From NCBI GenBank assembly GCA_951406725.2, contig OX597833.1:60698001-60762000 (forward strand): 64,000 nt of DNA. Direction: 5' to 3'. A model generated the notes under the pieces. That model worked only from the letters and a program-made list of their open reading frames with translations, had not been told where the DNA came from and made no database searches. Source of the stretch: Octopus vulgaris. Taxonomy: Eukaryota. Position numbers and translations under genes: made by a program. Each line of letters begins with the position of its first letter. Within the stretch, counting starts at the first letter, position 1. Shown in pieces: positions 1 through 64,000 of the stretch.

Positions 1-640
1 ATTGGCTAGATTTCCTAAAACTAATATCTTGGGTTACTCCTCAGGTTCAAACCCTACTGTCAGCATTACGTGACTTCTTTATGAAACCTTAAGGGTAATA
101 ACTAAAAGTTTTCATGCTAAGTATAATAACGCCATGAAGTCATATGGCCTAATGGTTTGGGTGTTGCATTCTTGATCACAAGATTGTGGTTTCGATTCCC
201 AGTGTGGGAGGTGTGTTGAGTTGTTGAGCAAAACACTTCATTTTGTATCGGTTCCAGTCCACTCAACTCTAAATAGGTAACCCTGAAATAGACTGGCATT
301 CCATTCAGGGGTTCTGTTGGCCATCTAGCCTACGGGTTGACATGATTCAAAAGCCACAATAATGTGAGGAAGAACATTGTGGCCAGCATTGTATAACAAC
401 ATCCAATAGTCTGGTTACTACAGTGATAATAAAACCACATGGCGCTCTCTTTCTCTCGGTAGCTGTAGAAACATGCAGCATTGGAGTACTAACCTAATGG
501 CCTTATTCACACCATTTTCTTTCTGTGTTGTCAGCTAAATTCTACGTGTCTTGGCTCAACTGATTACCAGAAAGAAGTCCCAGATCTCATGAGAATGTTA
601 GCTAATGTTACCCTGTTTAGGAGCTGCTGTCACCTTAACA

Positions 641-939
641 CAGGGTATTCCAATCGGGTGCATTCAGGGCTGGATTTATAGGGGGTTAAAGAGGGCAATT
701 GCCCTGGGTACCTTTATTATATAAATTGTTACTTAAGGGCTGGATTTAAAGGGGGTCAAAGAGGGCAATTGCTCTGGGTACCTTTATTATATAAATTATT
801 ACTTAAGGGCTGGATTTATAGGGGGTCAAAGAGGGCAATTGCTCTGTATACCTTTATTATATAAATTATTATTTAAGGGGTGTGAGAACATATTAAAGGT
901 TTTAGGGGTGCGGGGCATAACCAAGGTTGGGAACCACTA
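641..939. mobile_element. hAT-like MITE containing three ~70-bp tandem repeats (667-876)
   Basis: Degenerate TIRs CAGGGTATTCCAATC / GGTTGGGAACCACTA. Flanking 8-bp direct repeat CCTTAACA (633-640) / CCTTAATA (940-947). Internal unit GGGCTGGATTTATAGGGGGT..GAGGGCAATTGC..TACCTTTATTATATAAATT occurs three times. Confidence 0.6.
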
Positions 940-1053
940 CCTTAATAGTTCACAATTAGTAACTACAACAATTCCATTCATTTATTTAGTGTTTTATGCT
1001 TTCATTTTTGTCATTTGTTTAATCTACTAATCTTTTTTTTTTGTATTTTCCAG

Positions 1054-1192
1054 GAGAAGGACTTGGTATTAAAACTGTTTAAAGTATTAGTCCCTCGCTA
1101 TTCTAACTACACCACCAGTTTTACAGACATGTACAAACTGCCAACAGTCTATCCAGGAAAAGATGGAGCTCTTGGAATTCTAGAATTAAAAG
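1054..1192 (+). CDS. MRPL17: Mitochondrial ribosomal protein L17 (bL17m), penultimate coding exon; upstream exons lie outside the window
   Basis: ttttccag|GAG...AAAG|gtagag. Encodes EKDLVLKLFKVLVPRYSNYTTSFTDMYKLPTVYPGKDGALGILELK, matching the recalled human MRPL17 segment EKDLIPKLFQVLAPRY...MAVIEYKG. 139 nt, ends in phase 1. Confidence 0.93.
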
Positions 1193-2490
1193 GTAGAGTC
1201 ATAATTATGATGTTGGACAGTAAACAGTGACTGAGTCAATGTGTATGTTTGTGTTTACTGTATACACACTTTCCTCCCTTCTTATCCATGATCCATATCA
1301 GTCATGGCTGCCTGTGGCCCAAAAGAGGAACTTCTGAATGATACCTCATGAAAAATTACCTTCAGTTCTTTTAGTATTGTGGCCCACAAGGTTGCCTTGT
1401 CTCATGCAACCTGCTTCTCAAAAAACTTTACTCATCCCTGGTCTATATTTTTCCTTATACTTGTTTTCCTGTATGTTGTGAGTATGTTACCCCCATCTTT
1501 CTCCCTTCTGGCTACTCTCACTCACCCTTCCATAAAATGAGGAAGCCATGTATTTTCTTTATAGCAAGGTACCTGTGCTTGTCCCTCTATCATATTGTAG
1601 CCTTCGACACCATGTATAATGATCTCCTTTCTGAAATATACTTCCAGAAAATGATACTAGCTTTTACGTGCCACTGGCACGAGGGCCAGTTTAGTGGTAC
1701 TGGCAACGACCATGTCCAAATGGTGCTTTTTATGTGCCACCTGCACAGGAGCCAGTCCACTGGTGACGTCCTCGTTCGAATATTTCACATGCCACCAGCA
1801 CAAGTGCTAGTAAGGCGACGCGGTAACGATCACGCTCGAATGGTGTGCTTAAGGCCAGTTTGTTGCTCAGGCAACGATCGTGGCTTGTTGGACCCTAAAC
1901 TCTCCTGCCCATGCCAGCATGGAAAACAAATGGTAAATGGTGATTCGTCACACATCAAAGAAATGATGAAGGTGGGACAAAGCTGTCAAGTGTAATTTAA
2001 AGTCACCTGGCAGGAATATTGTAAAGAAAGAAAGGACGAAAGCAGCCAGCATGCAGTGACTAACAGAGAATTGCCTCTACCAAAGGTCAAACGGCACAAA
2101 GGTCATTGTGTACTGACGTCAGATTAAGGACATTTTGGTACTACTGAGTCGGCAGAAAATTCATTTGTTAATAGATGTTTTAGCTGAGAAAGTTTCTGTT
2201 TTAGAGCTACACAAAAACCTAGATAAATCACTGCAGAATCTAATAGAGAGAGAGAGAGCTGATGTTCATAATTACAAACTGAAAAAGTAGAGTTACATTT
2301 TTTTGATATATCATATTTTAGCTATGATGTAAAGGGACATAACTATATTTTACGTTTTCCATTTCAATACATTTTACCAATTTTCTCCGTTTCTTTGTAT
2401 GTGTGCGCACATCTGTGTTGATTCGTCTATGGTCCTCATTTGAGCTGATGTCTCCACCAATAATCCGTTAACAAAGTAATATGACACAAA

Positions 2491-2721
2491 GGCGGCGAGC
2501 TGGCAGAAACGTTAACACGCTGGGCAAAATACTTAGCGGTATTTCGTCTGTCGCTATGTTCTGAGTTCAAATTCCGCCACGGTCAACTTTGCCTTTCATC
2601 CTTTCGGGGTCGATTAAATAAGTACCAGTTACACACTGGGGTCGATATAATCGACTTAATCCGTTTGTCTGTCCTTGTGTGTCCCCTCTGTGTGTAGCCC
2701 CTTGTGGGCAGTAAAGAAAAA
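2491..2721 (+). mobile_element. tRNA-derived SINE, family 1 (Nin/Deu-like central domain)
   Basis: A box TGGCAGAAACG, B box GAGTTCAAATT, central GGTC(G/A)ACTTTGCCTTTCATCCTTTCGGGGTCGAT..AAGTACCAG. TSD GTAATATGACAC (2476-2487 / 2723-2734). More than 15 full or partial copies in the window. Confidence 0.85.
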
Positions 2722-2786
2722 GGTAATATGACACTCAGAGCATACCTTCACTAGTGTCTTGCACTAGCATAACAGCTCATTCTGCC

Positions 2787-2985
2787 ATTGAATATATTTA
2801 GAAATTAAGAGATAAAGGAGAGACTGGCATCATTACATGGGCAGTACTAGATAAGGCACCGACATTTAAAAAGGGGTCTAAGAACTGTTACTGCTGTCTT
2901 ACAGAAAGATTTCATTAATACTCACAGCTCAACTTCAAATTTAAAGAAAGAAAGGAACTTATCTCAATTTGCAGACAGATGCCCA
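2787..2985 (+). pseudogene. Decayed Penelope-like element, C-terminal GIY-YIG endonuclease region
   Basis: Translates IEYI*KLRDKGETGIITWAVLDKAPTFKKGSKNCYCCLTERFH*...KERKELISICRQ. This follows the typical PLE tail pattern YIWxLK..IxWxIL..A..Y..GSKxCxLCLxEK..LNKRxELISKCRH, with stops and a frameshift. Confidence 0.7.
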
Positions 2986-3039
2986 TATTCTTCCTCAATG
3001 AATTTCAATGCACAATGAATAATTGACATTCAAGGACCT

Positions 3040-3416
3040 TGTGCCCCGTGCTAGTAGGATGCTAAGAGCACCATCTGAGCGTGATCGTTGCCAGAGCAGC
3101 TAACTGGCTTCCGTGTCGGTGGCATGTAAGAGGCACCATTCGAGTGTGATCGTTACCAGCATCGCCTTACTGGCACCTGTGCCGGTGGCATGTGTAAAAA
3201 CATTCATGCGAGGTTGTTGCCAGTACCACCTGACTGGCCCTCCTGCCGGTGGCACGTAAAAGCACCCAGTACACTCTCGGAGTGGTTGGCATTAAGAAGG
3301 GCATCCAGATCAATATTGGAGCCTGGTGCAGCCATCTGGTTCTCCAGCCCTCAGTCAAAATCGTCCAACCCATGCTAGCATGGAAAGCGGACGTTAAACG
3401 ATGATGATGATGATGA
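3040..3416 (+). mobile_element. RTE-LINE 3'-tail repeat (5'-truncated), family 3
   Basis: Repeated GTGCCGGTGGCACGTAAAAAGCACC modules, then GGTTGGC(G/A)TTAGGAAGGGCATCCAG ... CCAACCCATGCTAGCATGGAAAGCGGACGTTAAACG and a (TGA)n tail. The same tail is joined to RTE coding sequence at 52545-52753 and 62190-62645. Confidence 0.75.
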
Positions 3417-3619
3417 AGGACCATGTGATTACTTGAAAGTGCACAACAAACAATTAAAAAATTAATTAGCAGGCTTGTCTTCTCGTCAAGTTGAATATCA
3501 AAATAATTTGAATGTCTATTGTCAGGTTTTGTACATGTTTAAAAAAATGTTTTTTGCTAAAAAGTATTGTGATTTTTTAATGCTATTTCAACATATTTTC
3601 ATTGTTGTATGTTTTGCAG

Positions 3620-3852
3620 GGAATCCATGGCCACCAGTTTTGCCTGATCACAGAAGCAAAGATCAATATCTTATTAATCAGTTACTGGAAGCAGCCCAAG
3701 AAAATTCTGGAAGTCGATCATCACTACATATGGAGGAAACTCAACATTTTCCACCAACAGACCAAATTCTAAATGAAAATGCAGAATCAGATTCCTTGAT
3801 ACAAAACTTTGATCAAATTAATATTCAAACAACTGAAAATTCAAATAAATAA
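3620..3852 (+). CDS. MRPL17: MRPL17 terminal coding exon
   Basis: gttttgcag|GG AAT CCA completes the phase-1 Gly. GNPWPPVLPDHRSKDQYLINQLLEAAQE matches human [25 protein letters not shown]. Ends at TAA 3850-3852. Confidence 0.92.
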
Positions 3853-3974
3853 CACAAACAGTTCAAATATTTAGAGGGGGAGATAAAAAGATTTACTGAA
3901 TGTCGTCAAATGTAAATTAACTTCTTATATTGGTCTGTTTGCCTTAAGATTTGTGTTAAATGTTTACATTTTTT

Positions 3975-3980
3975 AATAAA
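3975..3980 (+). terminator. Candidate MRPL17 polyadenylation signal AATAAA
   Basis: First canonical hexamer, about 120 nt after the stop codon. Confidence 0.55.
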
Positions 3981-3998
3981 ATTATTTATAGACATTTT

Positions 3999-4329
3999 AT
4001 TTCGATTTTGGATTTGGTTTGCAAGATTCTTTATAAGAGTTCGTGTGTTGAAGCATATTCTGTTGTGTCTGGGGAGAGTCATTTTCTTTGTGCCTTATAA
4101 TGTAACACACTCACCGGTAAAATTTCCACTTATTTCTTATTTTTATTTTCCTAAAATTTTCCTTGCGTCATGCAACCTTTTCAATAGTCTTGACTCTCAA
4201 AACTATTGAAAAGGTTGCAAGACGCAACGAAAATTTTAGGAAAATAAAAATAAGAAATAAGTGGAAAATTTTACTGGTGAGTGTGTTACATTATAAGGCA
4301 CAAAAAGAAAATGACTCTCCCCAGACACA
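3999..4329. mobile_element. Fold-back (palindromic) non-autonomous element, probably Penelope-like
   Basis: ~125-bp inverted arms centred near 4195. 11-bp TSD ATAGACATTTT (3988-3998 / 4330-4340). Second copy at 37349-37652. Confidence 0.7.
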
Positions 4330-4988
4330 ATAGACATTTTTTAAAAAATGAAATATTTGTTTTCTGATTTTCTTACTAACAAATTCTTAAAAAGAAACGA
4401 ATTCTTCGTTACAAGTTTTCTGTTCAGTAACTGACTATATCAGCATGGCTGTGTGGTAAGAACATTGCTTCCTATGTGGTTCTGAGTTCAGTCCCACTGC
4501 ACGGAACCCTTGGCAAGTGTCTTCTGCTATAGCCTCTGGCCAACCAAAGTCTTGTGAGTGAATTTGGTCGATGGAACCTGAAGAAAACCCATCATATCTC
4601 TTTCTCTTTACTCTTTTACTTGTTTCAGTCATTTGACTGTGACCATGCTGGAGTGCCGCCTTTAGTTGAGCAAATCAACCCCAGGACGTAAACACACCAA
4701 TTTATCTCTTCTAAGCACCTATCACCTCATCTACCTACTGCATTATTCTGCTTGTAATGAAGTACAGAACTACATATTTTTTGGCCATGTAATGACATAC
4801 AGGCTTTTCTAGGACTATCTACTCCGTCTCTTTTTCTCTGGACTTTTTCCTCTTTCTGACAAAGAGCCATGCTCGAAACATCATTTCCTCTCCTAGTTTT
4901 CCATCTAAAACTTACACTGAGTGTCAGTCTAATATATTCACTGTGTAAACCTGACTTTTATTCTTCCTGATTAATTTTAATATTTTAA

Positions 4989-5434
4989 CCCTTTGGTGTT
5001 TAACCCTTTAGCATTTAAACTGGCCATATCCAGCCAGAAGTATTCTGCCTGTTTTATGTTCAAACTGGCCAGATCTGGTCTCTCACACTAACCCTACAAT
5101 ATCGTTTTAAAAATTAACAGCTACCTCATCAAAATCTCATAACTACAAGATAATGCATGATTAGTTCAAAGCAATGTGGATAAAAAAAGATTAATTTTGG
5201 CAGAATGATGCGAACACTAAAGGGTTAAGCCAGCCATATCCGGCCCAAATATCCTACATGTTTTACATTCAAACTGGCCATATCTAGCCCCTTACAGCTA
5301 ACCTACATTGACATTCTAAGAATAAACTACGACACCATTGAAACTTCAAAGCTGTAAGATAATGCATGATTAATTTAAAACGATTTGAGGGAAAAAAGTA
5401 TTACATTTAACAGATTAATCTGAACACTAAAGGG
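4989..5434. mobile_element. piggyBac-like MITE with a second copy of the same family (5004-5224) nested in it
   Basis: TTAA|CCCTTT ... AAAGGG|TTAA termini for both copies. The inner copy duplicated an internal TTAA of the outer one. Each copy is 221 bp. Confidence 0.8.
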
Positions 5435-5774
5435 TTAAACCCTTTCTGTATTACCAGTTATCTTAACTTCTTGCCTAGAATCCCCTTTTTCACATCCATC
5501 CCCTAAGAATTTTAACAATAAGTTAAGCATTTTGTTCACTGAACATTTATATCTGACTCCATATGTTTGCTTTTCTTAACAAACAACAGCGTAATGCTTC
5601 GCAGCTGACCAGAAATAAAAACAACAAGCTTTTCTCATTTTATCAATTTTTCATAGTTTTATTTACATATGTCACAATGGAAATTAACAGTTTCTTAATT
5701 TGAAAGAAACACCATTCTTTTAATGTAATAATATTCCTGGTTCTTCCCTAGCTATTTAATCATAGATCATTTTA

Positions 5775-5907
5775 TTTACTCTTTTACTTGTTTCAGTCAT
5801 TTGACTGTGGCCATGCTGGAGCACTGCCTTTACGCTAAGTTACGGGAACGTAAGCACACCAGCATCGTTTGTCAAGCGATGTTGGGGGGACAAACACTGA
5901 CACACAA

Positions 5908-5938
<31 letters not shown>

Positions 5939-6525
5939 CAAAAATAATAATAATAATAATAATAAATATAAGAGAATGGTCACTATGTGGCTCATTCTAG
6001 CACTAGCAAATCCAAAAGGTTTCAACCACAAAAATACATGTTTCACATGAAAGTCAGTACGATTGTTAGCTCACACGAACAGGGCAAATAAAAAATAACA
6101 AAAATACAGATTATTTTGGGACAATTGTTTCGCTATTAATGAATTAAATGTAATTTTACTTACAAAAAAACCCACTTGTAGCTCCTCAGCCAAAACTATC
6201 TGGATGAAATCCACTCAATCACACGCCAGATTTTACCATAACGATAAATACACGTGTGGTTCAATTGATTACATCCGACGTTATAATTCAAATGCCCTTC
6301 TATTAAATTAGTATCTAATTCTCTCACCCTTATTAATTAATTATATATATATACATATATACGACGGGTTTCTTTCAGTTTCGGTCTACCAAATCCACTC
6401 ACAAGGCTTTGGTAGGCCCGAGGCATAGTAGAAGACACTTGCCCAAGGTGCCACGCAGTGGGACTGAACCCAGAACTATGTGGTTTATAAGCAAGCTACT
6501 TACCACACAGCTATTCCTACGCCTA
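5775..6525 (-). mobile_element. tRNA-derived SINE family 2 (CORE-like), split at its internal (TA)n by a ~400-bp hammerhead-bearing insert
   Basis: 3' part at 5775-5940 and 5' part at ~6345-6525 match the intact copies at 22147-22553 and 34152-34575. Confidence 0.75.
6114..6195 (-). ncRNA. Minimal type I hammerhead ribozyme motif with intact core
   Basis: Minus strand reads UUUUGG-CUGAGGA-GCUA-(43 nt)-UAGC-GAAA-C-AAUU-G-UC^-CCAAAA. Perfect 6-bp stem I, palindromic short stem III (ACAAUUGU), predicted cleavage between 6120 and 6119. Confidence 0.75.
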
Positions 6526-6642
6526 TTTCATAGGAAAAAAAAAAAAAAAGCAATTCTGAAAAAAATGTAATAATTCTGTATACTTTCCTGGCTAAGTATT
6601 TCATTGATTTCAATTTGTTAAGATACCATATTTGATGGCATT

Positions 6643-6876
6643 GGGCAGCGACCTGGCAGAAACGTTAGCATGCCGGGTGAAATATGTAGCCGTATTTCGT
6701 CTGCCGTTAACTGTTCTGGGTTCAAATTCTGCCGAGGTCGACTTTGCCTTTCATCCTTTCGAGGTCGATAAATTAAGTACCAGTTATACACTGGGGTCGA
6801 TGTAATCGACTTAATCCCTTTGTCTGTCCTTGTTTGTCCCCTCTATGTTTAGCCCCTTGTGGGTAGTAAAGAAATA
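6643..6876 (+). mobile_element. SINE family 1, full length
   Basis: Family consensus. 15-bp TSD CATATTTGATGGCAT (6627-6641 / 6877-6891). Confidence 0.85.
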
Positions 6877-7380
6877 CATATTTGATGGCATATAAGATGG
6901 ACGTTTTGCTTCCCCAAAAAATATCTCAAAATATCATCCCAGGTCCTACATGCTAAGTTGGGCCAGCATTAAGCTAATATTACATGCTTTAATGCACTAA
7001 CATTTTTTTCTTGAATATGCACTGCTAAAATTGGAGCGTGTCGAGTAAGTCCATGGGTCTTTTATACCATCAAGTACAGCAGGTAGACAAAAAATTATAA
7101 GCAATATTTTGAAACCTTTTAATACAAGTAATTGAATTTTGCATTTGATTAAGAAAATTAGTTTCTAAGGAAAAAGAAATATTTGGTTAGTTTCCCTTTA
7201 GTTTTGGTTATTGATATATTTATTTAAATTTTGAAATGTTGATGAAAAACGAAATTTACAAGTAGAGTGATGGACAGTGAATATTGATGAATATTTATAT
7301 ACATGTGTGTATAGAGAGATGATAGATAAGTTAATCATTATATGTCTGTGTGTGTATATATATATTTTAACAAGAAGAAT

Positions 7381-7470
7381 AGTGATAGTGATTTCGAAGT
7401 TTCAGCCTGCTAGCTTTCATGTGGCTGTCTGATGAAGTCTAGCAGGCTACAACTTCAAAGTCACTGTCAA
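7381..7470. repeat. Short fold-back made of two degenerate, oppositely oriented hammerhead halves
   Basis: Plus strand: CTGATGA-AGTCT-AGC-AGGCT-(ACAA)-CTTCAAAGTC. The inverted arm retains GGCT-GAAA-CTTCGAAATC. Confidence 0.45.
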
Positions 7471-7549
7471 CACTCTTTTAAAAGTATAATTAAATATGTA
7501 CTCTACAAAGAGTATTGAGTAATTCTTCAGTTTAATGAAAAATTATTTT

Positions 7550-7925
7550 TATTACAACTTGCCATAAGAACACACACATAAACAATAACTCTGAGCACCT
7601 CTTCAAACTCCACCCATCTACCACCCGTGGACATATTTACAAAGTAAGAAAACAGCACAGCTCCCGTGACTTCAGGAAACATTTTTTCATGCAAAGAGTT
7701 GCTGAAGCATGGAACAAACTGCCAGCATCGGTTGTTAGTTGTCGGAGCACTGCATCCTTCAAAACTTCCATGCTTCCTGAGAGATTTGCCAACACTACAC
7801 TTGATTTTCTCCCCTCCATACACACACAAGCATGTTCACTTTCCAGACATTTCTACATTACTGCATGTACTTTATATGCACTTTCTGACAAGTTGTGGTG
7901 TACCTGAGCACTGTATACAATAATT

Positions 7926-7950
<25 letters not shown>
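7550..7950 (+). mobile_element. CR1-type LINE 3' end
   Basis: Encodes RKQHSSRDFRKHFFMQRVAEAWNKLPASVVSCRSTASFKTSML (typical CR1 ORF2 tail), then a 3' UTR and (TTA)n tail. Copies at 30620-30882 (+) and 60027-60385 (-). Confidence 0.8.
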
Positions 7951-7957
<7 letters not shown>

Positions 7958-9444
7958 TGTGTGTATGTATGTAGGAGAGATGGTAGTGAGGTAGGTTAAT
8001 AAGAGATATACAGAAACAGAGATGCAGGCAAAGAATATGTTAAATGGTGAAACCAAAGAATAGTTTCTGTTTTATTTCTTCCGTTCAGTTTGGAAAAATC
8101 ATTGAGAACAATAAATAAACTGAAAATTAGTGAACGAAACATAAAAATTCATAATGCTTAAAATAAAAACAAATACAAAACAAAATCTGTCCATTTTCCA
8201 TCCAATATTTTGGATGTTCAGGAGAACAATTCTTTATCATCATCATCATAATTATCATGTACATAATGGTTTCTGGTTTAGGCATGAAGCAAGCAGTTTT
8301 GAGAAGGAAGTGGGTTGGTAAATTAAATATAACCTCAGTACTTCATTTTATTGACCCCAGAAGGATGGAAGGTAAAGTTTACAGGAGCGGGAACTGAACT
8401 CAAAATTTAAAGTGCAAAAAATTATATCATAAAGCACATTTGTTTGATGCCCTATTGATTCTTCCCGCTTGCCGACTTCTTTACAAACATCTCGGTCTAA
8501 ACATTTTCTGGCAGAGAATTAAGAATATAGAAGATATATTTTAATTTTGATATGGGAAATAAAATTTAACAAGAGCAAAGTTCAAGAAATGAATTCTGGT
8601 TACAAAACAGTAAAAATCTCATTGTCCACACCTTAATTAATGTGGATCTACTGTAGGAATCCTCAGACCTGTAGTATTCATGGCATGGGTTAGACAGTCA
8701 AGCTGTCTAACCCATGCCAGCATGGAAAGCAGAGGCTAAATGATGATTGAAAAAAAAAACAAATTAACAAGTCACTAGCGTCATAAACTGTAATATGCAA
8801 TTATCTCCCCTTAGTCACCATTACAAGTGATAGGTGTCTCTGTCAAGTTGCCTCAATCTTACAATTACCTCCCCTCTACTACTAATATCGAGCATCGGTA
8901 TCTGTCAAATTGACTTATACTATTCAACCCTACAACTATTTCTTATTTTTTTTACCATTTAAGCTGATAGGTATTTCTATGAAGCTTATTCAATATCATA
9001 AACGTAATAAATTATCAAAACTCGATCATATCTTAATGTTTTTGTTTAGCCTAATACCAACCATGATTGAGACAGCCTACCACTGACCAGTCTGTCATTT
9101 CAGGTCGGACTACATTGTCCAATGTGTTCGTCCTTTTCTAAAACGAAGTGTGTGGTTTGAGGGAGATTTAGCTGCTATTTCCAGCATGTCTAGTGACCAC
9201 ACAGAGGCTATCTCATTGGTTTAACATACTTAGTCAGTGGAATAGTAACCATTCTCAGACTCGGGGCGATCTTTGCTGCATTGTAGTTCCCTGGGCAAGT
9301 CAATGAACTGGACCCTATAGTATAATTTATTGACAGCAAGCCACAGAATACACAGATTAGCATTGGATCCCTAGACCTGGTGAGGCCTCTGGATAATTTC
9401 CCAGTGTACCTTAAGACAACACTGCTCAGACCATGTGCTGTTTT

Positions 9445-9790
9445 TATTGTAATTGAGTGTAACTTCAGACTGTTGAAGGTGATCACGCTGCTGGTGAGTG
9501 TAATGTGCTGTTGTTGAGTATCCATAGACTGGATGTTGTGGTTATTGAGTGTAACCTCAGATTACTTTTGCTATTAGTTGTTGAATGTGACTTCAGATTG
9601 TTGTTCTTGTAGTTGTTGAGGGTAAGCTTGGACTGTTGTAGCTGTTGAATATAATTTCAGAATCATCAAAGTTTAAGCCCAAACTATTGATGTAGCTGTT
9701 GAGTGTAAGTTCAGACTACTGTTGTTGTTGCGTGCAAGCAGTTTTGTTGTTGTAGAGTGGAACCTCAGATTGTAGTTGTTGAGTGTTCTG
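9445..9790. repeat. Diverged minisatellite (GTTGTTGAGTGTAACTTCAGACTGTT-like)
   Basis: About 9 imperfect 30-40-bp units visible. Confidence 0.55.
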
Positions 9791-9850
9791 TCAGGGATCA
9801 AAAATAACTGAAGAAATTCTAACCCCAGATCCATTAACACCTGTTACAAA

Positions 9851-10264
9851 GGTGGCGAGCTGGCAGAAACGTTAGCAAGCCGGGCGAAATGCTTAGCAGT
9901 ATTTCGTCTGCCATTACATTCTGAGTTCAAATTCGGCTGAGGTCGACTTTGCCTTTCATCCTTTTGGGATCGATAAATTAAGTACCAGTTACGCACTGGG
10001 GTCGATGTAATCGACTTAATACCTATGTCTGTCCTTGTTTGTCCGCTCTGTGTTTAGCCCCTTGTGGGTAATAAAGAAATAGGTATTTCGTCTGCCGTTA
10101 CGTTCTAAGTTCAAATTCCGCTGAGGTCGACTTTGCCTTTCATCTTTTCGGGATCGATAAATTAAATACCAGTTACGCACTGGGTCAATGTAAACAATTT
10201 AACCACTTTTTCTGTCCTTGTTTGCCCCCTCTGTGTTTAGCCCCCTGTGGGCAATAAAGAAATA
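9851..10264 (+). mobile_element. SINE family 1 dimer (full copy plus 5'-truncated copy)
   Basis: Second unit restarts at GGTATTTCGTCTG (10082). One 17-bp TSD ATTAACACCTGTTACAA (9833-9849 / 10265-10281) flanks the pair. Confidence 0.8.
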
Positions 10265-10397
10265 ATTAACACCTGTTACAATAGATTCCAGTCAGATCAC
10301 AAGAGTTACACCAGCAGCTAATGCAGTATTTAGCTGTGCTTAAATGTTTGTTTTAATCAAATGATTTTGTCTAATATTCTTTTCCTGAGTAACTATA

Positions 10398-10570
10398 GGT
10401 GCAAGAGTGGCCGTGTGGTAAGTAGCATGCTTACCAACCACATGGTTCCAGGTTCAGTCACACTGCGAGGCACCTTGGGCGAGTGTCTTCTACAATAGCC
10501 TTGGGCCAACCAAAGCCTTGTGAGTGGATTTGGTAGACGGAAACTGAAAGAAGGCCATCACATGTATGTA

Positions 10571-10633
<63 letters not shown>

Positions 10634-10830
10634 ATGTTTGTGTATCTGTGTTTCTCTCCACAACATCGCTTGACAACTGATTCTGATGTGTTTACGTCCC
10701 TGTAACTTAATGCTTCGGCAAAAGAGGCTGATAGAATAGGCTTACAAAGAATAAGTCCTGGGGTCGATTTGCTCAACTAAAGGCAGTGCTCCAGCATGGT
10801 CACAGTCAAATGACTGAAACAAGTAAAAGA
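10398..10830 (+). mobile_element. SINE family 2 (CORE-like), full length
   Basis: tRNA-like head GTGGCCGTGTGG..GGTTCAGTC, CORE-like CCTTGGGCGAGTGTCTTCT, internal (TA)n(TG)n, tail GACTGAAACAAGTAAAAGA. Confidence 0.8.
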
Positions 10831-11479
10831 ATATATAAAAAAAAAAAGAACTTGGCTAATGTTAAGCAAAGTGGTCACAACTGAATGAAAATAAAACCAC
10901 ATCAAAAACAATATAAATGCTTTAGAATTATTTTGTAACTAAATATTTATTTTTAATCCCTTTCGTACCAATCCATCTGTGATCACCACTCCTGGCTCTA
11001 TTGTACAAACTTCCTGTTTTAAAATGATCTAAATTAAGTCCCTCCATTAAGAGTACATGTTAAATCACGCTCCAAACACAGCCAGCTTAATAATGGTTTC
11101 AAATTTTGGCACAAGGCCAATAATTTTGGAGGAAGGGGTAAGATGATTATGTCAGCCCCAGCGTTCAACTGGTACTTATTTTATCAACCTTGAAAAGGTA
11201 AAAGGCAAAATTGACCCCAATGATATTTGAACTCACAACAGAAATGTTGCTAAGCAGTTTTTCTGGCATGGTAACAATCCTGCCAGCAGACCGTCTTATG
11301 CTAGCTTGATAATAACAAAGTTATTTTACTAAATTCTTCATTTCTAAAATTAATTGAAACAGAGGTAGTATATTTCATCAAAAATATGATAATAAAAGGG
11401 TTAATTAAATGTTTAAGGTGAGTTGTTAATAAACTTATTGATTTTAAAAACTAATTAATTTCTTTTTAAAAGATAAAAT

Positions 11480-12125
11480 GCATTTATTATATTTATATTT
11501 ACACTACATTTTAATAGTAAAAATTTCAAATTATTAAAAAGAAAGAAAAAAATTATAGCTATACTATATTTTAACTGGTAGTTATTTTATTCACCCCGAA
11601 GGGGTGAAAGGCAAAGTTTGATTTCAGCAGAACTTGAAACTGGGAAAGGTGCTGAGGATTCCGCCAGTTCACTGCCTTTTTGTTAATGATAATTCCAAAA
11701 GTTATTTTAAAAAAAATTTAAACTACAGAACTTTTTAAAAGCAATAATTTCAAAATTTATAAACAAAAAAAAAAATGATTACAGCTATACTACATTTTAC
11801 TAATAACTTTAAATTTATAAAAAAATTTATAGCTGCACTATATTTTAATAATAATAACAGCAGTGGTGTCCCAGCATGGCTGCAGCCTTCGGGCTAAAAC
11901 ATTTTAAAGGATTTTTAAGGATTTAAGGATTTTAAATTTATTTTTAAAAAAATTTTATAGCTGCACTACATTTTAATAATAATAACCATTTTAAATTTAA
12001 TAAAAAAAAAATTTTAGTGATGCTATACTTTAATCATGATTTCAAAATTAATGAAAAAAGAATTATAGCTACACTAAATTTTAATAAAAAGAATTTCAAA
12101 ATTTATAAAAGAAATTTAACTACAG
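11480..12125. repeat. Diverged AT-rich minisatellite (~55-65-bp unit with ATAGCTACACTACATTTTAATAA)
   Basis: Motif recurs about 8 times, interrupted by SINE fragments. Confidence 0.55.
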
Positions 12126-12834
12126 ATAATGGTTCAAGGAATGTAAGTTAGGACATGGTTGTGATTTACAAATTAAATATTTTTCTATAACTGCTGATGC
12201 AATCACATAAAGGGCCTCACAGCACTCCCTTGCCTCAGTCAAAGCGGCTGGCTAAAGGTACCAAGTTACTTTATATAGTCTAGCACTTCACAGTAAGGAT
12301 GTCTCCAGCTGTGAGATACACTTGCACTAAAAATATTTAATTTACAAAACAAAAAAACTGCCCAACTTATATTTGGAGTAGAAAATGGTTGTTAAAATGG
12401 TGAAATAAAATAGAATTTAAAAAATTTAAAAATTAATTAAAAAGACAAACAAAAAAGACCAAAGATATTCAATACAATCTGTGTATGTATGTGGCTGCGA
12501 ATTTGTGTGTGTATGTGAACCTGGCTATGTATATGTGTAAGTGTGCCTGTGTGTCTATGTGAGTGAGCCTGTGTGTGTTAAGTAATTCACTTGTCTAACA
12601 CAGACATATGTAGTGCAAGTTGAAAAACATTAAATTTTAACAACTAAGCACCTACCTTTTTTTTTTCCTTACATATAATCTCAGCTTTCAGTAATATTTA
12701 TCCCAGAACAGGAAATAATTTTTAATATGTCAGTATCAATATATAGCTGGAGTTATCAAAATACCTGATTTAAAATGCTCATCTTTGAAAAGTTAGTATG
12801 TAACTTCGAATACCATGAACAGTGAAACATATGA

Positions 12835-12840
12835 TTTATT
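12835..12840 (-). terminator. Candidate GPS2 polyadenylation signal
   Basis: Minus-strand AATAAA about 1.85 kb after the stop, with a (TGTA)n run ~100 nt upstream and GU-rich TGTTTCACTGTTCATGGTATT downstream. Other hexamers exist nearby (e.g. ~13027). Confidence 0.4.
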
Positions 12841-13699
12841 CCTTGTTCCATGTTTAAATTTGTTTATAATTATAAAATATTCATTATTTATACTCTACAA
12901 ATTGAACTGCAAATTTATATAATGTTGATCATTCATTCATACATACATACATTCATTACATTACATAACCTACATATCTTCAGAATAAATTAGCTACATT
13001 TAAACATGTCCCTTTTAAAATACAAATTTATTACAAATTATATATTACTAACTTCCTTGCCCTAAATTAGAAATTCAAATCTTAAAAAGGGGTTTGTGAA
13101 AAGTTTTTTAAAATTTCCCTGTCGTACCTTAAAAATCTTGTCCAAATTTTTGTAAGGGAGGAAAAAAAAAAAAAGAAAACTGTCAACTAATGAACTCAAT
13201 ATATTACTGGTACTTATTTACTGATTCAATAGGCTTACAGTAAAGGGTAAAATGGTAAAGACCCCTTCGATCACAAATGACCATGGGATTGGACCTAGAT
13301 ACAAGTCTGGGCGAGGTTCTTTTGTGGAAGAGCAGCAGTCCCCCATGCATACCAGCCTCCCCATCTTCATGCCACCGATGTTGTCCAAAAGAAAAGCAAA
13401 GGCCAATACAACATGGCACCAATGACATCACAACTTATTTTCACAGCCGAGTGAACTGGAGCAATGTGAAAATAAAGTCTTTTGCTCAAGAACACAACAC
13501 ACAGCCCAGTCTAGGAATTGAACTTGCAGCCTCACAGTTGTAAATCTGATGCTCTGACAACTGAGCCATGCACTTTCAGGCTTACAGTACAAGTTCAATA
13601 TATATGTAAGGGTACAAATCCAGTATATTTACCCAAGGTACTGGTCATTCCTGCATAATTTACTCTATCTATGGTACCAACCAATCTAATATATATACC

Positions 13700-13918
13700 T
13701 ATTTCTTTACTACCCACAGAGGAGACAAAGAAGGACAGACAAACGGATTAAGTCGATTACATCGACTCCAGTGCGTAACTGGTACTTATTTAATCGACCC
13801 CAAAAGGATGAAAGGCAAAGTCGACCTCAGCGGAATTTGAACTAAAAACGTAGCGGCAGACGAAATACAGCTAAGCATTTCGCCCGGCGTGCTAACGTTT
13901 CTGCCAGCTCGCCGCCTT
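13700..13918 (-). mobile_element. SINE family 1
   Basis: Reverse complement of the family consensus, flanked by ATATATATACCT on both sides. Confidence 0.8.
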
Positions 13919-13919
13919 A

Positions 13920-14131
13920 TATATATATACCTACAGTATATATACCTAATATATATACCTACAGTACCAGCCAAATATATATACCTACAGTACCAGCCAA
14001 ATATATATACCTACAGTACCAGCCAAATATATATACCTAATATATATACCTACAGTACCAGCCAAATATATATACCTAATATATATACCTACAGTACCAG
14101 CCAAATATATATACCTACAGTACCAGCCAAA
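13920..14131. repeat. Minisatellite of 26-bp TATATATACCTACAGTACCAGCCAAA and 13-bp TATATATACCTAA units
   Basis: Directly visible tandem array that begins in the SINE flank duplication. Confidence 0.85.
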
Positions 14132-14691
14132 TCTAGTCCAGTATGTGTGTGTGTGAAGACCAAATAAATAAGTGATTTCTTACAATGGTAAAATGGAATG
14201 AAAAGCAATCTCCATTATAGTGAAGAATTTCCAGACTAGTACAGTTTTTATATTCCAATAATGATTATCTTCCCTATCTTCATGATGATGAAGAATAATA
14301 AGACTACTACTGTTTTTCATTACAATAATTATTTCCTCTCGTTAATTACAGAGGATTCAATAAGTGGGGCCATGTAGCTACTGACCCCTTTACTGCTGAA
14401 CTTCAGAGAATCTCCTACCTTTCTATTTCTAACCTGTTCACACCTGTACCTACCTTTAAATCCTTATTACCCGCTGCTTTTAATTAACAAGAAGTTATCA
14501 CTTAAACCTGCCATTAATTCGTTTGACGACTTTCAAGCATTTGGGACAGTTTTAATGAAGAATAAAAAAAAAAACTATGATGATGACTCAAAAAAAAAAA
14601 AACATATACAAAACCACAATGGCTGACAAAAATAACAGAAAACAAAAATTACGAAGCAACATCAAGTGTCTCAGTGTTAGATGAAAGCAGT

Positions 14692-14769
14692 TTAATAGAA
14701 ACGATTAGGGGGTTGCTGGGATGTGTATGCCTGTGGACGTCCAGCAGCTTGGTGACCAGAATATGTAGC
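14692..14769 (-). CDS. GPS2: GPS2 coding exon 10 (terminal)
   Basis: ctacttcag|GCT; ATYSGHQAAGRPQAYTSQQPPNRFY*. Matches the human GPS2 end NPRFYHK. Phase 0. Confidence 0.88.
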   Translation of the reverse strand, partial: ATYSGHQAAGRPQAYTSQQPPNRFY

Positions 14770-14877
14770 CTGAAGTAGAGGAGAAAAAACATTAAGAAAT
14801 GAAGGTCCATTTAGTGTATATAAATAACAGATAGAAAAAACAATTGTTTTTCTGTGGGTACAAAAACAGCAAATATA

Positions 14878-15232
14878 TCATCATCATTATCATCGTTTAA
14901 CGTCCGTTCTCCCTGCTAGCATGGGTTGGATGGTTCGACCGGGGATCTGGGAAGCCAGAAGGCTGCACCAGGCTCCAGTCTTATCTGGCAATGTTTCTAC
15001 AGCTGGATGCCCTTCCTAACGCCAACCACTCCGTGAGTGTAGTGGGTGCTTTTTATGTGCCACCGGCACAGGTGCCATGCGAGGCTGGCAACGGCCACGG
15101 TCGGATTGGTGTATTTTATGTGCCACCGGCACGGAAGCCAGTCGAGGTGGCGCTGGCATCGGCCACGAGTCAGATAGTGCTTTTTACGTACCACCAGACC
15201 AGGGATCCTGGCTGGTTCAATTCGATTTCGAT
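14878..15232 (-). mobile_element. RTE 3'-tail repeat, family 3
   Basis: (CAT)n tail followed by the reverse-complemented family consensus with three internal modules. Confidence 0.75.
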
Positions 15233-15314
15233 ATATAGATATATATAAAATCAATTTTAACACCAGTGGTCTAGCATGTAAAAAAACTGAGATTCAGTAA
15301 ATAGTATTTCATAC

Positions 15315-15528
15315 ATAAATATACGAGGGAATTTTTTTAACCACTATGTGGAAACCCTTATGCTAGAAGAAGATCCGCTATGGTCTTCTCCAGAAAGATT
15401 TAGCACACCAGAAATGTAAGCGAGCAAGACAAATGAAGAAAAATTCTTAGTGGTTAAGACCATACCATATCTTCTTCTAGCATAAGGGTCTCCACATAGT
15501 GGTTAAAAAAATTCCCTCTTATATTTAT
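15315..15528. repeat. Fold-back element, ~70-bp arms, adjoining (TA)n
   Basis: 15315-15387 is the near reverse complement of 15456-15528. Confidence 0.75.
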
Positions 15529-16270
15529 ATATATATATACACACACACATATATAAAGGAATACCAAAAATGGGATAAGAAAGCAAAACATCCAGACAGA
15601 TGATGCAAAAAGACAAGGATGGGTCATTCGAAGTTTTCTTTCTTCAGTTGAGTTCCAGATTATCTTTGCAATTCCGGCTGTTATAATTGAGATTGCTCCA
15701 ATCTGGCCAGCCCCAAGGAAAAACTAAGCTAAGAGCACTAGATTCCTTAGAAGAAAACAGCGAATGTATATGAAAACAAGGACAGAAAAAATGGAGAAAT
15801 GGTACACAAACACAAATGCAAATAAAAGACATTAACAACAGGTGTCTTTCGAAGCAAAGCCTTATGGCAGTGACATGGGAGATGACAGGTATAGGGAGGA
15901 ATAGAGATGATGCACGGATGGTAGTCAAACCAAGAAAGAAAGGTTAGGCTTGAGGGGACAAACAAGGACAGACACAGGGATTTAAGTCAATTACATCGAT
16001 CCCAGTGCGTAACTGATACTTAATTTATCGACCCTGAAAGGGTGAAAGGCAAAGTCAACCTTGGCGGAATTTGAACTCAGAACGTAACGGCAGACGAAAT
16101 ACGGCTACGCATTTCATCTGGCATGCTAATGTTTCTGCCAGCTCGCCTGAATGACATACCTGATGGAAAATTACTTTGAATTATTTTTTTTTTAGTAGTG
16201 CAGCATGTCTGATGGTGAGTGATGCCTCATGTGGCCCACCACTTGAAAATTTTTTCCATGACTGCTTTAA

Positions 16271-16491
16271 CCCTTTAGTGTTCAGATTATTCTGTTAAAC
16301 GTAATACTTTTTCACTCAAATTGTTTTGAATTAATCATGCATTATCTTACAACTTTGAGGTTTCAATGATGTGATTGTTTATTTTTAGAATGTCAATGTA
16401 GGTTAGGTGTGAAAGGCTAGATATGGCTAGTTCAAATATAAAACATGTAGAATATATTGGGCCGGATGTAGCTGGTTTAAACTCTAAAGGG
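16271..16491. mobile_element. piggyBac-like MITE (same family as 4989-5434, opposite orientation), 221 bp
   Basis: TTAA|CCCTTTAG ... CTAAAGGG|TTAA. Confidence 0.8.
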
Positions 16492-16650
16492 TTAAAGGAG
16501 TAGCCTATCTCACTAGGTACCCTTACACAGACAACAATCTTCAATTAGATTCTTGTGTAGGTCATTTGACAGTGAGAGCTGTCATTGAATAGCAGACAAT
16601 GATAATATACCAAAGAGATGAGGAAGAATAAAAAAAAAAAAGGAACTTAC

Positions 16651-16740
16651 CTGAGTTGTCACTGGTTGGTAAGAACTGACGGTAGTGTGTTGAGGTTGGG
16701 GCTGAGAACCCCGTCCAGAATAGCCAGTGACTATGCTGCC
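16651..16740 (-). CDS. GPS2: GPS2 coding exon 9
   Basis: ttttcacag|GGC...CAG|gtaagt; GSIVTGYSGRGSQPQPQHTTVSSYQPVTTQ. 90 nt, phase 0-0. Confidence 0.85.
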
Positions 16741-17044
16741 CTGTGAAAAGGATAAAAATAAAATAAGGGTAATTCACCAAATTATCAAACATGTTGTCAT
16801 TCAATGCAACTATTTATACTGTTGTGCAAACTGAGTTGTACATGGCATAATTTAATTCAGATTCTCGTTAGTAAATTTCTACTACTATTCCTCAGCATCT
16901 TGGAAAAAAGAGGTCAATTAATGTCACCAAATTGTTAAATAGTAACCAATTTTGTCAGTTCAATTCTCAGCCCAAGCTGCCCAAAACTCCCTTGTGGTGA
17001 TGGTGGGAGCTTTTCACAGTGACTGCATATTTACATATTTTTTA

Positions 17045-17545
17045 ATACTGAGGCAAGTTAAATCGAAATTGAACCAAATTTGATGACTGGCACCTGTGCC
17101 AGTGGAGCGCTAACAACTCCATTCGAGCGGGATCACTGCCAGAACAGCTTCTGGCTTCCGTGCCAGTGGCATGTAAAAAGTACCATTTGAGCGTGATCGT
17201 TACCTGCATTGCCTTACTGGCACTTGTGCTGGTGGCACGTGAACAAAACATCTGAGCGAGGTCGTTGCCAGTGCCGCTGGACTGACTCCTGTGCAGGTAG
17301 CATGTAAAAAATACCATTTCGAGCGTGGCCGTTGCCAGTATTGCCAGACTGACCCTTGTGCCGGTGACATGTAAAAGCACCCACTACACTCTCAGAGTGG
17401 TTGGCATTAGGAAGGGCATCCAGCTGTAGAAACTCTACCAGATCAGATTGGAGCCTTGTGTAGCCATCTGGTTCGTCAGACCTCAGTCAAATTGTCCAAC
17501 TGATGCTAGCATGGAAAGCAGACATTAAATGATGATGATGATGAA
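17045..17545 (+). mobile_element. RTE 3'-tail repeat, family 3 (five internal modules)
   Basis: Family consensus ending in (TGA)n. Confidence 0.75.
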
Positions 17546-17769
17546 GGAAAAATAACAGCACCCTTGATTCTTTATAGGGTTTTGATGACTGGTGGGAAGA
17601 AGGATGGTTTCAATAACCATTTAAAGGGAACTTGAGACAGAGAAAGAAGGGTAAAAGTTATCTTCAGATTGGAGATCTGATTTGAATGCTTGAAACAGAG
17701 GTGACTTCACCTACTCTGCATGACAGGTATTTTTTGCTTTCGGGTCTATTCTATGACATCTAGGTAGTC

Positions 17770-18220
17770 ATCATCATCGTTTAATGTCCGCTTTCCATGC
17801 TAGCATGGGTTGGACGATTTGACTGAGGTCTGGCAGACCAGATGGCTGCACCAGGCTCCAATCTGATCTGGCAGAGTTTCTACAGCTGGATGCCCTTCCT
17901 AACACCAACCACTCTGAGAGTGTAGTGGGTGCTTTTACATGCCACCAGCATGAGGGCCAGTTAGGTGGAACTGGCAACGGCCACGCTCAAATGGTGCTTT
18001 TTATGTGCCACCTGCACTGGCAACGACCTCACTTGAATGTTTTTTCAAGTGCCATCAGCACAAGTGCCAGTAAGGCGACACAGGTAACGATCACACTTGA
18101 ATGGTGCTTTTTACGTGCCACCGGCATGGAAGCCAGTTTGTTGCTCTGGCAACGATAACACTCAGATGGTATTCTTAGCACTCCACTAGCACGGATGCCA
18201 GTCCTTGAATTTGATTTCGA
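17770..18220 (-). mobile_element. RTE 3'-tail repeat, family 3, inverted relative to 17045-17545
   Basis: Family consensus on the minus strand. Confidence 0.75.
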
Positions 18221-18273
18221 AGATTGGAAAGTGAGATAAATAAAAGCATGGTGAAAAGTGCTAACGGATTTAC

Positions 18274-18363
18274 CTTTGGCTGTGAATTCTGTTGTATCTG
18301 CAGAGGACGGGCCATCAGGGTTTGCTGTTGGCTTGTGATTGGTGTGATTCCTCGTATATGCTG
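18274..18363 (-). CDS. GPS2: GPS2 coding exon 8 (NAGNAG acceptor; may start at 18360)
   Basis: cttgttatag|CAG|CAT...AAG|gtaaat; (Q)HIRGITPITSQQQTLMARPLQIQQNSQPK. Phase 0-0. Confidence 0.85.
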
Positions 18364-18699
18364 CTATAACAAGAATTAATATAAGAAAATGCACAAACAC
18401 ACACACACACTCACTCACAATAAACAGCAGTTATAATATACATGACGTACATATATTAACAAATTAACGAGTTAGCAGAACTGTTGTCTTCTGAAGTAAT
18501 TTATGTTCACTTCAAAGTGTGAAAGATTTTCTGTCAACCACTGAAAGTGAAATTACTTTTGTTCAACTTCTAAATCATAATGAATCCCTAAAGGATCACA
18601 ATATTCAGCAGTCTATGAATGGTGAAGGGTCACATTCTTTTATAATAGAAGAGGAGAAAGATTACTAATCAGAGTTTTCCACAAGTAGACTCATAGTAA

Positions 18700-19332
18700 T
18701 CCTTTCATATTTTAGGACAAGGCCAGCAATTTTATGGGGAGAGGGCAAGTCAAGTACATTGACCCCAGTACTCAACTGGTACTTATTTCATTGACCCAGA
18801 GAGGATGAAAGGCAAAGCTGACCTTAGTGGAACATGAGCTCAGAACACAGAGACAGATGAAATGCCACTAAGCATTTTGTCCCGCATGGTAATGAGTCTA
18901 CTGGCTTGTTGTCTTAAAGTAGATGAATTATAATGGTTTCAAATTTTGGCACAAGGCCAGCAGTTTTGGAGGAGGGGGTTAAGTCAATTACATCAACTTC
19001 AGTGATCAACTGGAATTTATTTTATTGAGCCCAAAGGAAGAAAGGCAAAGTCAACCTTGGTGGAATTTGAACTCAGAACATATGCAGTGTTTGTATTTTT
19101 ATTTACTCATATCTTATTTCTTTATTGCCCACAAGGGGCTAAACACGGACAGACAAACGGATTAAGTCAATTATATCGACCCCAGTGTGTAACTGGTACT
19201 TATTTAATCAACCCCGAAAGGATGAAAGGCAAAGTCAACCTCGGCAGAATTTGAACTCGGAACGTAAAGACAGACGAAATACTGCTAAGCATTTCGCCCG
19301 GCATGCTAACGATTCTGCCAGCTTGCTGCCTT
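18700..19332 (-). mobile_element. Cluster of three SINE family 1 copies or fragments
   Basis: Three successive reverse-strand matches to the CTGGTACTTA..GAAAGGCAAAGTCAACC..GAACTCAGAAC core. Confidence 0.7.
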
Positions 19333-19435
19333 GTAATTATACACATTAATGAGAAACATTAATGTACTGTGCTACAAGTAGTTATATGCATAAATTAGAA
19401 ATAGCTACGAATGTTCTGAGTGCTATATCACTTAC

Positions 19436-19551
19436 CTGTTGAACAGTCTGCATTTTGAATTTCTCATCACTAAATCCAGATTTCTGATTGGCATGTTCTA
19501 ATTGCTGCTGTAGAGGGAGAGCGGAGCTGTGGGCAGTGTTCAGGTAACCAG
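19436..19551 (-). CDS. GPS2: GPS2 coding exon 7
   Basis: tgtctttcag|CT GGT...CAG|gtaagt; GYLNTAHSSALPLQQQLEHANQKSGFSDEKFKMQTVQQ matches human GALSLQKQMEHANQQTGFSD. Phase 1-0. Confidence 0.93.
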
Positions 19552-19850
19552 CTGAAAGACACGCAGAATTTTGTTTTATATATACACCCACCCACACACA
19601 CTTATATATATAAATGTGCATGTGTGTTTATAAATATATATATATATATATATATATCAGAAACATTGTAGAAACATTGCCAGATTAGACTGGAGCCTGG
19701 TGCAGCCTTCTGGCTTCCCAGAACCCCGGTCGAACCGTCCAACCCATGCTAGCATGGAGAACGGACGTTAAGCGACGATGATGATGATGATGATATCAGA
19801 AATATTAACTTTCTAAATATCTCATAGAGATATGTACGGTGGTGGGGTGG

Positions 19851-20147
19851 TAGAGTGGTTGTATACTGTCAACTTAACGTGACAGTAAGGGAATTACACC
19901 ACCGCTGTTTAGCCCTAGGAAGCATCGACGCTTCCTGTTGGCCTCGACACATTTCCTGTGTCCTTATATATTTACGAAGGGGAGACAGCTATTTGCCTAG
20001 CTGTTGGGAGTATTTGTCTCCCCTTCGTAAATATATAAGGACACAAGAAATGTGTCGAGGCCGACAGGAAGCGTCGATGCTTCCTAGGGCTAAACAGCGG
20101 TGGTGTAATTCCCTTTACTGTCACGTTAAATTGACAGTATACAACTA

Positions 20148-20152
<5 letters not shown>
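19851..20152. mobile_element. Near-perfect fold-back of a Penelope-like terminal unit (137-bp arms, 27-nt spacer) ending in (TA)n
   Basis: 19851-19987 is the near reverse complement of 20015-20152. Homologous arms at 55363-55500 and 63185-63326 lie next to hammerhead motifs. Confidence 0.75.
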
Positions 20153-20198
<46 letters not shown>

Positions 20199-20548
20199 CA
20201 TATATATATATATATATACGTGTATGTATGCATGTGCATTTACACACACACATAAAAGTTGATGTTTGTTTGTCATGAAACAATGTCACCATTTCGTAAT
20301 GTGCGTTCCCCAATATTTGCATACAGATTGAAAATCATCCCAACGCAACATACAAAAAAACCCCCCAAATCTGGGGTAGGAGATCTACCCCACTCCCCAA
20401 AGCTGCACAAAAGAAGGATTCAAGAAAAGAGATAGCGAAAGATTGATAACTACAATGAAGTGATAAATTCCCCACTTTCTGTCCTCCACCCCCACCCACC
20501 ACACTTTCTCACCATCTCTCCCTTAGATGATACGGTATATACTGCAAT

Positions 20549-21700
20549 GCTGGAGTTATAAAAATACCTGATTTACAATGCTGACCTTTGAAAAGTTAGT
20601 GTGTAACTTCGAATACCATGAAGAGTGAAACATAATTCATTCCTTGTTCCATGTTTAAATTTGTTTATAATTATAAAATATTCATTATTTATACTCTACA
20701 AATTGAACTGCAAATTTATATAATGTCGATCATCCATTCATACATACATTGCATACATATATTCATTATATACATACATAACATACATACATCACACATA
20801 CATCACATACATACATCACATACATACATTACATACATACATCACATACATACATTACATACATACATCACATACATACATCACATACATACATTACATA
20901 CATACATACATCACATACATACATTACATACATACATCACATACATACATCACATACATGCATCACATACATGCATTACATACATACATCACATACATAC
21001 ATCACATACATACATTACATACATGCATCACATACATACATTAGTGTGTAACTTCGAATACCATGAAGAGTGAAACATAATTCATTCCTTGTTCCATGTT
21101 TAAATTTGTTTATAATTATAAAATATTCATTATTTATACTCTACAAATTGAACTGCAAATTTATATAATGTCGATCATCCATTCATACATACATTGCATA
21201 CATATATTCATTATATACATACATAACATACATACATCACACATACATCACATACATACATCACATACATACATCACATACATACATTACATACATACAT
21301 CACATACATACATTACATACATACATCACATACATACATCACATACATACATTACATACATACATACATACACATACATACATTACATACATACATCACA
21401 TACATACATTACATACATGCATCACATACATACATTACATACATACATTACATACATACATCACATACATACATTACATACATACATACAAACATTAGTA
21501 CATTACATACATTACATACATACATCACATACATACATCACATACATACATTACATACATACATTACATACATACATCACATACATACATCACATACATA
21601 CATTACATACATACATTATATTCATACATACAAACATTAGTACATTACATACATCGCATACATATATTACATGCATGCATTTCATACGTACATTACATAC
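20549..21700. repeat. Duplicated ~200-bp unique segment (copy of 12746-12950) followed by expanded (CATA/CATCA/CATTA)n, tandemly re-duplicated with a 445-bp period
   Basis: 20596 onward equals 21041 onward. The ORF-track artefacts at 20651 and 21096 differ by 445. Confidence 0.85.
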
Positions 21701-22092
21701 ACATAATGTTTATCCATTATGTATCTCAAGTCGACCAGATTGACAGCTTACTCATTGTGGGCACCAAGATATCTTATTAGGCTAAGACTGGTTTAAAATC
21801 TATGGTTACAGTAGAGGCATCTAATAACAGAATCAAGACCCAATGGGTCTCTTGCTTTCCATGTGGTCATCTTATCTTTAGTTTCTCTGATCATTTCTGG
21901 TTCTGAGTGTTGTACTTTAGAGTACACATCACTATGCCACATTGAATGATCTTGAGCAAGACATTCAAAAAGGCGACAGCAAAAGCTCTAAGCTGCACTT
22001 CTTCGAGGCTGTCATGAGAGTGTCTTTGTATCTTCTCTTTTGGTCTGACAATTGACCGAGAGTCAACTGCTAGTTCACCAAATAAGGCTATA

Positions 22093-22146
<54 letters not shown>

Positions 22147-22148
<2 letters not shown>

Positions 22149-22306
22149 CGCAGGAGTGGCTGTGTGGTAAGTAGCTTGCTTACCAACCACATGGTTCCGG
22201 GTTCAGTCCCACTGCGTGGCATCTTGGGCAAGTGTCTTCTACTATAGCCTCGGCCGACCAAAGCCTTGTGAGTGGATTTGGTAGACGGAAACTGAAAGAA
22301 GCCCGT

Positions 22307-22349
<43 letters not shown>

Positions 22350-22553
22350 GTGTTTGTATGTCTGTGTTTGTCCCCCTAGCATTGCTTGACAACCGATGCT
22401 GGTGTGTTTACGCCCCGTCACTTAGCGGTTCGGCAAAAGAGACCGATAGAATAAGTACTGGGCTTACAAAGAATAAGTCCCGGGGTCGATTTGCTCGACT
22501 AAAGGCGGTGCTCCAGCATGGCCACAGTCAAATGACTGAAACAAGTAAAAGAG
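22147..22553 (+). mobile_element. SINE family 2 (CORE-like), full length and young-looking
   Basis: GGCGCAGGAGTGGCTGTGTGG head to GAAACAAGTAAAAGAG tail, CpGs retained, flanked by (TA)n. Confidence 0.85.
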
Positions 22554-22790
22554 AAATATATATATATATATATATAATTATATATATATATATATATATA
22601 CCTTAGTAGCAAAAATCACAGCAGTAAACAGCACGGTTGGAGGTACAACCATATGGTGTTTCAACCGTGCGTTGGTGCGGATATGAAATTAAAACATTTT
22701 GGTGAATTGAGAGAGAGCAGATGAGAAATATATTCTACACGTCGAAAGGCACAAATCAAATCATTTGGATGTGCTTAGAGTGTCTTGAGA

Positions 22791-22832
<42 letters not shown>

Positions 22833-22969
22833 TATAAGAGGTAATGGTGTCAATAAGACCGGAAGGTGTCAGATAATACTTAATAAGTGCTATAGATAGA
22901 GCATACTTAAGCTCCAGGTTCTGTGATTATGCGAATAAGGAGTCCAATGTAGGTCATATATCAGCATGT

Positions 22970-23146
22970 GTATATATCAAAAATCTTTTTTTTCAGAATG
23001 AGATAAAAAAAAAACCCAAGGCTGTGAAGATTTGAGAATATTTATAAATAGAAGGTCGTACAGCCATAAATTTATAAATATTCTAAAATCTTCACAGGCT
23101 TGGTCTTTTTATCTCAATCTGAAAAAAAATTTTTTATATATATATA
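22970..23146. repeat. Fold-back element, ~80-bp arms, (TA)n flanks
   Basis: TTTTTCAGAATGAGATAAAAA..GTGAAGATTT.AGAATATTTATAAAT is mirrored by ATTTATAAATATTCTAAAATCTTCAC..TTTTTATCTCAATCTGAAAAA. Confidence 0.7.
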
Positions 23147-23984
23147 GGCAGCATTGAGGATGAATGAAGCCAGCTCAACCCACTCCGGGTGAATGCTGTC
23201 TCAAGTCAAGTCATACACACACACACACGAGTAGAACTACTTTTATATTTGCAGTATTATATTTGGTGGTTTTATTAGATCCATATGAAGACCAAAGGAA
23301 TAAAAGAGCAGCTGATAAGAGAGAAGGCATAAGGTCATAAAATGCAAGAAGTCAGAGTCAGTCTATGAACACATGGAAAGGGGTGACAAAAAAGACGATG
23401 ATGATACACACATGCAAACATACATAAATATATACACACACTCACCCACACACAACAATGTATATATATTATATTTATATATTTATATAGTGTGGTACAT
23501 AGAACACACACAACAGTGCCAATCAGAAGGCCTGAAATATATGTGACAGCAAAGTATTTGATGAATTTAAAAATGGCAAATTAAATCACTAGAGAGAAGA
23601 ATGAGAACATTCTCCATATAATAGCTTTGATAATAACTACTTTATTTTTACAATAACTGTATGACCATACATGGGGTATTAAACAATATCACACTGTGTC
23701 AGTGTTGACTAGAACTAAGGAGATGAGATAAACAATGATCCTTAATGGTTTGACATTTTAAGTAACAACATTTCAAATATCTTTGAGAAGAAAGGGGAAC
23801 TGGTCAATTATATTGAAACCAAACCCCACTCCCTCCAGTGTTCAGCTGGTACTTATTTCATCAACCACAAAAGTATAAAAGGCAAAGTCGACCTCAGTGG
23901 AATTTGAACTCAGAATGTAAAGACAGAAGAAATACCACCAAGCATTTTGTCTGGTGTGCTAATGATTCTGCCAGTTCACCACTT

Positions 23985-24186
23985 TGATGATGATGATGAT
24001 AATAATGATGATAATATGATAATAATAATGATGATGATGATAATAATAATAATGATAATGATGATGATAATAATGATAATGATGATGATAATAATAATAA
24101 TAATGATAATAAGAGTAATAATAATAATAATGACAATAATAATAATAATAATAATGATAATAATAATAATAATGATGATGATGATG
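23985..24186. repeat. (AAT/GAT)n microsatellite between SINE family 1 copies
   Basis: Direct observation. Similar tracts at 31905-31940, 32064-32195 and 57115-57300. Confidence 0.9.
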
Positions 24187-24807
24187 CTTTCAAATTTTGG
24201 CACAAGGCCAATAAGTTCAGGGGAGAGAGTAAGTCAACTTCATCGACCCCAGTGTCTGACTGGTACTTATTTTATCAACCTTGAAAGGATGAAGGGCAAA
24301 GTCAACTCCAGCAGAATTTAAACTCAGAGTGAAAAAAATGGATGAACTGCTGCTAAGCATTTTGCCTGGCATGCTAATGATTCTACTAGTTCACTGCCTT
24401 GATGATGATGATGATGATGATAGTAATAACAGCAACAACCTGAATGCTTTATAAGAATATGAAACTAAACCTAATACTTGCTTACTATTTTATTTTCTTG
24501 ACCTTGGAAGGAGAAGTCAACCGTAGCAGGATTTGAACTCAGAGCATAAAAGGATGTAAGTAAATACAACAAACAATTCTGTCAATCCTATAAGAATGAT
24601 TATGACGAATTAACACCTCCCCCCTCACACACACACATAATCTACCAAATGAAATAAAGATACTGGCCACACAATGGGACTTGAAGCATTTCATGTTGTT
24701 TAACCAATCAAGTGGACTTATGATTAAAACTAATACAAAAATGATGATGATGTGCTGCTGAACATTGTGCCTGGCATGCTAATAATTCTGTCAGCTTGCT
24801 GCCTACT

Positions 24808-25745
24808 TCATCATCATCATCATCATCGTAGTTTAACGTCTGCTTTCCATGCTAGCATGGGTTGGACGGTTTGACTGGAGTCTGGGAAGCCAGAAGGCTG
24901 CTCCAGGCCCAGTCTGATCCTTCAGTGTTTCTACAGCTGGATGCCCTTCCTAACGCCAACCACTCCATGAGTGTAGTGGGTGCTTTTTACGTGCCAGGCG
25001 AGGCTGACAATGGCCACAATCGGTTGGTTCTTTTTACATGCCACCAGCACAGAACCCAGTCGAGGTGGCGCTGGCAATGGCCACGTTTGGATGGTTCTTT
25101 TACGTGCCACTGGCACTGGTATCACAACTACAATTTCCATTGATTTTTGATCGAATTTCGATTTCACTTGCCTCAACAGGTCTTTGCAAGCAGAGTTTTG
25201 TATCCCAAGAAGGAAAGGTATGCTTATAATATATACTTATAATATATATTGACAAGAATATATATTAAAGAACCAAGTGTCTTTGATTAATGTAAAAGAA
25301 TTGAATATAGGTATTGACTGTGTTACAGAAATGCTGCATGCCTGGAAATCTTGTGATTTGGAAAGTGAAATGCATTTTCCACTGACTTCCATGTTTTAGA
25401 GATCTCAATAGGAAGTGGGTTTCATCATCATCATCATCATCATTTAACATCCGCTTTCCATGCTAGCATGGGTTGGACAATTTGACTGAGGTCTGGCAAA
25501 CCAGACTCCAATCTGATCTGACAGAGTTTCTACAGCTGGTTGCCCTTCCTAACGCCAACCACTCCGAGAGTGTAGTGGGTGCTTTTTACGTGCCAGCGGC
25601 ACGAGGGCCAGTTTGGTGGTACTGGCAATGGCCATGCCCAAATAGTGCTTTTTATGTGCCACCTGCACAGGAACCAGTCCAGCGGCACTGGCGACGTCCT
25701 CGTTCGAATGTATCATGTGCCAACAGCACAAGTGCTAGTAAGGCG
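24808..25745 (-). mobile_element. Two RTE 3'-tail repeats (24808-25225 and 25422-25745)
   Basis: Family 3 consensus, each starting from a (CAT)n tail. Confidence 0.7.
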
Positions 25746-26106
25746 GAACTCCACATTGCTAGATATCATGGGTCAAACACTTCTGTAACCTAAATGATGT
25801 TCATACAAAAATTTCTTGCACTGGTTTCTATTTGATTTGATCAAATGTGAAATGAAGTCAAGATTTCTCTTTTAAAACAGACTTTATGATTGAGTAGAGG
25901 AAAAACAAAAACAAAAACATTTTCCATTTTTTGGGGAATACAAAACGAATATAAATTGACATATTGTATACATGATAATCAATTTCCCAAATGGACGTTG
26001 GTGATTGCAATAGGAAGACAGGTGCAGAAGGCTGCCTTAACAACATTGAAATATATTGATGCCTGAAGAGGCATCGCAGAACAGGCTAGAAGGATCAGCA
26101 TCTCAC

Positions 26107-26139
26107 CTTTATATTCCCGTTCTCTTCCTTGGCGAGAAG
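26107..26139 (-). CDS. GPS2: Candidate 33-nt in-frame GPS2 cassette exon
   Basis: ccattttctgctccctgtgaattag|CTTCTCGCCAAGGAAGAGAACGGGAATATAAAG|gtgaga. Phase 1-1, matching the flanking exons; adds (T)SRQGREREYK. Confidence 0.55.
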
Positions 26140-26563
26140 CTAATTCACAGGGAGCAGAAAATGGAGATAAATGGCAGAGTTTTAATTTCAACATTACAGC
26201 AACAGCAACAACAACAACGACAAGAATACAGAAACAAACAACAAAAACAGAATATACAATAGTTCGGTATTATATCTTTACAGGTATGTCCAAGTTTAAT
26301 TAATGCTTTTATTTTTTTGTTAATCAATATATCTGACCTTGTATTAATAAAAATAGTGAATTAATGATAAAACTGTTAGAGGTTCATACATGGTCGTGTG
26401 GTTAAGAAGTTTGCATCACAACTACAAAGTCTCAGGTTCAATTCCAGACTGCAGCACCTTGGCCAAAGGTCTTCTCTTACAGTCTCATACTTACTAAAAT
26501 CCTGAGTGAAATTAGAGAGACAGAAACTGGGGGGAAGCTAGTAAGGGGATCATTACAGTTTAA

Positions 26564-27034
26564 CCCTTTCGTTACCAACCCGGCTGAAACTGGCCCTGGA
26601 TCTCTAGTACAAATGTCTTGTTTTCATAGGTTTTGAATTAAAATCTTCCACCAAACCTTAGTCACATTTTATATTCCTAACACCAGCTTAATGATAACTA
26701 AGTTATTTTATTAAATTCTTTGTAATATTTAAAATAATTGAAAGAAACACAGAACATCTCAAAATAAATACGGTAACAAAAGGGTTAAAATATATAACAG
26801 AGAAACAATTCTTAACCCTTTTGATACCAACCCAGCTGAAACCACTTCTGGCTCTGTAGTATAAATGTCTTGGTTTCGTAAGTTTTGAATTAAAATCTTC
26901 CACCAAACCTTAGTCACAATTTATGTTCCTAACACTAGCTGAATGATAACTAAGTTATTTTACTAAATTATGTTATATTTAAAATAATTGAAAGAAACAC
27001 AGAGCATTTCAAAATAAATACGGTAACAAAAGGG
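26564..27034. mobile_element. Two adjacent piggyBac-like MITEs of a second family (26564-26784, 221 bp; 26816-27034, 219 bp)
   Basis: TTAA|CCCTTT(C/T)G(T/A)TACC ... GGTAACAAAAGGG|TTAA in both. A SINE-interrupted relative spans ~10958-11400. Confidence 0.8.
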
Positions 27035-27992
27035 TTAATCTCTTGTTTGGTCATTGGGTAACTTCAGTGGAGTTCATTCTACTGCAAACATTAAGACCAG
27101 ACTTCCAGCCTGAGGCTAGCATCCACCCTTCCTCTTATCAGATATGAAGCTCCAAAACCAATTAGGAGCACTGCCCTTCCTTGTTTAATTAAATTGTGTA
27201 AAAAATGATTTTCTTACTAAATTGATTATAATTTAACAAACATGGTAATACATCAGTGCATAGTAAACCTGATGGCACTGACTCAATAATTACCTGGACC
27301 ATTGTTCGTTAAGGAGCTGACGATCTGCAGCTTTTATCACAATGATCACGTTAAATGTCTCCTTTCAGTTAAATGCAATGCAGAATCATGCCAACCGATA
27401 TTGTGTACAGACACATCTCTTCAGAATACCAACAGAAAGACAACCTTTATTACTTGATATATGGTCTTTCACATAATGATTTATTTTTAGCTTGTTTTTG
27501 ATCACGTATCCTTAACTGGTTATCAAGAACCAGCCAACCAGCCTTAAGATGGCCAAGCATGGTTACAAGTTGAGTATTTCACTGGATTATTGATATCTAT
27601 GGGGCTTCATTTCTTTGCATCTTGCTTCAGTTTTGAGTGTTTAATGAGATTCTCTTCAGAATGGATGGGCACATCCAATGTATATTTTCCCCTATGAACA
27701 ATTGCAATTATTCTTAAACTTCCTACAGGAATATTACCTTTTTTTCAGATCAGATTTAAGGCAATTTTTGCAATTAAAGTTTAGTTTATAAAGGAAGTCT
27801 TTTCTGGATGGAAGTGTTTCACCATCTACATAAATTACATGAGATGCCAATCTCAATCTGCTTGGAATATTGTCAGAGAATCTCTATGCTTACATCTGCC
27901 GACTCCAAAACTTCAACATCACTCACACACTCTTGCCAAGATATATTTATACAGAGTATATTAATATCTAGTAATATAAATAAGTATATATG

Positions 27993-28039
<47 letters not shown>

Positions 28040-28050
28040 AGAAATACATT

Positions 28051-28092
<42 letters not shown>

Positions 28093-29089
28093 TCAAAATA
28101 GGCAACAAGAATAACTTCAGTAGTTCTTGTTGCTTATTTTGATTATAATCACCCTATGGATTTATATGGATAACACCGTACAGAATTCTGGTGCATCTAA
28201 TTTAAGTACCATATTCATTTGAATCTACATTTTGCTGAACTTATATATATATATATATATACATATGTATACTAGTATATAGTATAGACATATAGTAGAA
28301 TATCAGAGTATGTGTGTCAAGAAACACACACACACACACACTATTCACATCAAACAAAATGATTGAGCTGTCAGCATTATTCAAGCTATGATTAAATAAC
28401 TGAATATATTGGCACGAAACCATTGACATCATATTAACAATACCCTACTATTAAAAGAAATTATTCACTCATCCAATGCAGTGTTAATCAATCAGGTTTT
28501 ATTTTGTTACTAACACACACACACATATATAGATATGTAATTACATTAGTATATAGTTAAATGTATTGGTATATAGTATTTATTAGTAAAAGTAGAATAT
28601 GTTAGAGTATACAGAATGTATTAGTGTATATATAATATAACAGCACATCAAATCTATTAGTTAATATAAATATATATGTTACTATACATAGAATATACTA
28701 CAGGAAATGTACTATAAGGTATATCCAATTAAGCAGTACAAGATCCTTTCTTAGGTTATAATACATTGCCACGACAACTAAATAAACTTGTACAGTTCGA
28801 TAATCTTCATTAAACTATTTCCATTCATTAATTATAGAGATCTGCTATCAATTGGTTGAGTTGGTATATTCTCATGGGTCTGGAGATCTCAGCTGCTGTT
28901 CTATTTACAGCAATTCAGAGCAAAAACACTCTTTATTTATATCTTCAGATCATGTATACCCAGAGAATAGGTACCACATCGAAGTGGTTCACTTTCAGAC
29001 CACAGTACCCTTAGCTATAAGTAACAGGTAACCAGATCAATGTTATTTCATATCAAACTACACGCCACTTCCAATCACATAGCAGTTAA

Positions 29090-29875
29090 TCTATATATCT
29101 ATATCTCTCTCTATATAAACGGCAGTTTGTCTGTGTGTGTTTCTGTGTGTCTGTTTGGTTGTACCCTCACCCTGACCACGGCTTTCAACCGATTCTGATG
29201 AAACTTGACACACACATAGCCCAATGTCATAATTCAAAACTAACGCAGCGAAAATTTTGAAAAGTTCCCCCAGTTCTGAAAAAAATCGATAAATTCGACA
29301 TGGGGTCGAGAATCAGAAACACAAACCACAGACTGTCTAGGGGACGCAACTCCACCTCTTTAACTCTCAAAAAAAATTTACCATCATTTTTCCCCCATTT
29401 TTTTGCTATATTTTGGCTATAACTATCTAAAAATGCTTTATAGTTATTTCCCTTACAAACCCGAGCAACGCCGGGCGATACTGCTAGTATATATATAAAG
29501 CTGAAGTTGTCTGTGTATGGCAGGTTTGGTAGCCTTCAACTAACACTATCTCCTCCGAGACCCTGCGGCGCAAGTTGACCAAAATTGAGAGTATGATAGA
29601 AGAACGCTTGCTATTCATTCCGTAGAAGAAAAAATTCAAATCGGACCATGTTAAGACCAAAATTTATTTACATCAAAATGGTGCTTTTTTTCTATGAAAA
29701 TCCCTATTTTTTACGATTTAATGACTGCTGTGTCGCCATTTTTCGATGTATTTCAACCAGAAAAATGTTCACTTAAAGAGAATAACAAGCTACATAATGC
29801 AAAATTTTTACTTTTCAAAAATTCCAATTCTAAAGGGTCGAAACACACCCGAGCAATGCTGGGCAATACTGCTAG
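29090..29875 (+). mobile_element. Composite of two non-autonomous Helitrons (29090-29487 and 29488-29875)
   Basis: 5' TC; two 3' ends CCCGAGCAA(C/T)GC(C/T)GGGC.ATACTGCTAG. Inserted between A and T with no TSD; the empty site is reconstructed from the host repeat at 30002-30030. Confidence 0.75.
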
Positions 29876-31069
29876 TAATAGATAAAGAGATCAATCAATT
29901 TCCCTCAGACCACAGTTCACTACCAACCACTTCATCTAGCTGTCAGTAATATGTACCAAATCAATGCTATTTCATCTCAGACCACACTCCACTTCTAATC
30001 ACATAGCTATTAATAATAGATTAAGAGATCAATCAAATTCCCTCAGAACACAGTTCATTGCCAATCAGTTCCTCTAGCTGTCAGTAATCTATCAGATCAA
30101 TATCATTTCACCTCAGATCACATTCTACTCCCGATCACTTGCCCTAGCTGTCAATAATATATAAAAGGACAGACATCCTTCTCAAGCCCTATGGATTCAT
30201 AAGGGCTGGTTTCCTAGTTTATATATATTTACCCTCTCGATGGGATGTTGGTCAGTTGCTGAGTGGACTGGAGCAACATGAAATGAAGTATTTTGCTCAA
30301 GAACACATGTCACCCAGTCCAGGAAGTGAAATTACAATCTTACAATCATGAGTCCAACACCCTAACCATAAAACCACATGCCTCCACGTCAGTCATACAT
30401 GCCAGATCAATATTATTCAGCTAAGACCACAGTCTACTAATCAAATCAAATAGCTCTCAGAATAATAGATAACCAGATTAATCTAATTCAGTCTCTGACT
30501 ACAGTTCGCTAGTCTTCTCAAAGACTATCTACATGTGAGTAAATTCCTTGATTACTATGTAGTTCCACTGTGAACTACCCCAGAGTATCTCTTTACTTGG
30601 GAAGACTGGACCATGTTTCAGCTAGAGTTGCTGAAGAATGGAACAAACTGCCGGCATCAGTTGTTAGTTGTCGGAGCACTGCATCTTTCAAAACTTCCAT
30701 GCTTTCTGAGATTCGCCAACACTACACCTGATTTTTTCCCCTGCATACACACGCCAGCATGTATCTGACTCATACACTGTTCACTTTCCAGACATTTGTA
30801 CATTACTGCATATACTTTATATGCACTTTTGACAAGTTGTGGTGCACCTGAGCACTGTATACAATAATTTCATTATTATTATATCTCATTCAGTAACATG
30901 TTGTTCTAAACATTGGCTTTATTGTTTAATAACCCAACACCTTACCGACCTGGTCAGCTCTGAATCTCACCACAAAGATACAAGTGAATGAATACAGTAA
31001 CTTAGAATCAAATATGTGCCATGTTACTTTAAATTACATTTTATAGTCTTTTAAAATTACCTTCGATTG

Positions 31070-31289
31070 TTATGTTCATCAGACAGAAAACAAGGTAATC
31101 TCTACTCTTCTCCTCTGGAAGCCATCTACTCGCGATACTAGAGGGTGCACACTCTCCTACCCTGATGTAATTTCCAGGGATACAGGCATCCAGCAACAGG
31201 ACCTCCGTAATGCTATGATGGACCGTGAAGTGTGGCGTAGCATAGTAAATTCCATTGTCTCGACCAGTCGAACAATGATGATGATGATA
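31070..31289 (+). mobile_element. RTE-clade LINE 3' end
   Basis: ISTLLLWKPSTRDTRGCTLSYPDVISRDTGIQQQDLRNAMMDREVWRSIV, then a (TGA)n tail. A short inverted copy lies at ~33737-33812. Confidence 0.7.
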
Positions 31290-31901
31290 AGATTCATGAT
31301 ATATCTGGATTAAGCTTCTAAACAAACATTCAACCTGCTAAAAATATTCATTAAATCTCCCTCAAACTACACTCTAGTATCTTAACAAAAATCGAAATAC
31401 AAATCAGAAAATGTTGTACTAGATGCCTTTTAAAAAGATGCGATGGTCATGGCTGGAAAGCCTTTGATCACAGGTCTACCCAATCTGGAGGTAAACAACA
31501 GATTAAAATTTTTTACTCAATTATGACATTATACAAGTTCACAAGATTATAACAGTCAGGTCAAGAGTTTGGACTACGAGCCTCATGGTTATAAATTCAA
31601 ATCTTATTTCCACAGTGTGTTGTGACTATGAACAAGGGACTTAACTCCAAGGACTTTAGTTAGCTTAACTCATAAAAGAACAGAAAAAGAAAACAGGCTC
31701 CACTTCTGCTTCTGCATGGTTGAGTGGTTAGTGGTTGCAAAGGCAGTTAACTCTGTCAATTACTCCAAGACAAACTCATCTTGATCATGCAAGCATGCAA
31801 AAATGGGATGAAATAAAATCAAAAATTTGTGAACATAAAAATCAGTTTGGTAAAAAAAAAAGTCAATGCTAGTTAAACACAAAATCTTTAAATTAAACCG
31901 T

Positions 31902-31940
<39 letters not shown>

Positions 31941-33189
31941 TGCAAAACACTTTCAATACAGTAACCATCAGAGCATCACAACAAAACACAGCACATACCC
32001 AAGGCACACAGAGCTGCGTTCGGTAGTGAAGTGAAAGCACGATATAAAAAAAAAACTACTGAATAATAATAATAATAATAATGATAATAATAATAATGAT
32101 AATAATAATAATAATAATGATAATAATAATGATAATAATGATAATAATAATAATGATAATAATAATAATAATAATAATGATGATATTAATAATAATCTTT
32201 TCTACTGTAGGCACAAAACCTGAAATTTTGGGGAAGGGGGCTAGTCAATCACATCGACCCCAGTGCGTAACTGGGACTTATTTCATTGACCTTCAGCAGA
32301 ATTTGAACTCAGAATGTAAAGACTGATGAAATGCTGTTAAGCATTTTCCTTGGCATGAATAATAATAATAATGGTTTCAATTTTTGGCACAAGGCCAACA
32401 ATGTCAGGGAGGAGAAAGACTAACTACCACAACCCCAGTGTTCAACTGGTACTTATTTTATTGACCCTCACCCCACCAAAAAAGGACGAAGGGCAAAGTC
32501 AACCTGGTTGGGATTTGAACTCAAAACGTAAAGACAGATGAAATGCTGCTATGCATTTTGTCCAGTGAGCTAACGATTCTGCCAAGCGTAACTGTATGAT
32601 TCAGAAATTCACTTCCTAACCATGTAGCCTTGGGTTCAGTCCTTCTGTGCAGTAACTTGGCTAAGTGTCTTGTACCATAGCCAAGGCCAACAAAAGCCTT
32701 GTGAGTAGATTTGATAAAAACTGAAAGAAGCCCATTGTGTGACTGTACACCCACACATACATACTACTGGTTTAGCAGTTTCAAGGCCATCTGTAATTAG
32801 ATATGCTGTACGATATGACCAACCCCGATGTCATTCCGAATGGTTATGCTAGTCAGATGAAGGGACCATATTCGATGGTGAATCACACTCCCGGAAGGAG
32901 AGAACCTGACTCCTGAACACTCAGCAGGGCTTCCAAATCGAAACAATGTACAATATATGCAAGGCAATCAAATGTCTCCTCCTCATGCTGTGGGGCACCA
33001 TGGAAGATCCACTGCACGTGCTCAGAACCTGAACAGTGCTGGACCATCCTGGCTGCCCCCTGATCCTCCTTCAATGCCAGGTACACCGACAAACAGATAA
33101 AGGTAGATGAGAAAGGACATCCAACTATGAAACAATGCCTTGATAATATATTCATCTCATCCATGTAAGCATAGGAAAATGGATATAAA

Positions 33190-33412
33190 CTTTCGTCCGT
33201 GGCCGTTTGCCAGCCCCGTCTGGCACCTGTGCGGGTGGCACGTAAAAAGCACCCACTACACTCACGGAGTGGTTGGCATTAGGAAGGGCATCCAGCCGTA
33301 GAAACACTGCCAGATCAGACTGGGCCTGGTGCAGCCTTCTGGCTTCCCAGACCCCAGTTGAACCGTCCAACCCATGCTAGCATGGAAAACGGATGCTAAA
33401 TGATGATGATGA
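33190..33412 (+). mobile_element. RTE 3'-tail repeat, family 3 (one module)
   Basis: Family consensus with (TGA)n tail. Confidence 0.75.
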
Positions 33413-34151
33413 TCTCCTCAACTTATGACCTATGTGACTTACGAACATCCGCACATACGTCCACAAAAAAAAGGAAATAAAAAGATAAACAAATACATAA
33501 AAAAACTGATTTTCAGACATTGAGCAGGTTGCGTGTGCTATAACTATGGCAGCATCTGGCAATGCAGGCCTCCCTCAGATCCATGCATCCACTGCCTGCC
33601 ACCATCTCTCATTCAGTCGCTTTCAAGCATCAGTTGCGTCTGAATGAAAATAGTGTTGAAAAAATATAAATCTGACATATGACCTGTCAGTCGGAAGGGA
33701 ATGAAGTCGTGAGTCAAGGAGAAGGTGTTATATATAATCATCATCATTGTTTGACCATGGTCGAGACAATGGAATTTACTATGCTACGCCAGACTTCACG
33801 GTCCATCATAGCATGGGGTAGAAAGGGCTCCTTAGCCGTAGTGAAGGCAATCTGTCTAGGGAGATAACCTTACAATAAATCACTCGGTCCGTAGCTTAGA
33901 AATACTTGGTTGACGTCCAGCGGGAACAGCTTTGTTTCATGGAGGAGGAAAGATCATCTTTAGTGCTTGGTTGTACAATGCTTTCCAATGTGTGTAGTAG
34001 CGGTGCGCGCACACATTATTAGCCATTTGAAAAGACTATGGAATTTACAATTAACTGCACCAGGGTTATATATAAATGTGTGCGTGCGTGTGTGTAAGTA
34101 TGGTGGTTTCACAATGGTGTGTTTGCAGTTAAGTAAAAAAAAAAAAAAATC

Positions 34152-34575
34152 AAAAGGAGTGGCTGTGTGGTAAGTAGCTTGCTAACCAACCACATGGTTC
34201 CGGGTTCAGTCCCACTGCGTGGCATCTTGGGCAAGTGTCTTCTGCTATAGCCCCAGGCCGAACCAATGCCTTGTGAGTGGATTTGGTAGACGGAAACTGA
34301 AAGAAGCCTGTCGTATATATGTATATATATATATATATATGTATGTGTGTGCGTGTGTGTGTTTGTGTGTCTGTGTTTGTCCCCCTAGCATTGCCTGACA
34401 ACCGATGCTGGTGTGTTTACGTCCCCGTCACTTAGCGCTTCGGCAAAAGAGACCGATAGAATAAGTACTGGGCTTACAAAAAGAATAAGTTCCGGGGTCG
34501 ATTTGCTCGACTAAAGGCGGTGCTCCAGCATGGCCGCAGTCAAACGACTGAAACAAGTAAAAGAGTAAAAGAGAG
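34152..34575 (+). mobile_element. SINE family 2 (CORE-like)
   Basis: Near-identical to 22147-22553. Confidence 0.85.
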
Positions 34576-34898
34576 AGTACAGTAAGCTAAAGTAAAATAA
34601 CATTTATTTATTCATACAAAGCTAAATCTGTATGAGTGACTACATGTAGTTTCTTGTTTATGGTTGTCTGTCACTCACACAAACACACACACACAGAGGT
34701 GTGTGTGCATATCTGTTGTCGATGTATGCCAGTGAAGGATGTAAACCTCAGTGAGAAAACTGAAAAGCCAGTGTTTACAAATGAAGTCAATCAACTTGAC
34801 ATATCTGTTCAGTCCCTAGTCAAAGTAATGCCATGAACCGATGGCTGGTCATTTATAACCAATGACAACACAACAGTTCATAAACTGCAATATAAAAC

Positions 34899-35320
34899 GG
34901 ATCTTTTCGGTTTGAACGGCAGTTTTTTCTAGCGGTGTCATATGAAATTGTCACCCATAATTATGACCCTAGTATCGATCTATTGTATTTCAATCTGTTT
35001 TAGGGTTAGGGTTAGGGGTGGGAGGAAGGGTATCTTTTTTTCTTCAGAAATGTAAATAAACCCAATCTGTTTCTTAAACGAGGGACATATTCATACGGCA
35101 CAGAATGATTTTTTTACCTCAATGGATGTCATTGATTGGTTGAAATTGCAGAAATTGAAGAAAAAAAAACAACAAATATCTTACAAACTATAGAATTTTC
35201 TCAATAAAGCCAAGAGAAAAAAGATGTTTTATAAACACATTCTACCAGTATACGAAGTTAAAAATTTTTTTAGTTACCTAGAAATTATGTTAAAAACTGC
35301 AGTTCAAACCGAAAAGATCC
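34899..35320. mobile_element. MITE with GG-terminal TIRs and 8-bp TSD (Merlin-like); contains a short TTAGGG run
   Basis: TIR GGATCTTTTCGGTTTGAAC(G/T)GCAGTTTTT. Perfect TSD TATAAAAC (34891-34898 / 35321-35328). A partial relative starts at 47194. Confidence 0.75.
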
Positions 35321-35379
35321 TATAAAACTAATAAATATGCTGCAGCGATGAAAACGGAAAGCGAAGGAAGTTGTCTTAC

Positions 35380-35625
35380 TTGTCTGTGGCATCCTCTGTA
35401 ACTGATAATTGTGGGGATAGGATTCTGTAAGTGGCTTCTGTTGTTGTGGATAATGACCAGGGTAAGATGTAAAAGCCGACTGAGATGCGACGGTTGGAGT
35501 GGTGGTGTATTTGGTGGTAGGAGGGCCAGCTGTGAACGGGACTGCTTGCTGCTGGTAAGCATGGGTACCTTGACTGGCGTATGCTACCTGGGGTGGTGGT
35601 TGGTTCTGACCGTAGGTGGTAGGTT
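35380..35625 (-). CDS. GPS2: GPS2 coding exon 6
   Basis: ctattttcag|AA CCT...ACA A|gtaaga; KPTTYGQNQPPPQVAYASQGTHAYQQQ...YPHNYQLQRMPQT. 246 nt, phase 1-1, P/Q/Y-rich like the GPS2 mid-region. Confidence 0.88.
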
Positions 35626-35765
35626 CTGAAAATAGAACAAATAATTAAATAGATAAATAAATAAATAAATAAACAAAACTTTACTCACACCCACCCTTAC
35701 ATAATGATGGGTAGCCATGTATCTCCTGTGTAGCAAGACACCTTCTTATATTTATCCTTTTTTCA

Positions 35766-36116
35766 TCTCTATATATATATTTGGCAAAATGTCTGTGTGT
35801 GTGTCCTTTATACAAATCCACAATTTTTCAGTTAGAGGGCTCGCACTTTCTATGGTCATTCAAAACCATCCAAGGGTGGTCGTGGACATCTTTATATTTC
35901 CCCAGTCACCCTGCAAAGTCATTCAAAAATCAATAGAAGTGACTTTTTTGTGAATTTTCTATCCAAAACCCAAAACATGATACACCAATTGAATGCTAGC
36001 TAGCTGCATGTGATTGGTCAGAGATTTGGACAGTACTTGCGTGTATGTGTGCATGCACACAGCTGTATATGCATGCACTAGCACTATGACCTAGCAATGC
36101 CAGGTCATAGTGCTAG
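35766..36116 (+). mobile_element. Non-autonomous Helitron
   Basis: A|TCTCTATATATA start, terminal hairpin GACCTAGCAATGCCAGGTC then GCTAG. The 5' 150 bp are repeated at 51759. Confidence 0.65.
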
Positions 36117-37348
36117 CACTTGATAGTCTTTCAACACTTTGTATTAAGGCACCTCCCACCTCTCAATTGTAAAGTAGTTGGTGTTAGGAAGGGCATCCAG
36201 CCATAGAGACCAAGCTAAATCAGACTGGAACCTGGTGCAGCTTGTCTGTTTGCCAGCTCTGGTCAAACCGTCCAACCCATGCCAGCATGGAAAATGGACA
36301 TTAAAGGATGATGATGATGATCTAGTCATGGGTTTTTTCTGTTTATTTCTCAATATTACTAGTGCTGGCAGCACAAAAAAAGCACCCAGTACACACTGTA
36401 CAAAGGCTGGCATTAGAAAGGACCGCCAACCACAGAAACCATACTAAGCTGACACCGGAGCTTGATACAGCCCTGCGGTTCACTGTACACTATCAAACTG
36501 TCTAACTTGTGCCACTAAGGAAATCAGAAGTTGATGATGATGATGATGATGGAGAGCTCGAGAGCTAGATATTTCATTGTAGCTCTCTGCTCCTGCTTCA
36601 GTTTATCATCAACATCATCATCATTTAACGGCTGTTTTCTGTGCTAGCACAGGTTGGACAGTAAAGCACAGGAGCTGATAACAAGTTACATCTTATTGCT
36701 ACAGCTGGGCTGTTAGCAGTAGAGAAGTCAATGAGTAATCAAATCAAATGCAACAAAAAACAACAAACATCATCAACCATGTCCAGACTTTTTACACATT
36801 ATTCTGCTATATCTACCGCAAGTTGATATGAACAAATATACAATGTGTCCATAAATTACCTTTACAATTTGAAAAATTCAGAACAAAAAAAAAACAAATA
36901 AGGATAACTGAGCAGTTTGTGTGCAACAAATGGCTGGCCCAAGGCTATAGTAGAAGACACTGGGCCAAGATGCCATTCAGTGGGATTGAACCCAGAACCA
37001 TATATAATGTAGATGGGTTTTAAATCCAAACTGCATCTTCTTGAGGCACATCTGCTTATTCCAGTATTCCAAATCTGTATGATGTTTTGTGTGAGGTATT
37101 GGAGTTGAAAATTCTGGAAATATTTTTTTTTGCAGAGAAATTGTGTGTATGTGGGTATGTGTCTACACTTTTTATATCAATCTCTAACTCTCTCTCTTTT
37201 CTGTATTACTAGATTTTCTCTTATTCTCCTGCCCAATTATATATACAACCCCTGATTATATGTGTGTGTATGGGGAGTATATATATATATATATTGTAAG
37301 CCAATATCTTTAAAATTACATATAAGCTACAAAAGAAAACTGAAATTA

Positions 37349-37652
37349 TATTTCATTTTTGGATTTGGTTTGCAAGATTCTTTATATGAGTTCGTGTGTT
37401 GAAGCATATTCTGTTGTATCTGGGGAGAGCAGTTTTCTTTTTGTGCCTTATAATTCAACACATTCACCGGTAAAATTTCCACTTGTTTCTTATTTTTATT
37501 TTCCTAAAATTTTCATGGCGTCTTGCAACCTTTTCAATAGTCTTGATGCAACGAAAATTTTAGGAAAATAAAAATAAGAGATAAGTGGAAATTTTACCAG
37601 TGAGTGTGTTAAATTATAAGGCACAAAAAGAAAATGACTCCCCAGACACAAC
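37349..37652. mobile_element. Second copy of the fold-back element at 3999-4329
   Basis: Same two ends with a central deletion. 13-bp TSD AAAACTGAAATTA (37336-37348 / 37653-37665). Confidence 0.75.
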
Positions 37653-37922
37653 AAAACTGAAATTACTTAAATAAGTAATTAAATATTGATAATGTTTAGG
37701 GATGATGATGGTGGCAGAGGAGGAGAAAGGAAACAGTTGAATGATAATTCCAGAAGAAGAAGAAGAAATAATAATAATAATAATACAAAAATTTGACTCA
37801 TTATTTAATCAATCCAGCCAAAAGGCAAATTTGATCTGGGCATAGTCTGGACTCAGAACTGAATGTTTCTAGCAAGCTGTCATCAATAAAAATGAAAAAG
37901 AATGGTACTGTGAGATACTTAC

Positions 37923-38082
37923 TGTATTCCGCTTGAGAGGGAGTATAGACAACAGCTGGCTGCTTGGTGGTGATAGCGTAAGATGTCTGGGGGTATTTAT
38001 GTTCATTAGGGTATGGTTGATAAACAGTCACTGGAGGAGATGGTGAACGAGTTCTTTTCATCCCTTGAAGACGTTGCTGAAT
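37923..38082 (-). CDS. GPS2: GPS2 coding exon 5 (alternative in-frame acceptor would start at 38076)
   Basis: ctcattag|ATTCAG|CAA...TAC A|gtaagt; (IQ)QRLQGMKRTRSPSPPVTVYQPYPNEHKYPQTSYAITTKQPAVVYTPSQAEY. Phase 0-1. Confidence 0.88.
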
Positions 38083-38320
38083 CTAATGAGATATAAAATC
38101 ATGCTTTAAAGTTTTATACATATATATACACTCAGATGGGAAGATAATTTAAGAAGGATGTTTGGAACAACATGGAGGAGAATGGCATGAGGGGAATGGC
38201 GCAAATGCTGTAGCCAATGGAGCTGACTTGGCACTGGACAGCTTGGCCAACCCAGATGATATATAAGTGTATGTGTGTGTGTGTGTATGTACGTACATTA
38301 TATATAAGACATGTACTTAC

Positions 38321-38432
38321 TGGAATGAGTGGTTGATGAGGTTTGTACAAAGTGGGTCGTCCTGTTACACCAGGGTGTAACAGCATTGGGTGTCCTGTCA
38401 CAGTGTAAGGATGTTGGAAATTTAAAAGTTCA
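38321..38432 (-). CDS. GPS2: GPS2 coding exon 4
   Basis: attttcag|T GAA...CCA|gtaagt; SELLNFQHPYTVTGHPMLLHPGVTGRPTLYKPHQPLIP. Phase 2-0. Confidence 0.88.
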
Positions 38433-38534
38433 CTGAAAATAGAATGTATAAATTAGTGTTAACCACACTCTCTTTTCTTAATTCACTGTGTCCAATCAAC
38501 ATTTATGTTGGCTAATATATGTATTTGTGTGTGG

Positions 38535-38945
38535 AAAGAAAGAAAGAAAGACAGACAGCTAGCTATCTAGCTAGATAGATAAATGGATAGACAAATAGCT
38601 AGCTAGCTAGATAGACAGATAGCTAGATATACAGATAGCTAGACAGATAGATAGATAGATAGCTAGACAGATAGATAGATAGATAGCAAGACAGATAGAT
38701 AGATACACATACAGACAGCTAGATAGACAGACAGATAGACAGCTGGATAAATCAATAAGTAAATGGACAGATAGGTAGATAGATGGATAAATACATGGAA
38801 ATATAGATGGAGGGATATATATATATATAGATAGATAGATATACAGAGATAGATGGATGGATATACAGATAGATGGATGGATGGATGGAGATATATTTAT
38901 ATATATATAGATAGATAGATAGATACATACATACATACATACACA
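38535..38945. repeat. Compound (GATA/GACA/GCTA/GATG)n microsatellite
   Basis: Direct observation. Confidence 0.9.
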
Positions 38946-39007
38946 CAAATCCAACTGAATATGAGAGAGAAATGAACAGAAATAAACTAAGACTTTGAAC
39001 AGTTCAC

Positions 39008-39132
39008 CTTTGTTCCTTTAGCTGTGCTCGGCGTCGTGTTTCATCTTCTTGGTGTAGAACCTTTTTCAACTGTGAAAATAATTCATGTTTCTCATTCTTC
39101 AAAGATTCATGTTTTGACTCCATCATCCCAAT
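39008..39132 (-). CDS. GPS2: GPS2 coding exon 3 (coiled coil)
   Basis: ttcaacag|ATT...CAA AG|gtgaac; IGMMESKHESLKNEKHELFSQLKKVLHQEDETRRRAQLKEQ matches human EEKHQLFLQLKKVLHEEEKRRRKEQ. Confidence 0.95.
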
Positions 39133-39167
39133 CTGTTGAAATAAAAACACAGAACTTCAAATATGTG

Positions 39168-39212
<45 letters not shown>

Positions 39213-39597
39213 CTGTGTGTGTGTGTGTGTGTTTACACTTATACAGAAATAACAAGCAAAACTGTAATTCTCTAGTTGTTGGGACAAGATGGATGTAATG
39301 CTGTGGTTCCCCTTGAGCTTTACTAGGACCACTTTCTAACCTCGTCCAATGGCATAAGGCTCCTAAATTTTCACGTGACATTTCTACACAAAAGATAGAG
39401 AGGTATATAAAACTGCTTTCTGACAGAATAAGTACCAAGGAGTTGATTAGTTTGAGTAAAATTATTCAAGGTGGTGCTCCAGTATGGCCACAGTCTAATG
39501 ACTGAAACAAGTAAAAGGTAAGAGATACAAGACATTAACCCTGGAGTTTATCTAGTCAACTAGTCTATTTTTGTATATCCTCTCCACTGAAAATAAA

Positions 39598-39992
39598 CCT
39601 TTCTACTATAGGCACAAGACTTGAAATTTGGAGAGGGGGATAATCGATTATATCGACCCCAGTACTCAACTGGTACTTATTTAATTGACCCCGAAAGGAT
39701 GAAAGGCAAAGTTAAGGCTTGGCAGAATTTCAACTCAGAACGCAAAGATAGACAAAATACCTATTTCTTTACTACCCACAAGGGGATAAACACAGAGAGG
39801 ACACACAAGGACAGACAAACGGATTAAGTCGATTATATCGACCCCAGTGCATAACTGGTACTTAATTTATCGACCCCGAAAGGACGAAAGGCAAAGTTGA
39901 CCTCAGTGGAATTTGAACTCAGAATGTAACAGCAGACGAAATATCGCTAAGCATTTTACCTGGCTTGCTAACGATTCTGCCAGCTTCCTGCC
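39598..39992 (-). mobile_element. SINE family 1, two tandem units
   Basis: Two successive reverse-strand cores. Confidence 0.7.
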
Positions 39993-40080
39993 TTCTTTCC
40001 ACAGAAAGTAATATAAGCAACATTCAATAAATGCTGGAAGAGATTTCATGAAATTTATTTTAAAAAATTTAACTTCCTAC

Positions 40081-40184
40081 CTGGTCTTTTATTTGCTCGA
40101 GTGTTAAATTGTCCTCTTCTTGTTTCTTTTTCTGAAGTTCTCGTTCTTTTTTTAATCTTTCAACCAAAGCATCATGTTCTTGTT
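40081..40184 (-). CDS. GPS2: GPS2 coding exon 2 (coiled coil)
   Basis: atttgtcag|AA CAA...CAG|gtagga; EQEHDALVERLKKERELQKKKQEEDNLTLEQIKDQ. Phase 1-0. Confidence 0.93.
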
Positions 40185-40244
40185 CTGACAAATCATAAAA
40201 TAAACAATCATAAAATAAACAAATTATAGAATAAACAAATTAAC

Positions 40245-40560
40245 ATCATCATCATCATTTAACGTCCGCTTTCCATGCTGGCATGGGTTGGACGGTTCAA
40301 CTGGGGTCTGGGAAGCCAGAAGGCTGCACCAGGCCCAGTCTGATCTGGCAGTGTTTCTACAGCTGGATGCCCTTCCTAACGCCAACCACTCTGTGAGTGT
40401 AGTGGGTGCTTTTTACGTGCCACCCGGGGCTGGCAGACGGCCACGATCGGATGGTGCTTTTTACGTGCCACCGGCATGGAGGCCAGTCAGGCAGTGCTGG
40501 CTACAGCCACGTTTGGATGGTTCTCTTACGTGCCACCGGCACTGGTATCACAGCTACATT
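40245..40560 (-). mobile_element. RTE 3'-tail repeat, family 3
   Basis: Family consensus on the minus strand. Confidence 0.75.
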
Positions 40561-41595
40561 TCACTGAAATAAACAATTGCTCTGAACATGAACTAACAGA
40601 CAATCCTCCAAGTGGTCATGAAACCTACGAGAAACAGCAGCCAAACATGCCTCAAATCACAACATATCTTAAACAAACAAACAAAAAAGGAACACATCAG
40701 TGAATGTAATCCCAAATAACTCTAAAAGACAAGAAAGTCATGGATGGCATGTCTTTATTATAAATTTGATGGATCAAAGATTTTTGTGTCAATCTGTTTG
40801 ATGCCCGTTTTTACCATACTAGCAGGATTTAGATAGGAGTAAAATTTGAGATACTAAGCCCTTCCTGTTGCCATCCCTTATGTGGGGGCACTGAAAAGTT
40901 CCTAGCTTTAAGGGTATCACAAAAGGCCTGGTTACAGGCCCTAATCTTCTGAGTACTTTTACCGGGCTTAATAAAACTGAAGGACTGTGGTAATAAGTGG
41001 GTGAATCTGAGAGGGGAATATCTTTAACTTTTTACTTGTTTCAGTCATCAGACTGCAGCCATGCTAGGGCACTACCTTGAGTTTTTAATCGAATGAAGTA
41101 CTTCGTTTTTTAACTTGGCACTTATTCTATAGGTCTCTTTTGCAGAACTGCTAAGTTACAGAATGCAAAAACACCATCACCAGTTGTAAAGCAGTGGACA
41201 CACACAAACACAGATATATACACACACATATATATGACAGACTTTCACTTTTCCTCAACCAAATTCACTTACAAGGCTTGGTCCCGAGGTTATAGTAGAA
41301 AACACTTGCCCAAGGTACCATGCAGTGGGACTGAACCCAGGGCAAGGTTGTTGAGAACCTCTTGTATATGGTATTTTAAAAAATTTATAGTGCATTCATT
41401 TGTAAACAATGTCATTGTTAATATTTCTCTTTAAAAAAAAAAAAGACTGGAGCCTGGTGCAGCCTCCTGGCTTCTCAGACCCCGGTTGAACCATCCAACC
41501 CATGCTACCATGGAAAACGGACGTTAAACGATGATGATGATGATTTAAAACATGACCACAAACATCAAATGTACAAATGATAAAAAACAACTTAC

Positions 41596-41689
41596 CTTGC
41601 TTCTTCTTTTCCCTTTCTCTCATAATGTGACGCTTCAGAGCCTGGTAAGTGGCCACTGTCATTTTAGGGCGATCAATTAAAACCGGCAT
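41596..41689 (-). CDS. GPS2: GPS2 (G protein pathway suppressor 2, NCoR/SMRT-HDAC3 complex subunit), first coding exon
   Basis: MPVLIDRPKMTVATYQALKRHIMREREKKKQ versus human MPALLERPKLSNAMARALHRHIMMERERKRQ. Donor CAAG|gtaagt. An acceptor aattttcag at 41718-41720 implies an upstream non-coding exon. Confidence 0.95.
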
Positions 41690-42549
41690 TTTGGGATCGA
41701 TTTTTACAACCTCAATTCTGAAAATTATAGAATAGTTCTCTTTGTAATAATCAATTTAAAAGAAAAAACACCATTCAACATAAATTATCAGAAAATAAAT
41801 TTTTTTTGTTTTTTATATTTGGTTTACAAAATTCTTGATGTGAACTCATATGTTAGAGAAGATTTTGCTGCATCTTGGAGGGTGAAGTGGAGGCACTTAG
41901 TGGTTGAGGTGTTGGACTAATGACTGTGTGGTTGTGGTTTCGATTCCTGGACCAGGCGATGCATTGTATCCTTGACTTCCTTTCACATTGCTCCAGTCCA
42001 CTCAGCAGGTAAAAATGAGTAATCCTGTGATAGACCGGTGTCCGATCCAGGGACTAACTATTGGGATAGTCATTATGCCAATAATAAACACAGTTTCTGC
42101 CTAGCAAATTCACTCATAAGGCTTTGTTTCATTAAATGCGTAAGTATATTGAAATCTTAACTTTTTGAAGTTTCTAGACCTTCAGTTCCATTATCAAGAT
42201 TTGAATATATTTGATATTTGTATTGTTCTTTATACACGGATTGACTTTGTGTGAACTTTCCCATCAAAGTTTTATCAACACAAGTCTCTGCAATAATGTG
42301 TTTTATTGTGGTCAAATTTTGATGAAAAGCTTTATATATATATATAAAGCTTTTCATCAAAAGTATATAAAGTATATATGGTTCAAATGTACTAAGAACA
42401 AAAGGAGATAGGTGAGGGAACAACAAGCAAGGTGTATTAGTTTGATGCTTGGGAAAAATGTGTGTGTATGTGTGTGTATATATAATATAAAGACTGGAGC
42501 CTTCCCAGACCCCGGTTGAACCATCCAACCCATGCTACCATGGAAAACG

Positions 42550-42980
42550 GATAGAAGGATTCCTAAGCAGATGCTCTATGGAGAACTTGTGAATGGAAGG
42601 AGACTCCAGCAGAAACCAAGGCTGCGATTTAAGGACTGTGTTAACTCCTCATTAAAGGCCTTTGATATGCAGGACACTGACTGGGAGAACAATGCCTGTC
42701 ATCGCCACAGATGGAGGAAGCAGGTTAAGGAGGGGATCAACACTTTTGAGAGCACGTATCCAGCATGAAGAACTTTAGCGAGCTGCGCGAACGCGCATGG
42801 CTCGTATAGTGAATGGGGAAAGCTTGGTCTGCAATGTTTGCAGTCATGTATGCTTGTCAAGAGCAGGGCTCATTAGCCACCAACGGAGCCGCAAATGCAA
42901 AATATAAGTTAGTCCTAGAGCGCACAATGTTCCTGAAGGTCGGCAATGGTCTTCCTCGGTCACGAGTGGACGGCCATCAT
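42550..42980 (+). mobile_element. RTE-clade LINE 3' end with C2H2-like zinc finger
   Basis: RRIPKQMLYGELVNGRRLQQKPRLRFKDCVNSSLK...RHRWRKQVKEG, then after a frameshift LVCNVCSHVCLSRAGLISHQRS. Confidence 0.8.
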
Positions 42981-43786
42981 ATAATATATATAGTCATGGC
43001 CAAATGTTTGGAACATAGGTCTGAAAGTTAGAATTGAACCTTTGGATCAGTTATTAGGTAAATATATCTCTACGTTGTATATGGATCGAATTGTACCTGG
43101 GCATAGTTTTAATTACAGTTAGGTAAGGGTTGGTGACAGGAAGAGCTCCTAGCTGTAAAATACTGCCTGCAATAAGTATCCTGAGTGGGTACATATATGT
43201 AACAGTGCCCTCACCTTTTTCCATCATGTCCTTACTGTGACTACTACACTTTCACTGCTAATTAGGTCACCTTAGGAGCAGAAGTTGTTGATTACTTCTA
43301 CAGAAACTGAAAGAAACCTGTCATATATATGTTTATTGTGAGCGGCCCTGTATTTCCTGGTAGCAAAAAAAACCTGTTCTGGCCTGTCTTTCATAATTTA
43401 ATCCCTCGTCTCCAAGCATAAAGCCACTTCTCTATCTTGATTGTGACCCCATTCAGTCAAAAGAAATTTTAGTCTTGCGACCTACATGGCAACCTCACCA
43501 ACACTGTGCCATGGAAAAAAAAGCATCCGCTACACTCTGTAAAATGGTTGGCGTTAAGAAGGGCATCCAGTCGTAGAAACCACGACAAGGCAGACACTGA
43601 AGCATGATATGGTCCTCCAACTCTGCGGATCTTGTCAAATCATCCAAATCATACCAGCATGGAAGAGAGATGTTAAAAGGGTGATGATGATATGTGTGTT
43701 TGTAACAGAAATCAAAATATAAAGCAGAGTTTTACATTTTAATGATAAATCTCAGAGCGAGTTATAAACAGTAGCAGCAACACATC

Positions 43787-44122
43787 GCAACGTATATTTG
43801 CCATTTGAATATGGCTAACCCCTAAGGGTGGATGCTACTGTAGTTTGTAGCCCCAGGAGGACACCTCCTCCAGCTGGCTATAGACACACTTTCTGTGCCC
43901 TATTAGTATTTGCGAAGGGAAGCCATCCTTCCCGTCTTCAACTTATGATACACACGGACTCGATTTTCAGAGTATTGACCCATCATCGGCGTGTGACAAT
44001 CATAGTGCAACGTATATTTGCCATTTGAATATGGCTAACCCCTAAGGGTGGATGCTACTGTAGTTTGTAGCCCCAGGAGGACACCTCCTCCAGCTGGCTA
44101 TAGACACACTTTCTGTGCCCTA
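43787..44122 (-). mobile_element. Penelope-like or retrozyme-like partial tandem: identical 116-bp direct repeats (220-bp period) around a hammerhead
   Basis: 43787-43902 equals 44007-44122; hammerhead motif in the spacer. Confidence 0.7.
43951..43995 (-). ncRNA. Minimal type I hammerhead motif with two deviations
   Basis: CACACG-CCGAUGA-U-GGGU-CAAU-ACUC-U-GAAA-AUCGA-GUC^-CGUGUG. Perfect 6-bp stem I; U4->C and a stem III mismatch. Confidence 0.55.
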
Positions 44123-45923
44123 CATTTTATATTATCCAAAATGCTACAGTAACAGAATTTCTTGACAAATTTTATTTAAAAAACGCTCCAAATTACAGGT
44201 CCTCGAGTCACTGCAGCTCCCTTTACACACACACACTGAAGTATATATACAGCAGAAATGAGATCCAGTCCAAGCTTTGTGAAGTGGACAGCAATAGTGA
44301 GTATGAATGCATGTGTTTTCAATGGAAACGTGGGAAATTCTATCAATAATACTTCCTCTCATATCAAACAAAGGTGACATCATTCGCGGAGAATTATTTA
44401 TTCTGAGTAAAAGAACCGGTCGGTCGGCTTGATTGAATTTATGGCAGCTATTTTGTATTGTACTCTGTTGTATGGTGTTCACACTTCAATATCCTTAAGA
44501 ACGGCCATTTCCAGGATATACTGAATGCGTCAGATCCACAAAAGACACAAGATATCTTCTTCTAGTTCTAAATCAAAACTCATCATTGGGTTCTTTGATA
44601 TGAACTGACAATAAAGAACAAACTGTCCATTATGATGAAGCTGTAAATACAGAGTAACAGCATCAACGTTAGTTTGTGTCCAAAAAATAGTTATATAGAC
44701 CGAAATGAGAACTTAATATAGTTTTTCACTGTATATATATTATTAGCGTCAATCTATTATAATTACAAATAAAAACGATATATGATAGAGTAAATTGTCA
44801 TTTATGGACGGAACACACTCTCTCATGACTGGAAGTCCGGTTGGTTATATTTCAGAAGAAAATATTTCGAGATAATTTGTATATGATTATATTTGAGTTA
44901 CACGCATATATACATAAATAGACAAATTTTGTTAACATGTTTAAAAAAACAGGGTTGTGTTAGCATGAAACAATAATATCGATGGCTCGAGAAACATTGT
45001 TCTAAACAAACTGTATAGAGAACATACAACGAAATTAATTAGGAAAAAAAAATTAATTAGTAAAAACCTAAACTTACTAAAATAATAAAAGACTAGAAGA
45101 CACGCATGTCTTGAAAACATTTCAAACATATATAGGGTGTGTGTAGATACATATTTATATGTCACTATTCATATCTGTATACAAATATTTTGTATTCTAA
45201 TGTTTTTAAATTATCCCTATTCTATGCCTTAGAATAAATTAGAATTAATGTTATTGATTAATGTCCAGATAATTACTAAATGTCATTTAATTATTACAGT
45301 AGTGGTGGTTATTAAATTAAAATCTATAAAAACATGAAGCTGTCTTGAAATAACGTAGTTGTCGGCAGAAAAAGATGAGAATGGCATGGCTGGAGAGTCT
45401 TTCATCGTGTTTGTTCAATGAGGGTTAATTTGGGGGTTGGACAAATATAGACGATCCACGAATTGCTAAAGAATTCTTCAAACGTCAAAAATTGAGAATG
45501 AAAGACGACGAGTGACAAGTGAAGGCGGACAGGAGACATTGAGTGGTCACTGGATCAGCTAGAGATAACAGCTATCTTCCCTCCAATCATACCATACTGA
45601 CAGGAGTAAAACACAAAAGAGGACAAACACATAAGACAATGTTGTCAAAATTACAATAAAAGACAAGAGGGTTACGGCTGGAACACCTCTGATCCAAAGA
45701 TTATTGTATCAAGGGGGCCTATCAAGGCTGACCTTGGGCTAAACAACAAAATATATTTGGTTTATAAACAATAATACTATTTACATTTGGGTTTGTTGTT
45801 GCATTTCTTTAAGGAAATATAATGTGAATTACTATTTTTTTCTGAAAAGAAGATAATATGAGTTATATTCAAACTAAATAATTAGTAATTAATAATTAAT
45901 TGAGAGAAATCTATTCGGATTAC

Positions 45924-46010
45924 CTTAAATATTTTGGTCAATCGTCAAAGTCACAAATCATTATGTCACTCTCTGGTTTAAGAAGTTAAAGAAAAGAAAC
46001 CAACTTCCGG
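45924..46010 (-). promoter_or_regulatory. Possible GPS2 promoter / first non-coding exon
   Basis: ETS-type CCGGAAGT (46003-46010) followed by a pyrimidine-rich stretch and a donor TAAG|gtaatc at 45923. No transcript evidence. Confidence 0.25.
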
Positions 46011-46612
46011 TCTCCTCCTATTTTTTTTTTTTTAATATTCTAAGATTTCTGAAATCTGTTTTCAAAGATATTTTTTCTTATTTCTAGAATATTATTGTCT
46101 ACCTTTTTTTTTTGGCAAATAAATATTTTTTCCACAACAGGGAAAGAACGATATGTGGGTGTATGTGTGCGTGCACACGCACATGTTGATGCTTTCACAA
46201 TTATTGGGTTACTCTTTGGTAGAATGGTTAGAACGTCGGATTAAAGGCCTTGCCAGCCCTTTTTTCATGCTCTTTACGTTCTGAAAGCATATGCCAATGA
46301 GGTTAACTTCACCTTTTATCCCTCTGGGGTCGATAAAATGATACATTTTGATACTTTCACCCGCGCGATTTTCACTGAGGGGAAAAAATAACCTCGGATT
46401 TTTTGCGCGGAATCAAGTACCTTGACTTCCTAATATGCTGCAAACCTCTTATTTTTGTTCGGAAAAAGGTGAGGTGGGGAAATTGTCCCCCCCCCCCCAT
46501 CCCTGAATCATTAGAAATTTTCTTTCTTTTTCTGTTGAATGAATTACGCTGACCCCCCCCACCAGGACGGAGGTAAATAATACGCACACCACCCGTTTTC
46601 GGCGTAACAAAA

Positions 46613-46683
46613 ACCCTAACCATAATCCTAAATCTTAGTCCTAACCCTAAACGCTAACCCTAACCCCTAACTCTAACCCTAAA
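46613..46683. repeat. Degenerate telomere-type (CCCTAA)n tract
   Basis: About 11 imperfect hexamers inside a repeat cluster. Confidence 0.7.
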
Positions 46684-46704
46684 CACTGGGTGTACGTATT
46701 CTTC

Positions 46705-48303
46705 ACTTTCGCCGACATCCTAATATGCCATAAAACCCATTTTTTGGGTCCGGAAAACGGGGTGGGGCGGAACCCTCGGAAATTTCAGTTCCACCTTCCC
46801 GTTTTCAAATATTTTTTGCTGTTTCTTTCTTTACCCATATTTTTAGAACATTTTGCAAAAATACGTTTTTGAGAGAGTGTGGATTGCATTAGATTGAAAA
46901 TTCAAAGACGTTTGAAATGAATAAGTGAGGCTATAGAAGTTAGGGGTAACGAAGTCAGAGATAAAGAAGGATAAATAATTCATCTAATAAAAAAGCACGT
47001 TAGAGTTTGTGTATGTGTGTGAAGGCGGCACGTAAAAAGTACCATTCGAGCGTGGTCGATGCCAGTATAACCTGACTGTCCCCCATGCCGGCGGTGCTTA
47101 AAAAGCAGCCACTACACTCTCAGAGTGATTGACGTTAGGAAGGGCATCCAGCTATAGAAACCTTACCAGAACAGATTGGCTCCTGATGCAGCCGGATCTT
47201 TTCCTTTTGAACGGCAGTTTTCAACACAATTTCTAGTTAACTAAACACTTTTAAACTTCGTATACTGGTAGAATGTGTCAAAATAAAACATTTCCTTCTC
47301 TTGGCTTTCTTGAGAAAATTGTAATTTGTAAGTTTAACGTAGTTTAATTTTTCGAATTTTAACCAATCCTATTGAACCAAGCCTCTATTGAACTAAAATC
47401 ACTTGCTGCGTCTCAGTCAAATCTCATTTGCCAGTCCTCAGTCAAATCGTCCAACCCATGCCAGCCTGGAAAGCAGATGTTAAACGACGACGTTGATGAT
47501 GATATATGTAATACTAGCAGTATCGCCCGGCGTTGATCGGGTTTGTAAGGGAAATAACTATAAAGCATTTTTAGAGAGTTATAGACAAAAAATAGCAAAA
47601 AAATGCATTAAAAATGGAAAAAAAATTATGGTAATTTTTTTTTGAAATCGTTGACTCATCGTAGACGCGCGCTAATACCCAGAAGGGCTCGATATGAATC
47701 ACGACTATAAGATACCCGGTTTTGGTTAAACTGCACCGCAAAATGTGGGAGTAGTTAGGAATCTAAATCGTAGGAGACAGACACACAACTTCACTTTTAT
47801 ATATAAAGATATTGAAAGTTTAGGTAAACTTCGTCACTCACACACTCTCTCTCTCTCTCTCTCTCTCTCTTCCTCTCACACAAAAATCAAACGTATTAAT
47901 TATCCGATTTCAGCGCGCAAAATTTAAGTGGGAAAGTGCTTTGGCATTTCAAATCTATTCTGCAATTTGGGATTATTATATCTTATATATATATTATATC
48001 CAGTGATTTTAACAGGTATGAAAAAGATACGTTGTTTTAATATCATACTTTTTACTTGTTTCACACACATAAATTATTTATCATACTTTATCTCTCCACT
48101 GACTTCTTATAACCTCTACATTTTCACTTTATTCATTTCTGCAAAATGTTATCTAAAAAATATGGGTAAAGATAGAAACAGCAAAAAATATTTGAAAATT
48201 AAGGGGAGGTGGGTCTGAAATTTCCGAGGGTTCCACTCCCACGTCACCCCGTTTTCCAGACCCCAAAATGGATTTTATGGCATATTAGGAGGTCAGCGTA
48301 ATT
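46705..48303. repeat. Long inverted repeat pair (~46705-46985 and ~48065-48303) enclosing nested RTE-tail, MITE and Helitron insertions
   Basis: CCTAATATGCCATAAAACCCATTTT..GGAACCCTCGGAAATTTCAG..TTACCCATATTTTTAGA is mirrored by TCTAAAAAATATGGGTAA..CTGAAATTTCCGAGGGTTCC..TTTTATGGCATATTAGG. Confidence 0.7.
47514..47809 (-). mobile_element. Non-autonomous Helitron
   Basis: Reverse complement of the 3' end seen at 29430-29487 (CCCG.CAACGCCGGGCGATACTGCTAG), with 5' TC at 47808-47809. Confidence 0.7.
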
Positions 48304-48591
48304 CATTCAACGAAAAAGATTTTTAAAAATGCAGGGTCTTGGCGCACCGTCACGCCTCCACACAAACACACATAAAACTGACCTTTCCGATTTTTTTTTT
48401 TTAACGGATTCCCATATTTTCGATGACGGAGATTCCTAATATGCAAAAAAAAGCACATTTTCAAAATTTTAAATTTCTCCTTCCCCCACAAAATTTTAAA
48501 ATTTTAACTTTTTTTTCGAAATTTTTTTTTCAATCTAAGTGGAAAAATACGACAATTAAGGATATGAGGTGGGGGGGGGGACAAATTTTAA

Positions 48592-49009
48592 GGCGATCTT
48601 TCGTCTCTAGTAGACCTTTCCGTCGATTTCCGTAAAAAAAAATTTATTTTTTACATATGGGCTTGCGGGAACTTTTGAAGTAATATACATACATATACAC
48701 ATACACCGAGTAAAAAATTTCAGTTATCTCTCTCTTTCACACATTACTCTGTCTCTTCACACACACTAACAGAAGCACTTCACTTACACAACATACTGTC
48801 TGTCTCCCACACCCCATCAAACACACACACACATGTACATCAATGCTTCCCCTGGACGGTAACTTCAAAAGAATTTCCCTCGTCATACAATTGCTTTCTC
48901 TTAGTCTCTTTCTCTCTCATTACTTCAAAAGTTCCCGCAAGCCCATATGTAAAAAAAAAAAAATTTTACGGAAATCGACGGAAAGGTCTACTAGAGACGA
49001 AAGATTGCC
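48592..49009. mobile_element. MITE with ~90-bp GG-terminal TIRs and 8-bp TSD (Merlin-like)
   Basis: TIR GGC(G/A)ATCTTTCGTCTCTAGTAGACCTTTCCGTCGATTTCCGTAAAA. TSD AATTTTAA (48584-48591 / 49010-49017). Confidence 0.75.
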
Positions 49010-50552
49010 AATTTTAATTTCAAATTTTTTTATGAAAAGCTCCAAAATTGAACCACACCACATCCCACTACCTGAAAGTGAAAAAGAACGTCTGTTTCCG
49101 TATGCGTAGATTTATAGTGAAACAGCAGAAGGACCACGGCATGTGAAGCCCTCAACACGAAACGCGATATGCTAAAAATGACAGCCAAAAGGGTTAATGT
49201 TTACAAGTACACCGGCACGAGGGGACGGGTGGAAGTCTTGCCGAGATTTTGAATACGCCCAAAACTAGGTTTTCAAAATTTTCAATTACTCCCTCCCAGC
49301 CGCAAATTTTTAAATTTTAACTTTTTTTCGAATTTTTTTTTTTTTTTTTCAATCTACGTGGGAAAATATGGAGATTAAGAATATGAAAAAAAGAAAATAA
49401 TTAATTTCAAATTTTCTATGAGAAAACCCCAAAATTGATTTATATACTCCTGGCCACCTCAAAAGAGAACGGCTTGCAAATATGAAGGGCTACTAAATGT
49501 GAGAGCCCTTTGTCCATCAGAAATGATTTCTAAAGTGCATAAACTATGTGGCATATTAGGATGTGGCCTAATTTTAGGGTGCGGTAGGGAATTTCGGAAA
49601 ATTCACCAGAGTCCAATTCGTCTTAACTTTCAAGAAAATGGATATTTTTTTTATGAAATTGTCTACAAATATGGACTTGTTCAGAAACACCCGCGAGTGA
49701 GGAACGGTTCTCAAAAATACCCCCCCCCCCCATTGTTTTCCCCCAAAATTCCTATGTCCTCGGAATCTACATAGTCCGAGGTATATTTGTAGAGAATTAC
49801 ATTAAAAAATATCCATTTTCCTGAAAGTTAGGACGAATTGAAAGTGGATTTTGGTGAATTTTCTGAAATTCCCCACCCGACGTATTCCCAGAACGCTACT
49901 CTGCAAAATTTTGTATATTCGGAATCTACATGATATAACACATATTCGTAAAAAAATTTCATTGAAAAATATCCATATTTCTGAAAGCTATGATCATCCA
50001 AAGTTGGCGGGGTGGAAATCTGTAGTAATATACCAAAATTTCATGAAATACGTTTGATATTCGATGTAGGTCAACGGTTCACTTTTTATGTGGGTCAAAG
50101 ATTAGCGCAGTTTTTTTTTTTTTATCTAAATAACAACATCCATACTCATACTATAGAAGTGCGATGGATATTCATCAAGAAGAAGAAAGGTGACATTGTG
50201 GAGTTATTCCTTTACTTGTTTCAGTCACTTGACTGCGGCCATGCTAGAGCACCGCTTTTAAGGACTTTAGTCGAACAAAACGACCCCTTATTTTTGAAGC
50301 CTAGTAATTATTCTATTATGGGTTTTTTTTTGCCGAATCTCTAAGTTATGGGGGTGTAAACACCGCACCATTAGTCAAATAAAGGGTTGGGTTCAAAATT
50401 CCACCAGAACACATGATGAAGGCTGGAGAGTACATCAGCCGAAATGTGATAACAAACACGATGCGGACACCTATCTCTCCATTGTACAGCAACAGTAGTT
50501 ATGAGCGGTAACGGGGTGTCAAACACAAAGACACACACATAGGTACATACAT

Positions 50553-50725
50553 ATATAGTTAAAGTTAATCCAAACAAGAAAGCACAAAAAACACAACAAC
50601 GCGAGGACGTGGAACAAATATACTATTATTGGACGCTCAGGAAAGAAGGAGGGTTTAACGTTTCAAGCGGAGCTCTTCGTCGGAAATATAGGAGAAGGAA
50701 GATCCAGAGAAGGGAAGACAGAAGG
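50553..50725 (-). mobile_element. Penelope-like terminal fragment with degenerate hammerhead; inverted homologue at 54640-54868
   Basis: Minus strand: CCGACGA-A-GAGC-TCC-GCTT-GAAA-CGTTA. The plus-strand copy has TTGACAA-A-GAGC-TCC-GCTC-GAAA-CGTTA (54733-54760). Confidence 0.5.
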
Positions 50726-51314
50726 CCAACTTCGGAGTTAAGAAGCACCAACAAGTTGGAATTTCTCTGTTTTGACGGAGATTTTTCAGATTTCTTTTCA
50801 CTGTGCCCTTGGAAATGATCTGGAGTATGTTTTACAAAAAACATATCTTCCCTTCTCTGGAGCGATTGTGGTCAATTTTGTGGACACCATGCAACTTAAA
50901 ATCCAGGCATAACTACAGATTTCGGTAATTTCTACCCCCACCGATTTTGGATGATCATAACTTTAAGAAAAATGGATATTTTTTAATGAAATTTTCCAAG
51001 TATATGTTTTACATCATGTAGATTCCTAATATACAAACTTTGGTGGTGGTGGTGGGGTTACACACGAACGAAGTCCTATAAAGTTTTTATTATTTCTGAA
51101 TGAAGAACACAAACATATTATTGAATATCGTGTTTGCTTCTATGAGGACCGTTTACCTTTAAAGTGAAAAAGCAAAACCGACGTATACGACATATGTGTA
51201 AAACATATTTCGGTGTATTTCTCTGTCCATCACACGCGCACACACAAACACGCACCCCGGGATGGAGTGGCGAGAAGTGTATGAATCAATTTTGGAGTTT
51301 CTTCATAGAGACTC

Positions 51315-51528
51315 TGTTTACTCTCTTTTACTTGTTTCAGTCATTCGACTGCGGCCATGTTGGAGCACCGCCTTTAGTCGAGCAAATCGACCCCAGGACT
51401 TATTCTTTGTAAGCCTAGTACTTACTCTATCGGTCTCTTTTGCCGAACCGCTAAGTTACGATGACGTAAACATACCATCATCGGTTGTCAAGCTATGTTG
51501 GGGGTACAAACACAGACACACACACACA

Positions 51529-51594
<66 letters not shown>

Positions 51595-51752
51595 CGACGG
51601 GCTTCTTTCAGTTTTCGTCTACCAAATCCACTCACAAGGCTTTGGTCGGCCTGAGGCTATAGTAGAAGATTCTTGCCGAAGGTGTCACACAGTGGGACTG
51701 AACCCGGAACCATGTGGTTGGTAAGCAAGCTACTTACCACACTGCCACTCCT
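51315..51752 (-). mobile_element. SINE family 2 (CORE-like)
   Basis: Reverse complement of the family consensus. Confidence 0.8.
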
Positions 51753-51758
51753 AGAACA

Positions 51759-52034
51759 TCTCTATATATAAACGGCAAAATGTCTGTGTGTGTATCCTTT
51801 ATACAAATCCACAATTTTTCAGTTAGAGGGCTCGCACTTTCTGTGGTCATTCAAAACTGTCCAAGGGTGGTCGTGCACATCTTTACATTTCCCCAGTCCC
51901 CCCGCAAAGCCATCAAAAAATAATCGATAAACCGACCCCTTATGGTTCAGGTAACAAAAGTCTTTAATACAAGGGACGTGACTCACTCCAGCAGCTTAAT
52001 CTAAAGATATTAAACCATTGCAAGGGAAATAACT

Positions 52035-52082
<48 letters not shown>

Positions 52083-53110
52083 TCATCATCATCATCATCA
52101 TCATTTAACGTCCGCTTTCCATGCTAGCATGGGTTGGACGGTTCAACTGGGGTCTGGGGAGCCCGAAAGCTGCACCAGTCCAGTCAGATCTGGCAGTGTT
52201 TCTACAGCTGGATGCCCTTCCTAACGCCAACCACTCCGAGAGTGTAGTGGGTGATTTTATGTGCCACCGACACAGGTGCCAGACGAGGCTGGCGAACGGC
52301 CACGCTCGGATGGTGTTTTTATGTGCCACCGACACAGGTGCCAGACGACTGGCGAATGCCACCTGGATGGTGCCACCGACACAGGTGTCAGACGAGGCTG
52401 GCGAACGGCCACGCTCGGATGGTGTTTTTATGTGCCACCGACACAGGTGCCAGACAAGGCTATGGTACCACAAGGATACAAATTTCATTGATGTTCATCT
52501 ATTTGATTTTGTTTGATTTTTTTTTGATTTTCACTTGCCTCAACAGGTCTTCACAAGTGTCACAAGAAGGAAGGTATGCACAGGTGGACTGATTACGTCC
52601 CAGGTAGGGGCCACGGGTTATGGCCTGACTAGTCTTGCCGGGTCTTCTCACGCACAGCATACTTCCATAGGTCTCGGTCTCTAGTCATTTCCTTGGTGAG
52701 ACCTAAAGTTCGTAGGTCGTGCTTCACCACTTCGTCCCAGGTTTTCCTGGGTCTATATATATATATATATAAACACACACGCACATATATATATATATTA
52801 TAGCCTCAGTTTTGTGAGTGGGTTTTGTACTCGGAAACTGAAAGGAGTCTGTGTGATATATATATATATATATATATATTTGTGTTTGTGTGTGTGTGTT
52901 TATACCCCCACCATTGATTGGCAACTGATGTTGTGGTGTTTACATTCCCATAGATTCGGCAAAATACACTGTTAGAATAAGTACTAGGATTACATAGGAT
53001 AAACCCTGTTGTTGGTTTTTTTCCAGCATGGCCGCAGTCACATGACTGAAACAAGTAAAACAATAAAATATGCCATTTTAATCCCGAGCAAGGCCGTGTA
53101 TCTCTGCTAG
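51759..53110 (+). mobile_element. Probable Helitron interrupted by an RTE LINE 3' end and a SINE
   Basis: 5' end matches 35766. 3' end CCCGAGCAAGGCCGTG..CTGCTAG|T at 53083-53111. Linking the two ends is inference. Confidence 0.45.
52081..52753 (-). mobile_element. RTE LINE 3' end: ORF tail plus 3' UTR with ~62-bp tandem modules, inserted in (TA)n
   Basis: RPRKTWDEVVKHDLRTLGLTKEMTRDRDLWKYAVREKTRQD* is contiguous with the family 3 tail. Confidence 0.8.
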
Positions 53111-53269
53111 TTTGAAATCAATTATTTTCTTTTTTCCATATTCTTAATCTCCATATTTTTCCACATAGATTGAAAGAAAAAAAAAAATTCGAAAACAAGT
53201 TAACATTTAAAAATTTGGGGTGGGGAGGTGGTAATTGAAAATTTTGAAAACTTGGTTTTGGGCATATTC

Positions 53270-53917
53270 TTCATCGGCGCCCAACCACTGAGCTGAGCAT
53301 CGCCAGTTGTCGTAAAGAATCCACTTTTTATTGCAAGTCACAATCCGGTCGAAACAATGCTTCAAAATGGCTTTTTTTTTGGTTGTCATTCAATTCGTGC
53401 CGCACCCATTTCTCAAGTATTTTTGCTTTTCCAATTTCTTTCAAGTGGTTGGAAATTGTCGTATACATTATGTCTAATTCAGAAGCAACCTCTCAAACAG
53501 TTGTACATGGATTGGCTTTGACTAAGGCTCTTAGTTGATCCTACCACTATGCTTATCATCTTCAAGACTCTCGTCACCACTACAAAATTCCTTGAACCAC
53601 AATTGTGCTGTACATTCGTTAGTGGTTCCTGGGCCAAACGCTTCATTGATATCGCGAGCTGTTTCAATAGATCTTTGGCCTAGCTTGAACTGGAATAAGA
53701 AAATTGTGCGAATTTGCTTTTTGTCCATGTTGTATTGAACATTCCGAAAAAAATGGCCTAATTATTCAAAAAGAAAAAGAGTAACACGATTAGATAGAGC
53801 AAAAAACAGGCTTTAAAATGATATACAAAATCAAAGTAATTTAATGAAAATTTATTTGAAAATACATCATTTAAAACTAAAATTATAAACTCCGCAAGAA
53901 CTTTCTTGACGACCTAA
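53270..53917 (-). mobile_element. Decayed mariner transposon (5' TIR plus transposase N-terminus)
   Basis: TA|TTAGGTCGTCAAG TIR; MDKKQIRTIFLFQFKLG..ETARDINEAFGPGTTNECTAQLWFKEFCSGDESLEDD; WVRHEL; DRIVTCNKKWILYDN. Frameshifted and truncated. Confidence 0.88.
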
Positions 53918-55323
53918 TATATAGTAGAAGATAAAGTTGAATTGTGCAATAAACCTCTTATCTACATGCCTTTTGCCTTTCCCATTTATTAAAAAGAAGT
54001 TCCATACTTTAACTCTTTAGAAAGCGGATTACACTGTCAAATGTAATGTTTATTTATTCCTCTTGTTTAGAATTAATCACACATTATCTTGTATCTTTAA
54101 CGTTTTAATGATTTGAGTGTTTAATTTTAGAATGACATTCTAGAGTAGTTGTGAGAGGCTGGATCTAACTGGTTTGAACGTGTAGGAACAGGTTAAATGT
54201 TTGGTCTGGATATGGCTAGTTTAGACGCAATTTTGTATAAAAAGAAAGAGAAATTCACATGTTTGCTTATTTTCAATTATTTTCTTTCCTCATGCACACA
54301 ATTATACATACATGTATACACACATACGCACATACACCACTCCTATGCATACACACACACACACACACTACATATACATACATGCACACACACATACTTC
54401 AAACTACTAGTACCTTCCACTGACCATTCACCTATGCACATGTGTAGGGAGAGACACAACAGGAGCCACTCCTACTATAAATTCTTCCTATGACCTCAAA
54501 TGATACTAAGCCCAACCACACACATAGATTAACAGCCACAACCACACACACACACTCCTGCACATACCCACACATACACACACATACCTCCTCTTGCACT
54601 CTCCTGTCTTTGAAAGAACTTTTTCTTCACCTATTCCCTTCTGGTCATTCAATATGTGACCGCGTGTGTATCGTTGGCGATTTTTTTTTTCCTCCGTCTT
54701 CCCTTCCTTGGATCTTTCCTTCTTCTATGTTTTTGACAAAGAGCTCCGCTCGAAACGTTAAATCCACTTTCTTTCCTTTCCTGAGCGTCCAATAACACTA
54801 TACTTGTTCCACGTCCTCGGTTTGTTGTGTTTTCTCTTTGTGTTTTCATGTTCGGATTAACTATATGTAAAAACATATTCTCGCCTTGAACTTAAAATAT
54901 TCTGAGATGTATAAAAAATCCATTTTAATTTTTGCTGTCAAAAGGCTGTATATATATACCAAAGATTGTATATATATACATGTAATGTGACAATTTGCGA
55001 CAACCAATAATTAACGCAACCAATTCCCAATAATATATTTGTTTTATCCTTTTCTGCCAAATTTTCCCAAATATTCTCATCACACTATTGAACTTCTCTG
55101 TTACCAAACACTATATTTATACTATATTTATGTAATGTGACAATTATGTACAAAAAAACATTTTTGAATTCATAATATCCAATGTGACAATTATGTAAAA
55201 AACTTTTTTTGAACCCATATTATTCAATGTTTCCTTAAATGTAACTTTTGACAATCTTTTACCAAAGAGTGAAACCGGTTAAGTAAATAAACATCGTTTA
55301 AATTGCCTTTTCAAACCTTTTTT

Positions 55324-55366
<43 letters not shown>

Positions 55367-55526
55367 GTTGTATACTGTCAACACAACGTGACAGTCCCGT
55401 AAAGGGAATCACACCACCGCTATTTAGCCCTAGGAAGCATTGATGCTTCCTGTCGGCTTTGACACATTTCCTGTGTCCTTATATTTGCAAAGGGGAGGCA
55501 AGCACTCCTGCTAGCTAGGATTAGCT

Positions 55527-55568
55527 CCTGGAGACATGTTTCTGGGTCTTGCTCGTCATCAGTCCAGG
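55527..55568 (-). ncRNA. Minimal type I hammerhead motif in a Penelope-like unit (55363-55597)
   Basis: CCUGGA-CUGAUGA-C-GAG-CAAGA-CCC-A-GAAA-C-AU-G-UC^-UCCAGG. Perfect 6-bp stem I, palindromic ACAUGU stem III, weak stem II. Confidence 0.65.
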
Positions 55569-55597
55569 GTAGTAAGTCCTGCTACCTCTTTGCAAAT

Positions 55598-55998
55598 ACT
55601 CTTTACTCTTTTACTCTTTTACTTGTTTCAGTCATTTGACTGTAGCCATGCTGGAGCACTGCCTTTAGTTGAGCAACCCGACCCCGGGACTTATTCTTTG
55701 TAAGCCCAGTATTTATTCTATCGGTCTCTTTTGCCGAACCGCTAAGTGACGGGGACGTAAACACACCAGCATCGGTTGTCAGGCAATGCTAGGGGGACAA
55801 ACACAGACACACAAACACACACACATATATATATATACATACATATGACAGGCTTCTTTCAGTTTCCGTCCACCAAATCCACTCACAAGGCATTGGTCGG
55901 CCCGGGGCTATAGCAGAAGACACTTGCCCAAGATGCCACGCAGTGGGACTGAACCCGGAACCATGTGGTTGGTTAGCTAGCTACTTACCACACAGCCA
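55598..55998 (-). mobile_element. SINE family 2 (CORE-like)
   Basis: Reverse complement of the family consensus. Confidence 0.8.
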
Positions 55999-56499
55999 TC
56001 CTTTTAAAGTGATTTATTGAATCAGAAATAAACTTATAAGAAGGTATTTCTAAAGGTGTTTCTTTTACAAATACTAAAAACAAAAGTGCTTGAAATTAAA
56101 TGTTTATTCAGAACAGTCGTAATTTAAATTCAGTTTGTTAACCAGCGAATGAGTATTTTATTTCTGTGTTATCTTCCTGGTGTAGATATACCCGTGTGTC
56201 TTCTTGTTGTAAAAATAAATAAAAGTCATGTGTATCTTCCTGGTGTAAAAATAAATCTGCCTGCAACTGCTTAAAAAAATCATACATTTGATTTATAAAA
56301 AAAGCTGTAAAATTTGTCATTTATTTATATCTTTGACTAAGAGAGAGAGAGAGAGAGTAAGGAGGAGGAGAGGATGGAGAATAGAGAGAGGGAGGGAGAT
56401 GGAGGAAGAGAGAGAGAGAGAGATTTGTAACACAGCTGTTATGTATGGAATAGATAGAATGTGGTAATCAGTAATAGTGACCGATACCTTTATAGGTGT

Positions 56500-56795
56500 A
56501 GAGGCGCAATGGCCCAGTGGTTAGGGCAGTGGACTCGCGGTCGTAGGATCGCGGTTTCAATTCCCAGACTGGGCGTCGTGAGCGTTTATTGAGCGAAAAC
56601 ACCTAAAAGCTCCACGAGGCTCTGGCAGGGGATGGTGGTGATCCCTGCTGTACTCTTTCACCACTCTTTCTTCTGTTGGCCTGCTCGCCTAGCCAGTGTG
56701 GTTGTCGTCATTGGAAGGCTAAAACAATGCGAAGCACATTGTGACTAGCAATGTGTAGCAACATCTGATGGTCTGGTTCGTCACGTGATCATGTG
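56500..56795 (+). mobile_element. tRNA(Arg)-like-headed SINE, family 4
   Basis: A box TGGCCCAGTGG, anticodon-like GACTCGCGGTC, B box GGTTTCAATTCC. 14-bp TSD ACCTTT(A/G)TAGGTGT (56486-56499 / 56796-56809). Copy at 63525-63826. Confidence 0.75.
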
Positions 56796-57117
56796 ACCTT
56801 TGTAGGTGTGTATGGGAATGGTAAACTTAAAAGTAAACAAAAATTACCATGACAAATATACGAGTAATAATAATATTATTGTGTTCTGAAATAGGATTAA
56901 GATGGTCTTCTTTGTAGAAAACTGTCTAAGGAGTGTTTCACACAAACTTGGCAATGATGAAATGAAAATGTGGGATTTTCAACTGAGATGACCTCGAAAA
57001 ATGTCAAAGACCAGAGAATTTGTAATAGTTGTTTCAGGCACAGGGCCTGAAGCTTTGGGAGGGAGCTAGTTGGTTATATTAACCTCAGTACTTCATTTTA
57101 TTGACCCTGGAAAGATA

Positions 57118-57194
<77 letters not shown>

Positions 57195-57225
57195 TAATAA
57201 TTAATAATAATAATTAATAATAATA

Positions 57226-57261
<36 letters not shown>

Positions 57262-57509
57262 TAATAATAATAATTAATAATAATGATAATAATAATAATG
57301 TTTTCTTTATTGGCCGGCACAAAACAAACGCGGTTTAGTACAATATTTGTGTATTAAATAACAATAACAATTAAAAACGAAAATTAAACAATAAAGATCC
57401 CTTAAAGGGAGGATTTCCTCTCAAGGCCAATCAAGGAACCCCACACATTTTGAAGAAAAATTTCTGAATGATGATGATGATGGTGATGGTGATGATGATG
57501 ATGATGATG

Positions 57510-58534
57510 ATCCTTTCTACAATAGGCACAAAGCCTTAAATTTTATGGGGAGAGGACCAGTCAATTACATCGACCTCAGTGTGTAACTGGTACTTAATTT
57601 ATCGACCCCCTAAAGGATGAAAGGCAAAGTTGACCTCGGTGACATTTGAACTCAGAACAAGAAGACAGATGAAATACTGCTAAGCATTTTGCCTGGCATA
57701 CTGACAATTCTGCCAGCTCACCACCTTCAATAATAATAATCATCATCACCATCATCATCGTTTAATGTCCGCTTTCCATGCTAGCATGGGTTGGACGATT
57801 TGACTGAGGTCTGGCGAACCAGATGGCTGCACCAGGCTCCAATCTCATCTGGCAGAGTTTCTACAGCTGGATGCCCTTCCTAACGCTAACCACTCTGAGA
57901 GTGTAGTGGGTGCTTTTACGTGCCACCGGCATGAGGGCCAGTCTGGCGGCACTGGCAACGGCCACGCTCAAATGGTGTTTTTTAAGTGCCACCTGCCACA
58001 GAAATCAGTCCAGCGGCACAGGCAACGACCTTGCTCAAATGTTTTGTTCACGTGCCAGTAAGGCAACGCTGGTAACAATCATGCTCAAATGGTGCCTTTT
58101 ACGTGTCACCAATAATAATAATAATAATAATAAGGCGCAGGAGTGGCTGAGTGGTAAGTAGCTTGCTAACCAACCACATGGTTCCGGGTTCAGTCCCACT
58201 GCATGGCATCTTGGGCAAGTGTCTTCTGCTATAGCCCCGGGCCGACCAATGCCTTGTGAGTGGATTTGGTAGACGGAAACTGAAAGAAGCCTGTCGTATA
58301 TATGTATATACATATATGTATGTGTTTGTGTGTCTGTGTTTGTCCCCCTAGCATTGCCTGACAACTGATGCTGGTGTGTTTACGTCCCCGTCACTTAGCG
58401 GTTCGGCAAAAGAGACCGATAGAATAAGTACTGGACTTACAAAGAATAAGTTCCGGGGTCGATTTCCTCCACTAAAGGCGGTACTCCAGCATGGCTACAG
58501 TCAAATGACTGAAACAAGTAAAAGAGTAAAGAGA
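57510..58534. mobile_element. Stack of SINE family 1 (-, 57510-57727), RTE tail (-, 57740-58110) and SINE family 2 (+, 58134-58534)
   Basis: Matches to the three family consensuses, joined at (AAT)n/(CAT)n tracts. Confidence 0.75.
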
Positions 58535-58724
58535 ATAACACTGCTCGAGTGCACCTCAACCTTTTGGAAAAGAGTAAAAGAAAGGAAAGAGGGCAAAAAT
58601 GAATCAAATAGAATTGAATCTGGCAAGATTTGAATTCAGGGCATAAAGGGTAAAAAGAACAACCACAAGGGGTTTTGTCAAATGCTGTGGTGGTTCTACC
58701 TATTCAGAGTTTGTAATAACAATA

Positions 58725-59495
58725 AAATCTGCCTCAAGTCTGCTTCGTGTTTATCTTAGGTCTGCTTCAAGTTAGCCTCCAGTATTCATCAAATCTGCCT
58801 CAGGTCTGCCTCATCTACCCTAAATCTGCCTCAGGTCTATTTCATGTCTGCCTCAAAGGTGCTTCAGTCTACCTTAAGTCTGCCTCAAGCGTACCTCAAG
58901 TCTGCCTCAGGCATACCTAATATCTACCTCAAATGTGCCTCAAGTCTACCTCAAGCCTGCTTCAAGTCTACCTCAAGTCTGCCTCAGGTATTCCTAATAT
59001 CTACCTCATATGTGCCTCAAGTCTACGTCAAGCCTGCTTCAAATCTACCTCAAGTCTGCCTCAGGTATACCTAAATATCTACCTCAAATGTGCCTCAAGT
59101 CTACCTCAAGCCTGCTTCAAGTCTACCTCAAGTCTGCCTCAGGCATACCTAATATCTACCTCAAATGTGCCTCAAGTCTACCTCAAGCCTGCTTCAAGTC
59201 TACCTCAAGTCTGCCTCAGGTATTCCTAATATCTACCTCATATGTGCCTCAAGTCTACATCAAGCCTGCTTCAAATCTACCTCAAGTCTGCCTCAGGTAT
59301 ACCTAAATATCTACCTCAAATGTGCCTCAAGTCTACCTCAAGCCTGCTTCAAGTCTACCTCAAGTCTGCCTCAGGTATTCCTAATATCTACCTCATATGT
59401 ACCTCAAGTCTACCTCAAGCCTGCTTCAAGTCTACCTCAAGTCTGCCTCAAGTATATCTGAAATCTGCCTCAAGTCTACCTTGAGTTTACCTCAA
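58725..59495. repeat. Hierarchical minisatellite: 11-bp (CTCAAGTCTAC-like) to 77/78-bp to 232-bp period
   Basis: Repeated ORF artefacts start at 58933, 59010, 59165 and 59242 (offsets 77 and 232). Confidence 0.85.
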
Positions 59496-61539
59496 GAAAC
59501 TTGAGCTTATTCATAATTTCAAGGTTCTTAGGTGACTGAAAATACAGGTCAGACTCCCCACCTCTCATTAACTGGACACTAATTTATCACAGGGTTAGAC
59601 CCCTCCCCCACCACTCCTGTTTAGTGTTTTCAATTTTGTATTTTTAATGTCAGATCTAGCATTTAACAAAAAAAAATAGCAGTTTGAAAAAATATATCTA
59701 GCATTTTTCTCTGATCATGACATTTCCATAATAGTTGCCCTTTTTTCTTTCTCTTTTTCTACTTTTTAAAAAAGTATTTTACAGCCAAATTTCAGTATTA
59801 TTGGTTATTGTTGAATTTTTTCTTTTACTTTCATGATATTCCAAATAAAAAGTAACCGAGAAATTTATGGTCACCTTTTCAACTGTGACTAAGTACAAGG
59901 AATGGAGATAACTCATGTAAGCACCTGAGTTACCCACATGGAAAAATTTTATGACTATAGGATCTAATAATACCAATGTAATGATGGGGGTTTTCCAGAA
60001 ATTAAAAGGGGAATTTCACATAATATTAATAATAATAATAATGAAAGTATTGTATACAGTGCTCAGGTGCACCACAACTTGTCAGAAAGTGAGTATAAAG
60101 CATATGCAGTAATGTACAAATGTCTGGAAAGCGAACAGTGTATGAGTCAGATACATGCTTGCGTGTGTATGGAGGGGAGAAAATCAGGTGTAGTGTTGGC
60201 GAATCTCAGGAAACATGGAAGTTTTGAAGGATGCAGTGCTCCGACAACTAACAACTTATGCCAGCAGTTTGTTCCATGCTTCAGCAACTCTTAGTGTGAA
60301 AAAATGTTTCCTAAAGTCTTGGGAGCTGTGTTGTTTTCTGACTTTGTAAACATGCCTATGAGTGTTAGACGGGTGGAGTTTGAAATTTCTTCTATCTAGA
60401 GATATGTTACTCTTTACAGTTGGCAATATTCCACACTTGGGCTGAATGCCTGCACAGGAACTTAGAATTTTTAGTATCTGAAGACTATAAATTATTCTCT
60501 TACTTCTTAACTAGATAAACAGTCTATAAGTAGCTTCATCCTACTTACTATCAGTGATAAGGAGCCCTTAATCATTGTAAATTCTTGTGTATCCAGGTGA
60601 CTGTCAATAGATCCGATTGTATGTCGAATTATAAGCCAATGGTTTGATTTACAAACTCACTTCCAAACTACAAGTACTGTATATTTGTCCATTTAAATAT
60701 ATGGATAGTATTAAATTGAATTTCAATTGAAACAGTTTTTCCACAGAGGTCAGCTTTACCTTTCATCCTAAGGCAGCAAGTTGGCAGAATCGTTAGCACA
60801 CCAGGCAAAATGCTCAGCAGCATTTAATCCATTTTTATGTTCTGAGTTCAAATGCTGCCAAGGCTGGCTTTGTCTTTCACCCATTCAGGGTCAATAAAAT
60901 AAGTACTAGTTGATAACTAGGGTCAATGAACATCCTGACCTTGTGCCAAAATTTGAAACAAATATTAATAGTTAAATGGAAAATTTTGCAATATGTCTAA
61001 AAAGATTTCTTCTAAGCAGAACTCATCATCATCATCATCATCATTATTGTTTAACATCCATTTTCCATGCTGGCATGGGTCGGATGGTTTGACTGAAGTC
61101 TGGAGAGCCAGCGGTTGCAGCAGGCTCCAATCTGATCTGGCAATGATCAGGATGAAAGGTAAAGCTAACCTCTGTGGAATTTGAACTCAGAATGTAAAGA
61201 CAGACCAATGCCACTAAGTATTTTACCCGGTGTAGTAACAATTCTGCCAGCTCACCACTTCTATTTATCTATCAATATTGCCAAATTCAACTACAGCTGT
61301 TCAGCAGTATGCGTAGAATCAAATTGAAACTGAAAAACAAAATGCAGCTTCTTGTGCTTGGATCAAAACTTTCTGTAAAATATGGCCCCAAAAAATATGA
61401 CAAATGTTGCAAAAACTTCAGCCTTTCAAAGCCTATATTTAACAAGATCGGGACCCTGAATGCATACAAAAGTCAAGACTCAGAGACTGCCGCTGAAAAT
61501 GAACAAATCAGTGGAATTATTTGGAAATTATTTTTCAAT

Positions 61540-62645
61540 CATCATCATCAGCATCGTTATCTTCATTATTTAACGTCCATTGTCCATGCTGGCATGGGTT
61601 GGACGGTTTGATTGGGCTGGTATGCTAGAAGACTGCACCAGACTCTAGTCTGATTTGGCATGGTTTTCTATGTCTGGATACCCTTCCTAACACCAACCAC
61701 TCTGAGAGTGTAATGGGTGCTTTTATGTACCACCGGCACGGGTGCCATTTGCATGACACCGGGGTGTGTTTATGTACCACTAACATGGGTTCCAATTTGT
61801 GTGACACTGGTGTCTGCAACAACTGCAATTTTGCTTGGCTTGATGGGTCTTCTTCTCAACCAGGACATAATACCAAAGGTCTTGGTAATTGCTTCCGTGA
61901 AGCCCAACACTCGAAAGGAACTCTGCTACTTTGCCTACATGAGGCCCAACACGCGAATGGAACTCAGCTACCTTGCTTCTGTGAGGTCCAACACTCAAAA
62001 GGAACTCAATCACTTTGCCTCCTTGAGGCCCAGTGCTTGAAAGGAACTCAGCCACTTTGCCTCTGTGGGGCCCAATGCTCGAAAGGAACTCAGTCACTTT
62101 GCCTCTGTGAGGCCCAATGTTCAAAAGATGTTTTTTACGTGCCACCAGCATGGGGGCACTTGGTTTCACAGGTCCTCTCAAGCACAGCACATTGCCTAAG
62201 GTCTCGGTCACCAGTCATTGCCTCCTTGAGGCTCAAAGTTCAAAGATCATGCTTCACTACCTTATCCCATGCTTTCCTGGATCTACCTCTTCCACAGGTT
62301 CCCTCCACAGTTAGAGCTCAGCACTTCTTTACACAGCTGTCCTTGTCCACACACATCACATGACCATACCAGCGCAGTCGTCTCTCTTGTTCACCATATC
62401 TGATTCCTCTTATGCCTAACCTTTCTCTCAAGATGCTTACACTCTGTTAAACATGCACACTGACATTGCACATCCAGTGAAGAATACTGGCTTAATTTCT
62501 TTCAAGCCTACACATGTCCTTGGCCATGCAGCATAGCTGTTTGCACACAGGCATCAGACAATCAGCCTTTCACTCTGAGAGAGAGAGGCCCTTTGTTGCC
62601 AGCACGGGTAGGAGCTCTCTGAACTTTGCCTAGCCTAATCTTATT
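61540..62645 (-). mobile_element. RTE LINE 3' kilobase with a 39-bp tandem array (~61890-62125) in its 3' UTR
   Basis: Minus strand encodes LRERLGIRGIRYGEQERRLRWYGHVM...TVEGTCGRGRSRKAWDKVVKHDL with stops. Part of the array is copied at 63419-63515. Confidence 0.8.
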
Positions 62646-63115
62646 CAATGTTGAATGTAATTAAGGAATGTAAATAAAAATTTTTAATAATTTAGCTAGC
62701 ATATCTGTGTTGTCAAAATTGCTGACTGTTTTATTAAAGATAGAAAATGCCATTATCAAAACAATGAGAAAAACTATTGATAAATGTTACTTCACTTGAT
62801 GGTAAATAATTATTTGCTCTTAACAAATTGGGCTTCTAGACTACTTGTCTAAACCATGTTTTCTTTCCTTTTCTTTCTTACTTTTATTTATGTTATATGT
62901 TCTTGATAAAGTAGTTGTATGCTGTCAACTTAATTTGACAGTCCCATGAAGAGAATAACACTACTGTTATTTAGCCACTACTGCATAAATCTCTCTGAGA
63001 GATTTAGAAATGCATCATTTTTATTTTTTAAATCAGTGAATGTATTTCACTAAAATAATTATATGTTTACAAGGGCTAGATAGGCATCTAGCATCCAACT
63101 AGCAGGCCATGCTAC

Positions 63116-63158
63116 TCCAGACTGAAGACGAGCAATGACTCAGAAACTAGTCTCTGAA
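63116..63158 (+). ncRNA. Minimal type I hammerhead motif in a fold-back Penelope-like unit (62906-63326)
   Basis: CAGA-CUGAAGA-C-GAG-CAAUGA-CUC-A-GAAA-C-UA-G-UC^-UCUG. Palindromic ACUAGU stem III; predicted cleavage after 63152. Confidence 0.65.
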
Positions 63159-63339
63159 TGCTGGCTTAGCTGGGTGGAGGTGCTTATCTCCCCCTTGTAA
63201 ACATAAGGACGCATGAGATGTGTCAAGGCTGACAGGAAGTGGTACTGCTTCCTAGGGCTAAATAGCAGTAGTATTATTCCCTTCATGGGACTGTCACATT
63301 AAGTTGACAGCATACAACTACTTTATATATATATATATT

Positions 63340-63422
<83 letters not shown>

Positions 63423-63524
63423 ACCTTGCTTCTGTGAGGTCCAACACTCAAAAGGAACTCAATCACTTTGCCTCCTTGAGGCCCAGTGCTTAAAAGGAAC
63501 TCAGCCACTTTGCCTATACATATG

Positions 63525-64000
63525 TGGAGGCGCAATGGCCCAGTGGTTAGGGCAGCAGACTCGCGATCATTGGATCGCGGTTTCAATTCCCAGACCGGGC
63601 GTTGTGAGTGTTTATTGAGTGAAAACACCTAAAGTTCCATGAGGCTGCAGCAGGGGGTGGTGGCAATCCCTGCTGTACTCTTTCGCCGCAACTTTCTCTC
63701 ACTCTTTCTTCTGTTGGCCTGCTCGCTTAGCCAGCAGGCTGGCGTCATTTGAAGGCTAAAACAATGTGAAGTGCATTGTGACCAGCGATGTATAGCAACA
63801 TCTGATAGCCTGGTCGGTCACGTGATATATACATATAAGGCGGCGAGTTGGCAGAAACGTTAGCAAACCGGGCGAAATGCTTAGTGGTATTGCGTCTGTC
63901 GTTGCGTTCTGAGTTCAAATTCCGCCGAGGTCGATTTTGCCTTTCATCCTTTCGGGGTCGATAAATAAAGTACCAGTTACGCACTGAGATCGATGTAATC
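63525..64000 (+). mobile_element. SINE family 4 (63525-63826) followed by SINE family 1 (63839 to window end)
   Basis: Matches 56500-56795 and 2491-2721 respectively. Confidence 0.8.

Follow-up and report, generated by a model that had tools for sequence, protein, structure and literature searches.

The window (the whole stretch of Octopus vulgaris DNA analysed here, 64 kb in length) carries four insertions of one element, a single copy from each of the families that we term A1, A2, A3, and B (Table 1). The family B insertion consists of two segments, one stopping at end 1 and the other at end 2 (the two fixed points at which genomic copies of the element stop), and is bracketed by a 9-bp duplication; its head-to-tail join would reflect re-initiation at end 1 within a single insertion event. 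Because unit positions 1 to 131 are absent between the segments, this copy has a period of 221 nt, and the 5′ partner of its rod arm lies in the spacer that it has lost. The hammerhead motif that an earlier note on this DNA had placed in the B copy is confirmed, as are two copies of the adjoining domain (43787–43899 and 44007–44119) and two A copies with hairpins in the same order as in B (55363–55568, minus strand; 63118–63322, plus strand). The copy at 20015, previously read as a hammerhead unit, lacks both the hammerhead and hairpin 3; it belongs to the head-to-head A3 insertion, whose minus arm stops at end 2 (19795) and whose plus arm stops at end 1 (20153). Nor is the unit about 220 nt long, as first proposed: natural tandem copies give 352 nt (B) and 350 to 352 nt (A). 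The hairpins described in the B copy are present, but the element continues to 43741, through an overlooked tail that contains the 3′ arm of the best-covarying helix.

Table 1. The element in the window: parts of the family B copy and the other insertions (fold and hammerhead parts are predictions)
Feature	Position	Strand	Remark
Family B insertion	43741..44122	-	two head-to-tail segments; 97.7–100% identity to family majority
B segment 1	44122-44007	-	unit 236 to end 1; partial upstream domain repeat
B segment 2	44006-43741	-	unit 132 to end 2
B type I minimal hammerhead motif	43949..43995	-	
B hammerhead stem I	43990-43995 / 43949-43956	-	
B hammerhead core CCGAUGA	43983-43989	-	U4C
B hammerhead stem II	43969-43982	-	
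B hammerhead predicted cleavage	after 43957	-	
B 3′ arm of hammerhead-bearing long rod	43906..43922	-	CCCTTCGCAAATA motif
B hairpin 1	43883-43899	-	predicted fold
B hairpin 2	43849-43879	-	predicted fold
B helix P, 5′ arm	43833-43841	-	predicted fold
B hairpin 3	43818-43829	-	predicted fold
B hairpin 4	43800-43815	-	predicted fold
B single-stranded stretch up to end 1	43787..43799	-	end 1 is the inferred first reverse-transcription start
B tail, end 1 to end 2	43741..43786	-	
B helix P, 3′ arm	43768-43776	-	in tail
B hairpin 5	43751-43761	-	in tail
Target-site duplication, downstream copy	43733..43741	-	TAAAATGTA
Target-site duplication, upstream copy	44121..44129	-	TAAAATGTA
Family A1 copy	55359..55587	-	unit 126 to end 1, on (TA)n; hammerhead 55527-55568
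Family A2 insertion	62905..63326	+	near-full unit 62976-63326; hammerhead 63118-63156
A2 inverted 5′-truncated arm	62905-62976		part of insertion 62905..63326
Family A3 head-to-head insertion	19795..20153	both	hairpin 3 deleted; truncated before hammerhead

Comparison with Rfam, as the earlier note had proposed, gave 51 matches in the window, all below the gathering score, with no relevant family and no hammerhead match at E ≤ 1 among them. Weak RNA-model matches at 45689–45820 of the window (E 0.024) and at a locus elsewhere (L369; E 0.076) were treated as chance. The window also contains minisatellite arrays (20753–21500, 58725–59550, 61882–62146, and 13911–14135, with repeats of 13, 11, 42, and 13/26 nt, respectively), long near-perfect inverted repeats that are MITE-like (15311–15532 and 37469–37598; sub-threshold Rfam matches), and several abundant SINE-like families (e.g., at 13720–13930, 14872–15079, 17756–17962, and 33324–33413).

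Across the genome, at least six families (A1, A2, A3, B, C, and D) keep the length, the hammerhead, and the fold of the unit at 55 to 67% identity between groups. Natural tandem copies place unit length at 348 to 364 nt (350 nt in A1, 352 nt in A2 and B, 348 to 352 nt in C, 362 nt in D, and 364 nt in a relative of A3). Global identity is 76% between A1 and A2, 58 to 62% from A to B or C, 65 to 67% between B and C, and 55 to 59% for D; shuffled sequences give 48%, and since all of these values exceed it, we regard families A, B, C, and D as homologous. Tandem runs reach 3.6 units in D, most copies being partial tandems or monomers, and the unit holds no open reading frame for a reverse transcriptase (RT) plus GIY-YIG, by which an autonomous Penelope-like element (PLE) is recognized. 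Evenly sampled DNA totalling 400 kb contains three insertion loci, which extrapolates to about 20,000 in the 2.8-Gb genome (227 contigs), with a Poisson range of about 4,000 to 60,000. First-look candidates from the genome searches (2,035 for B, 2,499 for A1, 2,443 for A2, 2,736 for A3, 3,189 for C, and 1,211 for D) are not copy numbers: the A sets overlap, and the best 40 per search were scored. Judged by the identity of their top-scoring copies, D (99.2%) and B (97.4%) are similar in age. The B unit is covered by contigs from four runs of presumed RNA, although 0 of 24 runs are recorded as RNA, and this coverage says nothing on transcription, ends, or circles. Beyond this genome, the hammerhead pattern matched 77 metagenome stretches, 0 of which scored with the RNA model.

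A type I hammerhead motif is present in each unit family, with stems I to III covarying around a fixed core; stems I and II vary among families yet remain paired, which bears out the covariation previously described for stem I. The stem II pair next to the core is C-A in A1, A2, and C, C-U in B, and U-U in A3, a canonical pair (G-C) being found only in D; the mismatches reported earlier hold as C-A in A1 and A2, whereas the U-U of B is a single-copy variant in a family whose majority has C-U. Stem III inserts comprise CATG, CATGCATG, CTAG, CTCGAG, CCTAGG, and CGCG, with CTGCAG in an older B relative. The palindromic stem III proposed before is borne out: 173 of 195 motifs have a perfect one, with several sequences represented. 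In the window B copy the palindrome is broken, and the hammerhead of this copy shows three differences from the family majority. That palindromes have replaced one another again and again suggests selection for dimer pairing, for which a rationale has been published (PMC4209133). Core variants, passed over in the earlier note, are U4C in B (37/37 aligned segments) and A3, and U3-A8 in D. U4C reduces activity in vitro yet permitted viroid infectivity (PMC3088659), and eight of nine dimers of Xenopus retrozymes failed to cleave (bioRxiv 10.64898/2026.07.22.740005).

The same core variants recur outside the units: U4C appears in young copies of the PLE P2 as well as in families B and A3, and is fixed in several young lineages, one of them an autonomous PLE; an older B relative has the canonical core (cores compared: L171 for P2, L217:5340, and families B and A3). 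U3-A8 is common to the autonomous PLE P1 (L094) and the youngest unit family, D (L390–L449). The octopus Hydra-1 hammerhead given in supplementary material to PMC8557442 differs from the unit hammerheads.

Independent folding as circles predicts one common plan for the majority sequences of four families and for a natural unit of D: the hammerhead lies at the tip of a long rod whose 3′ arm is the CCCTTCG motif; hairpins 1 and 2 follow; helix P then closes a multiloop that contains hairpins 3 and 4 together with 22 nt of single strand; and further hairpins lie in the tail and spacer. Circular folds have z values of -6.1 to -10.4 against 40 shuffles each, and in all 5 families compared the ribozyme strand is predicted to be the more stably folded of the two. 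When 16 copies of A alone are used to train a covariance model, it finds C at 55 to 77 bits, D at 58 to 60 bits, and B at 54 to 58 bits, in agreement with the claim that A and B share the domain. The “little primary identity” ascribed to A and B was, however, overstated: a sequence-only HMM from the same A alignment finds B at 23 to 30 bits (and C at 28 to 48 bits), and global alignment of A with B gives 58 to 60%, versus 48% for shuffles.

Two-sided changes occur in 18 of 38 pairs among 27 distinct copies (model-fitted alignment) and in 17 of 38 pairs among 12 distinct copies with A3, B′, and D added. Neither count is reached in any of 500 shuffles, and 93 to 95% of cells pair, versus 32 to 46% in slid controls, with the qualification that the alignments (A4 and A5) were fitted to the structure and that both controls ignore the kinship of copies. 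Because of this disregard for relatedness, each family's high-probability pairs were also projected through a sequence-only alignment: all 12 ordered comparisons among A1, A2, B, and C lie above the null (P ≤ 0.016), as do six of eight with D (P ≤ 0.014), the projections from B to D and from C to D being nonsignificant (P = 0.19 and 0.07). One-sided changes do not single out the RNA strand, because G-U (108) is not favoured over A-C (98) in these non-independent counts. Covariation is strongest in helix P, two-sided in 5 to 6 of its 8 pairs, whose 3′ arm pairs from the tail and which encloses end 1; next come the inner stem of hairpin 2 and hairpins 3 and 4, with hairpin 5 weakest. The covarying hairpins of the earlier note are upheld by the 17 of 38 pairs, with two exceptions. 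Hairpin 1 hardly covaries, being conserved in sequence (A, B, and C lack any two-sided change, and adding D brings one), and 14 of 19 A3 loci have lost hairpin 3 (2 intact, 3 unreadable, the query itself being without it), a family that spread in its absence. In the openly accessible literature, we found no covarying domain of this kind and no cephalopod retrozyme; the units may be catalogued in Dfam or Repbase as unknown repeats.

The two stopping points of genomic copies, end 1 and end 2, lie 43 to 62 nt apart and account for 131 of the 149 A1, A2, B, and C segments and for 92 of the 98 from D; in the tail-query set, 30 of 30 D end-2 segments stop at the same base, on a simple repeat. The queries set the required reach of a hit, which biases the ratio of end 1 to end 2 and leaves the sharpness of the ends unaffected. 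End 1 falls in a homologous alignment column in A, B, and C, and for every family each of the two ends is placed within the domain or on its border. Copies end on (TA)n or AT-rich microsatellites in 86 of 92 cases in D, 30 of 41 in B, 20 of 38 in A1, 12 of 23 in A2, and 4 of 29 in the older C. The 5′ ends are scattered (5′ truncation), with partial tandems and inverted upstream arms, and show no clear peak at the cleavage site (2/149 in A1, A2, B, and C; 6/98 in D). Many segments are longer than one unit, 35 of 149 by >20 nt (A1, A2, B, and C) and 49 of 98 by >10 nt (D); either a circle or a multimeric transcript could be the template for such copies. Loci with copies in both orientations combine end 1 with end 2 in 28 of 37 cases (A1, 9/9; B, 11/15; C, 5/7; A2, 3/6) and, in D, in 18 of 22 and 18 of 19 (36/41). 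Two fixed ends, 5′ truncation, more-than-unit copies, and one end per arm are together the signature of PLE internal initiation. In D, 5′ ends and inversion points (L390–L449) cluster at predicted hairpins (unit positions 20–27, 83–87, 223–228, and 301–309).

Some units are interrupted by a 1.61- to 1.69-kb element that adjoins the 5′ side of the hammerhead and has one ORF1-like frame, an AATAAAG tail, and a 15- to 20-bp duplication. Its frame has a zinc-knuckle match below the cut-off (E 0.004), and ZCCHC3-like neighbours at 0.90 provide a lead. Of 30 loci found by the insert's 3′ end, 20 have a unit after the insert; of 30 found by its protein, 23 have a flanking unit (19 on both sides). The two sets overlap in several loci. 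Hosts include A1, A2, A3, and a B relative, plus a D relative identified by junction and model matches. Insertion has recurred, since inserts in B-type hosts nest among those of A1 hosts in a tree from which one row (L310) was left out. The composites are themselves mobile: one has an inversion inside the insert and arms that still stop at end 1 and end 2 (L218), two are truncated inside the insert (L215 and L216), and others are in tandem (L328). Movement of the composites as wholes argues for a signal in cis, located 3′ of where the element inserted. HAL1 (“half-L1”) and target-specific elements of the Tx1 clade offer precedents for an ORF1-only makeup, a zinc knuckle, an AATAAAG-type tail, a 15- to 20-bp duplication, and one site in a multicopy target; the difference is that the target here is a retrozyme, the composite then moving by the PLE route. 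This ORF1-only LINE-like element is seen at one site in five unit families (L139:1380–1496, L203–L218, and L296–L329) and also in 1.8-kb tandem arrays without units (L326 and L327). One insert (L208) carries at its 5′ junction a sequence resembling the 5′ end of U1 snRNA.

Insertion ends and covariation support the earlier view of the units as non-coding, hammerhead-bearing mobile RNAs with a conserved structured domain, and we are highly confident in assigning them to a published class, the animal non-LTR retrozymes (non-autonomous PLEs). It is also likely that they form a retrozyme lineage copied in trans by a PLE RT-endonuclease that recognizes the fold downstream of the ribozyme, and this fold is probably the PLE initiation signal. 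A tandem copy would be transcribed, and its hammerheads would pair via the palindromic stem III and release monomers, which may circularize. A PLE protein would then bind the multibranch of hairpins 1, 2, and 4 and helix P and cut both strands of an AT-rich target; on one of these strands cDNA would begin at end 1, within the single-stranded stretch that helix P closes, and on its partner at end 2. Reverse transcription would run 5′-ward through the ribozyme and around the unit until drop-off or a template switch at a hairpin.

An unlikely but serious alternative accepts the element class and holds that the fold is kept for RNA stability, circles, ribozyme control, or RNA-to-RNA copying, with the RT reading a short motif near the ends. 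It would fit a unit that is folded throughout, rod and spacer hairpins far from the ends included, and held at 348 to 364 nt; published retrozymes do accumulate as self-paired circles (PMC7229834), and the resident autonomous PLEs examined move well without the fold. Against it, a 1.65-kb insert breaks the unit length and parts the rod arms in composites that keep both ends, and the helix with the most two-sided changes is the one that encloses end 1.

An RT recognition site, as the earlier note suggested, accords with the position of both ends in every family, but the domain is absent from the resident autonomous PLEs examined. The genome is rich in young autonomous PLEs whose ends likewise fall on (TA)n. 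P1 (L094) has an 811-aa frame in copies 98.7% alike, P2 (L171) a 775-aa frame in a 4,271-bp tandem (99.5%), and the young P4 (L475–L481) a 1,312-aa frame with a long asparagine-rich region; by motif, the cysteine linker of P1 and P2 is like that of Neptune or Nematis. The coding region of P1 and P2 forms two overlapping frames (about 450 to 500 aa, then 775 to 811 aa), which suggests an intron or a frameshift, and P4 has a divergent hammerhead-like core just before its start codon. Searches of P1, P2, and P4 in full (blastn, HMM, and both covariance models) and of partial 3′ ends of three more PLEs did not find the domain, and P1, P2, and P4 were rejected as donors of the units by way of their pseudo-LTRs (pLTRs), having no homology to it in these searches. 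The proximity of B to P1 (L003) and P2 (L005) is explained by shared (TA)n targets, and an 11-nt match between C end 1 and the P1 pLTR is within chance.

That the units are truncated pLTRs of another, unfound autonomous PLE seems very improbable. Such an origin has precedent in Xenopus, where 24 of 57 retrozyme families have a counterpart among catalogued transposons, in nearly every case in a PLE pLTR (bioRxiv 10.64898/2026.07.22.740005), and has room in a genome with at least six PLE families, the loci examined being top-scoring candidates. However, copies running past the tail always return to spacer and hammerhead, and PLE coding fragments are rare beside units: 105 loci of A1, A2, B, and C yield 3 separate insertions with one nearby (4 loci, overlapping) and 56 D loci yield 3, all carrying their own, different ends where readable. 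Equally improbable is that the compensatory changes arose from DNA-level template switching or conversion between inverted arms, with no selection on an RNA fold: D inversion points do cluster at hairpins (5′ ends near 20–27, 83–87, and 223–228) and the comparison of G-U with A-C is flat, but the arms of helix P lie 60 nt apart, spanning two other hairpins, the hammerhead stems covary around a fixed core, and the ribozyme strand is the more stable in every family folded.

Returning to copying in trans by a PLE, we further propose, tentatively and at somewhat less than even confidence, that the units represent an old, self-standing lineage of PLE satellite RNA, with a telomerase-RNA-like fold offering two internal starts to a telomerase-related RT, no sequence shared with its helper, a ribozyme repeatedly tuned down, and a portable cassette carrying a 1.65-kb gene, and that it is the specific target of an ORF1-only LINE derivative; if so, that derivative is a parasite of a parasite. 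The mapped genomic ends give direct evidence of animal retrozyme integration by the PLE route, for which co-occurrence and pLTR similarity had been the previous grounds, and the composites reveal a cassette able to carry gene-sized cargo. PLE RTs are the closest retroelement relatives of telomerase, and the available literature records one family tested in vitro for RNA choice. If the fold is indeed a PLE copying signal, that signal becomes directly testable: six natural variants of a 150-nt fold, with starts mapped to the base, and the near-identical young D copies (99%) constitute a ready mutational map.

Animal non-LTR retrozymes are non-coding repeats of 150 to 450 bp, each unit carrying a single type I hammerhead; they occur in tandem or scattered, pair extensively with themselves, and have been proposed to be non-autonomous PLEs (PMC7229834; bioRxiv 10.64898/2026.07.22.740005); units measure 350 to 390 bp in mussel and 330 and 350 bp in axolotl, one of the latter with U-U at the base of stem II. 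The octopus units are alike in being non-coding, 348 to 364 nt long, and self-paired in their predicted fold, with a type I hammerhead. They differ from retrozymes as portrayed in the accessible parts of those reports, where sequences are species specific and folds are drawn from single sequences, in that six families have one covarying fold, two initiation ends are mapped within it, most copies are scattered partial tandems, the PLEs examined yielded no matching pLTR, and a coding insert occurs inside the unit. With minimal PLE hammerheads, the octopus motifs share a short palindromic stem III, an extra nucleotide after A9, and (in family D and P1) the U3-A8 core variant, and dimer cleavage and circular templates have been proposed for those hammerheads as we propose them here; the octopus motifs stand apart in that stem II is short (3 bp) and sits on a mismatch, and in that several young families are fixed for U4C. 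A close parallel is Poseidon of Anolis carolinensis (PAc), in which two internal starts delimit a tail, both strands of an AT-rich target are extended in vitro, and the required RNA lies 3′ of a hammerhead whose catalysis is dispensable for insertion in vitro (PMC11167929). PAc is autonomous, with its signal in the first 172 nt of the ORF, a tail of 30 to 40 nt, starts without target homology, and no covarying structure reported in the main text (PMC11167929), whereas the octopus units are non-coding, have a tail of 43 to 62 nt and a covarying predicted fold, and may use AT microhomology of 2 to 4 nt. The pattern of tails and inversions described for PLEs (PMC8557442) matches that of end 1 and end 2 in the octopus units.
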